From contig OX597835.1 in NCBI GenBank assembly GCA_951406725.2, positions 8,990,001 through 9,054,000 of the forward strand: a stretch of 64,000 bases of DNA, written 5' to 3'. Source of the stretch: Octopus vulgaris (Eukaryota). Made by a program: the position numbers and the translations under genes. Positions 1-64,000 of this stretch are shown piece after piece; positions within the stretch are counted from its first letter, which is position 1; every line of letters starts with the position of its first letter. The notes beneath the pieces are model-generated. The model was not told where the DNA came from and ran no database searches. It worked only from the letters and a program-made list of their open reading frames with translations.

Positions 1-965
1 TTCGTCATTATTAATGATTAGTCTTGTGTTCCTGTGGTAGAGACATGTTTCACTCCAGCTGTGCAGATAATAGTATTATGTTGATATTTGGAGTAGAATA
101 TCATACAATAAGCTCCCGAAGTTCCTGTTATATCTACAGATATCAAAGTGTTTGCTTTCACAGCGTTGTTATTTCAAGTTCAGTATTGTCGTACGTTCGA
201 TATTTCATATGAGGTTCAGCAACTATTTTCTGTTTCACCAGTTGGTTATAAATTCCAATTATTTTACATGAAGTAGCTTTGCAGTGGTTCACTATTTTTT
301 TAAAGTAAGAAGCGGATTGACATTTTTAAGATCTAACTTATACCTAAGATCTAAATTATTAAGATCTGAAATTTGTAAGATCTAAAGGATCTGCTAAGGA
401 GTTATATGAATAATCTGAAGTTTCCGTACTTTAATGCGGTTAAATGGCGAATGTTTAGGGTTGTTATTAAGATAGTATATAATTCCATTTATCAGTTTGA
501 TGTTGGAACTTAATCATAGAATTAAATATGATGAGAGCTATTCCTAGAACTACACAATATGTTCTATAGATGAAAGGGCGAGATATTTCATATGATCCTT
601 GAAAGGAGATTCTTCTTTCAACTTACCATTAGATGCTAATAATTCTAATTTGATGATGAACGGACTTTTACCGATTAGTAACGTCTGTGGACCTTGACAT
701 ATTTAGATCCATTCAATCCTTTCTCAGAGCTAATTTTTATTACTACATCAAGAGGCTGACTAATAGTATTAAAATGTCTTAGTCATATTCTCAGATCTTA
801 AATTAGTTTTGTAGACTAATTTCTGTTTAGTTATTAATGGAAAACATTTGAAGGATACCATATATTGTGTATTGTTGACTTCAAAATAGCTGCAGAGTGA
901 GGGCATTTGATGCAAGCATGTCTGACGACGTGATTACATTGATTTACTTTTTACTTGTATTTTAT

Positions 966-1347
966 TGGAGGCGCAATGGCCCGGTGGTTAGGGCAGCGGA
1001 CTCGCGGTCGTAGGATCGCGGTTTCGATTCCCAGACCGGGCATTGTGAGTGTTTATTGAGCGAAAACACCTAAAGCTCCACTAGGCTCCGGCAGGGATGG
1101 TGGTGATCCCTGCTGTACTCTTTCACCACAACTTTCTCTCACTCTTACTTCCTGTTTCTGTTGTACCTGTATTTCCAAGGGCCGGCCTTGTCACTCTCTG
1201 TGTCATGCTGAATATCCCCGAGAACTACGTTAAGGGTACACGTGTCTGTGGAGTGCTCAGCCACTTACACGTTAATTTCACGAGCAGGCTGTTCCGTTGA
1301 TTCGGATCAACCGGAACCCTCATCGTCGTAACCGACGGAGTGCTTCC
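966..1347 (+). mobile_element. tRNA-derived SINE, family A (Octopus OR1-like), full length
   Basis: Head GGAGGCGCAATGGCCCGGTGGTTAGGGCAGCGGACTCGCGG with A box and B box (GTTTCGATTCC); 13-bp TSD ACTTGTATTTTAT at 953-965 and 1348-1360; homologues at 28291, 30176, 38338, 52150. Confidence 0.92.
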
Positions 1348-1499
1348 ACTTGTATTTTATATCAGTTTTCCAAACTTTATTGGATGCAATACCTGCAATT
1401 ACATTTTAATCCACTAAATAATCAGGATGACTATGTTTGCCAACGTGGCCAGGTGATGAATGGATAGATATTTCTCAAACATGTATCTAGTTTTCCTAA

Positions 1500-1740
<241 letters not shown>

Positions 1741-1851
1741 TACATATATATATATATATATATATATATGAAGAGAGAGAGAGACAGAGAGACAGAGAGA
1801 CAGAGAGAGAAATACCGCAAAGGACTTCGCCCGGCGTGCTGCCGTTTCTTC

Positions 1852-2054
1852 CATCACACGTTGCTCCAGTCCACTCAGCTGGCAGAAAATGCGAAGTAAC
1901 TGTATTTCAAAGAGCTGGCATTGTCTCACTTTGCGCCACGCCGAATCTCCCTGAGAACTACTTTGAGGGTACACGTGTGCAGTCACTTACACGTTAATTT
2001 CACGGGCAAGCTGTTCAGCTGGGACCCTCGTCGTCGTAACCGACGGATTGCTCC
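1852..2054 (+). mobile_element. 5'-truncated CORE-type SINE, family B (OR2-like)
   Basis: CACGTTGCTCCAGTCCACTCAGCTGGC followed by the 3' tail shared with family A (…GTCGTAACCGACGGA). Confidence 0.8.
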
Positions 2055-4679
2055 TTTAATACACCGAATTCTGTGAAAGTTTTATTTCATTAAATTATCG
2101 TAAATATTTAATCTCTTCATATTATATTATTATGGTTATATCTTGATATTCCATGCCAACCATAGTAGCTTCCCTTCGTTTCTGTTTTTAGTATGAATGG
2201 TATAAAGAAAAAACACTGTATAAAAACGTCAGTCATTAGGTGAGAATTTGCGCTATAATCAATTGAACGGGTCAGCTACACAGAACTGTACCAGTTAAAC
2301 ACCCTTAGATATTCATAAGTCTTACAATAGAAGACGATAAAGATTTTTTTCTGAAAACTAGAATCAATCCTTAAGTGACGTACATCTGATTCTCTCCGTT
2401 ATTCATGTGCATGTTTTAGCTTCGCAGCAGTGAGAATACAATTCTTTAAATACAATTGTGTCGTCTTTTAGCTATGCTATACTGCCTCAAGGTTACTCTA
2501 CACATTGCATCCCTCATGAAAGCTAAATTTAATGCTTTCGCAGGAATTCATTAGGGTGGAATCCGTAGATAAACACCAAATTACTGGTATCAGTTCGCAC
2601 CATTTTTATTTTATTCTTTTGGACACAGAAAAATGATGTTCTACTTGAAAACAACAACAAAATTATAATATAAAATGCTTTGCTTAAAGCAATTTTCTAT
2701 TTTTTAGGAATTTAAATTAAGACAGACTCAACTTTACTATTAACTCCGCTGGAAACTACAAAAATCTATAAAAGTGATATCGATATTCAATATCATCGAA
2801 TTTTCCTTTCTGTATGGTAATGTGCAAAGCTCATTATTATAGGTTCCTTTGTGATCAGTGTAGAATACTACACACATTAGTTGTATGTTCCGTGCAACTG
2901 CTGTTGCACATTTATGCTTCTCTTCCTGATTTAGTCTTCATAATTGTAAAGAGATCAGTTGACATACTATTCAAAGAAATGTGTTAAGAATGTAACCGGG
3001 ACTAACTGTTGGCTTCAAGAGACAAAATACAAGCATCTACTTGGTCGCTGAAACTTAGATTGCTATGCCAGGCAAATCACTCTGAAATCTCTACAGAGTG
3101 TTTTGAATAAGATCTCATATTGGGTATTGTTGTAGAAGACCTCAGACAAAGACAGGACGTTCGTAGTCTTGAAGTCTCTGAAAACAGAGCTCTTCCGTCA
3201 GTATTGACTTGCCTTCAGTTTAAAGGCTTTAATGTTGAATGGATGGGAAACAGTAATGCTTAAGAAATATTTAGTAATAGAATGTTGCGCCCCTGTGAGG
3301 TTGTTTGTGCCTAATACTCTATCACAGCTCACCGCAAAGCCAGGATAGCGTTAGAGTATTTTTGCCATGTTAAGCACATCTGCTGGTTCTCGCATTCTCG
3401 TAATGAAATACCAATTCCATTTTAAAAAAGTTACATCTCGTAACATTTCATGAAATAAATATAAATTGAATATGTTGCTGTAAAAGATTAATTTCAGCAG
3501 ATTTGATCGATTCTTTGATTTATTTGTTAATTTGTTGAATATATAAATATATCAACTCTTAATTTATTAACGGGATGAAGGAATAAACGTTTAGATAAAA
3601 AGTTGATGAGAGGATGAAAGCGCAGTACCACAGCAGCCGCTCAAATATATTCTTGTAGCTTTTTTTTTTTTTTTACTTTTTTCATCGATCTGATTCTTTA
3701 CTCTCTCAAACAAAAACGTTGCTACACCGACTCCAAATATATATCTTACAAGTCACTGGTATCAGTCTCTGCATACTAAAATGCAATTAGTAATATTGCA
3801 TGAGTTTACTAAGTTGTTATGACTTACTTTCAATAGTCATTTGTATATTTTTATATATATTTTTATACCAATATCTCTAAAGTTTTCTGTATAAACCTTA
3901 CACGAAAGCAATATTGTGAAACGTTCTTTTTAAGCCCAGAATGAATTTCCGTTCGACGAAATACAAAGACCGCCCATAAAAATGATGAATGTAACAATAA
4001 TAAAGTAAAAATTAAAAGAAAACCAAAATAAATTCTCTTCAAAACCATAGAAAGAAAATAAAGAAAAAAATCATTCATATTACAGGTTTCAAAATTGAAT
4101 ATCGTAAGTAATTAAGTCACTTTTGAACCTATCGCTATTTGGTTTAAGCTAAACAGGGTTTATTATCATTAAATAAAGGCCGGACATTTGCTATTAAGTC
4201 TTTGAAGTAAGTTAATAGGTTTGTCAAAAGAGAAAGCGTTGTTTAAAAATAAGTACCTCCTGTATATAATTAAGGATAAGTTTCAGGTCAGTGTTAAATA
4301 ATTCAAATCACGTAGCAGCGTTCCGAGTAATTGAACCTTCAATCATGTCTCGTCTTTCGTCTGATTTCATGTGCGTCTCTGTTCGTAGAGATAAGAGTGC
4401 GCACACACAAACACACATATATATATATATATTTGCGAAAGTGTGTGCATACACATTTCAATATAATTATATTGGACTTTATGGGAAATATTTCATCTAA
4501 GACAGGGAAATTTACGTTAGGTATAGGAGTATAGCAATATTATATATATATATGCGTGTGTGTGTGTATGAGTATCTGTGTGTGCGTGTGAGTGTTTGTA
4601 TGCGTATATGTATGTATATTTATTTCTATACATGTAAGTAGGTATGCACACCTTCAAATATACACTCGTATACACACAC

Positions 4680-5100
<421 letters not shown>

Positions 5101-5709
5101 ATGTGATTGTCTGCGTGTGTGTTCAAACTGCAGTTCACAACGGTTCTGCATAAATTCTAATCCAATAATAATTCTTACTAAACCTACAAGTTAATCGTTA
5201 CTGTGACTGCACAGCATGATGTGTTTCTGAGAGTACTGTAAATATAAGGTCGATCAGATTAAATTCTTGCCTCCTTTGATCTTCAGATGAAGAAATACCC
5301 ATCTCGAGTCCACAGAAAAATCAAAGCTTTACTTATTTATGGTCTAATATGTGTGATAATTTTCTCATGATTTGTTGCAGGCAATGCTCCTGTGGTGTTC
5401 GAGTGGGTCAAGAAGTCTATCGTTCAATATTAATTTAATACAGGAAAAAAGTCTGTGACAAATGGAGAGAAAAAGCGTCAAGCAGATGGAGAGATGGATG
5501 AAATCTCTGCTGTACTCTAATCAAAGTTTTAATAACTATATTAAAGAATATTCTAGATGCAATGATTATCTCTCCGCCTAGGAAGATGCGGTCGTATTGG
5601 GAACTACCGTTGAATGCTAACCAATAGAAATATCACCAGGACTGGATGACATTCTATAAGAAAGTTTTAGAGTGTCGTGTTACACTATTGTTCAACTGCT
5701 AGTAAAATG

Positions 5710-5965
5710 CCGTGGTTAGAGCGTCGTGAGGTTGTGAGCTCGAATCCCGGACCGGGTTGCATGTTGTGTTCTTGAGCAAGACACTTTATTTCACGTTGGT
5801 CAAGTTCACTCAGCTGTAGAAATGAGTTGCGACGTCACAGGTGCCAAGCTGTATCGGCCCTTGCCTTTCCCTTGGACAACATCGGTGACGTGGAGAGGGG
5901 AGGCCGGTATGCATGGGCGACTGCTGGTCTTCCATAAAACAACCTTGCCCAGACTTGTGCCTCAG
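5710..5965 (+). mobile_element. CORE-type SINE, family B body with an alternative 3' tail
   Basis: tRNA-like head remnant, then TTGTGTTCTTGAGCAAGACACTTTATTTCACGTTG…CACTCAGCTGTAGAAATGAGT; tail unlike 39698 and 51617. Confidence 0.75.
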
Positions 5966-6191
5966 TGTCTGACCGAAGCGGGTCACCACCAAAATACCGA
6001 TACTCTGCAAGGCATGAGCGAGAATAATATTGTTATTCATCTTTGACAACATACTGGAGAGAAGTGACTGTAACACCTAACTACAGTCGTTAACTTTTCA
6101 AAGCAGTGTTCGGGCAACTCTGAAGAGCGCCATTTTGCGAAGCCTGCAAAAAAGTATTACAAAAGTAAGTCCTCTGTCTAAAATTACAAAG

Positions 6192-6670
6192 AAGGCTGGG
6201 ATATTCTACATTCGGTACATGCAACAGAATTGAAAATATCGAAGATGAAGGTTAACGTCGCTGGGGGCCAGTCGGTTAGATCTACCCCACTACGCAACTG
6301 GTACTTAACTTATCGACCTCGAAAGGATGAAAGGCAAAGTCGACCTCGGCGGAATTCGAACTCAGAATGTAAAGACCGCTAAGCATTTCGCCCGGCGTGT
6401 TAACGTTTCTGCCAGCAACAAAGTATTACAAATATAAGGCTGGGATATTCTACTTTCGGTACATGCAACAGAATTAAAAATATCGAAGATGAAGGTGAAC
6501 GTCGCTGGGGGCCAGTCGATTAGATCTACCCCACTACGCAACTGGTACTTAATTTATCGACCTCGAAAGGATGAAAGGCAAAGTCGACCTCGGCAGAATT
6601 CGAACTCAGAATGTAAAGACCGCTAAGCATTTCGCCCGGCGTGCTAACGTTTCTTCCAGCTCGCCACCTC
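6192..6670. repeat. Local tandem duplication (~244-bp period), each unit containing a partial family D SINE on the minus strand
   Basis: AAGGCTGGGATATTCTAC at 6192 and 6436; both units continue into AACTGGTACTTAA…GGCAAAGTCGACCTCGGC. Confidence 0.9.
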
Positions 6671-7194
6671 ATCGGAAGAATATATTGTTGGTAACGTTTC
6701 ATCTTTTTTCTTTTTAGCGACGTTACTTGAAATATAGATGTTTGGATAGATAAATTCCTTAACCTTTTGGAGAATGAATCTATCTCGTTGATTACTTATT
6801 TGCTGCAACACCTGCGCGTGATTTATTATGGACTAAATCCTTTCTTTTTTTCTACCTAATTGTATTCATTTACTTGCGTCATTCTTGACTTTATTAAATG
6901 TATCATTTACTTATGCTTCATCATCAAAATAATCTTCATCATCATCATCGTTATCAGCATCAACAGCATCAGCATTATCGTCGTCATTGCTGTTCTTGTT
7001 GTTGGCATCATCACAATCGCACACATCACAACCAGCATGAGTACCGCCAATGGCCCCATCAATGCCAGTTCTTCATTCAATATCGATTTGTATTTGGATC
7101 TCCAATAAGGTAACTACTGTAGAGGGTTTCGATGAGAAATGGTCGAAGTAGTGAAGATGCTGGATCCATGAAAGTGATGATGACGGTGAGGGGG

Positions 7195-7377
7195 AAGGAG
7201 AGAAGAGGAAGAAGAAGAAGAGGAAGAAAAGAAGAAGACGAAAGAAAGGAAGAAAGAAAAATAAGTAGAAGAACAACAAGAAAAAAGAAAAAGGAGTAGT
7301 AGAAGAAGGAGAAGAAGAAGAAAGAAAAAGAAGGAGAAGAAGAAGAAGAAGAAGAAGAAGAAGAAGAAGAAGAAGAA
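7195..7377. repeat. (GAA)n purine-rich microsatellite
   Basis: Direct reading. Confidence 0.95.
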
Positions 7378-7399
7378 TGGATTTGCAAATGAAAATAAC

Positions 7400-7950
7400 A
7401 TGCCCTGATGCAGGCAGTGGCTCTCATGGCTTCTGATCTTAACTGATTGGAAGTGTTACCATGTACATTGTTTTGTCTTGGTATAAAAGATGCGCTACAG
7501 CAAATATTCTGCTCAAAACCACAGATTTGCTTGTCAGTTGTTAGACCTTAACCAGTTGAGCATGTCCTTTAGTGGCTGACGATATGTGCATCTCTGATAA
7601 CGAGCAGAAATAGTGGGGGAGCATCGTATCCATGTGTTGAGAGGGATTCTTTGGGGCTTGAATAATTCACCTCTGGAAACATGGGTGGTTCTTTCATCAT
7701 CCTTAAACAAACCTTATTCAGGGACCTTTTGAGCAGGATGAGCTACTGAACCTGCAGAAAATTCTAACTGGGCCTATCATCAAAGTCATGCACTGTTTAT
7801 CTTGATATAAGATCTCCATGTCGCGCACATATCGTTGTGATGCATGTGCCTGGTGTACCTTTATCAGACGGGTAGTCATGATGGGTATACTGGGATTCAT
7901 ATATTTTACTCCAGTCTCACTTTGGAGGTATGTCCTGCTCTCTCACTCAA
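7400..7950 (+). mobile_element. Probable interspersed repeat ending in an (AAT)n tract (possible non-LTR retroelement 3' UTR)
   Basis: More GC-balanced block between two microsatellites that runs directly into (AAT)n; single copy in the window, so identity is inferred only. Confidence 0.3.
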
Positions 7951-7954
7951 TAAA

Positions 7955-8133
<179 letters not shown>

Positions 8134-8935
8134 TCCTTTAGGTACAAGGCCTGGATTTTTGGGGAGAGGCGGGGAAATCGATCACATCGACTGGCCACCC
8201 CCGCTAAAATTTCAGGTCTTGTGCCAGTAGTAGAAAAAGGAAAGAAATGATTCTGCCAGCTGGCCACCTTGTTATCGATTACGATAAACGTTATTTATTT
8301 TCCACTACTTTTACCAACTTCATTCCCTTTTCTCTATCCATCCAATAATTCTGATTTCTCATCGTCATCGTCATCATCGCCATCTTCATCGTCACCATCA
8401 ACATCTTCAAAAACATCATCTTCTTCAACAATAACTGCAATAACAATCAGCATCTTCATGCTCTCGGCCTTAAACATTCTCATAGTGATGATAATATTAT
8501 TTAAAAAATGTTTCCGACGATGAATTTCTCGTCTGGCAACGCAGCCGATGTATTTGATACTTTGACACACAAGTAAACATACGTAAACATTATTCTGCAT
8601 TGGGGTTTCTCATATTCTACTCAGTATGGCATCAAAATCAATTGAGTGTCTGCGAACCGCAATTAAACAAACAATAGATTACTCAACGCAAATCGTTTTT
8701 ATTACGTCTTATTTTTTATCAGGGAAAATACTTTTGAATACAAAATAAATATAAAAATAAAAAAGCATCTGATATTTGAGTCTAAATTCAGAACTTTTTC
8801 ACGATAAATATCATTCCATTGCTGTCAGCCATTCACTTTAAAAACTTAAAAGGTACAAGGGTATATATCTATGTATTTTCGTGTAACTGTCTAATACGTT
8901 GCTGTCACAGATATGTGCATGTATCAGTGCCGTAC

Positions 8936-8946
8936 AGTAGTAGTAT

Positions 8947-8980
<34 letters not shown>

Positions 8981-9272
8981 GGTGGTGGTGGTGGTGGTGG
9001 TGGAAGAGGTGGTGGTGGTGGTAGTGTTGGAGATGGTGGTGGTGGTGGAAGTGGAGGTGGTGGTGGTGGAAGTGGAGGTGGTGGTGGTGGAAGTGGAGGT
9101 GGTGGAGGTGGTAGTGTTGGAGGTTGTGGTGGTGGTGGTTTTGGCGGTGGAGGTGGAGGTAGTGGTGGTCGTGGTGGTGGAGGTGGTGGAGGTGGTGGTG
9201 GTGGTCGTGGTGGTGTGGTCGTGGTGGTGGTCGTGGTGGTCGTGGTTGTGGTGGTCGTGGTGGAGGTGGTGA
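8936..9272. repeat. (AGT)n/(GGT)n compound trinucleotide repeat
   Basis: Direct reading; explains the poly-G, poly-V and poly-H ORFs. Confidence 0.95.
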
Positions 9273-9469
9273 TATTTCTGTTTTGTAGACTGAATTTATG
9301 GACATGGTCAATAAGGAACCGCTACAGAAGCTCTCAAACAGCATAAAAATAACAACATAATCATGTATACGATGTTGCTCTTAGACATATCTTAAGTAAT
9401 AAGGGAAATTATCTAACAAACTTAAATAACCTCAACTATTTCACTGCTAAAGTTGTAACTGCTCAGCTA

Positions 9470-10090
9470 GGTATCAGGAAGACACAGACCTCTTAAGTAG
9501 AAAAAAATCGATAGAAAAAGAGATCGAATCTCTACAGGTGGATGCATTAGTTCTCGATGAACTTGCTAGAGTAAATGTTAAGACAAAACGCGCAAGAAAA
9601 ATTAAGCAGAAATATAAAATCAAAGATTTTAGAAACCTCCCAGCAACCAAAGAACAATTGAAACAACGAATCCAACTGAAAGCCCAACAGCTCAGAAGGC
9701 ATGATGAAAGAATCAAATTTTATCGACAAAACATGATATTCAAGACGGATGTAGAGAAATTTCATGAGGAAATTGGCAAAAGTAAGATAGAAGTAAAAGA
9801 GCCACTTAAGGCTGAAGAAGTGGAAGAATTCAGGAAGAAGATTGGGACCAACAAAGGAGAATATGATGGTAAAGCTGACTCGATATAACGTGTGAAAGTG
9901 AGATTGGATGAAGTTGAAGAGCAGAAATGGGAGGAAATAGGAGGAGAAGAGCTAAGATGTGTTCTTAGAAAGTCTCACAAAGGGAAAACTCCGGGACTGG
10001 ACCGAATTCCTAGCTTCTGACTAAATTGTCTGACAAAAGTACACCAAAAGTACGTTGCATCTCTGACTGATGTCATCCAAAACTCAGAGC
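9470..10090 (+). mobile_element. Degraded non-LTR retrotransposon fragment, R4/Dong-like (region N-terminal to RT)
   Basis: ORF 9538-9888 KEQLKQRIQLKAQQLRRHDERIKFYRQNMIFKTD…EEVEEFRKKIG; continues past stops as EQKWEEI…LRKSHKGKTPGLDRIPSF, matching the WK.PG.D.I.NFW motif before the RT. Confidence 0.75.
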
Positions 10091-10460
10091 ATGCTGATAT
10101 ACACATGCTGATATAAGACCTACGTTGGACTCCTCATTCGCATAATCACCGAACCTGGAACTTAACTATAGTCTATCCATAGCACTTACACAGCATTACC
10201 TGATACCTTTAGGTTTTATTGACACTTCTCATAACCAACATTTGTAGAAAATAGAAATAAACAGTCTCTGACTGCTATTTCTAATTTTTTCGGTATGCGG
10301 CTAAGCAACCTGTTGCCTGCCTCTTTTATTTATATACAAATATATATATACTGAACTTTATAGAAGTTCCTACCGTTAATGGTTATATTTACATGCCGAA
10401 ATCTACCAGTAAATAATTGTTGGGTTTTTTTACAAACCATTAAAGATATTATTTACTCTC

Positions 10461-10535
<75 letters not shown>

Positions 10536-10547
10536 TATATATATAGT

Positions 10548-10972
10548 AGTTATAGCTATATAAAAGGGAGATCTCAGTAGGTAAGAAGAATTGACGGCAA
10601 TCTATCATACAATATTAAGTATCTACGGAGAGTGAAATCAAGTTTTAGAAGCATAAGAATTAAATATTAAATATTTAATTCTTATGCTTTCCTAAAAACT
10701 TGATTTCGAATGGTCGTAGATAACTTAAAATTGTATGATAGATCCGTCAATCATTCTCTTTACCTGTTTGTGTCTGTTCAATTGGTGTGTTTTTACTGAG
10801 ATCTCCTTAGTAGAAGAAATAGCTATAACTCTTTGATATAAATATTCGTTGCTAAACCCTTTATTGCTTATATTACTTAAATTTTCCTCGAATGAGGCTT
10901 TTACATGCCGAGACTACTTGTGTAATTGATAATTATTCCAAATTAATTAATTTCACCCTTCATTATTACGGA

Positions 10973-10978
<6 letters not shown>
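10548..10978. mobile_element. Fold-back insert between (TA)n tracts (Penelope-like inverted pLTR candidate)
   Basis: Imperfect inverted arms ~10548-10667 and ~10669-10830; left arm lacks ~29 bp; unique tail to 10978 with a decayed hammerhead-like GAATGA-GGC…GCC-GAGAC. Confidence 0.55.
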
Positions 10979-11028
<50 letters not shown>

Positions 11029-12814
11029 AATAAATATAGTATATATATACATGTATATATGTATGTACCTATGTTTGTATATATATATATATATATTCTT
11101 TTATTATGTTGTGTCTGGGGAGAGTCATTCTCTGTTGGTGCCTTACAATTCAACACACTCGACAGTAAAGATTCCACTTATCTCATTTTGTATTTTTCTA
11201 AAATGTTCGTTGCGTCTTGCAACCTATTCAATAGTTTTGACTCTTTACGTTACTCTCACTGCTCGAGAAACTTTTAAAATAATCAAAACATTTAGGATTC
11301 GAATAAATTAGTGACGGAGGTGATTCGAGATCAGTGAAAGAGGGGAGAGGCTGGAGATTCGTGGGAACGCGAAAGTTCCAACATTTCTGGCAAAGAAAGA
11401 CTTTCATTGTATCAGGAGATGTTTAAGGGAAAAATAGTTTCTAAACCTATCAACAGGAGTTTCCTTTCCTACATGTTTTTTCCTCTCCCAGCAGTACTCC
11501 TACATAACCCAAGTCGATGTTTCTGCTCCATAGCTACTTAGTTTCACATGTGCACGCTCATTCAGGATCTCGTGAAGAAATCGGTCTGAGTATTATATTA
11601 GAGCCTGAACGACTCCACACGATTGAAGCTCCGAGTATTTGTAAGCTAAATCATCCAATTCACACAAACTCGCTTACATGTGTTGAGTTCACTTTTTCTA
11701 GGTTTTCTCTTCTAAACATACATTCATTCTCTGAGAAGACATCTTAGTTTGGAATTGGTTTGTTTACAAAAATCTCCCCAGTCTTTCAAAATGGTAAATA
11801 TTGGCTTTTTGACAGCTTCTGATGTTGGCATCGTATGAAAATCAGACCCGAGTCTAATATTCAAATGTCTACTTTAAATGCCTATAAATCTTAATAGACG
11901 TATTTAATCGGTTTATATAAAGCTTACGGTTTATAAAACATCACAGATATACGTTCATAATATTTGGGTCACATGAAATTATTACCACGCACAAGAAGCA
12001 GAGTAACTTGTAACTGTAACCTCGAGAAATCCTGAGCAGATGTACAAAAGAGCCTGACATCAGCAAGCCGTGTTCCGGTCAGTGAGAGGACCATTTTGGA
12101 GAGAAATGATTTCATTGATGGGGAAGGTTTTTTATTTTTTTATTTTTATTGATTCAAACCCACAATTTTCTAACGAAATGGTACTTGTTTATAACTCTTT
12201 AGACATGCAACTCACTGAGAAATTTTCCCAACGGAAACCTGTGAAGGTGAGCCTTTACTTTGAGATGAGTCAAAACTGATTTCATCTCTCTAATCTTATA
12301 TTTAGATTTTTTAATCTGAATTGCGATAAAGAGATTATGTCTTAGATTTAGACAGATTTAGAAATATAGTCGAGTTTTCTTTTTAAAATGAAATGGCGAA
12401 AGTAAGGCGAGATGGTTTTAAAGTGTTGAGAATTCTTTAATTTTGATAGTACCGTGTGTGTGTTTGTGTGTGTGTGTGTGACACTTTACTGGTTTTACTT
12501 TTCGAATTTCTTACCAGCTAAACAATACTAGGTTTCCAGCGTAGAAAAACCTCTCTTTCGCTGGCATTTGGACAACTACATCAGGGTAGTGTATCATGCG
12601 TGTAAGTCTGCATATACAGATATAGGTGTAGGTATCACACCTGAGTGCAAGTATTGGTGTCATTACATATGGGGATCTATGCGTTTTGACGGATTTATAC
12701 ATATGTTTCCTTGTCTATAAATGTGTAATAAATACACCTATTGCACATTAAACTGCTAAAATTTTGACTTATTTTGACAGTGTCTTTGATAGTTGTAGTT
12801 CCTTGGTTAGGCGT

Positions 12815-13458
12815 CGTCTTTCTACTTTCATCAGTTGATGAATTGGCAATAAAGCTTAGTTCAAACCATACAACTGTTCATCGTCATCTTCATGAAACTT
12901 CGCGGAAAAAAGGGTCTTCTCTCTATCTGGTGGGATTGCAAAGGTGTAATTCACTTTGAATTGTTACCACCTAATGCAACAATCAATGCCAAAGTCTACT
13001 GTCAGCAATTAGAGTGTTTTGAACAAAGCTTTGAAGAAAAACAGACCTGCTTTAGTGAATCGAAATGGAGTGATGTTTCATTAGGACAATGCGCGACTCC
13101 ACACTGCAAAGTTCACATCACAGAAGATCGAAGAGCTTGGCTGGGAAAAAAATCCTCATCCAGCTTATTCTTCCCACCTTGCTCCTTCAGACAAACCATT
13201 TGTTTCGTAGTTTACAGAATCATTTGGAAGATAAAACTTTCGCGTGCCAGGAGGAGGTCGAAATTGACATTTCAGAGTTCTTCGCTTTGAAACCAAAAGA
13301 GTTTTACATTGATGGGATTAAAAAGCTTGTAAGTAGACGGAAATAAGTCATAGATAATCAGGGAACGTACATTGATGATTAAATTTCAATTAAATATAAC
13401 ATTTGATCACTTGTTTTCTTTATTCAAAATTCGGACAGAACTTATGGGATGACCTGAT
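12815..13458 (+). mobile_element. Mariner (Tc1/mariner) transposon, degraded 3' half with right TIR
   Basis: LLSIWWDCKGVIHFELLPPNATINAKVYCQQL; frameshifted DNA.PH and HPAYS..LAPSD; HLFRSLQNHL…FYIDGIKKLVSR; terminus CGGACAGAACTTATGGGATGACCTGAT. Confidence 0.92.
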
Positions 13459-14883
13459 GTTCAGAAACATTATTCCTTTCATTAGACATTTAAAGCTACA
13501 CACAAAGTATTTCCTAAATTCTAAATTGTATCATTTTCTATTGCAATTTCTCAAAACATTATTTATGAGTAATTGCTTTTCTTCATAAACTGAATTGTCT
13601 TCATGTATTTTTCCTGATTTTTCCCATTTTCTCTTAAGTACTCTGTATCGTCTTCCTTTTTCGTTAATCTCGTAAATTTGCTTGGCGTCAGATTTGTTTA
13701 TATAATTCAAGTTAATTTATGTCTTGCAGATTCTAAACTTCCTGCTTTTATATATATTTTATTTTTTCAAACTTTCATTTTATGCGCAATTGCTTTTGGT
13801 GTTAAGGACGCAAGAGGAGGAATATTTTGACACTAGTGACATCTTAGTATTCAATTTTTCTAAAGTTTAAGACCCAAAATTAAAATGAAATGTTGCCTAA
13901 ACTCAGAATTATGATTACGATTGCAGATATTTAACATATTTTGAAAATATTGTGTATTCCAATTTGCTTCCGATTTTGGACAAACAAATTTTCAAGGGAA
14001 AAATAATCTAAAAAATGCAACGAAAAAGGAAAATGGATTATGTATTAGTTAGCCCCAGGGCGGCCCTAGCAGAACAACGTCATGGTTGTGTTGTTGTTGC
14101 TTAGCTGCAGCTCAGCTCTGAGCCATTTATATTTGCATTTCCTTCTTGTTTTTGATGTCGATGCTGTTGCTGTTGCTGTTGTTGTTGTTGTCGATCGCCT
14201 CATTGGTTGTAGTTGTGATCTTCGTGTTGTTATATAACCCCCCGGTCAGAGTGAAACTGGTCTTCCCTATGTTTGCGTTTGGTTGTTGTTTTTGGTTTTG
14301 TGGTTTGTTCCTTTCTTTACAAGGTAAGACGTGACTAAGCATCAGTAGGATTACGCTACGCTACGCTGTTGTTTTTCAGACACAGGTCAGCGCTGATTCA
14401 CAAACGATTCCATTTTGTTCTCGTCGCCATAGTTACTGTATTTTTGTTGTTTTCTTGATGTTGTTGTTTACTCGAAATTCCACTATTATCCGCTCTATGA
14501 TTGCCTTAGTTTGGTGCTTATGATCGCAATAGTATAATGCAAAATGACGTGATATGCTCTATTGACCGTCTTACAATTAATTTATTGTTACATTTAATTA
14601 TAACACGCCTACTACACTTTATTTTAATTACAAATTTTAATTCTTATGATATTGACATTTCTCATGAAAAAGTGAACCCTGCCTAACCATACACTTGAGA
14701 AAGTATTTTTCAGTCTATATTTTAGTTGGGCGAGCAAACATTTAACGTTTCCTGCTTTCACTTTCTGGCCAACTTAAGAAAGTGTAGTAAAGTTACGTTA
14801 ATATTCAATGGAAGAAATTGAACTTCAGATTTTCTTCATGGAAGCTTAGCATATCAACTCCATCATATATCATTCATCCTCAT

Positions 14884-15105
14884 AAGGCAGCGAGCTGGCA
14901 GAACCGTTAGCACGCCGGGCGAAATGCGTAGTCGTATTTGGTCTGCCGTTATGTTCTGAGTTCAAATCCGCTGAGGTCGGCTTTGCCTTTCATCCTTTCG
15001 GGGTCGATAAATTACCAGTTACGCACTGGGGTCGATGTAATCGACTTAATTCGTTTGTCTGCCCTTGTTTGTCCCCTCTATGTTTAGCCCCTTGTGGGTA
15101 ATAAA
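14884..15105 (+). mobile_element. tRNA-derived SINE, family D, full length
   Basis: AAGGCAGCGAGCTGGCAGAA…GAGTTCAAATCC…TTTGCCTTTCATCCTTTCGGGGTCGATAAA; 20-bp TSD CATATATCATTCATCCTCAT at 14864-14883 and 15106-15125. Confidence 0.92.
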
Positions 15106-15525
15106 CATATATCATTCATCCTCATCATCATACGCCCATCACACACATATAGATTTATAGATGTATATAATATATGCCGATACATAAATGATTGTTTGTA
15201 CGTGCGTATGTAAATTATATACACATGTATACGTACACACACACAAAATATGTATATATTCACACATGTAAGCACGTAAATATGTGTGGATATGTTTCTT
15301 ATGTGTGCCTACATATTCATACATTTTGAATAAATTCATATAATCAACTACTTAAGCGGTGTAGAACCCAGCTAATATATACACGTCAATGTCCTTTTCT
15401 AAAATATAGTGATTCTTGCAAAAAAAATAATCTACTGATAACGGATTTACCATGTATATATATCTGTGGTTATGCGTGCGTAAGAGAGTATGAGATGTAT
15501 GAAAGGGCTTTCCGTATGTATGTGT

Positions 15526-15788
<263 letters not shown>

Positions 15789-17519
15789 TTAAATATAAAT
15801 ACGTTGAGTATGCATTTTTTTTAAACTCCGAAACTAATCTCGAGATATTTATGCAATGGATTACTTTCAAAGTATGTATCTTGCGCTCAAGGACAGATTT
15901 TAGCGTGAAATACTTATGTTCAGAATATTTTAAACGCAATAACTAAAGTGTTATTATATCGCTAACATATTTCATGCATACACCTCCTCTAGAGACAGGT
16001 TCCCAGAAATATTTTAACACAACGTCCACATTATTTCAATTTCCTTTTACCTAAAATTTTATCTGTTTTTGTCTTTCTCCTGGGGCTAAATATATTCTAT
16101 TCAAAGTGCAATTTTATCGGGTTTATCATTTTTGTTTTTATTCCGTGTGATTTCGTGATATGTGCTTAGACGTTGATCTGTTTAGTGTATATAGGTTTGA
16201 ATATTTGAACAACGTATTGGAATATAGGAAACGTAAGAAGACATCTTTAAATATATTTCGTTTGTTGTTATTTTCTTTGTTTGTGTCCCATTCTATATCG
16301 AGCTTCTTCTTTAAGTGGCACAGCCGTAATACAAGCCACAACGCTGCTCCATGAAGCTGATTGTTCATTCGCTTTCATATGTCCCCATATTCATACAATG
16401 TCTCCTCGCCAACAACGTCATGGTAATTCAGTGTTAGTTATTTTCTACATTTGTCATAGAGTTTCATATATAACATATATTTCTTGGTGCTTGGAAATGA
16501 TTGACACCGTTAACATTACGGAGCAGTTAAAGCTGAGGTTTCATGATCATAGTTGACATGAACTGTAGATTTAGTTACAAATTTTATGCTTCGGATTCAG
16601 ATTTATCCGAAGCATCATTTGCATTCATTCGTCTGTTGCCGATAAACTGCGTATCAACAATTTGTGTGGGTTTACTTCAATCGATTCTATGCCTGCGAAC
16701 CTAAATATACTTGTAACAATGAAAGTAAACAACGTCACTGATACTTAAGTACTATTTTCTTGGAACTAAAAACCAAGTTTTACTTTTTATAATCATTTTG
16801 AACTCGGATAGATCAAAAACGTTTCAGGTTTTCCGTCAGAACTTTCAAAGTCTTGAACCCGAAGCTCAAAATCTCCGTTAATAATGGATTTAAATCTCTT
16901 TGAGGTATCGCTTTGATCCTATCTTCAACTTTACTCGTTTGAAGTTATCTTTCTGAAATGCAATCGTGATATCTGAGAATCTTTTAGCCGTTATTTTTAT
17001 ATATTTATTCATTTTATTTGTGTGTAAAATTAAACGTTACGAGTATATAAGCGTACAACTTATTCATCAGAAATCTAGTTTCCTTAAAAACACCTCCACA
17101 TATTCAGACTCTTATGCAATGTATGTATAAGTTTACGGTATTCATTTCATTCCCAAATCCATTGGTCTTGTAGTTCTTTACACCCAGACTAATAACGTTC
17201 AGCCAAATAGGCCTTTAGGCAAATATTTTGATACACACACATATAGACACATACTTATATGCTATCTCTTTGAGGATGTGCAACCATGTTAGGATTCTAG
17301 AGTTGGCTTGTGCAATGACAATATCACCGCAGCCGTTAAAATATTACCTTATTTACCTCAGTATTGTACATAGATGTCTAAATTAATATAAGCTGTTTTA
17401 TCAGCGATAATTAATTTGTCTGTTGTCTGCTGTTAAATTGAATTCTTTGTTAGTGAGAATTTTAATATTGGATTCAGATTTTATACAAGGCTAGTAATTT
17501 TTGGAGGATGTGTTTTACT

Positions 17520-17685
17520 AGATTAAATACATCCAGTGTTCAACTACTTTATATTTTATAGACACTGAAAGATGAAAGCACAGTTGACCTCAACGGAATT
17601 TGATCGCAGAATGCAAAGTATCGGAAGAAATACCGCTAAGCATCTTCTCCAACACGCTAACGATTCTACCAGGTGGCCGTCCTTA
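17520..17685 (-). mobile_element. Diverged family D SINE
   Basis: GAAAGATGAAAGCACAGTTGACCTCAACGGAATTTGA…AAATACCGCTAAGCAT…GCTAACGATTCT. Confidence 0.65.
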
Positions 17686-18867
17686 ACCATAGTTATAACA
17701 TTGATGTGGAATTTGGGAATAAGTCCAGGAACTTGGCGAGACGGCGTAAGTGAATTTCATCAAATGAATTACATTAGACGTAGTTATATTATTGATAGAA
17801 ACGTGAATGCATATCCCTGAAAAGTGTCGATGAAAATGAAAAAATGCGATTTGAGGAAAGATATTTTGACTCGCTGCTGCAGAGGCGAAAGAGTACATTT
17901 TCTATGGTGTTGTAGCCTTTAAAAGGGACAATAGCAATAAAAGCAGAGTGTGAGATAGAAATCAAAATATAAACTAGATTCTCTCGGTCGACATGTATTT
18001 TACAACATGCATCAAACCATTTTTTTGTAAATATAAACCAAGGGAATTCTAGGTCTACGAAAATTAGAGATATTTATTGTTTCAGAAACGTAATTTAGGT
18101 GCCTTGAAATGTATTTCCTATTGCATTAAAACCTTATTCATAGAATATGCTTGCAAGAATTTTATGGAAAAACACCTTCATGCATAATTAATAGGAAGCG
18201 CTGTGGAATGGAAACCAGTTTCCTTAGTTAGAATTACAAAATCAAAAGAAATAATCGTAAAAATATCGAAATATGAATAGCACTTCGCTATTTGATGAGT
18301 TGCAGTGAAGTTCATTACCATTTGCAGAACACGAGTTATTTCCATTTCGTCACGTGTCAAAGCGCAGCATACATTCGTATATTCTGTTTAATGGGAATAA
18401 AACACACTTAATCAATGGAGGTTGGTGGTATTCGTGAAATTTCTTTTTCATGATGAATGCTAGCTCATGGAAATATTTAAGGTCATATTTTGTATCGATA
18501 TTCAAATAACACATCAATTTTTGAGTATCTAAATGTAAACACATCTCAGCAGAATCTCTATTAAAATAACTTTCAGTTAGCGTTACGTAGTAATGTTTCA
18601 TGGACATCACCTAAAAAGACTTGTACTCTGTCATATAGTTCCATAGAAACACGGACACCGTTGAGAGGGTTGCATTGTGTAGTGAAGAATTTTATGTATT
18701 CGCACTAAAATCATTTCTTCTATTAATGAAAGAAGCAACTACAGCGACATCAAAGGCATTTTAAAAACGATCTGCTCTGAGAAAATTATTATTTTCGAGA
18801 CAGAGTATATCCTTCCAATATTTCTATCCCAAATGTAATGTTCACAGTTCGTTTCGCAAAGTATATA

Positions 18868-19265
18868 TCTTTATATATAAAAGTGATGTTGTGTGCTGTC
18901 TGTCTCCTACGATTTAGATTCCTAACTTCTCCCACATTTTGCGGTGCAGTTTAACCAAAACCGGGTATCTTATAGTCATGATTGATATCGAGCCCTTCTG
19001 GGTATTAGCGCGCGTCTACGATGAGTCTACGATTTTAAAAAGAATTTACCATCAATTTTTCCCATTTTAATGCATTTTTGGCATATATAAGGGAAGTAAC
19101 ACTCGAAAAATTTATTATAAAATCTCAGAACGTAAAAGGCTACAGTAACACACACCCCCCTTTGTGGTTAGCCGTATTGAGATGGCTATTATACTTTACA
19201 TCTCTAAAAATGCTAATATAGTTATTTCCCTTACAAACCCGAGCAACGCCGGGCGATACTGCTAG
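18868..19265 (+). mobile_element. Non-autonomous Helitron
   Basis: 5' TC preceded by A; 3' CTAG followed by T; GC-rich subterminal hairpin CCCGAGCAACGCCGGG at 19238-19253; no TSD; second copy at 54249-54548. Confidence 0.88.
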
Positions 19266-19815
19266 TATATGCATAAATTATAAAAAGAAAGAAAATAATT
19301 GACTAGGAAACTGATATATTTGGATATAAAGACCAATGTAGATACGTGTACAAGCATAGAAAACGAAATACACAAAATTCTAGATCAGTAAACAGCTAAA
19401 TCCTACTCCAATTGGAAAGCAAATGTAAAATTACAGTTTATTAAAAAACACTACAACAATGTTCCTTGCCAATAAACCTTTACAACTTGTATATAACTGT
19501 AAACTCATATTCAGTTTTGGCTTAGACGAGGGATCCTTTAAGAACTCAGTTCTTTATTCGTAGACCGAGTAGACCGTGGTGCTCTTGAACAAAACATTTC
19601 ATACCATGTTGATCATCTGTTTCGCGGTATACAGTGTATTTGTTCAGGAAACGTCGATTTGAGCTAATGTACAGCACATATATTTGATCGCTATAAACAA
19701 ATTATTTGTGTAGGTTGTTCCGACAAAACAGAACGCTCATACGTCGATCTCGACAGGAGTAACCATCGTATGTGAACATATATGATATGATATAATGATA
19801 TATATATATATATAT

Positions 19816-20021
19816 TGCAAAATGTGACAGCGTGTGTATCGTTGGCGACTTCCTTCCTCTGTCTTCCCTTCCTTTGGATTTTTCTCTACTTCTGAAGAAG
19901 TGCTTGACTCGAAACGTTGAATCCTCTTTCTTTCCTTTCTTGAGCGTCTGATAATACAACACTTGTACCACGTCCTCGCATTATTACTTTTACTTCTTTG
20001 TTCTTCCATGCTTGGATTCAT

Positions 20022-20022
<1 letters not shown>
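19816..20022 (+). mobile_element. Penelope-like pLTR/retrozyme copy with a degenerate minimal hammerhead (19888-19922)
   Basis: Flanked by (TA)n; CTGAAGA-AGTGCTTGACTC-GAAAC-GTT; homologous to 36249-36446 and 32949-33004. Confidence 0.7.
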
Positions 20023-20044
<22 letters not shown>

Positions 20045-20055
<11 letters not shown>

Positions 20056-20423
20056 GAGGGCATTATATATACATGCCAGAAGGCATTATACATACATGCC
20101 AAACGCTAAGAGGGACAATTAGTCATTTCTACCAAAAATATTACTAATCCCACCGAATGCAATTTTTCAAAGTAAGACAAAGAAAAATTGCATTCGGTGG
20201 GATTAAGTAATATTTTTGGTAGAAATGACTAATTGTCCCTCTTAGCGTTTGGCATGTATGTATAATGCCTCTGGCATGTATATATAATGCCCTCTATATA
20301 TAAATTAATATGTTCAATAAGAAATAATTATTTTCGAAATTTTTTCTCTTATGAGGTTTTTACGCTATCTACCTGACAATTTCTTGTTAAGTTTTCCTTA
20401 TTAAGTAGTTGTCCTTAATTGCT

Positions 20424-20428
<5 letters not shown>
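20045..20428. mobile_element. Fold-back insert in (TA)n: ~124-bp near-perfect inverted repeat plus unique tail
   Basis: Arms 20045-20168 and 20182-20305 with a 13-nt loop; tail runs into (TA)n. Confidence 0.75.
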
Positions 20429-20472
<44 letters not shown>

Positions 20473-20475
<3 letters not shown>

Positions 20476-20705
20476 CGCAGGCATGGTTGTGTGGTAAGAG
20501 ACTTCCTTCCCAATCATATGGTTCTGTGTTCATTCCCATTGCTTGCCACCATGGGCAGGTATCTACCATAGCCTTGGGCTGACTAAAACCTTGTCAGTGG
20601 ATTTGGTAGGCGGAAACTGGAAGGAGACACGTTTATGCGTGTATGTATGTATGTATGTATGTGTGTATGTATGTATGCATGTATGTATGTGTGTATGTAT
20701 GTATT
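20473..20705 (+). mobile_element. Partial family C SINE (5' half to internal microsatellite)
   Basis: AGGCGCAGGCATGGTTGTGTGGTAAG…GTGGATTTGGTAGGCGGAAACTG then (TATG)n. Confidence 0.8.
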
Positions 20706-21529
20706 GGTAGAGTGTAATATCTGCTGCAGTATGACAATAGACTGTACGATCTGCCGACCTGTAGCGGTTTGCACTGGTTTGTGGGCAAACCAATGGGAGT
20801 GGAATGGCTATGGGTTTAAACGCAGACAGAAAATCTCGCAGCCTCATACTGTGCAAAGGACCATGTGCTGCCACCTATTAGTCAGTCTTATGTCTCTCTT
20901 TGTAACACCTGTTTTACCCCGGTTTTCCCTGCAAAACAGAGGCAGGTGTGGAGAGGTGCTATGGCTTGACACAAATTAAGTACCTTCATACCAATCCACT
21001 AACATAAATGAAACAAAACAGATTGTGTATCAACAGTGCTACATCGGAGCTTTTCCACCTGGAAAGTCGACCAAAAGCAATAGCCTGTGTGTGTGCATGT
21101 GTATGTGTGCACGTGCATCTATATTAATGTGTGTGTGTGTACATTTTAGCATGTATATACGCTTAGTATACACATTCTAATGTAATACCTGTACAGATTA
21201 AAAAGTTGATTCTTGTATTTCCAGAAAATTTTAATCCATGTAATAAGATTATAAATTCAGTATTATGCTAAAGACGCAGTAAATATAGTATTACGTTAAA
21301 ACGAAAGAATTTCTTACTTTGCATGCCCGGAGAAAAGTTCTAGATAATTCCATCTTTAGGAATATTCGCTTTCTCGAAGATGTATGACTTTCTGAAACAT
21401 TTATTTATCGGCGTAAATCCCAGGCTTGTCAATAAAATGTTATGCAAAATCGCACAGAGATGATTCTCCCCAGAATTTCTCCTTCTTTCAGGAAGTTGGA
21501 TTCGAACTGTGCTCTCCGGAATGTATGTA

Positions 21530-21805
<276 letters not shown>

Positions 21806-23529
21806 CAACCATCCAGAGATCTGGATGGTTGCACATTTACAAATATTTATTAACATGTTTTTTTACAAATCACAAATAAGCGCATTCACCTACTCATAAA
21901 TTTCGAGTAATTATATTTTTAATACTTTAGATTTTTATAATTTTTGCTTAAATATGTCTATGTGTTACCATTATCCCGATATCCTGCTTCTGATTCCGGG
22001 TTTAAAATTTATAGATACTATGTATATCTCTTCACATATTCCATATGTAAGTACCTTGAGCAGTCCTTCTAGAAATCACCAACTAATTAATTAATTAAGC
22101 ACAAGAATGGCTATTGAACTGATTCTACATAAACTTCCCTTTTAATGTTTATGATTGATTCATAGACACCTTTTAGCTATTTTGGTTATGATATCGTTTT
22201 GGAATTCTTAAGTTTTATTTTATACATCATAACAATATTGTTTATAAACGTTCCCCATAGTGCCCCTAATAAATTTTCCCTGTATTAGCATTTAAAATTT
22301 CTTAGTGGCTTGCCCCTTTAACTGATTTCTAACATCATGATTTAAAGTCTACCCCTACCCTGCTTCTTTTTTATAGACAGTTACTTCTATCAAATTGACT
22401 CTTCCTAATATCTTTCCTGGAGAAAAGGGATATCAATGATAATATTTGTAACCATAGCTGTGTATTCACACTTGTTCTTTATTCAAAATAAACGCGCGTC
22501 ATTAGAGTTATCGGCCTTGACAGTGAGTAGGTTTTAAGCCCAAAATAAACCCAGGAGAAGCTTTGTTTCGACGATCTCACTTGCTGGATGTTTCCTCTCC
22601 GTGATAAATATGTACAACCACTTCGAGTCTATATTTATTAAACATAACGCTACGCTAAGGTGTTTCCTTCTGCCGTGTTGTTGATATAACTATATATCAT
22701 TTACATATAACAAGATTAAATAAATAAACGCCATAATTGCAACGTTACTCTACTTACATTCGATGAATTTCAGATTCAACAGACATTATTTCCTTCTCGA
22801 CTAATTACACTTCCGTTTCTCATTTCTGTACCGAAAGTATTTCACTTCGATATATGATATAATATTATTCATTATACATTTACAACATAGCATTACATAG
22901 TGAAAAAAATTCATAATATACATTATGAGGAATCTTTAAGCCAATCAATCATTATTTTCTTCTATGAGACTATAACCGTATCTAACTCATTTTATACAAT
23001 TTAAATCTGAACTTTCTTTTAGATTAATACAGCTACTCCTCCAAAGATCACTTAATTGAACAGTCTACAAAATATATCTCTGCAATATTAAATTGTTTCC
23101 TAATATGCTATAATGATTAACCCTCACTTTAAATATAGTTTTCTATTTTTGGCTTAAATTACTTGTAAGTTCTACTGTAGTCAGAGTTCTTTTGATTCTA
23201 TGTAGTAATAATAGTTAATCATGAAAAGCACTTTTTTCCAATAACATTTTTACTAATTTCTAAAGACTATATTAGGAAATGAAATTATAACTCTTACGTT
23301 GTATTTATACATATGCACTTTATGTACGCATATACATATATGTGTGTGTGTGTTTGTGTGTGTGTGCGTATATGTGTGTGTGTGCGTGCGTGTGTGTGTG
23401 TTCAGCAAAATTCAGATTTAGATGAATATCGTACTTAAGTTAAAGGCACCAGAATTTTGTATGGTATTCTCCATATAAATCAAATGGGGTGATTATAATC
23501 AAAATAAGCAACAAGGATATCCAAGGTAG

Positions 23530-23617
23530 TGTAGTACAATAGTTTCATGCTACTTCAATTTATTAAACAATGTAAGTATTACATCAGTTTTAAAATGTAG
23601 AGCAATCTTCAGCCACA
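23530..23617 (-). ncRNA. Type-I hammerhead ribozyme candidate (PLE-associated)
   Basis: Minus strand: TGTGG-CTGAAGA-T TGCT…AGCA T-GAAAC-TATT-GTA-CTACA; stem I has 5 bp including one G.U; ~130 bp from a (TG)n tract. Confidence 0.6.
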
Positions 23618-25629
23618 TATAGATATTTTTACTTTAAATGGCAATGTACATTTTTATACTTATTTCATTTGCCAACATTATTAAGAGGGTAGATATATAG
23701 ACAGATATGTTAATTTCATCATTAGGAACATAGTAGTAGAAGGTTCTACTCCATATGTAGATTTTTTATCACTGAGTTCACTTTGTTATTCAGATTTATC
23801 AATGGGGAGGGGGTTTCTTTATTTGGTTCAATGGAAACAAAGAAGATTTTTTTTCTCGTTTTATAGATAGAGGGAAGAGTAGTACAAATGTCGAAGCCAT
23901 AATTCCATCCCCATTTTGAGGAATTTAACATAGGCATATTTGAATGTATTTTGGCTAAAGTTAGTAGGCTGAATCGAGTGGGGTAGGGAGATTAGAGACT
24001 ACTAATGCTCTAGAGATTTCTAATGTCATTTACCATTTAAAGGATATTTATTTAAAATTCACAAGCGGGATTAGGGCTGTTAAATGGTAAGGGACATTGA
24101 TTAAAAGCAAGATGAAGGAGGTATGGAAAATGCACGTTTTGTTTAACTTCACATTCCATTTTAATGATCTGAAAATAAACAAAAATTAACTAAAATTCAC
24201 TAGAAAAAAATATAAAACAAAATAGATTCCAAAATTATTCAAAAGTAGAATTCTCGAAAAAAAAATGTCAAAAGCGTAATAACTTCCAAAATTTAAAAAA
24301 AAAACGTCGGGAACTTAGTTGCCAACCCAGAATATATATACATATTTTAACGCAGGAACTCGAAATAGACGTTGTTATAAATGCCATTGGTAACAATATT
24401 GTTTTAGCCTGTCCTTGACCCTCCATCACACATACTCTCTGGTGTCAGCACATGTACGACCACTGTAACTAACCAACTCTCCCATTTCTCTCCATTTCTC
24501 TCCATTTCTCTCCATTCCTTTCATAAAGCTTATTTTTACCCCCGAAAATTTTTTGTTGTGTATATTAGAATTTTATTATATTTTCAAGAATTGTTTATAA
24601 ACTTCGAGAGATATGAAATAAATGGTTTTAACTGTGGAACTCGAAGTGGGTAAAGCTATTAATAACATGTGAAAAAAAACTCCTTGGTGAGGAAAATCAG
24701 AAAGCTGCGCGCGGGACTTGAACTCACATTTTCTATGTTTATAATAAATGTGCTACCTCCACACAAATGCGACCCATCAAAATTTCTTTAGCCATTTTGA
24801 AGTTTTTCCTGGTCCTGATTTATATGATGAATGAAGTTAATATTTTCCATGGAGTTAGTTTGTTCTTGATAAACATTCAATATTTGAATTTTACAAAGGC
24901 ACACTTATAAATAGCTTCTCTAAATCCATGTGAAAAGCTACTATTCAGTTAGAGGCGTTAAGCATTTCTTCCATATCTACTTAAAGATATAGCAGTGAAT
25001 TTGTATAACCACGCAATATACCTCCGGGATTTAACAAAATTAAATACATCATGGAGCTAACGTATATCAAATTTATATTTTGCCTCCCATAACAAATTTA
25101 ATCAAATTATTTTATCGTGTATGATTCGCACATCAAAATATCATTGGCGAACTACAAGCTCAACTCATATAAAAGTAAGTAAATCTTCATTTATCCTAGG
25201 TTATAGTATAGTCAAGCGATGTGTGAAAGGGTTTTAGAGTAAGATTCTTCTAGGAAATTATATAAATACTATCTTGATAAAAATGATCTCCATCTAAAAA
25301 TGTCTTGATAAAACTTATGATGTGTTGGTGTCGATACCTGAACGAGGATTTTTAGAAGACAGCGATACAGCAAAAAAGATACCGGCAAACCGTCTCTATT
25401 TTTCTCGCTCTGTTGTCAAATAAAATCCCTGATATTTTAGTTTCAACGCTCTTACTGTCAGCAATACAAGTTTCAGACTTTTTTTTTTTTAACTACGTAA
25501 TTTTTTTAACTACGTCACATCACTCACTCCACTTCAGAATCTCAGCAGAAATTGAATTCTAGTTGCTCGATTTTGTTGAAATAATAAATTAACCAATAAA
25601 CGAAGACACAGATTTGATAATATACATAA

Positions 25630-25682
25630 ACACACACACACACATATATATATATACATACAAAAATACATACATAAATACA

Positions 25683-25713
<31 letters not shown>

Positions 25714-25773
25714 ATATATATATACATACATATATAATATATATATATATATGTTTATATATATATATATATA

Positions 25774-25851
<78 letters not shown>

Positions 25852-25966
25852 GTATATATATATATGTACATACATATATAATATATATATATGTATATAT
25901 ATATATGTACATATATATATATACATATATTATATATATATATGTATATATATATATGTATATATA
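25630..25966. repeat. (CA)n/(TA)n microsatellite block
   Basis: Direct reading. Confidence 0.95.
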
Positions 25967-26649
25967 CAACCACTTAGTATCATATTACTCACATAATTAT
26001 ATATAATTATATATAGTGTTCTGTAATTCCTTTCCTTGATCAATAATATGTAATCCTCATGGAAAATTCAGAAACTGTACGTGATGTATAGCGGTTTCTT
26101 TAGCTTTATAAAAAATTATAACCAAAACAGGAATCATATCAGATAAATCAATGCAAACATGGAAATCAGGGCTAATCGAAACTATAATGAAAGATCATTG
26201 AGAGTAAGAGGAAGAAACTGGAGCAAATAAATCTCAGATCAATTCATTTATCGTAAAACGGTGTTAATTTACGACACTCAAGCACGTAGGAAAATAAGCT
26301 TATTTTCTGCACCGCTAAAATTTATGCCTTATTTATTCGATAGGAAAATATGTATGATGGGATCTAGGGAGCATGCTCCAAGTACGAATATAAACAAATC
26401 GATTAGATTCATCTATAATAATAGATGAATCTTATCGATTTTGTTATATTCGGGATCTGCCTATATCATATACAGTACACACATACACAACTATATCATA
26501 AAGATGTATATATATATATATATTATATATGTTTATATATATATATATATTTGTATGGGTGCATGTGTGTGTATGTGTGTGTACGTGTGTATAAACATGT
26601 AGATAGACACATTTACACACATAGAAACTTGCATGAGATCGTACATATA

Positions 26650-26745
<96 letters not shown>

Positions 26746-27369
26746 TACAAGAGCAGGCAAACGGACACGGGCACACAAAATGTTATAGAAAACTGTACGA
26801 TCTGCACGTAATCCTTAGGTGAAACATTATTTCATTGTTACCATGAATCGCACTCCTGATACGTATCCATTGATCCTTCCAAGTCAAAACGCAGAAATAG
26901 ACAGAGATCCATTTCTTAAACAGTAGAATTTTCCGTCAGATATTATTGGCTGAAATATTAGTTGAAATCATTAATTAAAATTCTCTACGTTTTCCCACGA
27001 TACTGCAGAAATTAATTGAAATATAGGGCCTGACCGTTGATCAAATAAGAATCTAAGCAAATCTTTCAATATTATTCCTATAGAGAAACCAGGAGAGGTT
27101 TCTATTCAGCCCGTTTCACTCAATGAGTCGTCCAGCTTCCTTATCAAAAGAATTCTGTTGCCATCGCGTTGTGTATAAATAAGCATTGCTTAATTCGTGA
27201 GACAACATCAAAAGCAAAAATATTATCATTCTATCCACAATGGTTCTAACCTAGTCCATGGCTATATTGCAAGCAATTTAAATGGGGATATTGAATAGAG
27301 AAGGAAGCTAGATATACCTATATAAAAGGAGATATATAAACAGAGTGAGAGAGAGAGAGAGAGATAAAC

Positions 27370-27789
27370 AGGCGCAGGAGTGGCTGTGTGGTAAGTAGCT
27401 TGCTAACCAACCACATGGTTCTGGGTTTAATCCCACTGCGTGGCATCTTGGGCAAGTGTCTTCTGCTAAACCTCCGGGCTGACCAAGGCCTTGTGAGTGG
27501 ATTTGGTAGACGGAAACTGAAAGAAGCCTGTCGTTTATATGTATATATATATGTACATGTATGTATGTGTATGTGTTTGTGTGTCTGTGTTTGTACCCCT
27601 AGCATTGCTTGACAACCGATGCTGGTGTGTTTACGTCTCCGTCACCTAGCGGTTCGGCAAAAGAGACCGATAGAATAAGTACTGGGCTTACAAAAAACAA
27701 GTCCCGGGGTCGAGTTGCTCGACTAAAGGCGATGCTCCAGCATGGCCGCAGTCAAATGACTGAAACATGTAAAAGAGTAAAAGAGTAAA
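27370..27789 (+). mobile_element. tRNA-derived SINE, family C, full length with internal (TA)/(TG) microsatellite and (AAGAGTA)n tail
   Basis: AGGCGCAGGAGTGGCTGTGTGGTAAG head; tail GTAAAAGAGTAAAAGAGTA; about 9 related copies in the window. Confidence 0.92.
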
Positions 27790-28290
27790 GTGAGAGAGAA
27801 GGCAAAAAGGAAAGAGCAAGACAGGAAAGAGATTAATAATGGATAGATTGATACATGCTCAAAATATTGGTTTTAAATATTGGCACAAGGTCATCAAAAT
27901 CGGAGATATGGAGAGGTTTATTACATTGACCCCATTGTTCAGCTGGGCCTTATTTCAACCTATCACAAAAGGATGAAAGACAACCTGAACTCAGATCGTA
28001 AAGACGGACGAAATGACACTAAACGAGAAACGCTAATGTTTCTGCCAGCTTGCCGCCTCATATATACACAAAATATTATAATCTAGACACAAAATATACA
28101 TGTACACTCCATTAAATGGCAGAAATGCATTAATTTTAACTGTATTTTGTTTGTTTATTTTTATTAAGCATTAATGTCCTTGTAATCATTTTACTATTTT
28201 AAACTAGTTTTATAAACTATAAAAATCGATTTTCGTCATTAGACTAAGTTTTATAATGTTCTTACTAAATGTTACTTTTGTACTGAATTG

Positions 28291-28501
28291 AAATACAGGT
28301 ACAACAGAAACAGGAAGTAAGAGTGAGAGAAAGATGTGGTGTAAGAGTGCCGCAGGGATCACCACCATCCCCTGCCGGAGCCTCGTGGAGCTTTAGGTGT
28401 TTTCGCTCAATAAGCACTCACAACGCCCGGTCTGGGAATCGAAACCGCGATTCTATGACCGCGAGTCCGCTGCCCTAACCACTGGGTCATTGCGCCTCCA
28501 C
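28291..28501 (-). mobile_element. Family A SINE lacking its 3' tail but with a 20-bp TSD
   Basis: Head ends at 28500 (…TGCGCCTCCA); TSD GTTACTTTTGTACTGAATTG at 28271-28290 and 28502-28521. Confidence 0.9.
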
Positions 28502-29271
28502 GTTACTTTTGTACTGAATTGTTAGGTTGAGTTTTGTTATTTAAACGCTTTTTTTTTTTATTTTGGCCAAACCCAAATGTATTATTTAGCAGTTGGTAGC
28601 GTTTGTTATGTTCTGTTTTTTTCTCGATCCTTCCTTTATTTTCTTTGGTCGGTTCTTTTGCGATGAAGTCTTTTATTTAGCTTTCTGGCTGTTGTTTAGC
28701 AAAAACTGAATACTCCAGTGTTGTGTCATAACGAATCTATCTTTGGTTTCAATATATTTTTGTTTGTCCCTATTTATTTAAAGATTTGATGGGACAGTTC
28801 AGTCGCTAACGACTCTCTTGGGATTTATGATCTGAGTATCAATACAGACATCAACAGAACAACACAGAGAAATCTACGGACAGAATTAACACGCCCAGTA
28901 AATCAGCAAAAATGGCAACACAATCAAAATGACACCACCAAAGTGAAAAGAAAAATGGTGGAAATCAACGAATCAAAACAATATGGAGGAATATAGAAAA
29001 ACGATTCCACTTGCATGAAAAATATATCCATTGACAATAAAAATAAATCAGATGGCTAAGAGTGGGTGTGATTTTAAGGATGAAACAGGGGATTAAATAT
29101 AAAATATTGTATTGCAGGCTTTTATATGTGTTTCATGGAAGACACCACAAATAAAATGTCACCTTGGAGTATAATAAGCGTTGTTTGACAAGATTAGAGG
29201 TGGCATGTGCCTGCATGTCCAATCACGTACACCATGGAACGTGTTCAAAACCGCGGAGCAAAAAAGCGCGC

Positions 29272-29319
<48 letters not shown>

Positions 29320-29995
29320 CTGTGTGATTTTATGTAAAAAGAGTCAGATGAATATACATATGTGTGTCTATATATGTGTGTATATGTAAGTCTGCATGCG
29401 TACATACACGCACACATATGTGCATGTGTGTATATATGTGTGTCTGCGTATTTATATACGTACATACCTCCATACACATATAACTCATACATTTACCTGT
29501 GCATGGAGGTTGGTAAGGTGTGCATTGATATTTTGCTTTTATTATTAACCTTTTGTACAAGCTGATGAGTGTGTGTATGTGGTTTTTGTGAAATTTTACA
29601 AGAGATTAAAAAAAAATATCGTAATGTTTTGGACATTTTTTCCGAACATTTATTTTGAAAACTCTTCTTCAACTGGGATGGAATGAATATCGATGTGCGA
29701 AGACGTAAACAAAATAACTGCTTAATACATAAGTACGTTTCGTAATTTAATTCCTAACTTTTTAAATAAATAAGTGCTATTAAACCATGGAACCCGTATA
29801 TTAAATTTCACGGAAGCATCAATAATAGATATTTGGAAGCTATAAATATTTATGATTAAAAATACGATGATTATAAAATGGGGGAAAAGAGATAACGCTA
29901 TATCACGAAATAAATGCAGCAACGTGCATGTTTAATCTGCCGATTTGGGAGGGAAATTTATTCATATACGTATACCAATGCATCCCCATAAACAT

Positions 29996-30096
<101 letters not shown>

Positions 30097-30175
30097 TATA
30101 TACAAATATAGATATATTTATATACAAACATATATGCATATATATATATATATATATACATATACATAAAGATAT

Positions 30176-30459
30176 CACTGTGATCGACCAGGCTATCAGA
30201 TGTTGCTACACATCACTGGTCACAATGCGCTTCACATTGTTTTAGAGTTCAAATGACGCCACCCCACTGGCTAAGCGAGCAGGCCAACAGAAGAAAGAGT
30301 GAGAGAAAGTTGTGGCGAAAGAGTACAGCAGTGATCGCCAGCACCCCCTACCGAAGGCTCGTGAAAGTTTAGGTGTTTTCAATAAACACTCACAACGGCT
30401 GGTCTGGGAATCGAAACCGCGAGTCCGCTGCCCTAACCACTGGGCTATTGCGCCACCAC
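30176..30459 (-). mobile_element. Family A head/body with an alternative 3' tail
   Basis: 30285-30459 matches family A; 30176-30285 (GATCGACCAGGCTATCAGATGTTGCTACACATC…) is a different tail. Confidence 0.8.
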
Positions 30460-31246
30460 ATATAAATATACAAACACACACACACATACACACACACATA
30501 CACACACACATACACACACACACACACTCTCTCTCTCTCACTTTCTCCCTATTCATCACTCTCTTGTACTGTCTTATATCTCACTCCGCCCCTACACACT
30601 CAATAAAAATATAAAAAGAAACAAAGTCTCATGAAAAATTAAATCTGAAGACACCACTAGAGTGGACGCAAGCACTGTTATATATAATTTATAAAAACAT
30701 GTGACATATTACTAAATATCTGTAAATATAAACCATCCAGATTTCTGAGTACCTTATTTCTTCTAATATATAATACATGCATATCATCTCTAATATATAT
30801 ATATATATATACACTCATACGGCGACACCAGAGAAAGCACGAGTAATGTAAGGAACACCATTAGCGTACAGCAATTTGGGCTATAGGACGCGGTGGACTT
30901 TATTTCAGTGCTCGGATAACATCCTAAACATTTAGCGAAGCCTTGAATATAAATAATGTAGTCGCTGGTTATAGCGGTTGAGAAAGCCATCTTGCTCTTC
31001 TCGTCATTTCTTGTTCTCATGACATTAGGTGAGCCATAAGCTCTGCTAATGGGGGATAAGAAAACAGTCTTTGTCTGTAAGGTCGTGGAAAGACAATAAT
31101 TTGGAACGAAACCTTTGTAAATGGAAAATCTTTCGGGGTTAGATGGGATTGTCTCCCTTTGACAATTTCCAGTTGTCCGAAAGGGTCAGTTTATGTTCAA
31201 ATTCCGTTCACAAGTACCAAGCGGGAAAATCCAAATGCATTCATAT

Positions 31247-31479
31247 ATATACTTTATTTAAAGCAGCAGAAAATTCAACAAAACATGTTACTCTGAGTTT
31301 CACGTTTCCGTTCGTTGGACAGTTTTTGCAAGAAAAAACTGTCCGACGAACGGGAACGTGAAACTCAGAGTAAGAGGTTTTGTTGAATTTTCTGCTGCTT
31401 TAAATAAAGCATATTACTCTACCACTGGTATTTGAGTACTCTTTTTTCCACCTTGTTTCACATTTATGTGTTTACTCCG

Positions 31480-31481
<2 letters not shown>
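31247..31481 (+). mobile_element. Penelope-like pLTR with inverted 5' copy; hammerhead at 31339-31376
   Basis: Inverted arms ~31247-31327 and ~31333-31414; CTGT-CCGACGA-ACG GGAA CGT-GAAAC TCAGA GTA-A(G/C)AG; tail ends in (TA)n. Confidence 0.75.
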
Positions 31482-31547
<66 letters not shown>

Positions 31548-32399
31548 GGTATATATATCATATATATATATATATATAGGTATATATGTTTATGTGAGTG
31601 TGTGTGTGTGTAGGAGAGGAAAGAATAGATATGTGCTTGTGTATTCTTGAATTTGTGTTGTTACCTTTATTTAAACATAAGGCTATAAATCTTCAAGAAT
31701 ACACAATGCATTTTTAACTTGAGCGAAGAGACTGAAAATTTAAAAACACGACATAATATATTTCTAAAACATAAAATATTTGAGTCAACGACTGAATATA
31801 TATTGGTCTCATATTCCATGAGCCTCGGCAACAGCACAATTCTAAGGTCAGGAATTTACATACGGTGTAGTTATTTCTTCTGCAATTTTCGCAAGTAAAT
31901 ATATGGGAAGTCGAAATGTGTTGAATTTTTATTACATTTAACTTTAAGGAAAAGTGATAAAAAGTAATGAGGAAAACTTCACCATTTTTTTTTCAAATTT
32001 TTATAGTTTTCCCTTGCATAGCTTATGTGATAATATATATATAAAACAAAATACAGAAAATCAGCGAACATCTTTTTAAAAAAATAATGAGCAATAGAAA
32101 TACAAGAAAATAGTAAATAGTCTTATCTAAGATTGAAAAATCCAATATTCCTTGCAAAGACGAACAAAAACTGAGAAAAAAAACTGATCCATATAAATTG
32201 AGAATAGTGTTTCTTACTGAAACGCATCTACGCACATCACGTGAACTCACACACACAACCACAGCTCTTTCCATCCTTCTTTCTCTCACTATCCCTCTCT
32301 CTCCCTCCACACCTTTCTCTCTACCTCGCTCCCGTTGTTTGCTCTTCCCATTTTTCTCCCCCTCTTTCTCTTCTTTCCCACACTCTTCCTCTCCTGGCC

Positions 32400-32700
<301 letters not shown>

Positions 32701-32948
32701 GCGTGGATGTATTTGATAATATATGCAAATACTTTCCGAAGTATATTAAGGGAAGTGTGAATATAAATGCTCACGTTGTTGTACGTGATGTAGCGGAAGT
32801 AGAGAAAATACGAATCGGATGCGCAACAAGATAAAGTATACTTGTCCCAATATGAATTTCAATGTTAGTAATTTACATAGAATGATGTGGGTGAGGTTGA
32901 AGAACAAGAAGTTTAGAGAAAGAAATTGCTATGAAAATATATATATAT

Positions 32949-33004
32949 TTGTTCCACGTCCTCGCGTTGTTGTGTTTTTTTGTGCTTTCTTGTTTGGATT
33001 AACT
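32949..33004 (+). mobile_element. 3'-terminal fragment of the 19816/36249 pLTR family
   Basis: TTCCACGTCCTCGCGTTGTTG…TGTTTGGATTAAC between TA runs. Confidence 0.7.
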
Positions 33005-33267
33005 ATATATATACAGAGAGAGAGAGAGAGAGACCACTGTGACTGTCGTATTGTGTGTATGTGTATGCGTGTATGTATATACATATAAGTGTTGGCGTAT
33101 CAGTATATATACATCCACCTACATATATAAATATATGTGCGTGTGTGTGTGTACATAAATGTATACACATATGCATATATATTTTCATGTACGTATATCT
33201 GTATGTATATGTATAGATACATAGATAGATACGTAGATATAATGGATAGATAGTCACATAGATAGAT

Positions 33268-33314
<47 letters not shown>

Positions 33315-33331
33315 CATAGATAGATAGACAG

Positions 33332-33375
<44 letters not shown>

Positions 33376-33376
<1 letters not shown>

Positions 33377-33428
33377 AGCTTCCTGAAGATTTCTCTTGAA
33401 TGAAACAGTACTAGTCCTGTAGAAGCTC
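33376..33428 (+). ncRNA. Type-I hammerhead ribozyme (within insert 33375-33503 in (TA)n)
   Basis: Stem I GAGCTTC/GAAGCTC (7 bp), CTGAAGA, stem II TTC/GAA, GAA, stem III ACAG/CTGT with loop containing palindromic ACTAGT, GUA cleavage triplet ending at 33421. Confidence 0.8.
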
Positions 33429-33499
33429 CTTCTATATAATAAATTAATTTTACTCTGCTATGTATTAGTACCTTATTACTGTGTTAACCGAATCAACCC

Positions 33500-33541
<42 letters not shown>

Positions 33542-33927
33542 CATATATATATATACATTTATGTGTATGTTTAAGTATTCTAGTCCTAACACGCTATCTT
33601 TAAGATTGCATCTTTTAAATCAGTTTTATATTATTGTATCATGAATGCCTATTGTGTGAAGGTATACATGCAGCATGCATGTAGGACGATTGCTACCATG
33701 AAGCGTGCTCGAACATCAACAGTGGTAAACGAAAGATAGATTTCTTTTATGGGCTGTCATTTTTTGAAAAGAACGTTTGTTATATCCAACTACATATATG
33801 CGCATTGGTGAACAAATGTCACCTCTCCTTTGTATTTCGCCAGGGACACATTGCATCATTGATATCCCTACAACGTTTGCTATTTACAGGCATATGTCAT
33901 ACATATATACATATATACATACATACA

Positions 33928-33961
<34 letters not shown>

Positions 33962-33978
33962 CATATATATATATATAA

Positions 33979-34031
<53 letters not shown>

Positions 34032-34056
34032 AAGAGAGAGAAAGAGAGAGGGAGAA

Positions 34057-34107
<51 letters not shown>

Positions 34108-34113
<6 letters not shown>

Positions 34114-34400
34114 GTCATTCCATAAGATCTGTCCGAATTGTGAATAAAGAAAACAAGTGATCAAATGTTATATTTAATTGAAATTTAATCATCAATGTAC
34201 TTTCCCTGATTATCTATGACTTACTTCCGTCTATTTACAAGCTTTTCAATCCTATTTATGTAAAATACTTTTGGTTTCAAAGTGAAGAACTCTGAAATGT
34301 CAGTTTCGACCTCTTCCTGACTTGCGAAATCCAAATGATTCTGTTAACTACGAAACAAATGGTAGTCTGAAGGAGCAAGGTCGGGAGAATAAGGTGGGTG
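34108..34400 (-). mobile_element. Mariner 3' end with TIR, second copy, abutting (TA)n
   Basis: Reverse complement of ~13160-13458 (CAGGTCATTCCATAAGATCTGTCCGAATT…); TA-dinucleotide context. Confidence 0.9.
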
Positions 34401-34489
34401 AGAGTAAATACATTTATATGTGAATGTTTGCTGTGCGTGTATCTATCTGTGCGTGTATGTGTTTATGTGTTTGTTTGTTTGTGTGTGTG

Positions 34490-34925
34490 AGGCGCTGATT
34501 ATGAGTGTTTTAGAAGCTCTCTTGGCTCAATCTCTCTGCGTGGCACCATGGACTGGTGTCTTATAGATCTGGGCCTTGCTAGTAAACAGAGTAGAAAGAA
34601 ATTGATGAAGTCCCTCATGTGTATATATGTGTGTATGTGTCTATGCGTATGCATGTTCTTTTTCTGTTTGTGTGCGTTTGTGCTTGTGTGTCTGTTTATG
34701 TGTGTGTGTATGTGTGTGTGTGTCTTTTCGATCGGCCACATTTACATAACTGGCGCCAATTTGTTTACGTCGTAGTAAACAGACGACTCTGGAAAATAAA
34801 TTGATAGAATCAATACAAACTTCGGCTTTAAATATATGGTGGGGTAGATTTGCTTGACTCAACTAATCAAGGTTTTGGCTCATCTTGGTCGCACTGCAAT
34901 TAGTAAAACAAATAAAGTAAGAAAA
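34490..34925 (+). mobile_element. Diverged family C-like SINE
   Basis: CTGCGTGGCACCATGG…internal (TG)n…TTGATAGAATCAATAC…AAAACAAATAAAGTAAG. Confidence 0.55.
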
Positions 34926-35539
34926 GATAGATATACCTACACTCATACACACATACACACCCTCACACACACACACATACAAACACACACACACACAAAC
35001 ACACACATACACACACACATACACACACACTCAAACACGCAAACACACTAAATGATAATTCAAGAACTACGTAACTAACTAACTAATCCAATCAGGAATA
35101 ACACCCCTCAGTGAAATCCCTTCCGACTATATTTCAAGAAGACCTTCCCATTTCACTTCCTGTTTTATTAACTTTCGCTGAGTTATAAACCATGAGTTCT
35201 GGTTCGTACCATTGCTGTGAAGCTTTATATTTTCGACGAGACAAAATGTGATAAAAATCAATTTCTTTGCTTCATCCTTGCAGCTGTTTTCTTACCCGTT
35301 GTTATTGTTATTTTCTTGCAATTATTCTTCATTTTCTTGCAATTTCTGTTTCTTGTAATTGTTATTGCAAATGCTGTTCTATAATAAATCGGTCTTTCAA
35401 CCGATCTATTATAGAGCAAGATTTTCTAGCCTGAGCACATCCGTCTTTTGTTTACTTGGTTAATATTTTGTTTACTTGGTCAATATTTTGTTAAATATGT
35501 TCTTAAATATTAGGCATCCATTGGATTATCTTCAGCAAC

Positions 35540-36120
35540 TTAAGAGGGTTCGATGTTCTTTAGATGAACAGTCCTACTCTTCTTTGACCTTTGGACTGGG
35601 ATGAATCCCACACATACCGAATCAATATAGGACATTATATCTGATTTCCTCGTTACCTGTACACAGAGTGCGGTGAATAAACTGTCGTCTAAATTACGCA
35701 GAAATGAAAATAACTCTGACATCTCATTTTAAGAGATATATTTGCCAAAATGACATAAAAATATTTTGTCATATTCTAAGTAACAGGATGTTCCTAACAA
35801 AATTTATAGACTTCAGACAAAAACCCAATGGATCAGCCCGACTCAAAACATAGAGGGTTACAAGTTTTTAAGGACGTTCACAACCAGCGCCTCTTACATT
35901 TTGCCCTGGGTCGAAAATATCTTCCATACCACAGGAATGCAAGCCTTTTTCCCAAACAACAGTAACACTCCGCAAACTGTTTTGCGTCAGATTCCAAAAT
36001 GTGCCCAACGCTTAGTCTACAAAAAATATGTGTGAGATAATGCCTATCAGATCCGTGTTTATTTAGCTGATGTTCCTGGGCAAATCGCATTTCTACCTAG
36101 CTGAATTCATGCTGAGTACA
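35540..36120 (-). mobile_element. Highly decayed RLE-type LINE C-terminus (tentative)
   Basis: Minus-strand remnants in the expected order: AQE.Q, CRL.SV.HIL (CCHC-like), RKSDIM (RPD-like endonuclease motif). Confidence 0.3.
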
Positions 36121-36248
36121 AAAATGCACGATTGTTGCTTTAGGAACATCGCAGCTGTGCGTGTACATATCCACACTCACACAAGCACAAGCTCACATGT
36201 AAATAATATAGACACAATCATATACATGTGTATGTATATATATATATA

Positions 36249-36446
36249 TATCGTTGGCGATTTTCTTTCTCCGTTTTCCCTTCTTTCGACTTTTTCTATA
36301 TTTCTGACGAAGAGCTCCGCTCGAAACGTGAAATCCGCTTTCTTTTCTTTCCTTTCCTGAGCGTCCAATAACACTGTACTTATTCCACGTCCTCGTGTTG
36401 CTGTTTTTTGTTGTTTTTTTTTTTGCTTGTTCATGTTTGGATTAAC
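36249..36446 (+). mobile_element. Penelope-like pLTR/retrozyme copy; minimal hammerhead at 36300-36334
   Basis: ATTT-CTGACGA-A-GAGC TCC GCTC-GAAAC-GTG-AAAT; flanked by (TA)n. Confidence 0.75.
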
Positions 36447-36472
36447 TATATATATATCTATATATACATCTA

Positions 36473-36552
<80 letters not shown>

Positions 36553-36558
<6 letters not shown>

Positions 36559-37084
36559 TAAATAAATGGCACAACGAAGCACCGATATTTACTGGAAAAT
36601 AGCGAACGTAGTAAATACGACGCTAATGTATAGCCTCACTGCGTATGTACTAGTAAAGATGCGTGTGTGCAACAAACATGGAAAAATTTGTCTTACCTCT
36701 AGGAAGAACATATGAAAAATGAAAAACCTAGAAACGGATAATGCAGGACCGGTTTCAGACTCTTCAAAATACGTTTGCCAATGTATATTTGATTTGTCAT
36801 CATCAGCTGCATAAACCTCGACAACATTTCAAATGTTGCCACAACCATGCCAGTACACTCGTCTGAACGCCAAAACGTTAACAGAACGAGAACAGTGAAG
36901 AAGTTTCAATGAAAATAGTAATGCAATACGAGTGTATTGCTTTCCAGTAAAGGATAGCCCGTAAGGGTAAAATTATACATATAAAAGTAAATAAATTGCA
37001 CAACGAAGCACCGATATTTACTGGAAAATAGCGAACGTAATAAATCCGACGCTAATGTATAGCTTCACTGCGTATGCACTAGTA
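36553..37084 (-). mobile_element. 429-bp hammerhead-containing unit plus ~100-bp partial tandem copy (retrozyme/pLTR-like)
   Basis: TAAAAGTAAATAAAT…ACTAGTAA at 36553 and again at 36982; adjoins (TA)n. Confidence 0.75.
36741..36812 (-). ncRNA. Type-I hammerhead ribozyme
   Basis: Minus strand: ATGCAG-CTGATGA-T GAC…GTC T-GAAAC CG GTC-CTGCAT; perfect 6-bp stem I, palindromic ACCGGT stem III, GUC triplet. Confidence 0.85.
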
Positions 37085-37100
37085 ATATAAGATGATATAA

Positions 37101-37217
37101 CCTCTTAGTTTCCTACCATATATTTTACAATCAATAAGCAATTGTACGGTTGCTATATCGCTGATGCATAGACTTCCTGTAGAATATGTCCATATCTCGG
37201 ACGCTCCCTGTCATAGC

Positions 37218-37220
<3 letters not shown>
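37101..37220 (+). repeat. ~120-bp dispersed duplication of 39356-39475
   Basis: CCTCTTAGTTTCCTACCATATATTTTAC…CTCCCTGTCA(T/A)AGCGTAT at both sites with about 5 differences. Confidence 0.9.
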
Positions 37221-37266
<46 letters not shown>

Positions 37267-37354
37267 GACACACATGCAAGCGTAAAATTATATATGTGTT
37301 TGTATATATAATAATATATAAATACACGCACACTTGCATACATACATGCATATA

Positions 37355-37587
37355 TATTTCTTTACTACCCACAAGGGGCTAAACGCAGAGGGGACAAACA
37401 AGGACAGACAAACAGATTAAATCGATTACATCGACCCCAATGCGTAACTGGTACTTAATTTATCGATCCCGAAAGGATGAAAGGCAAAGTCGACCTCGGC
37501 GGAATTTGAACCCAGAACGTAACGGCAGACGAAATACGGCTACGCATTTCGCCCGGCGTGCTAACGATTCTGCCAGCCCACCGCCTT
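37355..37587 (-). mobile_element. Family D SINE, full length
   Basis: Reverse complement of the 14884-type element. Confidence 0.9.
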
Positions 37588-38337
37588 ATAGGCACGCGTA
37601 CACATACACACACAGATAGAGAGAGAAGTGTATGTGAATGTGTGCGCCTACATCAATATTATCGACAAGCATCAATATTCAATTTATATTTCCTTTGTTA
37701 CTGTTTTCTCACATCAGAGTGTGAAATGGTTTACTACAGAAACACTCGGCGAAGAGACACTTCCAGCTTTTCTGTTGTCCTATACGTATCCTGAATGAAA
37801 CGAACGCATATACATCTGTACAGGCCTTACGTTGAGCAATTGGCTGGTTCAGAGGCCAAATTAGCATCTACGAAGTATTTCTATTTCACTTGTTATATCA
37901 TCTTATATTACTTGAAATACAGGCTGCAATACAGCATTATTCAGTGACAAGCACTTTGGATTCCATTCATACACGAAATGTTCATAATCAAAAATTAACC
38001 CTTGTGATTATATCTCACACATTATATACATGGACGCTTCAAAGCCCCTGGTGGTATTTCTTAAGTGCTTCTGTCTCACTTGTCTTATTACGTTCCAGTT
38101 ATTGTAAACGTTTAAATCTCTTTAAATACATTGGTAAAACTTTAGTTTAAAAACTCGATTCTCAAGAAAACACTTACGACAAGTTATTCTGTGGTTAGTG
38201 ACGTTGTGATTGGATGCCAAGTGTATAAGCGCTCTGAGAAAAACAATGTAGCTCTTGCAATTTCGATTCACCAACAGACCGACAATTGAGATTTTGGTTC
38301 TATACTGCTTCACGCATATTCATTACGGCCGTTCATA

Positions 38338-38722
38338 TAGGAGCACTCCGTCGGTTGCGACGATGAGGGTCCCAGCTGATACGATCAACGGAACAGCTTG
38401 CTCGTGATATTAACGTGCAAGTGGCTGAGCACTCCACAGACACGTGTACCCTTAACGTAGTTCTCGAGGAGATTCAGCGTGACACACGGAATGTGACAGG
38501 CTGGCCATTTGAAATACAGGTACAAGAGAAACAGGAAGAAGGAGTGAGAGAAAGTTGTGGTGAAAGAGTACAGCAGGGTTCACCACCACCCCCTGCCGGA
38601 GCCTCGTGGAGCTTTTAGGTGTTTTCGCTCAATAAACACTCACAATGCCCGGTCTGGGAATCGAAACCGCGATCCTCCGACCGCGAGTCCACTGCCCTAA
38701 TCACTGGGCCATTGCGCCTCAA
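38338..38722 (-). mobile_element. Family A SINE, full length
   Basis: Reverse complement of 966-1347; TSD ACGGCCGTTCATA at 38325-38337 and 38723-38735. Confidence 0.92.
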
Positions 38723-39697
38723 ACGGCCGTTCATACACGTCGGTTTCTCACCAATGGTTCAATGGAGTGTTAGGTAACACACAGTTGAACCCCACCAAAT
38801 GCAAAGAATTGGTAAGAACGGTGGCAATGGCTATATAATAATGTACGCTGCAATTATTATACCCACTCTATTGACAGATATATGAGTGCACTTTTCCTAA
38901 CTTACGGACTCTTAGACGACTTACACCCCCCACACGCACACCCACCCACATGCATATACCTTTCTTAAACATATCTACACTCAGACTCATCAGAATTTTT
39001 AAAACGTTTTCCATCCCTCACAAAGTGAATGCTTTACGTTTGCCTGTTTATATTTGTATGATCCTTTTGTCTCTCCTTCGCTATCACTGCCAATTTCTTC
39101 GTATCTCTCTTCCCAATAATTTTCTACCGCAAACATCCTTTCGTATATTCTCATCATTCCCCTCATTCTGTCACACCACAATATTATTTTGCATACTTTT
39201 GCATATCAGTTATTTTTAACAATTTTGTTCATTTTTGCACACTCCCAAACGCACACACGTTTATTTTGTTAATTTATTTTATTATTTATATGTATACCTT
39301 ATGCAGATTCTCCATTTTCTCAACTGCATGGCTTCTTTCGGATTTATATTAGCATCCTCTTAGTTTCCTACCATATATTTTACAATCAATAAGCAATTGT
39401 ACGGTTGCTATATCGCAGATGGATAGATTTCCTGTAGAATATGTCCATATCTCGGAGGCTCCCTGTCAAAGCGTATTTACATTCGAGGTGATTCTGCCAT
39501 GACAGAATCCTACACTCAACACCAAAACCCCCATCAGCTCTATTGTTATACCAAAGATGTCAAGTTGTTCCGATTACGGTTCTGCTGCATAGTCACACAC
39601 TTGCTGCCCCTTTAAGCCCCACCCCACCCCCACCCCAGCGCTCTCCCTAAATAACTTAAGTTACAACCGGTTTCATAGTGAATTAGGTAATCTCTTT

Positions 39698-40027
39698 GAG
39701 GGCGCGTGGCTTAGTGGTTAGGGCATTCGGCTCATGATCGTAAGGTTGTGAGTTCGATTCCCGGCGACGCGTTGTGTCCTTGAGCAAGACACTTTATTTC
39801 ACGTTGCTCCAGTCCACTCAGCTGGCAAAAATGAGTTGTACTTGTATTTCAAAGGGTCAGCCTTGTCACTCTCTGTGTCACGCTGATTATCCCCGAGAAC
39901 TACGTTAAGGGTACACGTGTCTGTGGAATGCTCAGCCATTTGCACGTTAATTTCACGAGCAAGCTGTTCCGTTGATCGTATCAGCTGGGACCCTCATCGT
40001 CGCAACCGATGGAGTCTTTAAAAAAAA
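39698..40027 (+). mobile_element. CORE-type SINE, family B (OR2-like), full length
   Basis: tRNA head (TGGCTTAGTGG, GTTCGATTCC); MIR-CORE-like TGTGTCCTTGAGCAAGACACTT; tail shared with family A; short poly-A; TSD AGGTAATCTCTTT at 39685-39697 and 40028-40040. Confidence 0.9.
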
Positions 40028-40037
40028 AGGTAATCTC

Positions 40038-40243
40038 TTTACTCTCTTTTTACTCTTTTACTTGTTTGAGTCATTTGACTGCGGGCATGCTGGAGCACCG
40101 CCTTTAGTCGAGTAAATCGACCGCGGGACTTATTCTTTGTAAGCCCAGTACTTTTGCCGAACCGCAAAGTGACGGGGACATAAACACACCAGCATCGGTT
40201 GTCAAGCAATGGTAGGGAGACAAACACAGGCACACAAACACAT

Positions 40244-40308
<65 letters not shown>

Positions 40309-40443
40309 TACGACAGGCTTCTTTCAGTTTCCGTCTACCAAATCCACTCACAAGGCATTGGTCGGCCCGGGGCTATAGCAGAAGACACCTGCCCAAGATG
40401 CCACGCAGTGGGACCGAACCCGGAACCATGTGGTTGGTTAGCA
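40038..40443 (-). mobile_element. Family C SINE, head partly missing
   Basis: (TACTCTT)n tail abutting the previous TSD; internal (TA)n. Confidence 0.9.
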
Positions 40444-40716
40444 TCATACCTTTTACTGGCAAAGTTTCTTCCGCCAATCTCCTCTAACATTAGTGGGATT
40501 CACTGACTTATTTTAATCTAGCTGATTGCCCACACACTTTATATAACGCAAATAATTATTTTAGTCAAAATCTAATTGGGAGACAGATTAGTCATCATTC
40601 ACTTGATCATGATTTGGTTGAACTGGATTACCTGAATCCCAGGAGCAGGTTATTTAATGAAATTGGTTACGGCTCAGTTTAAAGTGCAAATTGTAAATAA
40701 TAAGAAAAAAAAATAT

Positions 40717-41099
40717 CAGGAGAGCCTGTGTGGTAAGTAGCTTGCTAACCCACCACATGGTTCTGGGTTCAGTCCCACTGCGTGGTACCTTGGACAAGTA
40801 TCTTCTACTATGGCCTCGGGCCGACCAATGCCTTGTGAGTGGATTTGGTAGAAGGGAACCGAAAGAAGACCGTCGTATATATGTATGTTTGTGTGTCTGT
40901 GTTTGTCCCCCTAGCATTGCTTGACAACCGATGCTGGTGTGTTTATGTCCCCGTCACTTAGCAGTTCGGCAAAAGAGACAGATAGAATAAGTACTGAGCT
41001 TACAAAGAATAAGTCCCGGGGTCGAGTTGCTCGATTAATGGTGGTGCTCCAGCATGGCCGCAGTCAAATGACTGAAACAAGTAAATGAGTAAAAGAGTA
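40717..41099 (+). mobile_element. Family C SINE
   Basis: Matches 27370-27789. Confidence 0.9.
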
Positions 41100-41329
41100 G
41101 GTACAAAAATTTGACCCTCTGGATTTCTTGTGTCAATGGTATGTAATCTTCCAACTTGTAAAAGTTTCGTATCAGATATGATTCAGTTATGTCAGATCCT
41201 CTTGTATTTATTTATTATATATCTGTCCATTTCATTTAATGAACTGTAGGGATTACAAAGACTATTGTAGGAGTTAAAGCAACAAATTCACAAACACACA
41301 AACTTGTCATTTATTATTATAGATATTAT

Positions 41330-41517
41330 AGGCGCAGGAGTGGCTGTGTGGTAAGTAGCTTTCTTACCAACCACAAGTAGCTTTCTTACCAACTCGGTTC
41401 AGTCCCACTGCGTGGCACCTTGGGCAAGTGTCTTCTACTATTGCCTCGGGCCGACCAAAGCCTTGTGAGTGGATTTGGTAGACGGAAACTGAAAGAAGCC
41501 TGTCGTAAATATGTATG

Positions 41518-41567
<50 letters not shown>

Positions 41568-41605
41568 TGTGTGCGTCTGTGTGTGCGTGTGTGTGTGCGT
41601 GTATG
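41330..41605 (+). mobile_element. Family C SINE 5' half ending in microsatellite
   Basis: Head contains a 19-bp internal duplication AAGTAGCTTTCTTACCAAC. Confidence 0.85.
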
Positions 41606-42271
41606 CTATATTTATCTTTACATTGGTTTTCATTATCCATGTTCTCACTTAATTTCATATTGATGGCTATGTTAAAGTGGGGGTGTCGTAACTGACAAGA
41701 AAACCTTATGGAATCACAAGCAGGTTATTTTGAATGTAGACATTTTCGGCTATTTTGTTTTCAAATCTATTCAATACATATGAACGAATGTTTATATTCC
41801 ATATAGGGGACGTGTGATTACACACAAACACACATACTCACACACACACTCATACACACACACACATAAGAACACGCACACATACACACGCACACTTACA
41901 CACAAAAGACACACAAACACACAAGCACATACATACACGCATTCACACACGCATTCACACACACACACACACGTCAGGAGATAAGAGTGCAAATTCGTTC
42001 CTGACATTCGATGTAATTATAAAATTGTATAGATAATTAGTAATCCACCTGAGTGTAATGCGTGTGTGACTGTGTGCATGCGCACGTGTATGTGTTTCGT
42101 ATTGTGTGCTCGAACGGTGTTATTCAAATATTTGCTCGGCAGGGAAAGGAATTGAATCGTTCTTCATGCTTAGTTTCCGTACAACCTATTTTAGATTACT
42201 GAAAATCCTCTCTCTCTCTCTCTTTCTATCTCTCGCACATTGACTATATATATATATATATATATGATATA

Positions 42272-42304
<33 letters not shown>

Positions 42305-42342
42305 ATATATATATATATATATATACATATATACACATATAC

Positions 42343-42375
<33 letters not shown>

Positions 42376-42626
42376 CATACTTACATATACATTATATGTA
42401 TATATATATACATATATATATAATTGTATATATATATTATTTTATGGATAATACCATATAGATTTCTGGTGCATCTAAGTTAAGTACCGCATTCATGTGT
42501 ATTTATTAGAACTCACTTGAATCTTAATTGCTTTTATTATATATATATATATATATATACATGCAGAGGGAGAGAGAGATTTTATGTGTATGCGTATATG
42601 TATTTACTTGTATGTTTGCATAGTTG

Positions 42627-42697
<71 letters not shown>

Positions 42698-42973
42698 GAA
42701 AGTTCACCTTTACATTCAAAATAAATTTTTTCAACATGATCATTAACACGTTAATTGCATTCAAATATAGCAGTGCCTTATCTCGCAATATGTTTAAATA
42801 AAATATGCCATTCCAATTTTGACGCCTCTGGGGAACATATTTCGCAATTTGTTTATTAAACGATTCTGAATAAATTTTGAAACACATAAATATGTTTTTT
42901 CTCACACGCCCACATAAAATGTCGCATCATCCGATCACCGAACTTAGTTACTCTCTCTCTCTCTCACTCTCTC

Positions 42974-43027
<54 letters not shown>

Positions 43028-43031
<4 letters not shown>

Positions 43032-43340
43032 AAGGTATGTAGAAAAATACAACATGGACAAGAACGTATAACTCTTAGAAGACGATACAATAAACACGGA
43101 CAGGACATTCGAAACCCTCAGTCTTCAGTCAAGAACCGGATCATCGTAGTAATTTCGGCTGATTAATCTTGAGATTACTAGATCACGGCCAGCCCTCCAA
43201 GAAAAACTAAGCAACGAGCATTAGAAAAACTAAGCTGGGAGCGTAGATTTCCTGGAAGAAGGATCGAATGCATACGGACACCAGGACAGTAAAAGGGACG
43301 AATATAAAAAAACAAAAAAATAATGGAATACAGAAACATG
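43028..43340 (-). mobile_element. Probable PLE pLTR-like insert abutting (TA)n, atypical core
   Basis: Minus strand has CTCAAGA…GAAA and CTGAAGA…GAAT motifs and a T-rich end like the other inserts; no clean hammerhead fold. Confidence 0.35.
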
Positions 43341-44214
43341 AAATACAGAAGCATTAACGGTGATCGGGTAGTATATTTGCCACCTAGACGTGGCGGATCT
43401 GGGTTTCTGGTTAGTAACTCGTCTACTCAGAAACTCGGCTCTGTGCGTATCACGTAAGGCCAGAGATTGGAACGATGACTTCCCTTCGCAAATACTAATC
43501 GGACACTGTCTTCTGGGGCTATAAACAACAGTAGAATCGCTCTCCTATAGGTCTGCCACGTTTAGATTGTCAAACATACTTCACAATTCCGCGCTGCTAC
43601 TGATATTCATTATTGCTTGTTTCTCCTTTTTCAAGATCAGCGACAGTTTGTCACTGGAAAAAGCATAGAGTATTTTGCGTTTGGAATGAGTTCTCTTCGT
43701 TTCCTTGTGATCATCACACACTGATATATATTTAGAATAATAAGGTTGTCAGAGTATTGGTTGATTATAACTTAGATTGGCTTCGGCCACTATCGGCCCA
43801 GGCAATTGCACGACCTGGAAATGCGTTTTAGTTAATTATTTCGGGACATTATGGACCACTCAAGCAGAGTTTATACAAATAGACGCAACCAAGAAAAAGT
43901 ATTAAGTTGAAAACAAAATACACTAAAAAAAGGGAAAAGGGGTCAATAAAATAAAAGGAAATTACGTGCTTCCCAAACAAAAAAAATTAAAAGGGGACAT
44001 GTTTTAGGGAAGATGGTACACTCCTTCCAACGTGAGAAAGTGGTATGACTCGGCCATTATAAAATCAGACTCTCGTTGTAGGATGTCAGTAGTAGTAGAG
44101 TCGTTGTACGAGCTCTCAGTTGGAGCCAATGCCAGTTACATGATACATACATACATATACATATATGTATAAATGTATTGCATTTATCTGAAGTGATATA
44201 TGTACATATCTATA

Positions 44215-44560
44215 TTTATGCACGTGCTTTCGTGTTTAACCCACTCCGTGATACTTTCGGCAAATGTCTCCTACTATGGCCCTGAGTTCACAAATGCATT
44301 ATCAGTGAATTTGGTAGACGAAAAATATGTGGAAACCCGTCCATATATAAGTGCCTTTATACCTGTGTTTGTCTTTCCCACCGCAGCACTTGACATCCCG
44401 GACTGGTCACTTTAGGTCGGCAAAAGAAAGCGTTAGAAGTAATAATAGACTTGGCGTAAATTATATGTAGTCCGTTAGATTGTTTTTAGGAAAACCATTC
44501 AAAGCGGTGCTCTAGTATGGTCGCTGTCCAGTGACTGAAGTAAGTAAAATTTAAAAGATA
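44215..44560 (+). mobile_element. Diverged family C SINE
   Basis: GTGAATTTGGTAGACG…TCGGCAAAAGAAAGCG…GCGGTGCTCTAGTATGG…TGACTGAAGTAAGTAAAA. Confidence 0.7.
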
Positions 44561-44667
44561 TGGTTATGCGTGTCCGCGCATGTGTAACAGTGTTTCGAAG
44601 CTGTTTATCAATCATAGAATACGTTGCCGCTTCTACACCTGATATCATAAAATATTAATCAGCGTCT

Positions 44668-44800
44668 GATACTTATTAACAGTCGAGCAAATTGGAGCAA
44701 TGTGAAAAAATACCATGCTTAAGGACTCAACGTGCTGCCCGATCCAGGAATCGAAACCCACGAACTTCAGATCATGATCGCAACATCCTAAACACCAGGA
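44668..44800 (-). mobile_element. Old CORE-type SINE head
   Basis: TGGAGCAATGTGAAA…CCAGGAATCGAAACCC…GATCATGA…CCTAAACACCAG resembles the family B reverse complement. Confidence 0.55.
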
Positions 44801-45679
44801 CACCAAAACACATACACACACACACACACACAAAGACACACACACACACACACACACAAACACGCACATAGACACACGCGTGATTCTACACTTATAGATT
44901 ACGTTAAGATAAGTAGGGGCGTGTACTTGTGTATATGCGTATGAATGAACGTATATCGTTGAATACATGTGAGCAAACAGTGGTGGTAGGTATTCAGCCG
45001 TCATATCCCATTAAATAGCTCCACATGAGATTTAACAGTCATTAGAGTACAAGTGAGAAAATGAAAGCAGATACACCAAATGCGCCAGCAGGAGGTTTTT
45101 TTATGAAACAAAGTTTTTCCATAGAACCTATTTTAATATGCATTACTTTTAGTCAGCCAGTACATTTATTATTCGTTTATTTCCTATATATATATATGTA
45201 TGAATGGCACAGTGCCTGGCTCTGGTTCTTCCTAATGTAAAGTTATTTGTATATTTGCATTAATCTCTATGTTTGTACGTATTTAAGTGTAATCTACCTT
45301 AAGTAGTTTCGCTGTAAGATAAACGATGGATATTTTACTGTTACATTTTCTTAACTAGGCGCATTCTTTAAGCTAAGCACAGCCATGTACACTTCTAATG
45401 CTAACACTAAATATAAATCCCATCAAGCAAACAAAAAATAGAGAAGTATATATACACATATACACTCGGACACACATATACACAATTTCTTATGCGTTTG
45501 TGCATATTGTATACGCATGTATTGTGTGTGTTTGTGTGTGTGTGTGTATAGGTACATTCCTGCACATGTGTATCTCTGTGCGTTTGCAATATAGCGTATA
45601 AAACATTCATACGGGAACATATGTGTAGGAATGCTGCTTGACCAAATGGTTAAATAATTCGCTTCGCAATCACATCTCA

Positions 45680-48430
45680 CCGGGTTCAATCTTACCTTAC
45701 CGTGCAGTATACTTTAGCATATCTTGTGATTGAATTTGCATCGACTGGAACCTATCGGAAGAATTGTTCCTGTAGTACAAATATCTACCTTACAATGTGC
45801 CACATCAAACATGTTGTGACATCAAGCAATGCTGATACACACAACCAAGAAATCCACTGAGATGATAACATACCGGGTTCAATCTTACCGTGCAGTATAC
45901 TTTAGCATATCTTGTGATTGAATTTGCATCGACTGGAACCTATCGGAAGAATTGTTCCTGTAGTACAAATATCTACCTAACAATGTGCCACATCAAACAT
46001 GTTGTGACATCAAGCAATGCTGATACACACAACCAAGAAATCCACTGAGATGATAACATACCGGGTTCAATCTTACCGTGCAGTATACTTTAGCATATCT
46101 TGTGATTGAATTTGCATCGACTGGAACCTATCGGAAGAATTGTTCCTGTAGTACAAATATCTACCTTACAATGTGCCACATCAAACATGTTGTGACATCA
46201 AGCAATGCTGATACACACAACCAAGAAATCCACTGAGATGATAACATACCGGGTTCAATCTTACCGTGCAGTATACTTTAGCATATCTTGTGATTGAATT
46301 TGCATCGACTGGAACCTATCGGAAGAATTGTTCCTGTAGTACAAATATCTACCTTACAATGTGCCTCATCAAACATGTTGTGACATCAAGCAATGCTGAT
46401 ACACACAACCAAGAAATCCACTGAGATGATAACATACCGGGTTCAATCTTACCGTGCAGTATACTTTAGCATATCTTGTGATTGAATTTGCATCGACTGG
46501 AACCTATCGGAAGAATTGTTCCTGTAGTACAAATATCTACCTTACAATGTGCCACATCAAACATGTTGTGACATCAAGCAATGCTGATACACACAACCAA
46601 GAAATCCACTGAGATGATAACATACCGGGTTCAATCTTACCGTGCAGTATACTTTAGCATATCTTGTGATTGAATTTGCATCGACTGGAACCTATCGGAA
46701 GAATTGTTCCTGTAGTACAAATATCTACCTTACAATGTGCCACATCAAACATGTTGTGACATCAAGCAATGCTGATACACACAACCAAGAAATCCACTGA
46801 GATGATAACATACCGGGTTCAATCTTACCGTGCAGTATACTTTAGCATATCTTGTGATTGAATTTGCATCGACTGGAACCTATCGGAAGAATTGTTCCTG
46901 TAGTACAAATATCTACCTTACAATGTGCCACATCAAGCATGTTGTGACATCAAGCAATGCTGATACACACAACCAAGAAATCCACTGAGATGATAACATA
47001 CCGGGTTCAATCTTACCGTGCAGTATACTTTAGCATATCTTGTGATTGAATTTGCATCGACTGGAACCTATCGGAAGAATTGTTCCTGTAGTACAAATAT
47101 CTACCTTACAATGTGCCACATCAAACATGTTGTGACATCAAGCAATGCTGATACACACAACCAAGAAATCCACTGAGATGATAACATACCGGGTTCAATC
47201 TTACCGTGCAGTATACTTTAGCATATCTTGTGATTGAATTTGCATCGACTGGAACCTATCGGAAGAATTGTTCCTGTAGTACAAATATCTACCTTACAAT
47301 GTGCCACATCAAACATGTTGTGACATCAAGCAATGCTGATACACACAACCAAGAAATCCACTGAGATGATAACATACCGGGTTCAATCTTACCGTGCAGT
47401 ATACTTTAGCATATCTTGTGATTGAATTTGCATCGACCGGAACCTATCGGAAGAATTGTTCCTGTAGTACAAATATCTACCTTACAATGTGCCACATCAA
47501 ACATGTTGTGACATCAAGCAATGCTGATACACACAACCAAGAAATCCACTGAGATGATAACATACCGGGTTCAATCTTACCGTGCAGTATACTTTAGCAT
47601 ATCTTGTGATTGAATTTGCATCGACTGGAACCTATCGGAAGAATTGTTCCTGTAGTACAAATATCTACCTTACAATGTGCCACATCAAACATGTTGTGAC
47701 ATCAAGCAATGCTGATACACACAACCAAGAAATCCACTGAGATGATAACATACCGGGTTCAATCTTACCGTGCAGTATACTTTAGCATATCTTGTGATTG
47801 AATTTGCATCGACTGGAACCTATCGGAAGAATTGTTCCTGTAGTACAAATATCTACCTTACAATGTGCCTCATCAAACATGTTGTGACATCAAGCAATGC
47901 TGATACACACAACCAAGAAATCCACTGAGATGATAACATACCGGGTTCAATCTTACCGTGCAGTATACTTTAGCATATCTTGTGATTGAATTTGCATCGA
48001 CTGGAACCTATCGGAAGAATTGTTCCTGTAGTACAAATATCTACCTTACAATGTGCCACATCAAACATGTTGTGACATCAAGCAATGCTGATACACACAA
48101 CCAAGAAATCCACTGAGATGATAACATACCGGGTTCAATCTTACCGTGCAGTATACTTTAGCATATCTTGTGATTGAATTTGCATCGACTGGAACTATCG
48201 GAAGAATTGTTCCGTAGTACAAATATCTACCTTACAATGTGCCTATCAAACATGTTGTGACATCAAGCAATGCTGATGTGATTGTAATTTGCATATCGAC
48301 GACTGAACCTATCGGAAGAATTGTTCCTGTAGTACAAATATCTACCTTACAATGTGCCACATCAAACATGTTGTGACATCAAGCAATGCTGATACACACA
48401 ACCAAGAAATCCACTGAGATGATAACATTC
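45680..48430. repeat. 188-bp tandem repeat array, ~15 units, starting within a decayed SINE
   Basis: CCGGGTTCAATCTTACC at 45680, 45873, 46061, 46249 … 48129 (period 188); units nearly identical; last two rearranged. Confidence 0.97.
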
Positions 48431-49043
48431 CGGCGTCTTATACTAGAAAAATAACTTTATCGAGGGACTCTCATTCATATCAATCACATTATATTCATGA
48501 TCACGATGTTGGTTTTCATGCACATCTTATCATCGCTGACCACTCCTTTATTTTACCATGCTTCTAATGCTTATACAGAATTTCTAATCATTTGTGAAAA
48601 GACACTTATTAATTGGATGCGACACCTGTCAGAGAGTTTAGAGATATCCCAAGATCTATCAGTACCGACGTAAAATATGCGTGTGTAGAATTTCTTTATT
48701 CTTGAAGTAAGTAGATAATCTTCCATTCCGAATAAACTTGATAAATGGAGATCAGGAAGAATTTTTACGCTTTTGTTTTCATCATCAGTTTTGAGAATTC
48801 TTCAACTGATATTGCGTTTCATGATGAAATACTTACTATTTTGGTAGAAAGTATTGCCAAGGAATATGTTGAAAACAATGGTCTGAAAGAAGTAAATTGC
48901 TGAGTTATATTCGAATATTATTTGCGACAGGAAACGGTGAACATATTCAAACGTAACAATTTTTACAAACCAAAACTGAGGCAACTAAAGAATTCTAAAG
49001 TAATTATCTTATTTTTGAAGAAAATGAAAATGACGACGACGCC

Positions 49044-49074
<31 letters not shown>

Positions 49075-49097
49075 GTGATGACGAAGGTGGTACTGCT

Positions 49098-49320
49098 AGC
49101 TGGCAGAAACGTTAGCGCGCCGGGCGAAATGCTTAGCGGTATTTCGTCTGCGTTACGTTGTGAGTTCAAATTCCGCCGAGGTCGACTTTGCCTTTCATCC
49201 TTTCGGGGTCGATAAATTAAGTACCAGTTACGCACTGGGGTCGATGTAATCGACTTAATACCTATGTCTGTCCTTGTTTGTCCCCTCTGTGTTTAGCCCC
49301 TTGTGGGTAATAAAGAAATA
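49098..49320 (+). mobile_element. Family D SINE
   Basis: TSD GGTACTGCT at 49089-49097 and 49321-49329. Confidence 0.92.
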
Positions 49321-49329
49321 GGTACTGCT

Positions 49330-49360
<31 letters not shown>

Positions 49361-49564
49361 ACGACGACAACGAATTCTTAAATTGCCAAAGTCGCTCAGC
49401 TATGCCACCTCACATTATAAACGTAAAATTTGGCTCTATTATGATGTTAATACTTAGTTTCAATGTATGAAGTTCTGTAAAATGTTATGAAGTTATTGCA
49501 AAAGAATTAACGGGAATTGTTACACAAATAGCTCTCACTTCATGCAAAAATTATAGCTACTACA

Positions 49565-49796
49565 TATTTCTTTATTACCTACAAGGGGCTAAACACAGCG
49601 GGTACAAACAAGGACAGACATAGGTATTAAGTCGATTACATCGACCCCAGTGCGTAACTGGTACTTAATTTATCGACCCCGAAAGGATAAAAGGCAAAGT
49701 CGACCTCGGCGGAATTTGAACTCACAACGTAACGCAGACGAAATATCGCTAAGCATTTCGCCCGGCGCGCTAACGTTTCTGCCAGCTCGCCGCCTT
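49565..49796 (-). mobile_element. Family D SINE
   Basis: Flanking repeat TTATAGCTACT at 49551-49561 and 49795-49805. Confidence 0.92.
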
Positions 49797-50307
49797 ATAG
49801 CTACTACCTGTGCAACACAAACTGATACGATTCCGTGCATAGCTTTGGTACCGAGAGGGCGGAATATCCATTTTAGCGTCGAAATAAACAGTGACCTTTC
49901 ATATCAGTTTTTGCTTCTACAATAAATAAACGTCAGGCACAGCGTCTTAATAAACTAATATGGAAACAAGCCAAGCCAGCGTTTAGGCCGACAGAACTAT
50001 AGACCAAATTTGTATAGTACATGAAATGATAGATTTTAGCTCACACGAAACAAGGCCACCTTATATGAAACTATAGTGTTTTAACTAGTATTATAGTCGT
50101 AAATAAACTAGTTTACTAAAGTACATGCGTTTCGTATTGCTCCTTAAACTAGTGTTATGCGTTACTAAGGAAGCATCTTTACATTAAGAAAATGCCTTTG
50201 TTATGTAAGTATTCACTTTAGAATATTAAATTATCTCTAGGATAGAGGAAAAATAAAAGCTTCAAGTTAATCAAAATCTAGTATGTCTATAAATCAGAAT
50301 GCTGTAT

Positions 50308-50547
50308 TCTTTTATTATTTCAGTCATTTGACTGCAGCCATGCTGGAGCATCGCCTAAAAAAGCTTTTATTCTTTCACCCTCGAAGAAATAGACCCCGAT
50401 ACTTATTCTTTTGTAAGCCTAGTACTTATTCTATCAGTCTGTTTCGCCGAAACATTATGTTACGGAGACGGATACACACCAGCATCGGTTGTCAAGTCTT
50501 ATTCGGGAACAAAGACAGACGTAAAGACACACACATAAATACATACA

Positions 50548-50632
<85 letters not shown>

Positions 50633-50758
50633 GCTCCTTTCGGTTCCTCTCTACTAAATTCACTCACAAGACTTTGGTCGGCCCGAGATATAGGAGAATA
50701 CACTTCCAGGACTGAACCCGGAACCGTATGGCAAGCAGAAAGCGCTCTACCTGCGCCT
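50308..50758 (-). mobile_element. Family C SINE
   Basis: CAGTCATTTGACTGCAGCCATGCTGGAGCA…internal (CT)n(TA)n…CCTGCGCCT. Confidence 0.85.
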
Positions 50759-51334
50759 ATGTATATTGAATTTTTTTAACATAGAAGCTGACGCCGTCCA
50801 ATAACGTGACTATATCAAATGAATATAAGATAGAATCTGAAAATTTCCTAAGCTATCTTAATATAATACTATCAGATAAAGAAGTAACAAGAAAAAAACT
50901 CAAAGCTTATTTGTAGATATCTACAGGAATTGTGTTTTGTTGGGGTTTTTTTTTAACAGCAATTGAAATGTTGGGATTGATTTCACTGAAATTCATTGAA
51001 ATGATTCAACTATTTAAATTATGTTGTGGAAATGTAGACCAAATCAAAATTGACTTTCATAAACGTTATTCATACGATTATTTAGAAAACATACTGGGTT
51101 ATTATAAGGGTAACAAATAGAAATTATAGCATGTTATACAATTACTTGAAATGTTTATAAATATATAAATATTAGAAAGCATATTGAAGAAATTCAGTTC
51201 CTGCTCCCTTTTGTGTGTAGGAATGTAAGGTTTACAGCAAGCGGCATTTGGAGCATACATATATAGTACGATATCAGAGAAAACAACACGGAGGACGTAG
51301 CTAAAATCTGTATTACTTTGAAAGGTTTTTTGCA

Positions 51335-51538
51335 CACACACATACATCAAACACGCACGAATACACACACACACACACATACACACACATACACACACAC
51401 ACACACACACACCATACAATGCCATAAATGGCAGAGAAATAGCTTGGTGAAATTTTGTTTAGCAATAAGAAAATTAAAAATTCACGATGAATTGTTTCGT
51501 AACTATAAAAAAAAATTAATAAATGCGCCCTTTGAAAG
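51335..51538 (-). repeat. Inverted duplicate of 51849-52016, flanked by direct repeats
   Basis: GAGAAATAGCTTGGTGAAATTTTGTTTAGCAATAAG is the reverse complement of ~51915-51951; CTTTGAAAGGTTTTTT(T)GCA at 51316-51334 and 51530-51549. Confidence 0.85.
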
Positions 51539-51616
51539 GTTTTTTTGCATCAGGTATGTAATTTATTTATTATTAAATATATTATAAATTATTTACATGT
51601 TTTATGTTACGAACGT

Positions 51617-51862
51617 GGAGGCGAGTGGTTTAGTGGTTAGGGTGTCAGCATCATGATCGTAAGAGTGTGGTTTCGATTCCTGGACCGGGCGACGTGGTGT
51701 GTTCTTGAGCAAAACGCTTCATTTTACGTTGCTCCAGTCCACTCAGCTGGCAGAAATGAGTAACGCTGCGATGGACTGGCGTCCCGTCCAACTGGGGTAC
51801 ACATACAGCGTTGAAATCGGGGAAACCGGTCGCATGACCCCGGCTAGGCTTTAAAAGGGCGC
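51617..51862 (+). mobile_element. CORE-type SINE, family B body with a third 3' tail
   Basis: tRNA head, CORE-like segment, then CTGCGATGGACTGGCGTCCCGTCCA…GGCTTTAAAAGGGCGC. Confidence 0.85.
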
Positions 51863-52149
51863 TTTTATTTATTTTGTTATGGTTGCGAAACAATTCATCG
51901 TGCTTTTTTAATTTTCTTATTGCTAAACAAAATTTCACCGAGCTATTTCTCTGTCATTTATGGCATTGTATTGTGTGTGTGTGTGTGCGTGCGTGTTTGA
52001 TGTATGTGTGTGTGCATATATATATTTAGGTATCTCTGTATGTATGTATGTATGTATATATGACTAAATGTATGTATATATATATATATATAACAAACTA
52101 AATCCGAAATCGTGATTACCAAAAACGCATCTAATGTGACTGATATATC

Positions 52150-52520
52150 GTGGGACACTGTCGGTTACGACGACGAGGGTTCCAGTTAAACCGATGAAGG
52201 GAACAGCCTGCTAGTGAAATTAACGTGCAAGTAGCTGAGCACTATACAGACACGTGTACCCTTAACATAATTCTCGGGGTGATTCAGCGTGACACAAAGT
52301 GTAACAAGGCTGGCCCTTTGAAATACAATTGTAACAGAAACAGGAAGAATGAGTGAGAGAAATTTGCGGTGAAAGAGCAGGGTTCACCACTACCCCCTGA
52401 CGGAGCCTCGTAGGGCTTTAGGTGTTTTCTCTCAGTAAACACTCGCAACGCCCGTTATGGGAATTGAAACCACGATCCTACGACCACGAGTCCGTTACCT
52501 TAACCACTAGACCATTGCCC
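52150..52520 (-). mobile_element. Family A SINE, diverged
   Basis: Reverse complement of 966-1347. Confidence 0.88.
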
Positions 52521-53963
52521 ATCACGACTGAAATATATGAGTGTTTGTATTAGATTTATACATAAATATTCATGCATGTATCTATAAATACATGCACACA
52601 CACATACATACACATAGGTTCATTCACTCATATGTATGTATATAGAATAAGAGAGAGTGACTGACAGTGTGAGATTTGTAAATGTGTTGACTTTATTAGC
52701 AATATGCACACATGAATATAAAACATTCTGTAAAATATTTTTGGACTAAATAATAAATTATATAAAACGTTGTTAATCTGTGACGATGCATAAATATATT
52801 TTAATTACTATCGTTATTCAAATTCTCAGAAAGATTGCGTTTCCCTCATTAACTCTTTCCTGTAAGGAGAAACTTAAATTTAATATACCTCCAGCAACTT
52901 GCATGTGTGTGGTGTTCATTTTATCAGAAACAAAATTCAGGTTTCATAAATTGGAGAATTTTATTTTCTGCATAATTTTCCGATCCAGAAGTTATTATAT
53001 ATAAGTTTCCTACTTGGAAATATATATATGGAAAAGATAATTAAACAAAAATTGGTCAGGGATTCTATATGCTTAAAGGCTTTCTCGTAAAGAAAGTAAA
53101 TATTCCCCAATAAAATATATCTTGATGGATTATTTTGTTATAAATCAGATTGATAGAAAGGAAGATAGATAGATAGATAGATGCGTTCATATGTATACAT
53201 ACACACATATATAAATAAGGATACACATACATTTACGTGTGTCTGTAAGGGTTTACATACATATATATTTATTAATTTCTCATTGATTGCTAGGTAATTC
53301 TCAGATGTAGATAAACGTTGAAAATATTCGAAAATTGTTATCATGGGACATTGAAAATTGATTCGGTTTTATCTTTGTTCTATGATTCTAAGATATTAAG
53401 TTTCATTATTAAATGTCTTCCGTAAGGATGAATTATAAATTTTCTAAATCACACACACATATACACACACACTCACAAATATACATTCAAGTTCGCACAC
53501 ACGTGTGTGCTCATGCGCATGTACGCACATACTCATACAAGTATAACATATCGTGAAGTTTGAATATAAAACAAAACCTTTTCGGTGGAATATATCAAGG
53601 TATCGCAGATTTCTCGTACAGGTGTTTTGGCAGTTGTTTTGGCAGTGACTTGACGGAGAGATTCCATTCATTTTTGTCCAAGTTCCGAGGCATTTGTGAC
53701 CGCCCCCAACGAAACTGCTGACCCTCATTTCAAAGCACCCCACCAAGTACAGTAGTATTTTGTAAAGCAGGAGATATTGGAGTATCCGTGGGAGGATGCC
53801 ATGTGGAGAAACGGTAGACTTGAACTATTTAGTATATGGAAGGAAGCCATACGGATAAATAGTAAACTTGAAGTATTTAGCTAGGTGTGATATATGTTCG
53901 AGGACCGTTCAAAAATCAGGCGCCAAAGCTAAAGCTGCGCGGACGCAATCATTTTGGTGGTAA

Positions 53964-54736
53964 ATTTAGATAGTGGTAAATTCTCAGAAAAATAGGTAGG
54001 ATGGCGATGGCATAAACCCTTTTACTATTATCAGTTAACGAGGCTTACAATAGAAAATATAGGACGCTGCATTGAGATCTAGATGAGCATTAGGTGTACA
54101 GAGGAGTAAAATAGATATAATCAAAATATCAAAAAAAAAATATGTATTATTATTTTTTCTATAATAAAAGAAACTATTATTTTTTTTAATTACGAAGATA
54201 TATAAGGAACTTAAAAAGGAAACTTAATGTTTACTTTATTATACTAAATTAGCAGTTTCGCCCGGCGTTGCTCGGGTTTGTAAGGGAAATAACTATATAA
54301 GCATTTTTACAGAGTCACTTCCCTTATATAATAGCTAAAAATGTATTAAAAATGGGAAAAAATGATGGTAATTTTTTTTTAAATCGTAGACTCATTGTAG
54401 ACGCACGCTAATACCCAGAAGGGCTCGAAATGAATTACGACAATAAGATACCTGGTTTTGGTTAAACTGCACCGCAAAATGTGGGAGTAGTTAGGAATCT
54501 AAATCGTAGGAGACAGACACCACACAACTTCACCTTTATATATAATGATATTATAATACATAGACTTTGCTATATTTTGACTTTTTTCTATTTTTACCCT
54601 CTGTACTCCTAATGCCCATCTATATATCATTGTATCGTCCTATATTTTCTATTTTAGGCGCCGTTAACTGATAATAATAAGAGTTTATGCCATCCCCATC
54701 CCATCTATTTTTCTGGTCATTAACCACTATCTAAAT
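53964..54736. mobile_element. MITE-like element with ~170-bp diverged terminal inverted repeats, interrupted by a Helitron
   Basis: ATTTAGATAGTGGT…TATCAGTTAACG…ATAGAAAATATAGGACG (53964-54135) mirrors CGTCCTATATTTTCTAT…CGTTAACTGATA…ACCACTATCTAAAT (54565-54736). Confidence 0.7.
54249..54548 (-). mobile_element. Non-autonomous Helitron, shorter variant
   Basis: Reverse complement of 18868-19265 lacking ~100 bp; same hairpin; ends TC and CTAA. Confidence 0.85.
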
Positions 54737-55512
54737 GACTTCCTCTGAGATTTGTTTTTTCATGTGGTCAACTGAATCAATAGCCATAGAAAAGAATGGC
54801 TTGGGAGAATATCTAACAATATTAATTTATGACCAGCAACGAGAATTTAAGTGTCAACTCATAGTGTCTTAATACTGGGGGCATTCGATCTTAAGAGGAT
54901 GGATAAAAATTGTAGCTAGCCCCACTGCGTTTCCATTTATGCTATTCCAAAATTCTGGTTGCTCCCCTTTAAGCTTCTTCTGCCACATTAGTAGCAGCAG
55001 GGAATTCCTTCCTTATCAAGCTCTGATGAAATATTTGCTTAAATTATAATAGAATATCATGACTGTTGAAAATGTGTATTTTGCAACTGCAGATGGAGAT
55101 GCATTTCAAACTGATGTAATGCCTGCATTGTTTCATTAGACAGAGTCGCCTGAAACAGCCGTATGCCATTAGTACCTTCTCATCCTTTTTAGATGTTTGC
55201 TTTTTATTCACCTTGCTTCGAGCAGTGTGGATAATATCGGACGGGCTTGTTGCATCAACTGAAGTACCTTATTCAACTGAATCTTAATTATTTCTTATAT
55301 ATATTTGTGTGTGTGTGTGTGTTTATGTATATATGTAGGATGTATTTATGTATAAATATATGAATATGTATGTGTAGAAAGACATATAGGTATAAATATA
55401 TATATATATATATTTATATATGTATAAGGATGAAAAGGGACACACGAGTTGATATATACGAAAATAACAAGTCAAGATAGAAAATGCTAAAATAATTTTA
55501 TAAAGAACATTT

Positions 55513-55559
55513 CAGTACCAGATTCAGTCATTTGAGACCATTTGAGACCTTTTCAACTG
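55513..55559 (-). ncRNA. Hammerhead-like motif with U3-A8 covariant core (degenerate copy)
   Basis: Minus strand: CAG-TTGAAAA-GGTC…GACT-GAATC TG GTA-CTG; within an insert (~55425-55710) between TA-rich tracts. Confidence 0.5.
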
Positions 55560-55795
55560 TAAAAATTAAAAAAATTAAATTTATAAAAATTAAAGAAAAG
55601 TTTTTTTAAAAAGAATATTTGTATAGTGTTCAAATATATGTGGCATTTTCCTGGTTTCCGTCTCTGTCTCTGTCTCTCTTGTTTATTCTTGTAGGTTCAA
55701 GGTCCACAATATATATATATATATATATATAATTTCAATATAAATATATGGTTGTACCTCCAATACTGTCTTCTAGTGTGATTTTTGCTACCAAG

Positions 55796-55887
<92 letters not shown>

Positions 55888-58776
55888 TTGTTGTATATAC
55901 ATATGTATATATTTATAGATTTATGTACATATTTACACACACACGCATATACACACACATGCATGTATGCATTATACATGCATATGTAAATGCATGCACT
56001 TATACACATATGCTTGCCTTCAGTTATTCTAAATTTGATTTGCAAAAAAATATATACAAAAAAAAAACAATTATTCATAACAATCGCCAAAATAAAGAAT
56101 CTGGTTCCAGATTATTCCATAATAGATTATCACATAAACCGCAGAATATATACAAACAGGTGTTATTATTATTTTCGTCTTCACACAACATTCATACGAA
56201 TTTCTGTTACTGTCTTTTCTTTCAGTATTTGCAACCATTATTGACTCAGATATTGTTCCATTATTCTCTATTTGTGTCAATATGGAATGGAAATCCTTTC
56301 TGCAATGTCCTTATGTTTTTTGGGTTTTTTTTCTACAAGTGTCCTTCCAGTATATACTTTTGTTTATTGATGTAATTTTCTATAATTTTGGTTTGCCTTT
56401 ACGGAAATCTAGATTCCTTAAATCTACATAATCTACGGTTTCAAGCTTTTATGTTTGATTTTATATAAAAAGTTAAAAACAAAACAATGTAATCGTTTGC
56501 TATTCCTTCTAACAACCAACCTGCACAAGTTAGCGTCTAGAACCGTTTTCATTACTCGACAATCACCTGTTTATTTTGCAGTTTCTTTGACGTTTTCATG
56601 TATCATGCCACGGTTGACGTCCTGCATTAGCGTTAAAAGTGTTTTATTTATGTAAAGTTACTGCAATATCCGTGTGAGTAGGTGGTTATCGAGAGAATTA
56701 CGCTTATCAGTCTATACCCGTCTTCTATATTCATCGTTTTACAAATACCGCATGTTTATATCTCAAAGTTGATATATCAGTTTTCCACAAAAATATTGGT
56801 AAACAGTAAGGGAATATTCATTTCACATTGGCATTCTGCCGGTTTAAATCTTTCAGTCGGTCAACACCAAGAGATTTCTATTGCATAAAGAAGAAATAGT
56901 AAAGTGTAAAATAGCTCTCTTTTTATTTTTTTTTTTTCCTTGTTTAAAGAATAGCAATATTTCTCCGATAATGGGGAGTAATTTCATTCCCAACTGAATT
57001 TTGAATCTTAGGCGGGTGACGCAATGCCGACACCTACGAGAATTTATGTATGAAAGTATCAGCAAAACACTTTCCTGTAAGTCAAAATTTAGATCTTGAG
57101 ATGTGTTATGATAAATCCTAATTTTGTGAAATCGATCATGAGATTTATCTTCATAAATCTAGACTTGTTTAAACTTTATTAGACCTCTTCAGCCAAATGT
57201 TGCCAAACCGGCTTTTTATTTTAGTTATAATGATAGTTGATTGATATTACCTGATCCACCCAATTACTCATGTTACTACTTACTATAAAATACTTATATG
57301 TGACATCTTTATATAATTGTTCAAAAACAAGCTGTAACCTATACTTTTAGGATCCTGTTCTCCCTAAGACATTGAAGCGTATTGTATTATCTAAGAAAGC
57401 ATCCGGTGTTGATTTTCATCTTAACAATTGTACAGCTTCTCTTTATAACTTTCTTTAATTTTCCGATAATTTCTTCTTGCCGTTTTTGTGGTATTTTTCT
57501 AGTTTTTCACTGCTGTCCGATTTACGAGTTATTGTCCATTCCCGCCTGTATATTTTACCCCCCAATGTTCTAACAACATTTTTATTTGTTCATATTGCTA
57601 CTGCTGTGTCTGTTATTGAGATGTTATTTTAAGTAATGTCTCAAAATACATTTTTATTTGCCTCACGTACATCATTCTGCTTCAAGAACCACTAACGTCT
57701 TCAAAGTGTCTTATCCACTCTATATTTGCTCGACCATTTATTCACTTGCCTGGCGCCTTTTATTTTTAAATGTCACATTTTCTTAATATCTCATGCTATC
57801 TTTCTAATTTGTTGTCATGTCATATATTGGCGTCTATAATGTAGAATAGCGAATTAAATACGCCCCCATTTGTACTCAAGCAACGACCCCACACACACAC
57901 ACACACACAAACACACTTCTGCTCTATCTCTCCTTCCTTTTCAAGCACGAAATCCATTTTCTCGTCATTCTCCTTTACATCTGTGTTAGAAAAGTGTTGG
58001 TGTTGATGATTGTTTTTTTCGGTTTATCGACTTTTCTTCAATATTTTCAGAAATATCTTCCCTGTGATGGAATATTGTGCAAAAGTCGCATCTGCTTACC
58101 TTCGGTATCTTAACTATTTACTCAAGATACATTTTTTCTATACTTGGAGCTCTTTACCATTTATAGCAACTTTTAGATCAATATTATTTACTTTATGAAA
58201 ACTTTGTATAGATACACGTATTTAATTTGTTATTCGCGACAATTTCATGTAAATACATAGCAAGAAAGGAAGTCAATTATAACAATTTTGTTGCTTTTCT
58301 GTCTTAAAAATACCGATGTGCTGTCCACATTGAAGGATATTTTCATGATAACTTTTCTATTTACCATGCAGCTCTACTATCAATTAATTAAGATACCAGA
58401 GTGACATTAAACCAATTCAAGTCTTTTTACAGATTATTGTCAGGGTTTCCAGTTGAATAGGTTGGTTTATGGCCTTCGTGTGCGAATGTATATGAGGGGG
58501 AATGTTTATAAGGGGAATGATTCCACTGATAAATTGTGCCTCCCGTTGAGTGTCATGGGAGCTGTAGGGTTATTTTAAAACACAGATGCTGCCAAAAGTA
58601 GCCGGTCTTTAAGTCATAAGTTCCGCATCAGTGATCTCGTGTCAAAGCGCCAGCGAATTTGTGAGGCATAAACGTGGATATTTTTTTAGTCATTTTTGCT
58701 CGTAGTTTCGGTGTAGATGCTTCTTAAAAGATAATCGTATTGTTGTTGCTGGCTTTGTTTTTTTTTATTTTTGTTG

Positions 58777-59131
58777 CTAACGTTACATGAATATCGTGCT
58801 GAATCAACTCAAAATCTCTCGTGGAAGCGCCATCCAACGAAAGTACAAATATATGGGAAACTACCAACTGTGTCATCTCTTGTGAAAGGTAAGAGAGTCC
58901 AGTTTGCTGGACATTGTTGTAGAGCTGAAAAAGAAGGTAATTTCTACTCTTCTCCTCTGGAAGCCATCTACTCGCAATACCAGAGGGCGCACACTCTCCT
59001 ACCCTAATGTCATCTCCAGGGATACAGGCATCCAGCAACAGGACCTCCGTAATGCCATGATGGACCGTGAAGACTGGCGTAGCATGGTAAATTCCATTGT
59101 CTCGACCACGGTCGAACAATGATGATGATGA
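58777..59131 (+). mobile_element. RTE-clade LINE 3' end with (TGA)n tail
   Basis: NLSWKRHPTKVQIYGKLPTVSSLVKGKRVQFAGHCCRAEKE, frameshift, then ISTLLLWKP…RGRTLSYP…MMDREDWRSMV…stop and TGATGATGATGA. Confidence 0.85.
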
Positions 59132-60983
59132 GCTTTTCACAATATTTTTTCTTTTAATATTTGTTTTCAAAATGATTTTCATTACTGACGCAGTTTATTT
59201 TGTTTTGTTGGATTCCATTTTCTAACAAATACTGATGTGGCTATTTTGATGTTAGAAATCAACATTCAGCTGTTTGTGTCGATGGATCTATTTGCATTAT
59301 AACTCTCAATTTAAGCTTTTCTTATTTTTCCTGTGCATGTATTGTTGTGCAATTTTATAGCACTCACTCATGTGATGTATGCTTGAACGTGCTCGTTTTA
59401 TTATTTACCAGTGTCGAGGGAAAACATTCGATAATCTTGTAAGCTTATTAATATTGCGATGTCATTGATTTTTTTTCCTGATTTCAGTGAAGAAACGCCC
59501 AGAGTTTTTCAAGTTTTTAGCATAATATTTTATTGGTAATCATTAATATTTTATTATTTGACTTTTTATGATTGATTACGTCCCGTAATGTATGAGATTT
59601 TGGTTGTCACATAACCTCATATTTCGTCTTCACCTATTCAATATTTTAATCCGTTTAGTATCTAGTATAGCCGCAGGATGCGTGTATCTAACACTTCGTT
59701 GTATTGTACACTGAAGCAGCCAATTTTCCTTTTTATAAATTTCCATTATTTTAACGGCTTCTTGTAGAATAATACTCTTCTACTGGGAATTAAAATTGAG
59801 GAACGACAACTCATTTGACGTCCAGATTATATAATGTATACACGATAATTTTCATAAATAATAGGATGAGAGTCATATTCACTATTTGTGTGGTGGATCT
59901 TTTAGATTTTTCTTTTTCCTTCTTTTTGTAAGTTACAGTTAGCCTTGGTTATATGCCCTTGACACATACACAGACACAGGCACATGCCTATATTTTATAT
60001 ACCTTCGTACTTTCTTTGAATAGTGTCCTGTATTTGTATATATTGAGTTTTCCTCTATTGTTGTATTTCGGGATGGCCACCCTATTGTACTTTGTTATCT
60101 TTTCCCAAATAAGCACATGAAGTAGATATATTCGTTCTTCATTCGTTTCTTATTGCCCTAACTCATCCCCATTGCTTGGAAATCTTTCGTCACACATTTG
60201 TGACGTCTTCAACAAAACTTTCCGTGTGTACTCTTGTTCCGCTTAAAAAAATATGTGTGTGTGTATGTACAGAGAAAGGTAGATAATAATAATAATAATA
60301 CATGGTCAGATAGGTAAAGGTACATTGAAGATTGTCCGACAGAATGATACAAAGTTGTCAGTATTGACGGAAATATGCATTGCAGGAAGTTATGTATATT
60401 TAAAAGTTATTTCAATCTAAACAAATGACTTGACAGACAGATACACATTCAGTGTGAGACAGACAGACAGACAAACAAACATGCATAAATTGAAATATAA
60501 ATCTAGGTGGAATATTGTAATTCAATAAAAGATATTTGAATAATTAAAAGAACCTCCTTGACACGAGAGATAATTTCTCTTTACTGCCACTTCATAAACA
60601 TGACTGAAACAAATAAAAGAATTTTAAAAAACCAAAAGAATATTATCGTATATCTCTATTAACATAATTGATATGTATGTGTCAACGTAGTTAAAATTAT
60701 TTAAAAGCTCCGAAGTGTGTATGAGTGTGTGTGCGTGCGTGCGTGAGTGTGTGTGTGTGTGTGCATATATGTGTGTAAGTACATGTGTGTCTCTGTGTGT
60801 GTATGTGTGTGCATGTGCGTGTTTTTGCGATTGCACGTGTGTGTATATATGTGTGTTGGCGTTTCCACGTGTGGGAATTTATTCGGAAGACGTTAAGAAT
60901 ATTTTTTAAAATTTACTCACATTTCCCTTCTATTTTCGTGTACATAAATGTATGAGTATTATATGTTGGTGTACGCACTCAAT

Positions 60984-61050
<67 letters not shown>

Positions 61051-61062
61051 ATATATATATAT

Positions 61063-61552
61063 GGATATATTGAGGAGTTGAATGAATTATCTTATTATGG
61101 ATAATTCGGTTAACCGATACCTGGGTAGCAAATTCACGTCAGAAAAACACGGTTGAAGCTACATGCCAAGGGCAGAGATCACGTGCTTTCGTGTGGAAAT
61201 TTGTGTGTTTTTTTTAATACAAATAAATAAAAGAATGGAGTTGAACGACGAATTAACAAAATTCCTTTATTCTCGATATATGTTTCGAAGGCTGCATATT
61301 CCTAATTTCGAAGGAATAAGGGGTACATCATGCCGCCTTCTCATCAGGAAAAACAACGAAGTTATGTCAGCATCAAGATGAACAGAAACTTTTAGATGAC
61401 TGCCCACACGGAGCCCATAGCGATAATGAGTGTTTCTTTAAAATATTCCGTTATAAGCTTATAACGGAATATATACTGCTTATATGCAGCCTTCGAAACA
61501 TATGTCGAGAATAAAGGAATTTTGTTAATTCGTCGTTCAACTCCATTCTTTC

Positions 61553-61556
<4 letters not shown>
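61063..61556 (-). mobile_element. Penelope-like pLTR with fold-back inversion between (TA)n tracts
   Basis: Arms 61230-61299 and 61482-61551; perfect 30-bp palindrome at 61443-61472; contains a hammerhead. Confidence 0.8.
61270..61352 (-). ncRNA. Type-I hammerhead ribozyme
   Basis: Minus strand: TTTTC-CTGATGA-GAAGGCGGCAT…ATGCAGCCTTC-GAAAC ATAT ATC-GAGAA; the inverted arm preserves GAAACATATGTC (palindromic ACATATGT, GUC). Confidence 0.8.
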
Positions 61557-61621
<65 letters not shown>

Positions 61622-61685
61622 ATAAGAAAATAGACAGGTAATTAATAAAGTATTATTAATTAAACAAAAATAATTGACAAAACTA

Positions 61686-61768
61686 CCTTATAGCTGTTTC
61701 AATTTCAAACCTTCAGAAAATTAATTAATAAAATGAAAAATTACCTGGAAGTCGAATCTCTTCAGAGA
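61686..61768 (-). ncRNA. Type-I hammerhead ribozyme candidate
   Basis: Minus strand: TCT-CTGAAGA-GATT…AATT-GAAAC AGCT ATA-AGG; ~65 bp from (TA)n. Confidence 0.6.
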
Positions 61769-62082
61769 ATCTCTTAAGATATATAGAATAGAAGTTCAAT
61801 TCCTGCATGTTGAGCAAACGGCTGCAAACCGTTCAATATTAACATTTATACACAAAGAACATAGCATAAACCATGGAATAGACCTTAGACAAGGGAGTAA
61901 AGTTGTGTATACTGGAGTTGTAAGTTAAGAATATAACAATATATTCATCTAGTGTGTTATGTGTAAGAAAAACACAAGTAGATATAATAGGTAAAAATGT
62001 CATATTGTGATATTATGTCCATCCGTATTAAACCAATAGAAAATTAGAATGTAGGGTTTAATTCAAGTGTGTATAGTTATTA

Positions 62083-62455
62083 GAATGGTTGTGTACTGTC
62101 AATCTAAGGTGAACGTGACAGTAGGGGGTTACATCACCGCTGTTTAGCCCTAGGAAGCATCGAAGCTTCCTGATGGCTTCGACACATTTTTCCTGTGTCC
62201 TTATATACATTTACGAAGGGGAGACAAACACCCCCAGCAGCCAGACCTGCAGGTGTGGGTCTCCCCTTCGTAAATGTATATAAGGACACAGGAAAAATGT
62301 GTCGAAGCCATCAGGAAGCTTCGATGCTTCCTAGGGCTAAACAGCGGTGATGTAACCCCCTACTGTCACGTTCACGTTAGATTGACAGTATACAACCATT
62401 CTATCGCCCCACCACCGTACATATCTCTATGAGAGATTTAGAAATTTGATATTTC
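62083..62455. mobile_element. Hairpin-forming insertion (~145-bp arms plus ~50-bp tail) with a 13-bp flanking direct repeat
   Basis: Arms 62081-62225 and 62259-62403 (2 mismatches seen); TGTATAGTTATTA at 62070-62082 and 62456-62468. Confidence 0.8.
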
Positions 62456-62645
62456 TGTATAGTTATTATTTATATTTAATTAAGGGGAGGACATTCCAAG
62501 CAATCTAATACTAGTTATGAATATCGAAATGGTTAAAAGACTAATAAGAATATTTACTTAATGTTAGGGAACATAAAATGTATAAGATAAAAACAAGAAT
62601 CAAGTAAAATATATAAAACAAAATAGAGTAAACTGCAAAAATAGA

Positions 62646-63064
62646 TACTCTTTACTCTTTTACTCTTTTACTTGTTTCAGTCATTTGACTGCGGCCATGC
62701 TGGAGCACCGCTTTTAGTTGAGCAACTCGACCCCGGGACTTATTCTTTTTGTAAGCCCAGTACTTATTCTATCGGTCTCTTTTGCCGAACCGCTAAGTAA
62801 CGGGGACATAAACACACCAGCATCGGTTGTCAAGCAATGATAGGGGGACAAACACAGACACACAAACAAACACACATACATATATATATATACATATATA
62901 CGACAGGCTTCTTTCATTTTCCGTCTACCAAATCCACTCACAAGGCATTGGTCGGCCCGGGGCTATAGCAGAAGACACTTGCCCAAGATGCCACGCAGTG
63001 GGACTGAACCCGGAACCATGTGGTTGGTAAACAAGCTACTTACCACACAGCCACTCCTGCGCCT
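62646..63064 (-). mobile_element. Family C SINE, full length
   Basis: Near-identical reverse complement of 27370-27789. Confidence 0.93.
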
Positions 63065-64000
63065 ATAGAGAAGAATAAATAAATGAAAAAAGAAGACTTC
63101 CAAAATATTATCTTTTAACCCTTAAATAAATTATTATTGATCTAGACTAATAAAGGTGAAGAGCTATTGGTGGGCAAACATTTAAAAATTTCAGATATGC
63201 AGCGTTGTAAATATGATACCGGATGTAAAAATAGGTTAAGAGGCTCAGGTAAAGAGATGTAGTATTTAACATAAATAAATAAGTATTGAAGGGAATTCTC
63301 TTCTTTTCGGCTCTTTCTCGCTTTTCCTCTCTCTTTCTCTTTCCCTAACTCTATCTCCTAATCACCTACACACGCAAACACACTCCCATTCACGTTCATA
63401 CAAATGTGTGTGAGTGTGTTTATGATATTACATATTTAGTAACATACTGTACGTATAGAAACGTATTCGTTTGTGAAAGCGAATGTGCACTTGTGCATAG
63501 CTTTCTGTATAAGTGTAGTTTACAGTGTCACGTGTAGAGTTTGGCTTCAAATTTAATAAACAAATGAAATTAGAATACGAGTTTATTTATATGTTTTTTT
63601 TTCTATTTCATTGCAATGTCCAATATTTCCTACAACGAATTGTAATTACAGTTATATCAACCCCATGAAAGCCCGTAATAAATATCCCATCCAACAGTTT
63701 ATTCGCTTAAAATCATTAAATATTGAAACGCGGTGCCACTTGCAGAAGAATTATTAAACAGTGTGTATTTAAATATTTATCTCATTGTTATTTAAAATAA
63801 GATTCAGATTGTACCTAATAAAATATGTTAAATTGAATTAAGTTTACAATAGACAATCTTCATTCACTAAAGTTCGGCGATAAAATTATTACCTGTAATA
63901 AATACGGAAAGAAGCATCTGTCAACCCATATATAACATTCCACTGAACATATACAGTGATTGCGAGTACTCAGTTAAATCAACTCCACCATTCTTCTATT

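Follow-up and report, generated by a model that had tools for sequence, protein, structure and literature searches.

The locus considered here raises the question of how a short, protein-free sequence with a self-cleaving ribozyme motif came to lie, in slightly more than one copy of its own unit, against a simple TA repeat. The window, by which we mean the whole 64-kb stretch that was analysed, is AT-rich, microsatellite-rich eukaryotic DNA, and the element within it spans 36553-37085, or 1.24 units of 429 nt with 37% GC. We regard it as probable, with a good deal of doubt left over, that this is a dispersed and decayed daughter copy of a high-copy family of animal non-LTR retrozymes that rides on the enzyme of a Penelope-like element (PLE). 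The kind is already known from other animals; this copy keeps unusually readable traces of its insertion.

A sequence-only reading of the region had reported that about 100 bp recur at a period of 429, and this is borne out. Positions 36545-36656 match 36974-37085 over 112 nt at 95% identity and a spacing of 429, and beyond the TA run the repeat measures 104 nt, with five differences between its first copy, segment A (36553-36656), and its second, segment A′ (36982-37085). On the minus strand, the full unit with its rod-like fold occupies 36553-36981, segment A is the RNA-3′ terminal part, and A′ runs 0.24 unit past one length to the point where the depth of the family ends. The same reading found no ORF in the unit, rightly, as the longest stop-free frame wholly inside the element has 79 aa and a Pfam scan of two element frames (79 and 68 aa) gave no match. 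It had also held that a constantly attached reverse transcriptase (RT) or GIY-YIG ORF would mark the sequence as an ordinary pLTR; none was found near the element, and neither domain was matched by any of the 136 stop-free window frames scanned. These were the non-low-complexity frames among 508 of at least 50 aa, taken from 50 aa upwards if starting at 30-44 kb and from 75 aa elsewhere, and their other Pfam results were one mariner transposase match and one sub-threshold YwiC match. The 64-kb window holds no ORF longer than 197 aa. One minus frame contains a YIG-like word, which falls on the stem II hairpin of the ribozyme and was put down to chance. Scans for bacterial promoters and terminators and for tRNAs added nothing on the element, and pattern scans of metagenomes and viral contigs gave no match.

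The unit carries a canonical type I hammerhead at 36741-36812, recognized by motif scan, by likeness to Rfam HH9 and by family variation, and present on the minus strand of the element only. Read from 36812 to 36741, it consists of a 6-bp stem I, CUGAUGA, an extended stem II and GAAAC-CG-GUC, with the GUC at 36749-36747 and a predicted cut between 36747 and 36746. Stem II is made of 4 bp and a long extension, giving 43 nt between the core boxes, and stem III is a single base pair capped by a palindromic CCGG loop. A strict motif scan of the window returned four matches, one of which alone combines the 6-bp stem I with the GAAAC-CG-GUC core, and a 17-nt core probe matched the window once at up to three mismatches. 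Minimal-type hammerhead motifs at 36304, 19892 and 33383 look unlike this ribozyme. The position, strand, stem I, extended stem II and core given earlier for "the cleanest hammerhead" of the window all stand, however, "clean" does not, given that stem II starts from a U·U at its base and has one A·C mismatch along its extension. The U·U is private to this copy and is not a family trait. To judge by its letters, the ribozyme is canonical in class, apparently degraded in this copy and apparently intact in the family. Folded alone, the ribozyme segment is no more stable than shuffles (z 0.14), and a co-fold of two such segments gives a plain duplex, which says nothing of an active dimer.

The best Rfam match is Hammerhead_HH9 (RF02275), whose 21.1 bits fall short of the gathering score of 52 (E=0.013, 641 nt searched), and in the scan of the whole window the ribozyme was absent among the matches listed (150 of 154), which include microsatellite-driven miRNA matches. 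HH9 is a single-copy intronic amniote ribozyme. It resembles the element in the 5-bp run of stem I beside the core and in the flanks of stem III, where the HH9 consensus and the element are letter-for-letter alike, whereas the element has a shorter stem III and a longer stem II. Closer parallels come from other metazoans. Canonical metazoan hammerheads are described as having a 6-bp helix I, a 4-bp helix II and a helix III of 1-2 bp with a palindromic loop, and as needing a second copy for good cleavage; those of metazoan PLEs are described as mostly minimal, with 4-5 bp in helix I and without helix III, some variants carrying a small palindromic helix III (PMC4209133). In the axolotl/newt satellite-2 type, HHR_Amex1 of the axolotl is reported to share the one-pair helix III and palindromic tetraloop and to cleave far better as a dimer (PMC7229834), although it differs from the present ribozyme, which has the long extension of stem II. 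In HHR_Amex2, a U·U in the basal position of stem II is described as a family trait (PMC7229834), whereas here it is private to the copy.

The abundance of the sequence was assessed from the contigs of four of 24 public runs (X1, X4, X8, and X17), aligned to 36657-37218, a reference that holds one permuted unit without internal repeat; in the survey of all 24 runs, 20 contain part of the stretch, none contains half of it, and no RNA run is listed among those that contain it. X1 and X4, which stand for organism labels A and B, yielded 1,396 and 1,092 aligned contigs, over half of them less than 95% identical. Summed depth in these two runs is 9,000-420,000 up to about 37085 and 45-47 thereafter, that is 200-9,000 times the flank up to the repeat end, so the possibility that the sequence is single-copy, earlier named as fatal to a retrozyme, fails. 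The median ratio to the flank (47 and 45) is 1,799 in X1 and 1,515 in X4, figures that treat the flank as presumably single-copy and draw on a summed depth that overcounts overlapping contigs. As a strict lower bound, one word in segment A is common to at least about 160 copies and one in the ribozyme to at least 11-16. Depth profiles of X1 and X4 agree across the two organism labels (Spearman 0.96), and that of X8, which like X17 may derive from RNA, follows these DNA runs at 0.82-0.84. The copies of this family are many, and with one copy in the 64-kb window they are presumably dispersed.

The shape of the profile is informative as well. Depth in segment A is 3-4 times that of the unique part, which suggests many 5′-truncated or 1.x-unit copies, and such PLE-type copies fit this depth better than long tandem arrays do. 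Joints from segment A to the unique part, at which 37082 is followed by 36657-36682, are present in X1, X4, and X8, and read-through from the unique part into segment A occurs in diverged contigs (X4 record 23, X8 record 31 and four X1 loose ends behind 36973). Since both unit junctions recur in other copies, the unit is circularly continuous in the family; no listed contig piece spans the whole 429-nt unit, the pieces being too short to display multimers. Contigs that run on into unlike sequence make up 0-1% in X1 and X4, a weak measure given that branch points break up contigs. In X17, a contig of 1,087 nt (record 11) matches 36815-36855 only, beyond which it turns into a related ribozyme arm whose stem II differs, together with about 1 kb more; it may represent a longer relative or else a parent element. 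The retrozyme-like architecture proposed earlier is supported in the sense of an abundant element that encodes no protein and whose ribozyme and rod-like fold are conserved.

The minus strand of the unit folds with z of -4.8 and -3.7, and with -4.2 to -5.1 when treated as a linear or a circular RNA; its complement, the plus strand, folds nearly as well (z -3.9 and -4.3), and four of 41 control windows of equal length reached z -4, three of them with inverted repeats and one half microsatellite. Three nested long-range helices are predicted on the minus strand between 36588 and 36951, pairing 36951-36941 with 36588-36598 (mean pair probability 0.76), 36900-36892 with 36634-36642 (0.98) and 36857-36850 with 36646-36653 (0.97). 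Together they would close the unit into a rod. The ribozyme would sit at one pole of it, and the unit junction would form the opposite pole, at 194 and 235 nt from the cut. At this junction, a TA-rich patch (36972-36985, minus strand) is largely unpaired in the predicted circle and is a candidate priming site.

Variation among copies can be set against this fold. From 36 variant rows, 26 were classed after dropping four beyond the element, three private to A′ and three seen only in the shallow X17; four of them keep a predicted pair, seven would form one, nine are neutral, and six break one. The expected break rate is 43-48% (P 0.008-0.03 for the observed 6/26), and one of the six pair-breaking rows is the partner of a covarying pair. 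At six sites, about 95% or more of the X1 depth carries another letter than this copy, and at five of them the family letter is one that makes or preserves a pair (P 0.001-0.003). None of the 27 variable positions falls in the 84 positions of the core, stem I and long helices (P=0.002); for the 28 positions of the ribozyme core alone, the same zero is not significant (P=0.15). Across the family the cut triplet reads GUC or GUA, both of which are cleavable, the letters at the base of stem II pair, and one stem II pair varies on both sides. Among the three private changes of A′, two break pairs and one still pairs, and a frequent one-letter deletion at 37025, in an A run overlapping one helix arm, was left out of the counts. 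These conservation tests are post hoc, and variants near contig ends go unlisted, which may inflate apparent conservation. On this evidence, the family appears to spare the ribozyme core and the three long-range helices while the copy at 36553-37085 has decayed.

The two ends of the insertion differ in character. The RNA-3′ end adjoins a (TA)n/(TATC)n tract at 36447-36552, the left half of the target; the contact with (TA)n that had been described is confirmed, the tract ending at 36552, and the element meets it exactly at the internal TA-rich patch of the unit. An X17 contig of depth 4 has TA letters at the same point, and the case for a fixed 3′ end is made by this contig and the present copy. 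At the RNA-5′ end, the extent assigned earlier holds for the unit copy itself (36553-37085), however, the insertion runs 134 nt further, through locally copied sequence (37086-37219), to a second (TA)n run. The first junction patch (37081-37101) is an exact inverted copy of 37892-37912 and overlaps the end of A′ by 5 nt; such a match is expected by chance at 3e-8 in 6.5 kb. The second (37101-37219) is a direct copy of low-copy DNA at 39356-39474 with 5/119 differences, and merges via TAT into (TA)22 at 37219-37263, the right half of the target. Both donors lack any further match in the window, and they sit 0.7 and 2.1 kb away. As to coverage, bin arithmetic suggests that one X1 contig (depth 27.7) crosses the joint of the two patches, X4 cover starts at 37101, and X8 and X17 have no cover of 37094-37218; these figures are too indirect to decide in which runs the patches are present. 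A 22-nt likeness at 39035-39056, considered as an older copy, was rejected with a score of 29 against a shuffle maximum of 26-33 in six tests.

A and A′ differ at 5/104 positions and the second patch and its donor at 5/119 (Fisher P=1); as the two divergences are equal, a single event fits both, dated by about 2% of change in each copy. Priming at 36553 would make a cDNA extend towards 37085, the patch-bearing end. Microhomology-guided template switches of the kind that such patches recall are familiar from MMBIR and theta-mediated end joining, and the patches may otherwise stem from a break in the (TA)n tract that was repaired at a later time.

On the retrozyme account, tandem source copies elsewhere would be transcribed on the strand that is minus here, and their hammerheads would cut out 429-nt monomers, acting as dimers in view of the single-pair stem III and its palindromic loop. 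The ends of the monomer would then be held together by stem I and the nested helices and ligated into a circle. The protein of an endonuclease-bearing PLE may nick (TA)n and prime at the open TA-rich patch opposite the ribozyme pole, after which RT would copy one round plus 104 nt, and two switches to nearby DNA, guided by microhomology, would link the growing cDNA end to the target. The copy would since have drifted by about 2%. With a single, damaged ribozyme it is probably inert as its sequence stands, and having only one, the locus cannot release a monomer by double cleavage, nor a circle of its own. The self-cleaving replicon of about 429 nt that had been proposed must therefore be qualified, as the locus holds one ribozyme with private stem II mutations and nothing points to a replicon that passes from RNA to RNA.

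A Penelope-like enzyme is the most likely mobilizer. Partial tandems are described as a PLE hallmark, and (TA)n as the reported preferred target of the Naiads, a PLE clade described as being without hammerheads (10.1101/2021.04.23.441226), and copying of a circle beyond one unit has already been proposed for PLEs (PMC4209133). The element resembles endonuclease-bearing PLEs (Penelope/Poseidon, Neptune, Naiad) and their pLTRs as described in its partial tandem, 5′ truncation, microsatellite target and type I hammerhead, but differs in having no RT/GIY-YIG frame and a canonical rather than minimal ribozyme. Non-LTR retrozymes are themselves described as short low-GC tandem repeats with type I hammerheads that are expressed as circles, with PLEs as candidate carriers (Cervera and de la Peña, 2020, PMC7229834). 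A preprint that links retrozymes to PLEs, mainly in vertebrates, describes them as related to pLTRs, with two complete ribozyme units needed for an active copy and monomers as offspring (Li et al., 2026, 10.64898/2026.07.22.740005). The choice between retrozyme and pLTR that the sequence-only reading had posed was well aimed but is not a clean either-or, animal retrozymes having been proposed as non-autonomous PLE derivatives (Li et al., 2026).

Measured against the descriptions in these two sources, the element shares with metazoan non-LTR retrozymes, their solo monomer derivatives included, a canonical type I hammerhead, high copy number, the lack of an ORF and of LTR-type ends and a unit of 150-450 bp with GC below 45%, as well as a self-paired fold that leaves the ribozyme free to form. 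In contrast to an active retrozyme, it has 1.24 units and one ribozyme in place of two, and is therefore filed as a dispersed derivative. The extended stem II, (TA)n-flush end and templated patches are absent from the descriptions given in the available parts of these sources, and 429 nt is slightly above the 170-400 nt of the circles they report. Among the papers listed in literature searches on octopus and cephalopods, none describes such a hammerhead retrozyme family in its title or the opening of its abstract, although supplements, Repbase or Dfam may list it, and the accessible portion of a cephalopod repeat survey (PMC8967140) makes no mention of hammerheads or retrozymes. General background to the topic is given in part in PMC6155905.

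The retrozyme account draws on the high copy number that ends at the repeat, the canonical ribozyme, the conserved rod, the (TA)n 3′ junction and the patchwork 5′ junction; against it stand the single ribozyme at the locus, the greater depth of segment A, the six of 26 rows that break pairs, the private A′ change that still pairs, the non-significant result for the ribozyme core by itself, the plus strand that folds nearly as well, the lack of hammerheads in Naiads and a fixed 3′ end known from this copy and one contig of depth 4. Its main rival is a gutted, that is internally deleted, or pLTR-only non-autonomous PLE made from a linear, terminally redundant transcript, with the 104-nt repeat as an ordinary pseudo-LTR and no free circle, which we take to be a serious though minority possibility. 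PLEs are described as having partial tandems, (TA)n targets and scars at the 5′ junction (10.1101/2021.04.23.441226), and the excess depth of segment A and the X17 contig that runs on from 36815-36855 into related but different sequence agree with it. However, minimal ribozymes such as the neighbouring ones at 36304 and 19892 prevail in metazoan PLEs, whereas the one at 36741-36812 is canonical; the whole unit, beyond the ribozyme, keeps a closed rod; no RT or GIY-YIG match came from the 136 frames; and the 0-1% of X1 and X4 contigs that enter unlike sequence weigh, weakly, in the same direction.

The other explanations have far less in their favour. A linear SINE-like monomer, whose second segment A arose as a third locally templated patch or by later local duplication, would explain why two other local patches of equal divergence lie at the same junction, but the unique-to-A junction recurs in diverged contigs of three runs and hence is a family feature and no local accident, which makes this reading very unlikely. 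Even less likely is an autonomous viroid-like circular RNA, copied from RNA to RNA and occasionally reverse-transcribed into the genome: both strands fold into a rod and the size falls within the viroid range, yet the ribozyme is on one strand only, and hundreds to thousands of genomic copies, with a profile shared by two organism labels, look like an inherited repeat. A TRIM-like or plant-type LTR retrozyme with 104-nt LTRs is the least probable, despite the A-unique-A′ layout that it would predict. Its ribozymes would be of type III and inside the LTRs, whereas this one is of type I and outside the repeats; 37085 is not a fixed end, since in X1, X4, and X8 the loose ends behind 37082 lead on into the unique part; and the repeats are without TG...CA ends.

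The value of the locus lies in its junction record and in a family big enough to test the start point of reverse transcription and the copying of a circle; taken alone, it is probably a dead repeat. Priming and carrier are the questions about animal retrozymes on which the junctions bear, and the copy speaks to them by ending cleanly in (TA)n at a TA-rich patch inside the unit, by overrunning a single unit and by carrying junction patches that can be dated. Animal retrozyme repeats are described in a review as showing no conserved motif that points to a carrier (PMC7761336), and on retrozyme priming our search of the literature turned up plant work alone. We tentatively suggest, as a possibility that we still hold doubtful, that the family is a circular-RNA retroelement with a two-pole rod, in which the hammerhead faces a fixed, open TA-rich priming site that anneals to nicked (TA)n. 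Were this so, copies would share one 3′ end and overrun the origin to differing extents, the carrier would be identified as a Penelope-like enzyme that targets (TA)n, and the family would supply both a priming motif with its partner and population-scale genomic evidence for reverse transcription round a circle.

The window holds several other repeats. A second short family, with a minimal PLE-type hammerhead and a 3′ end that leads into (TA)n, is present on the plus strand at 36252-36446, 19837-20020 and 32946-33013, and the 36252 copy shares its terminal (TA)n tract with the element, tail to tail. A third short family lies between TA runs at 33340-33500 and 1578-1735 (87% identical), with a degenerate hammerhead-like core at 33383. 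Nested inverted duplications at 61100-61564 (69 nt at 99%, 83 nt at 94% and 30 nt at 100%) surround a weak hammerhead-like core at 61351, and a 188-bp tandem array of 13.8 copies at 45696-48277 (99% identical) has no hammerhead core in motif scans. Long self-complementary stretches (94%) at 20039-20311 and 62081-62403, where overlapping 429-nt windows reach z of -22 and -39, are foldback or MITE-like. SINE-like repeats, which may resemble octopod ones, occupy 37351-37591, 38360-38493 and 39700-40000, the first with several copies in the window, and a weak tRNA match covers 39702-39771. A mariner-type transposase fragment is found at 12853-13287 on the plus strand (Pfam Transposase_1, E=9.5e-18).
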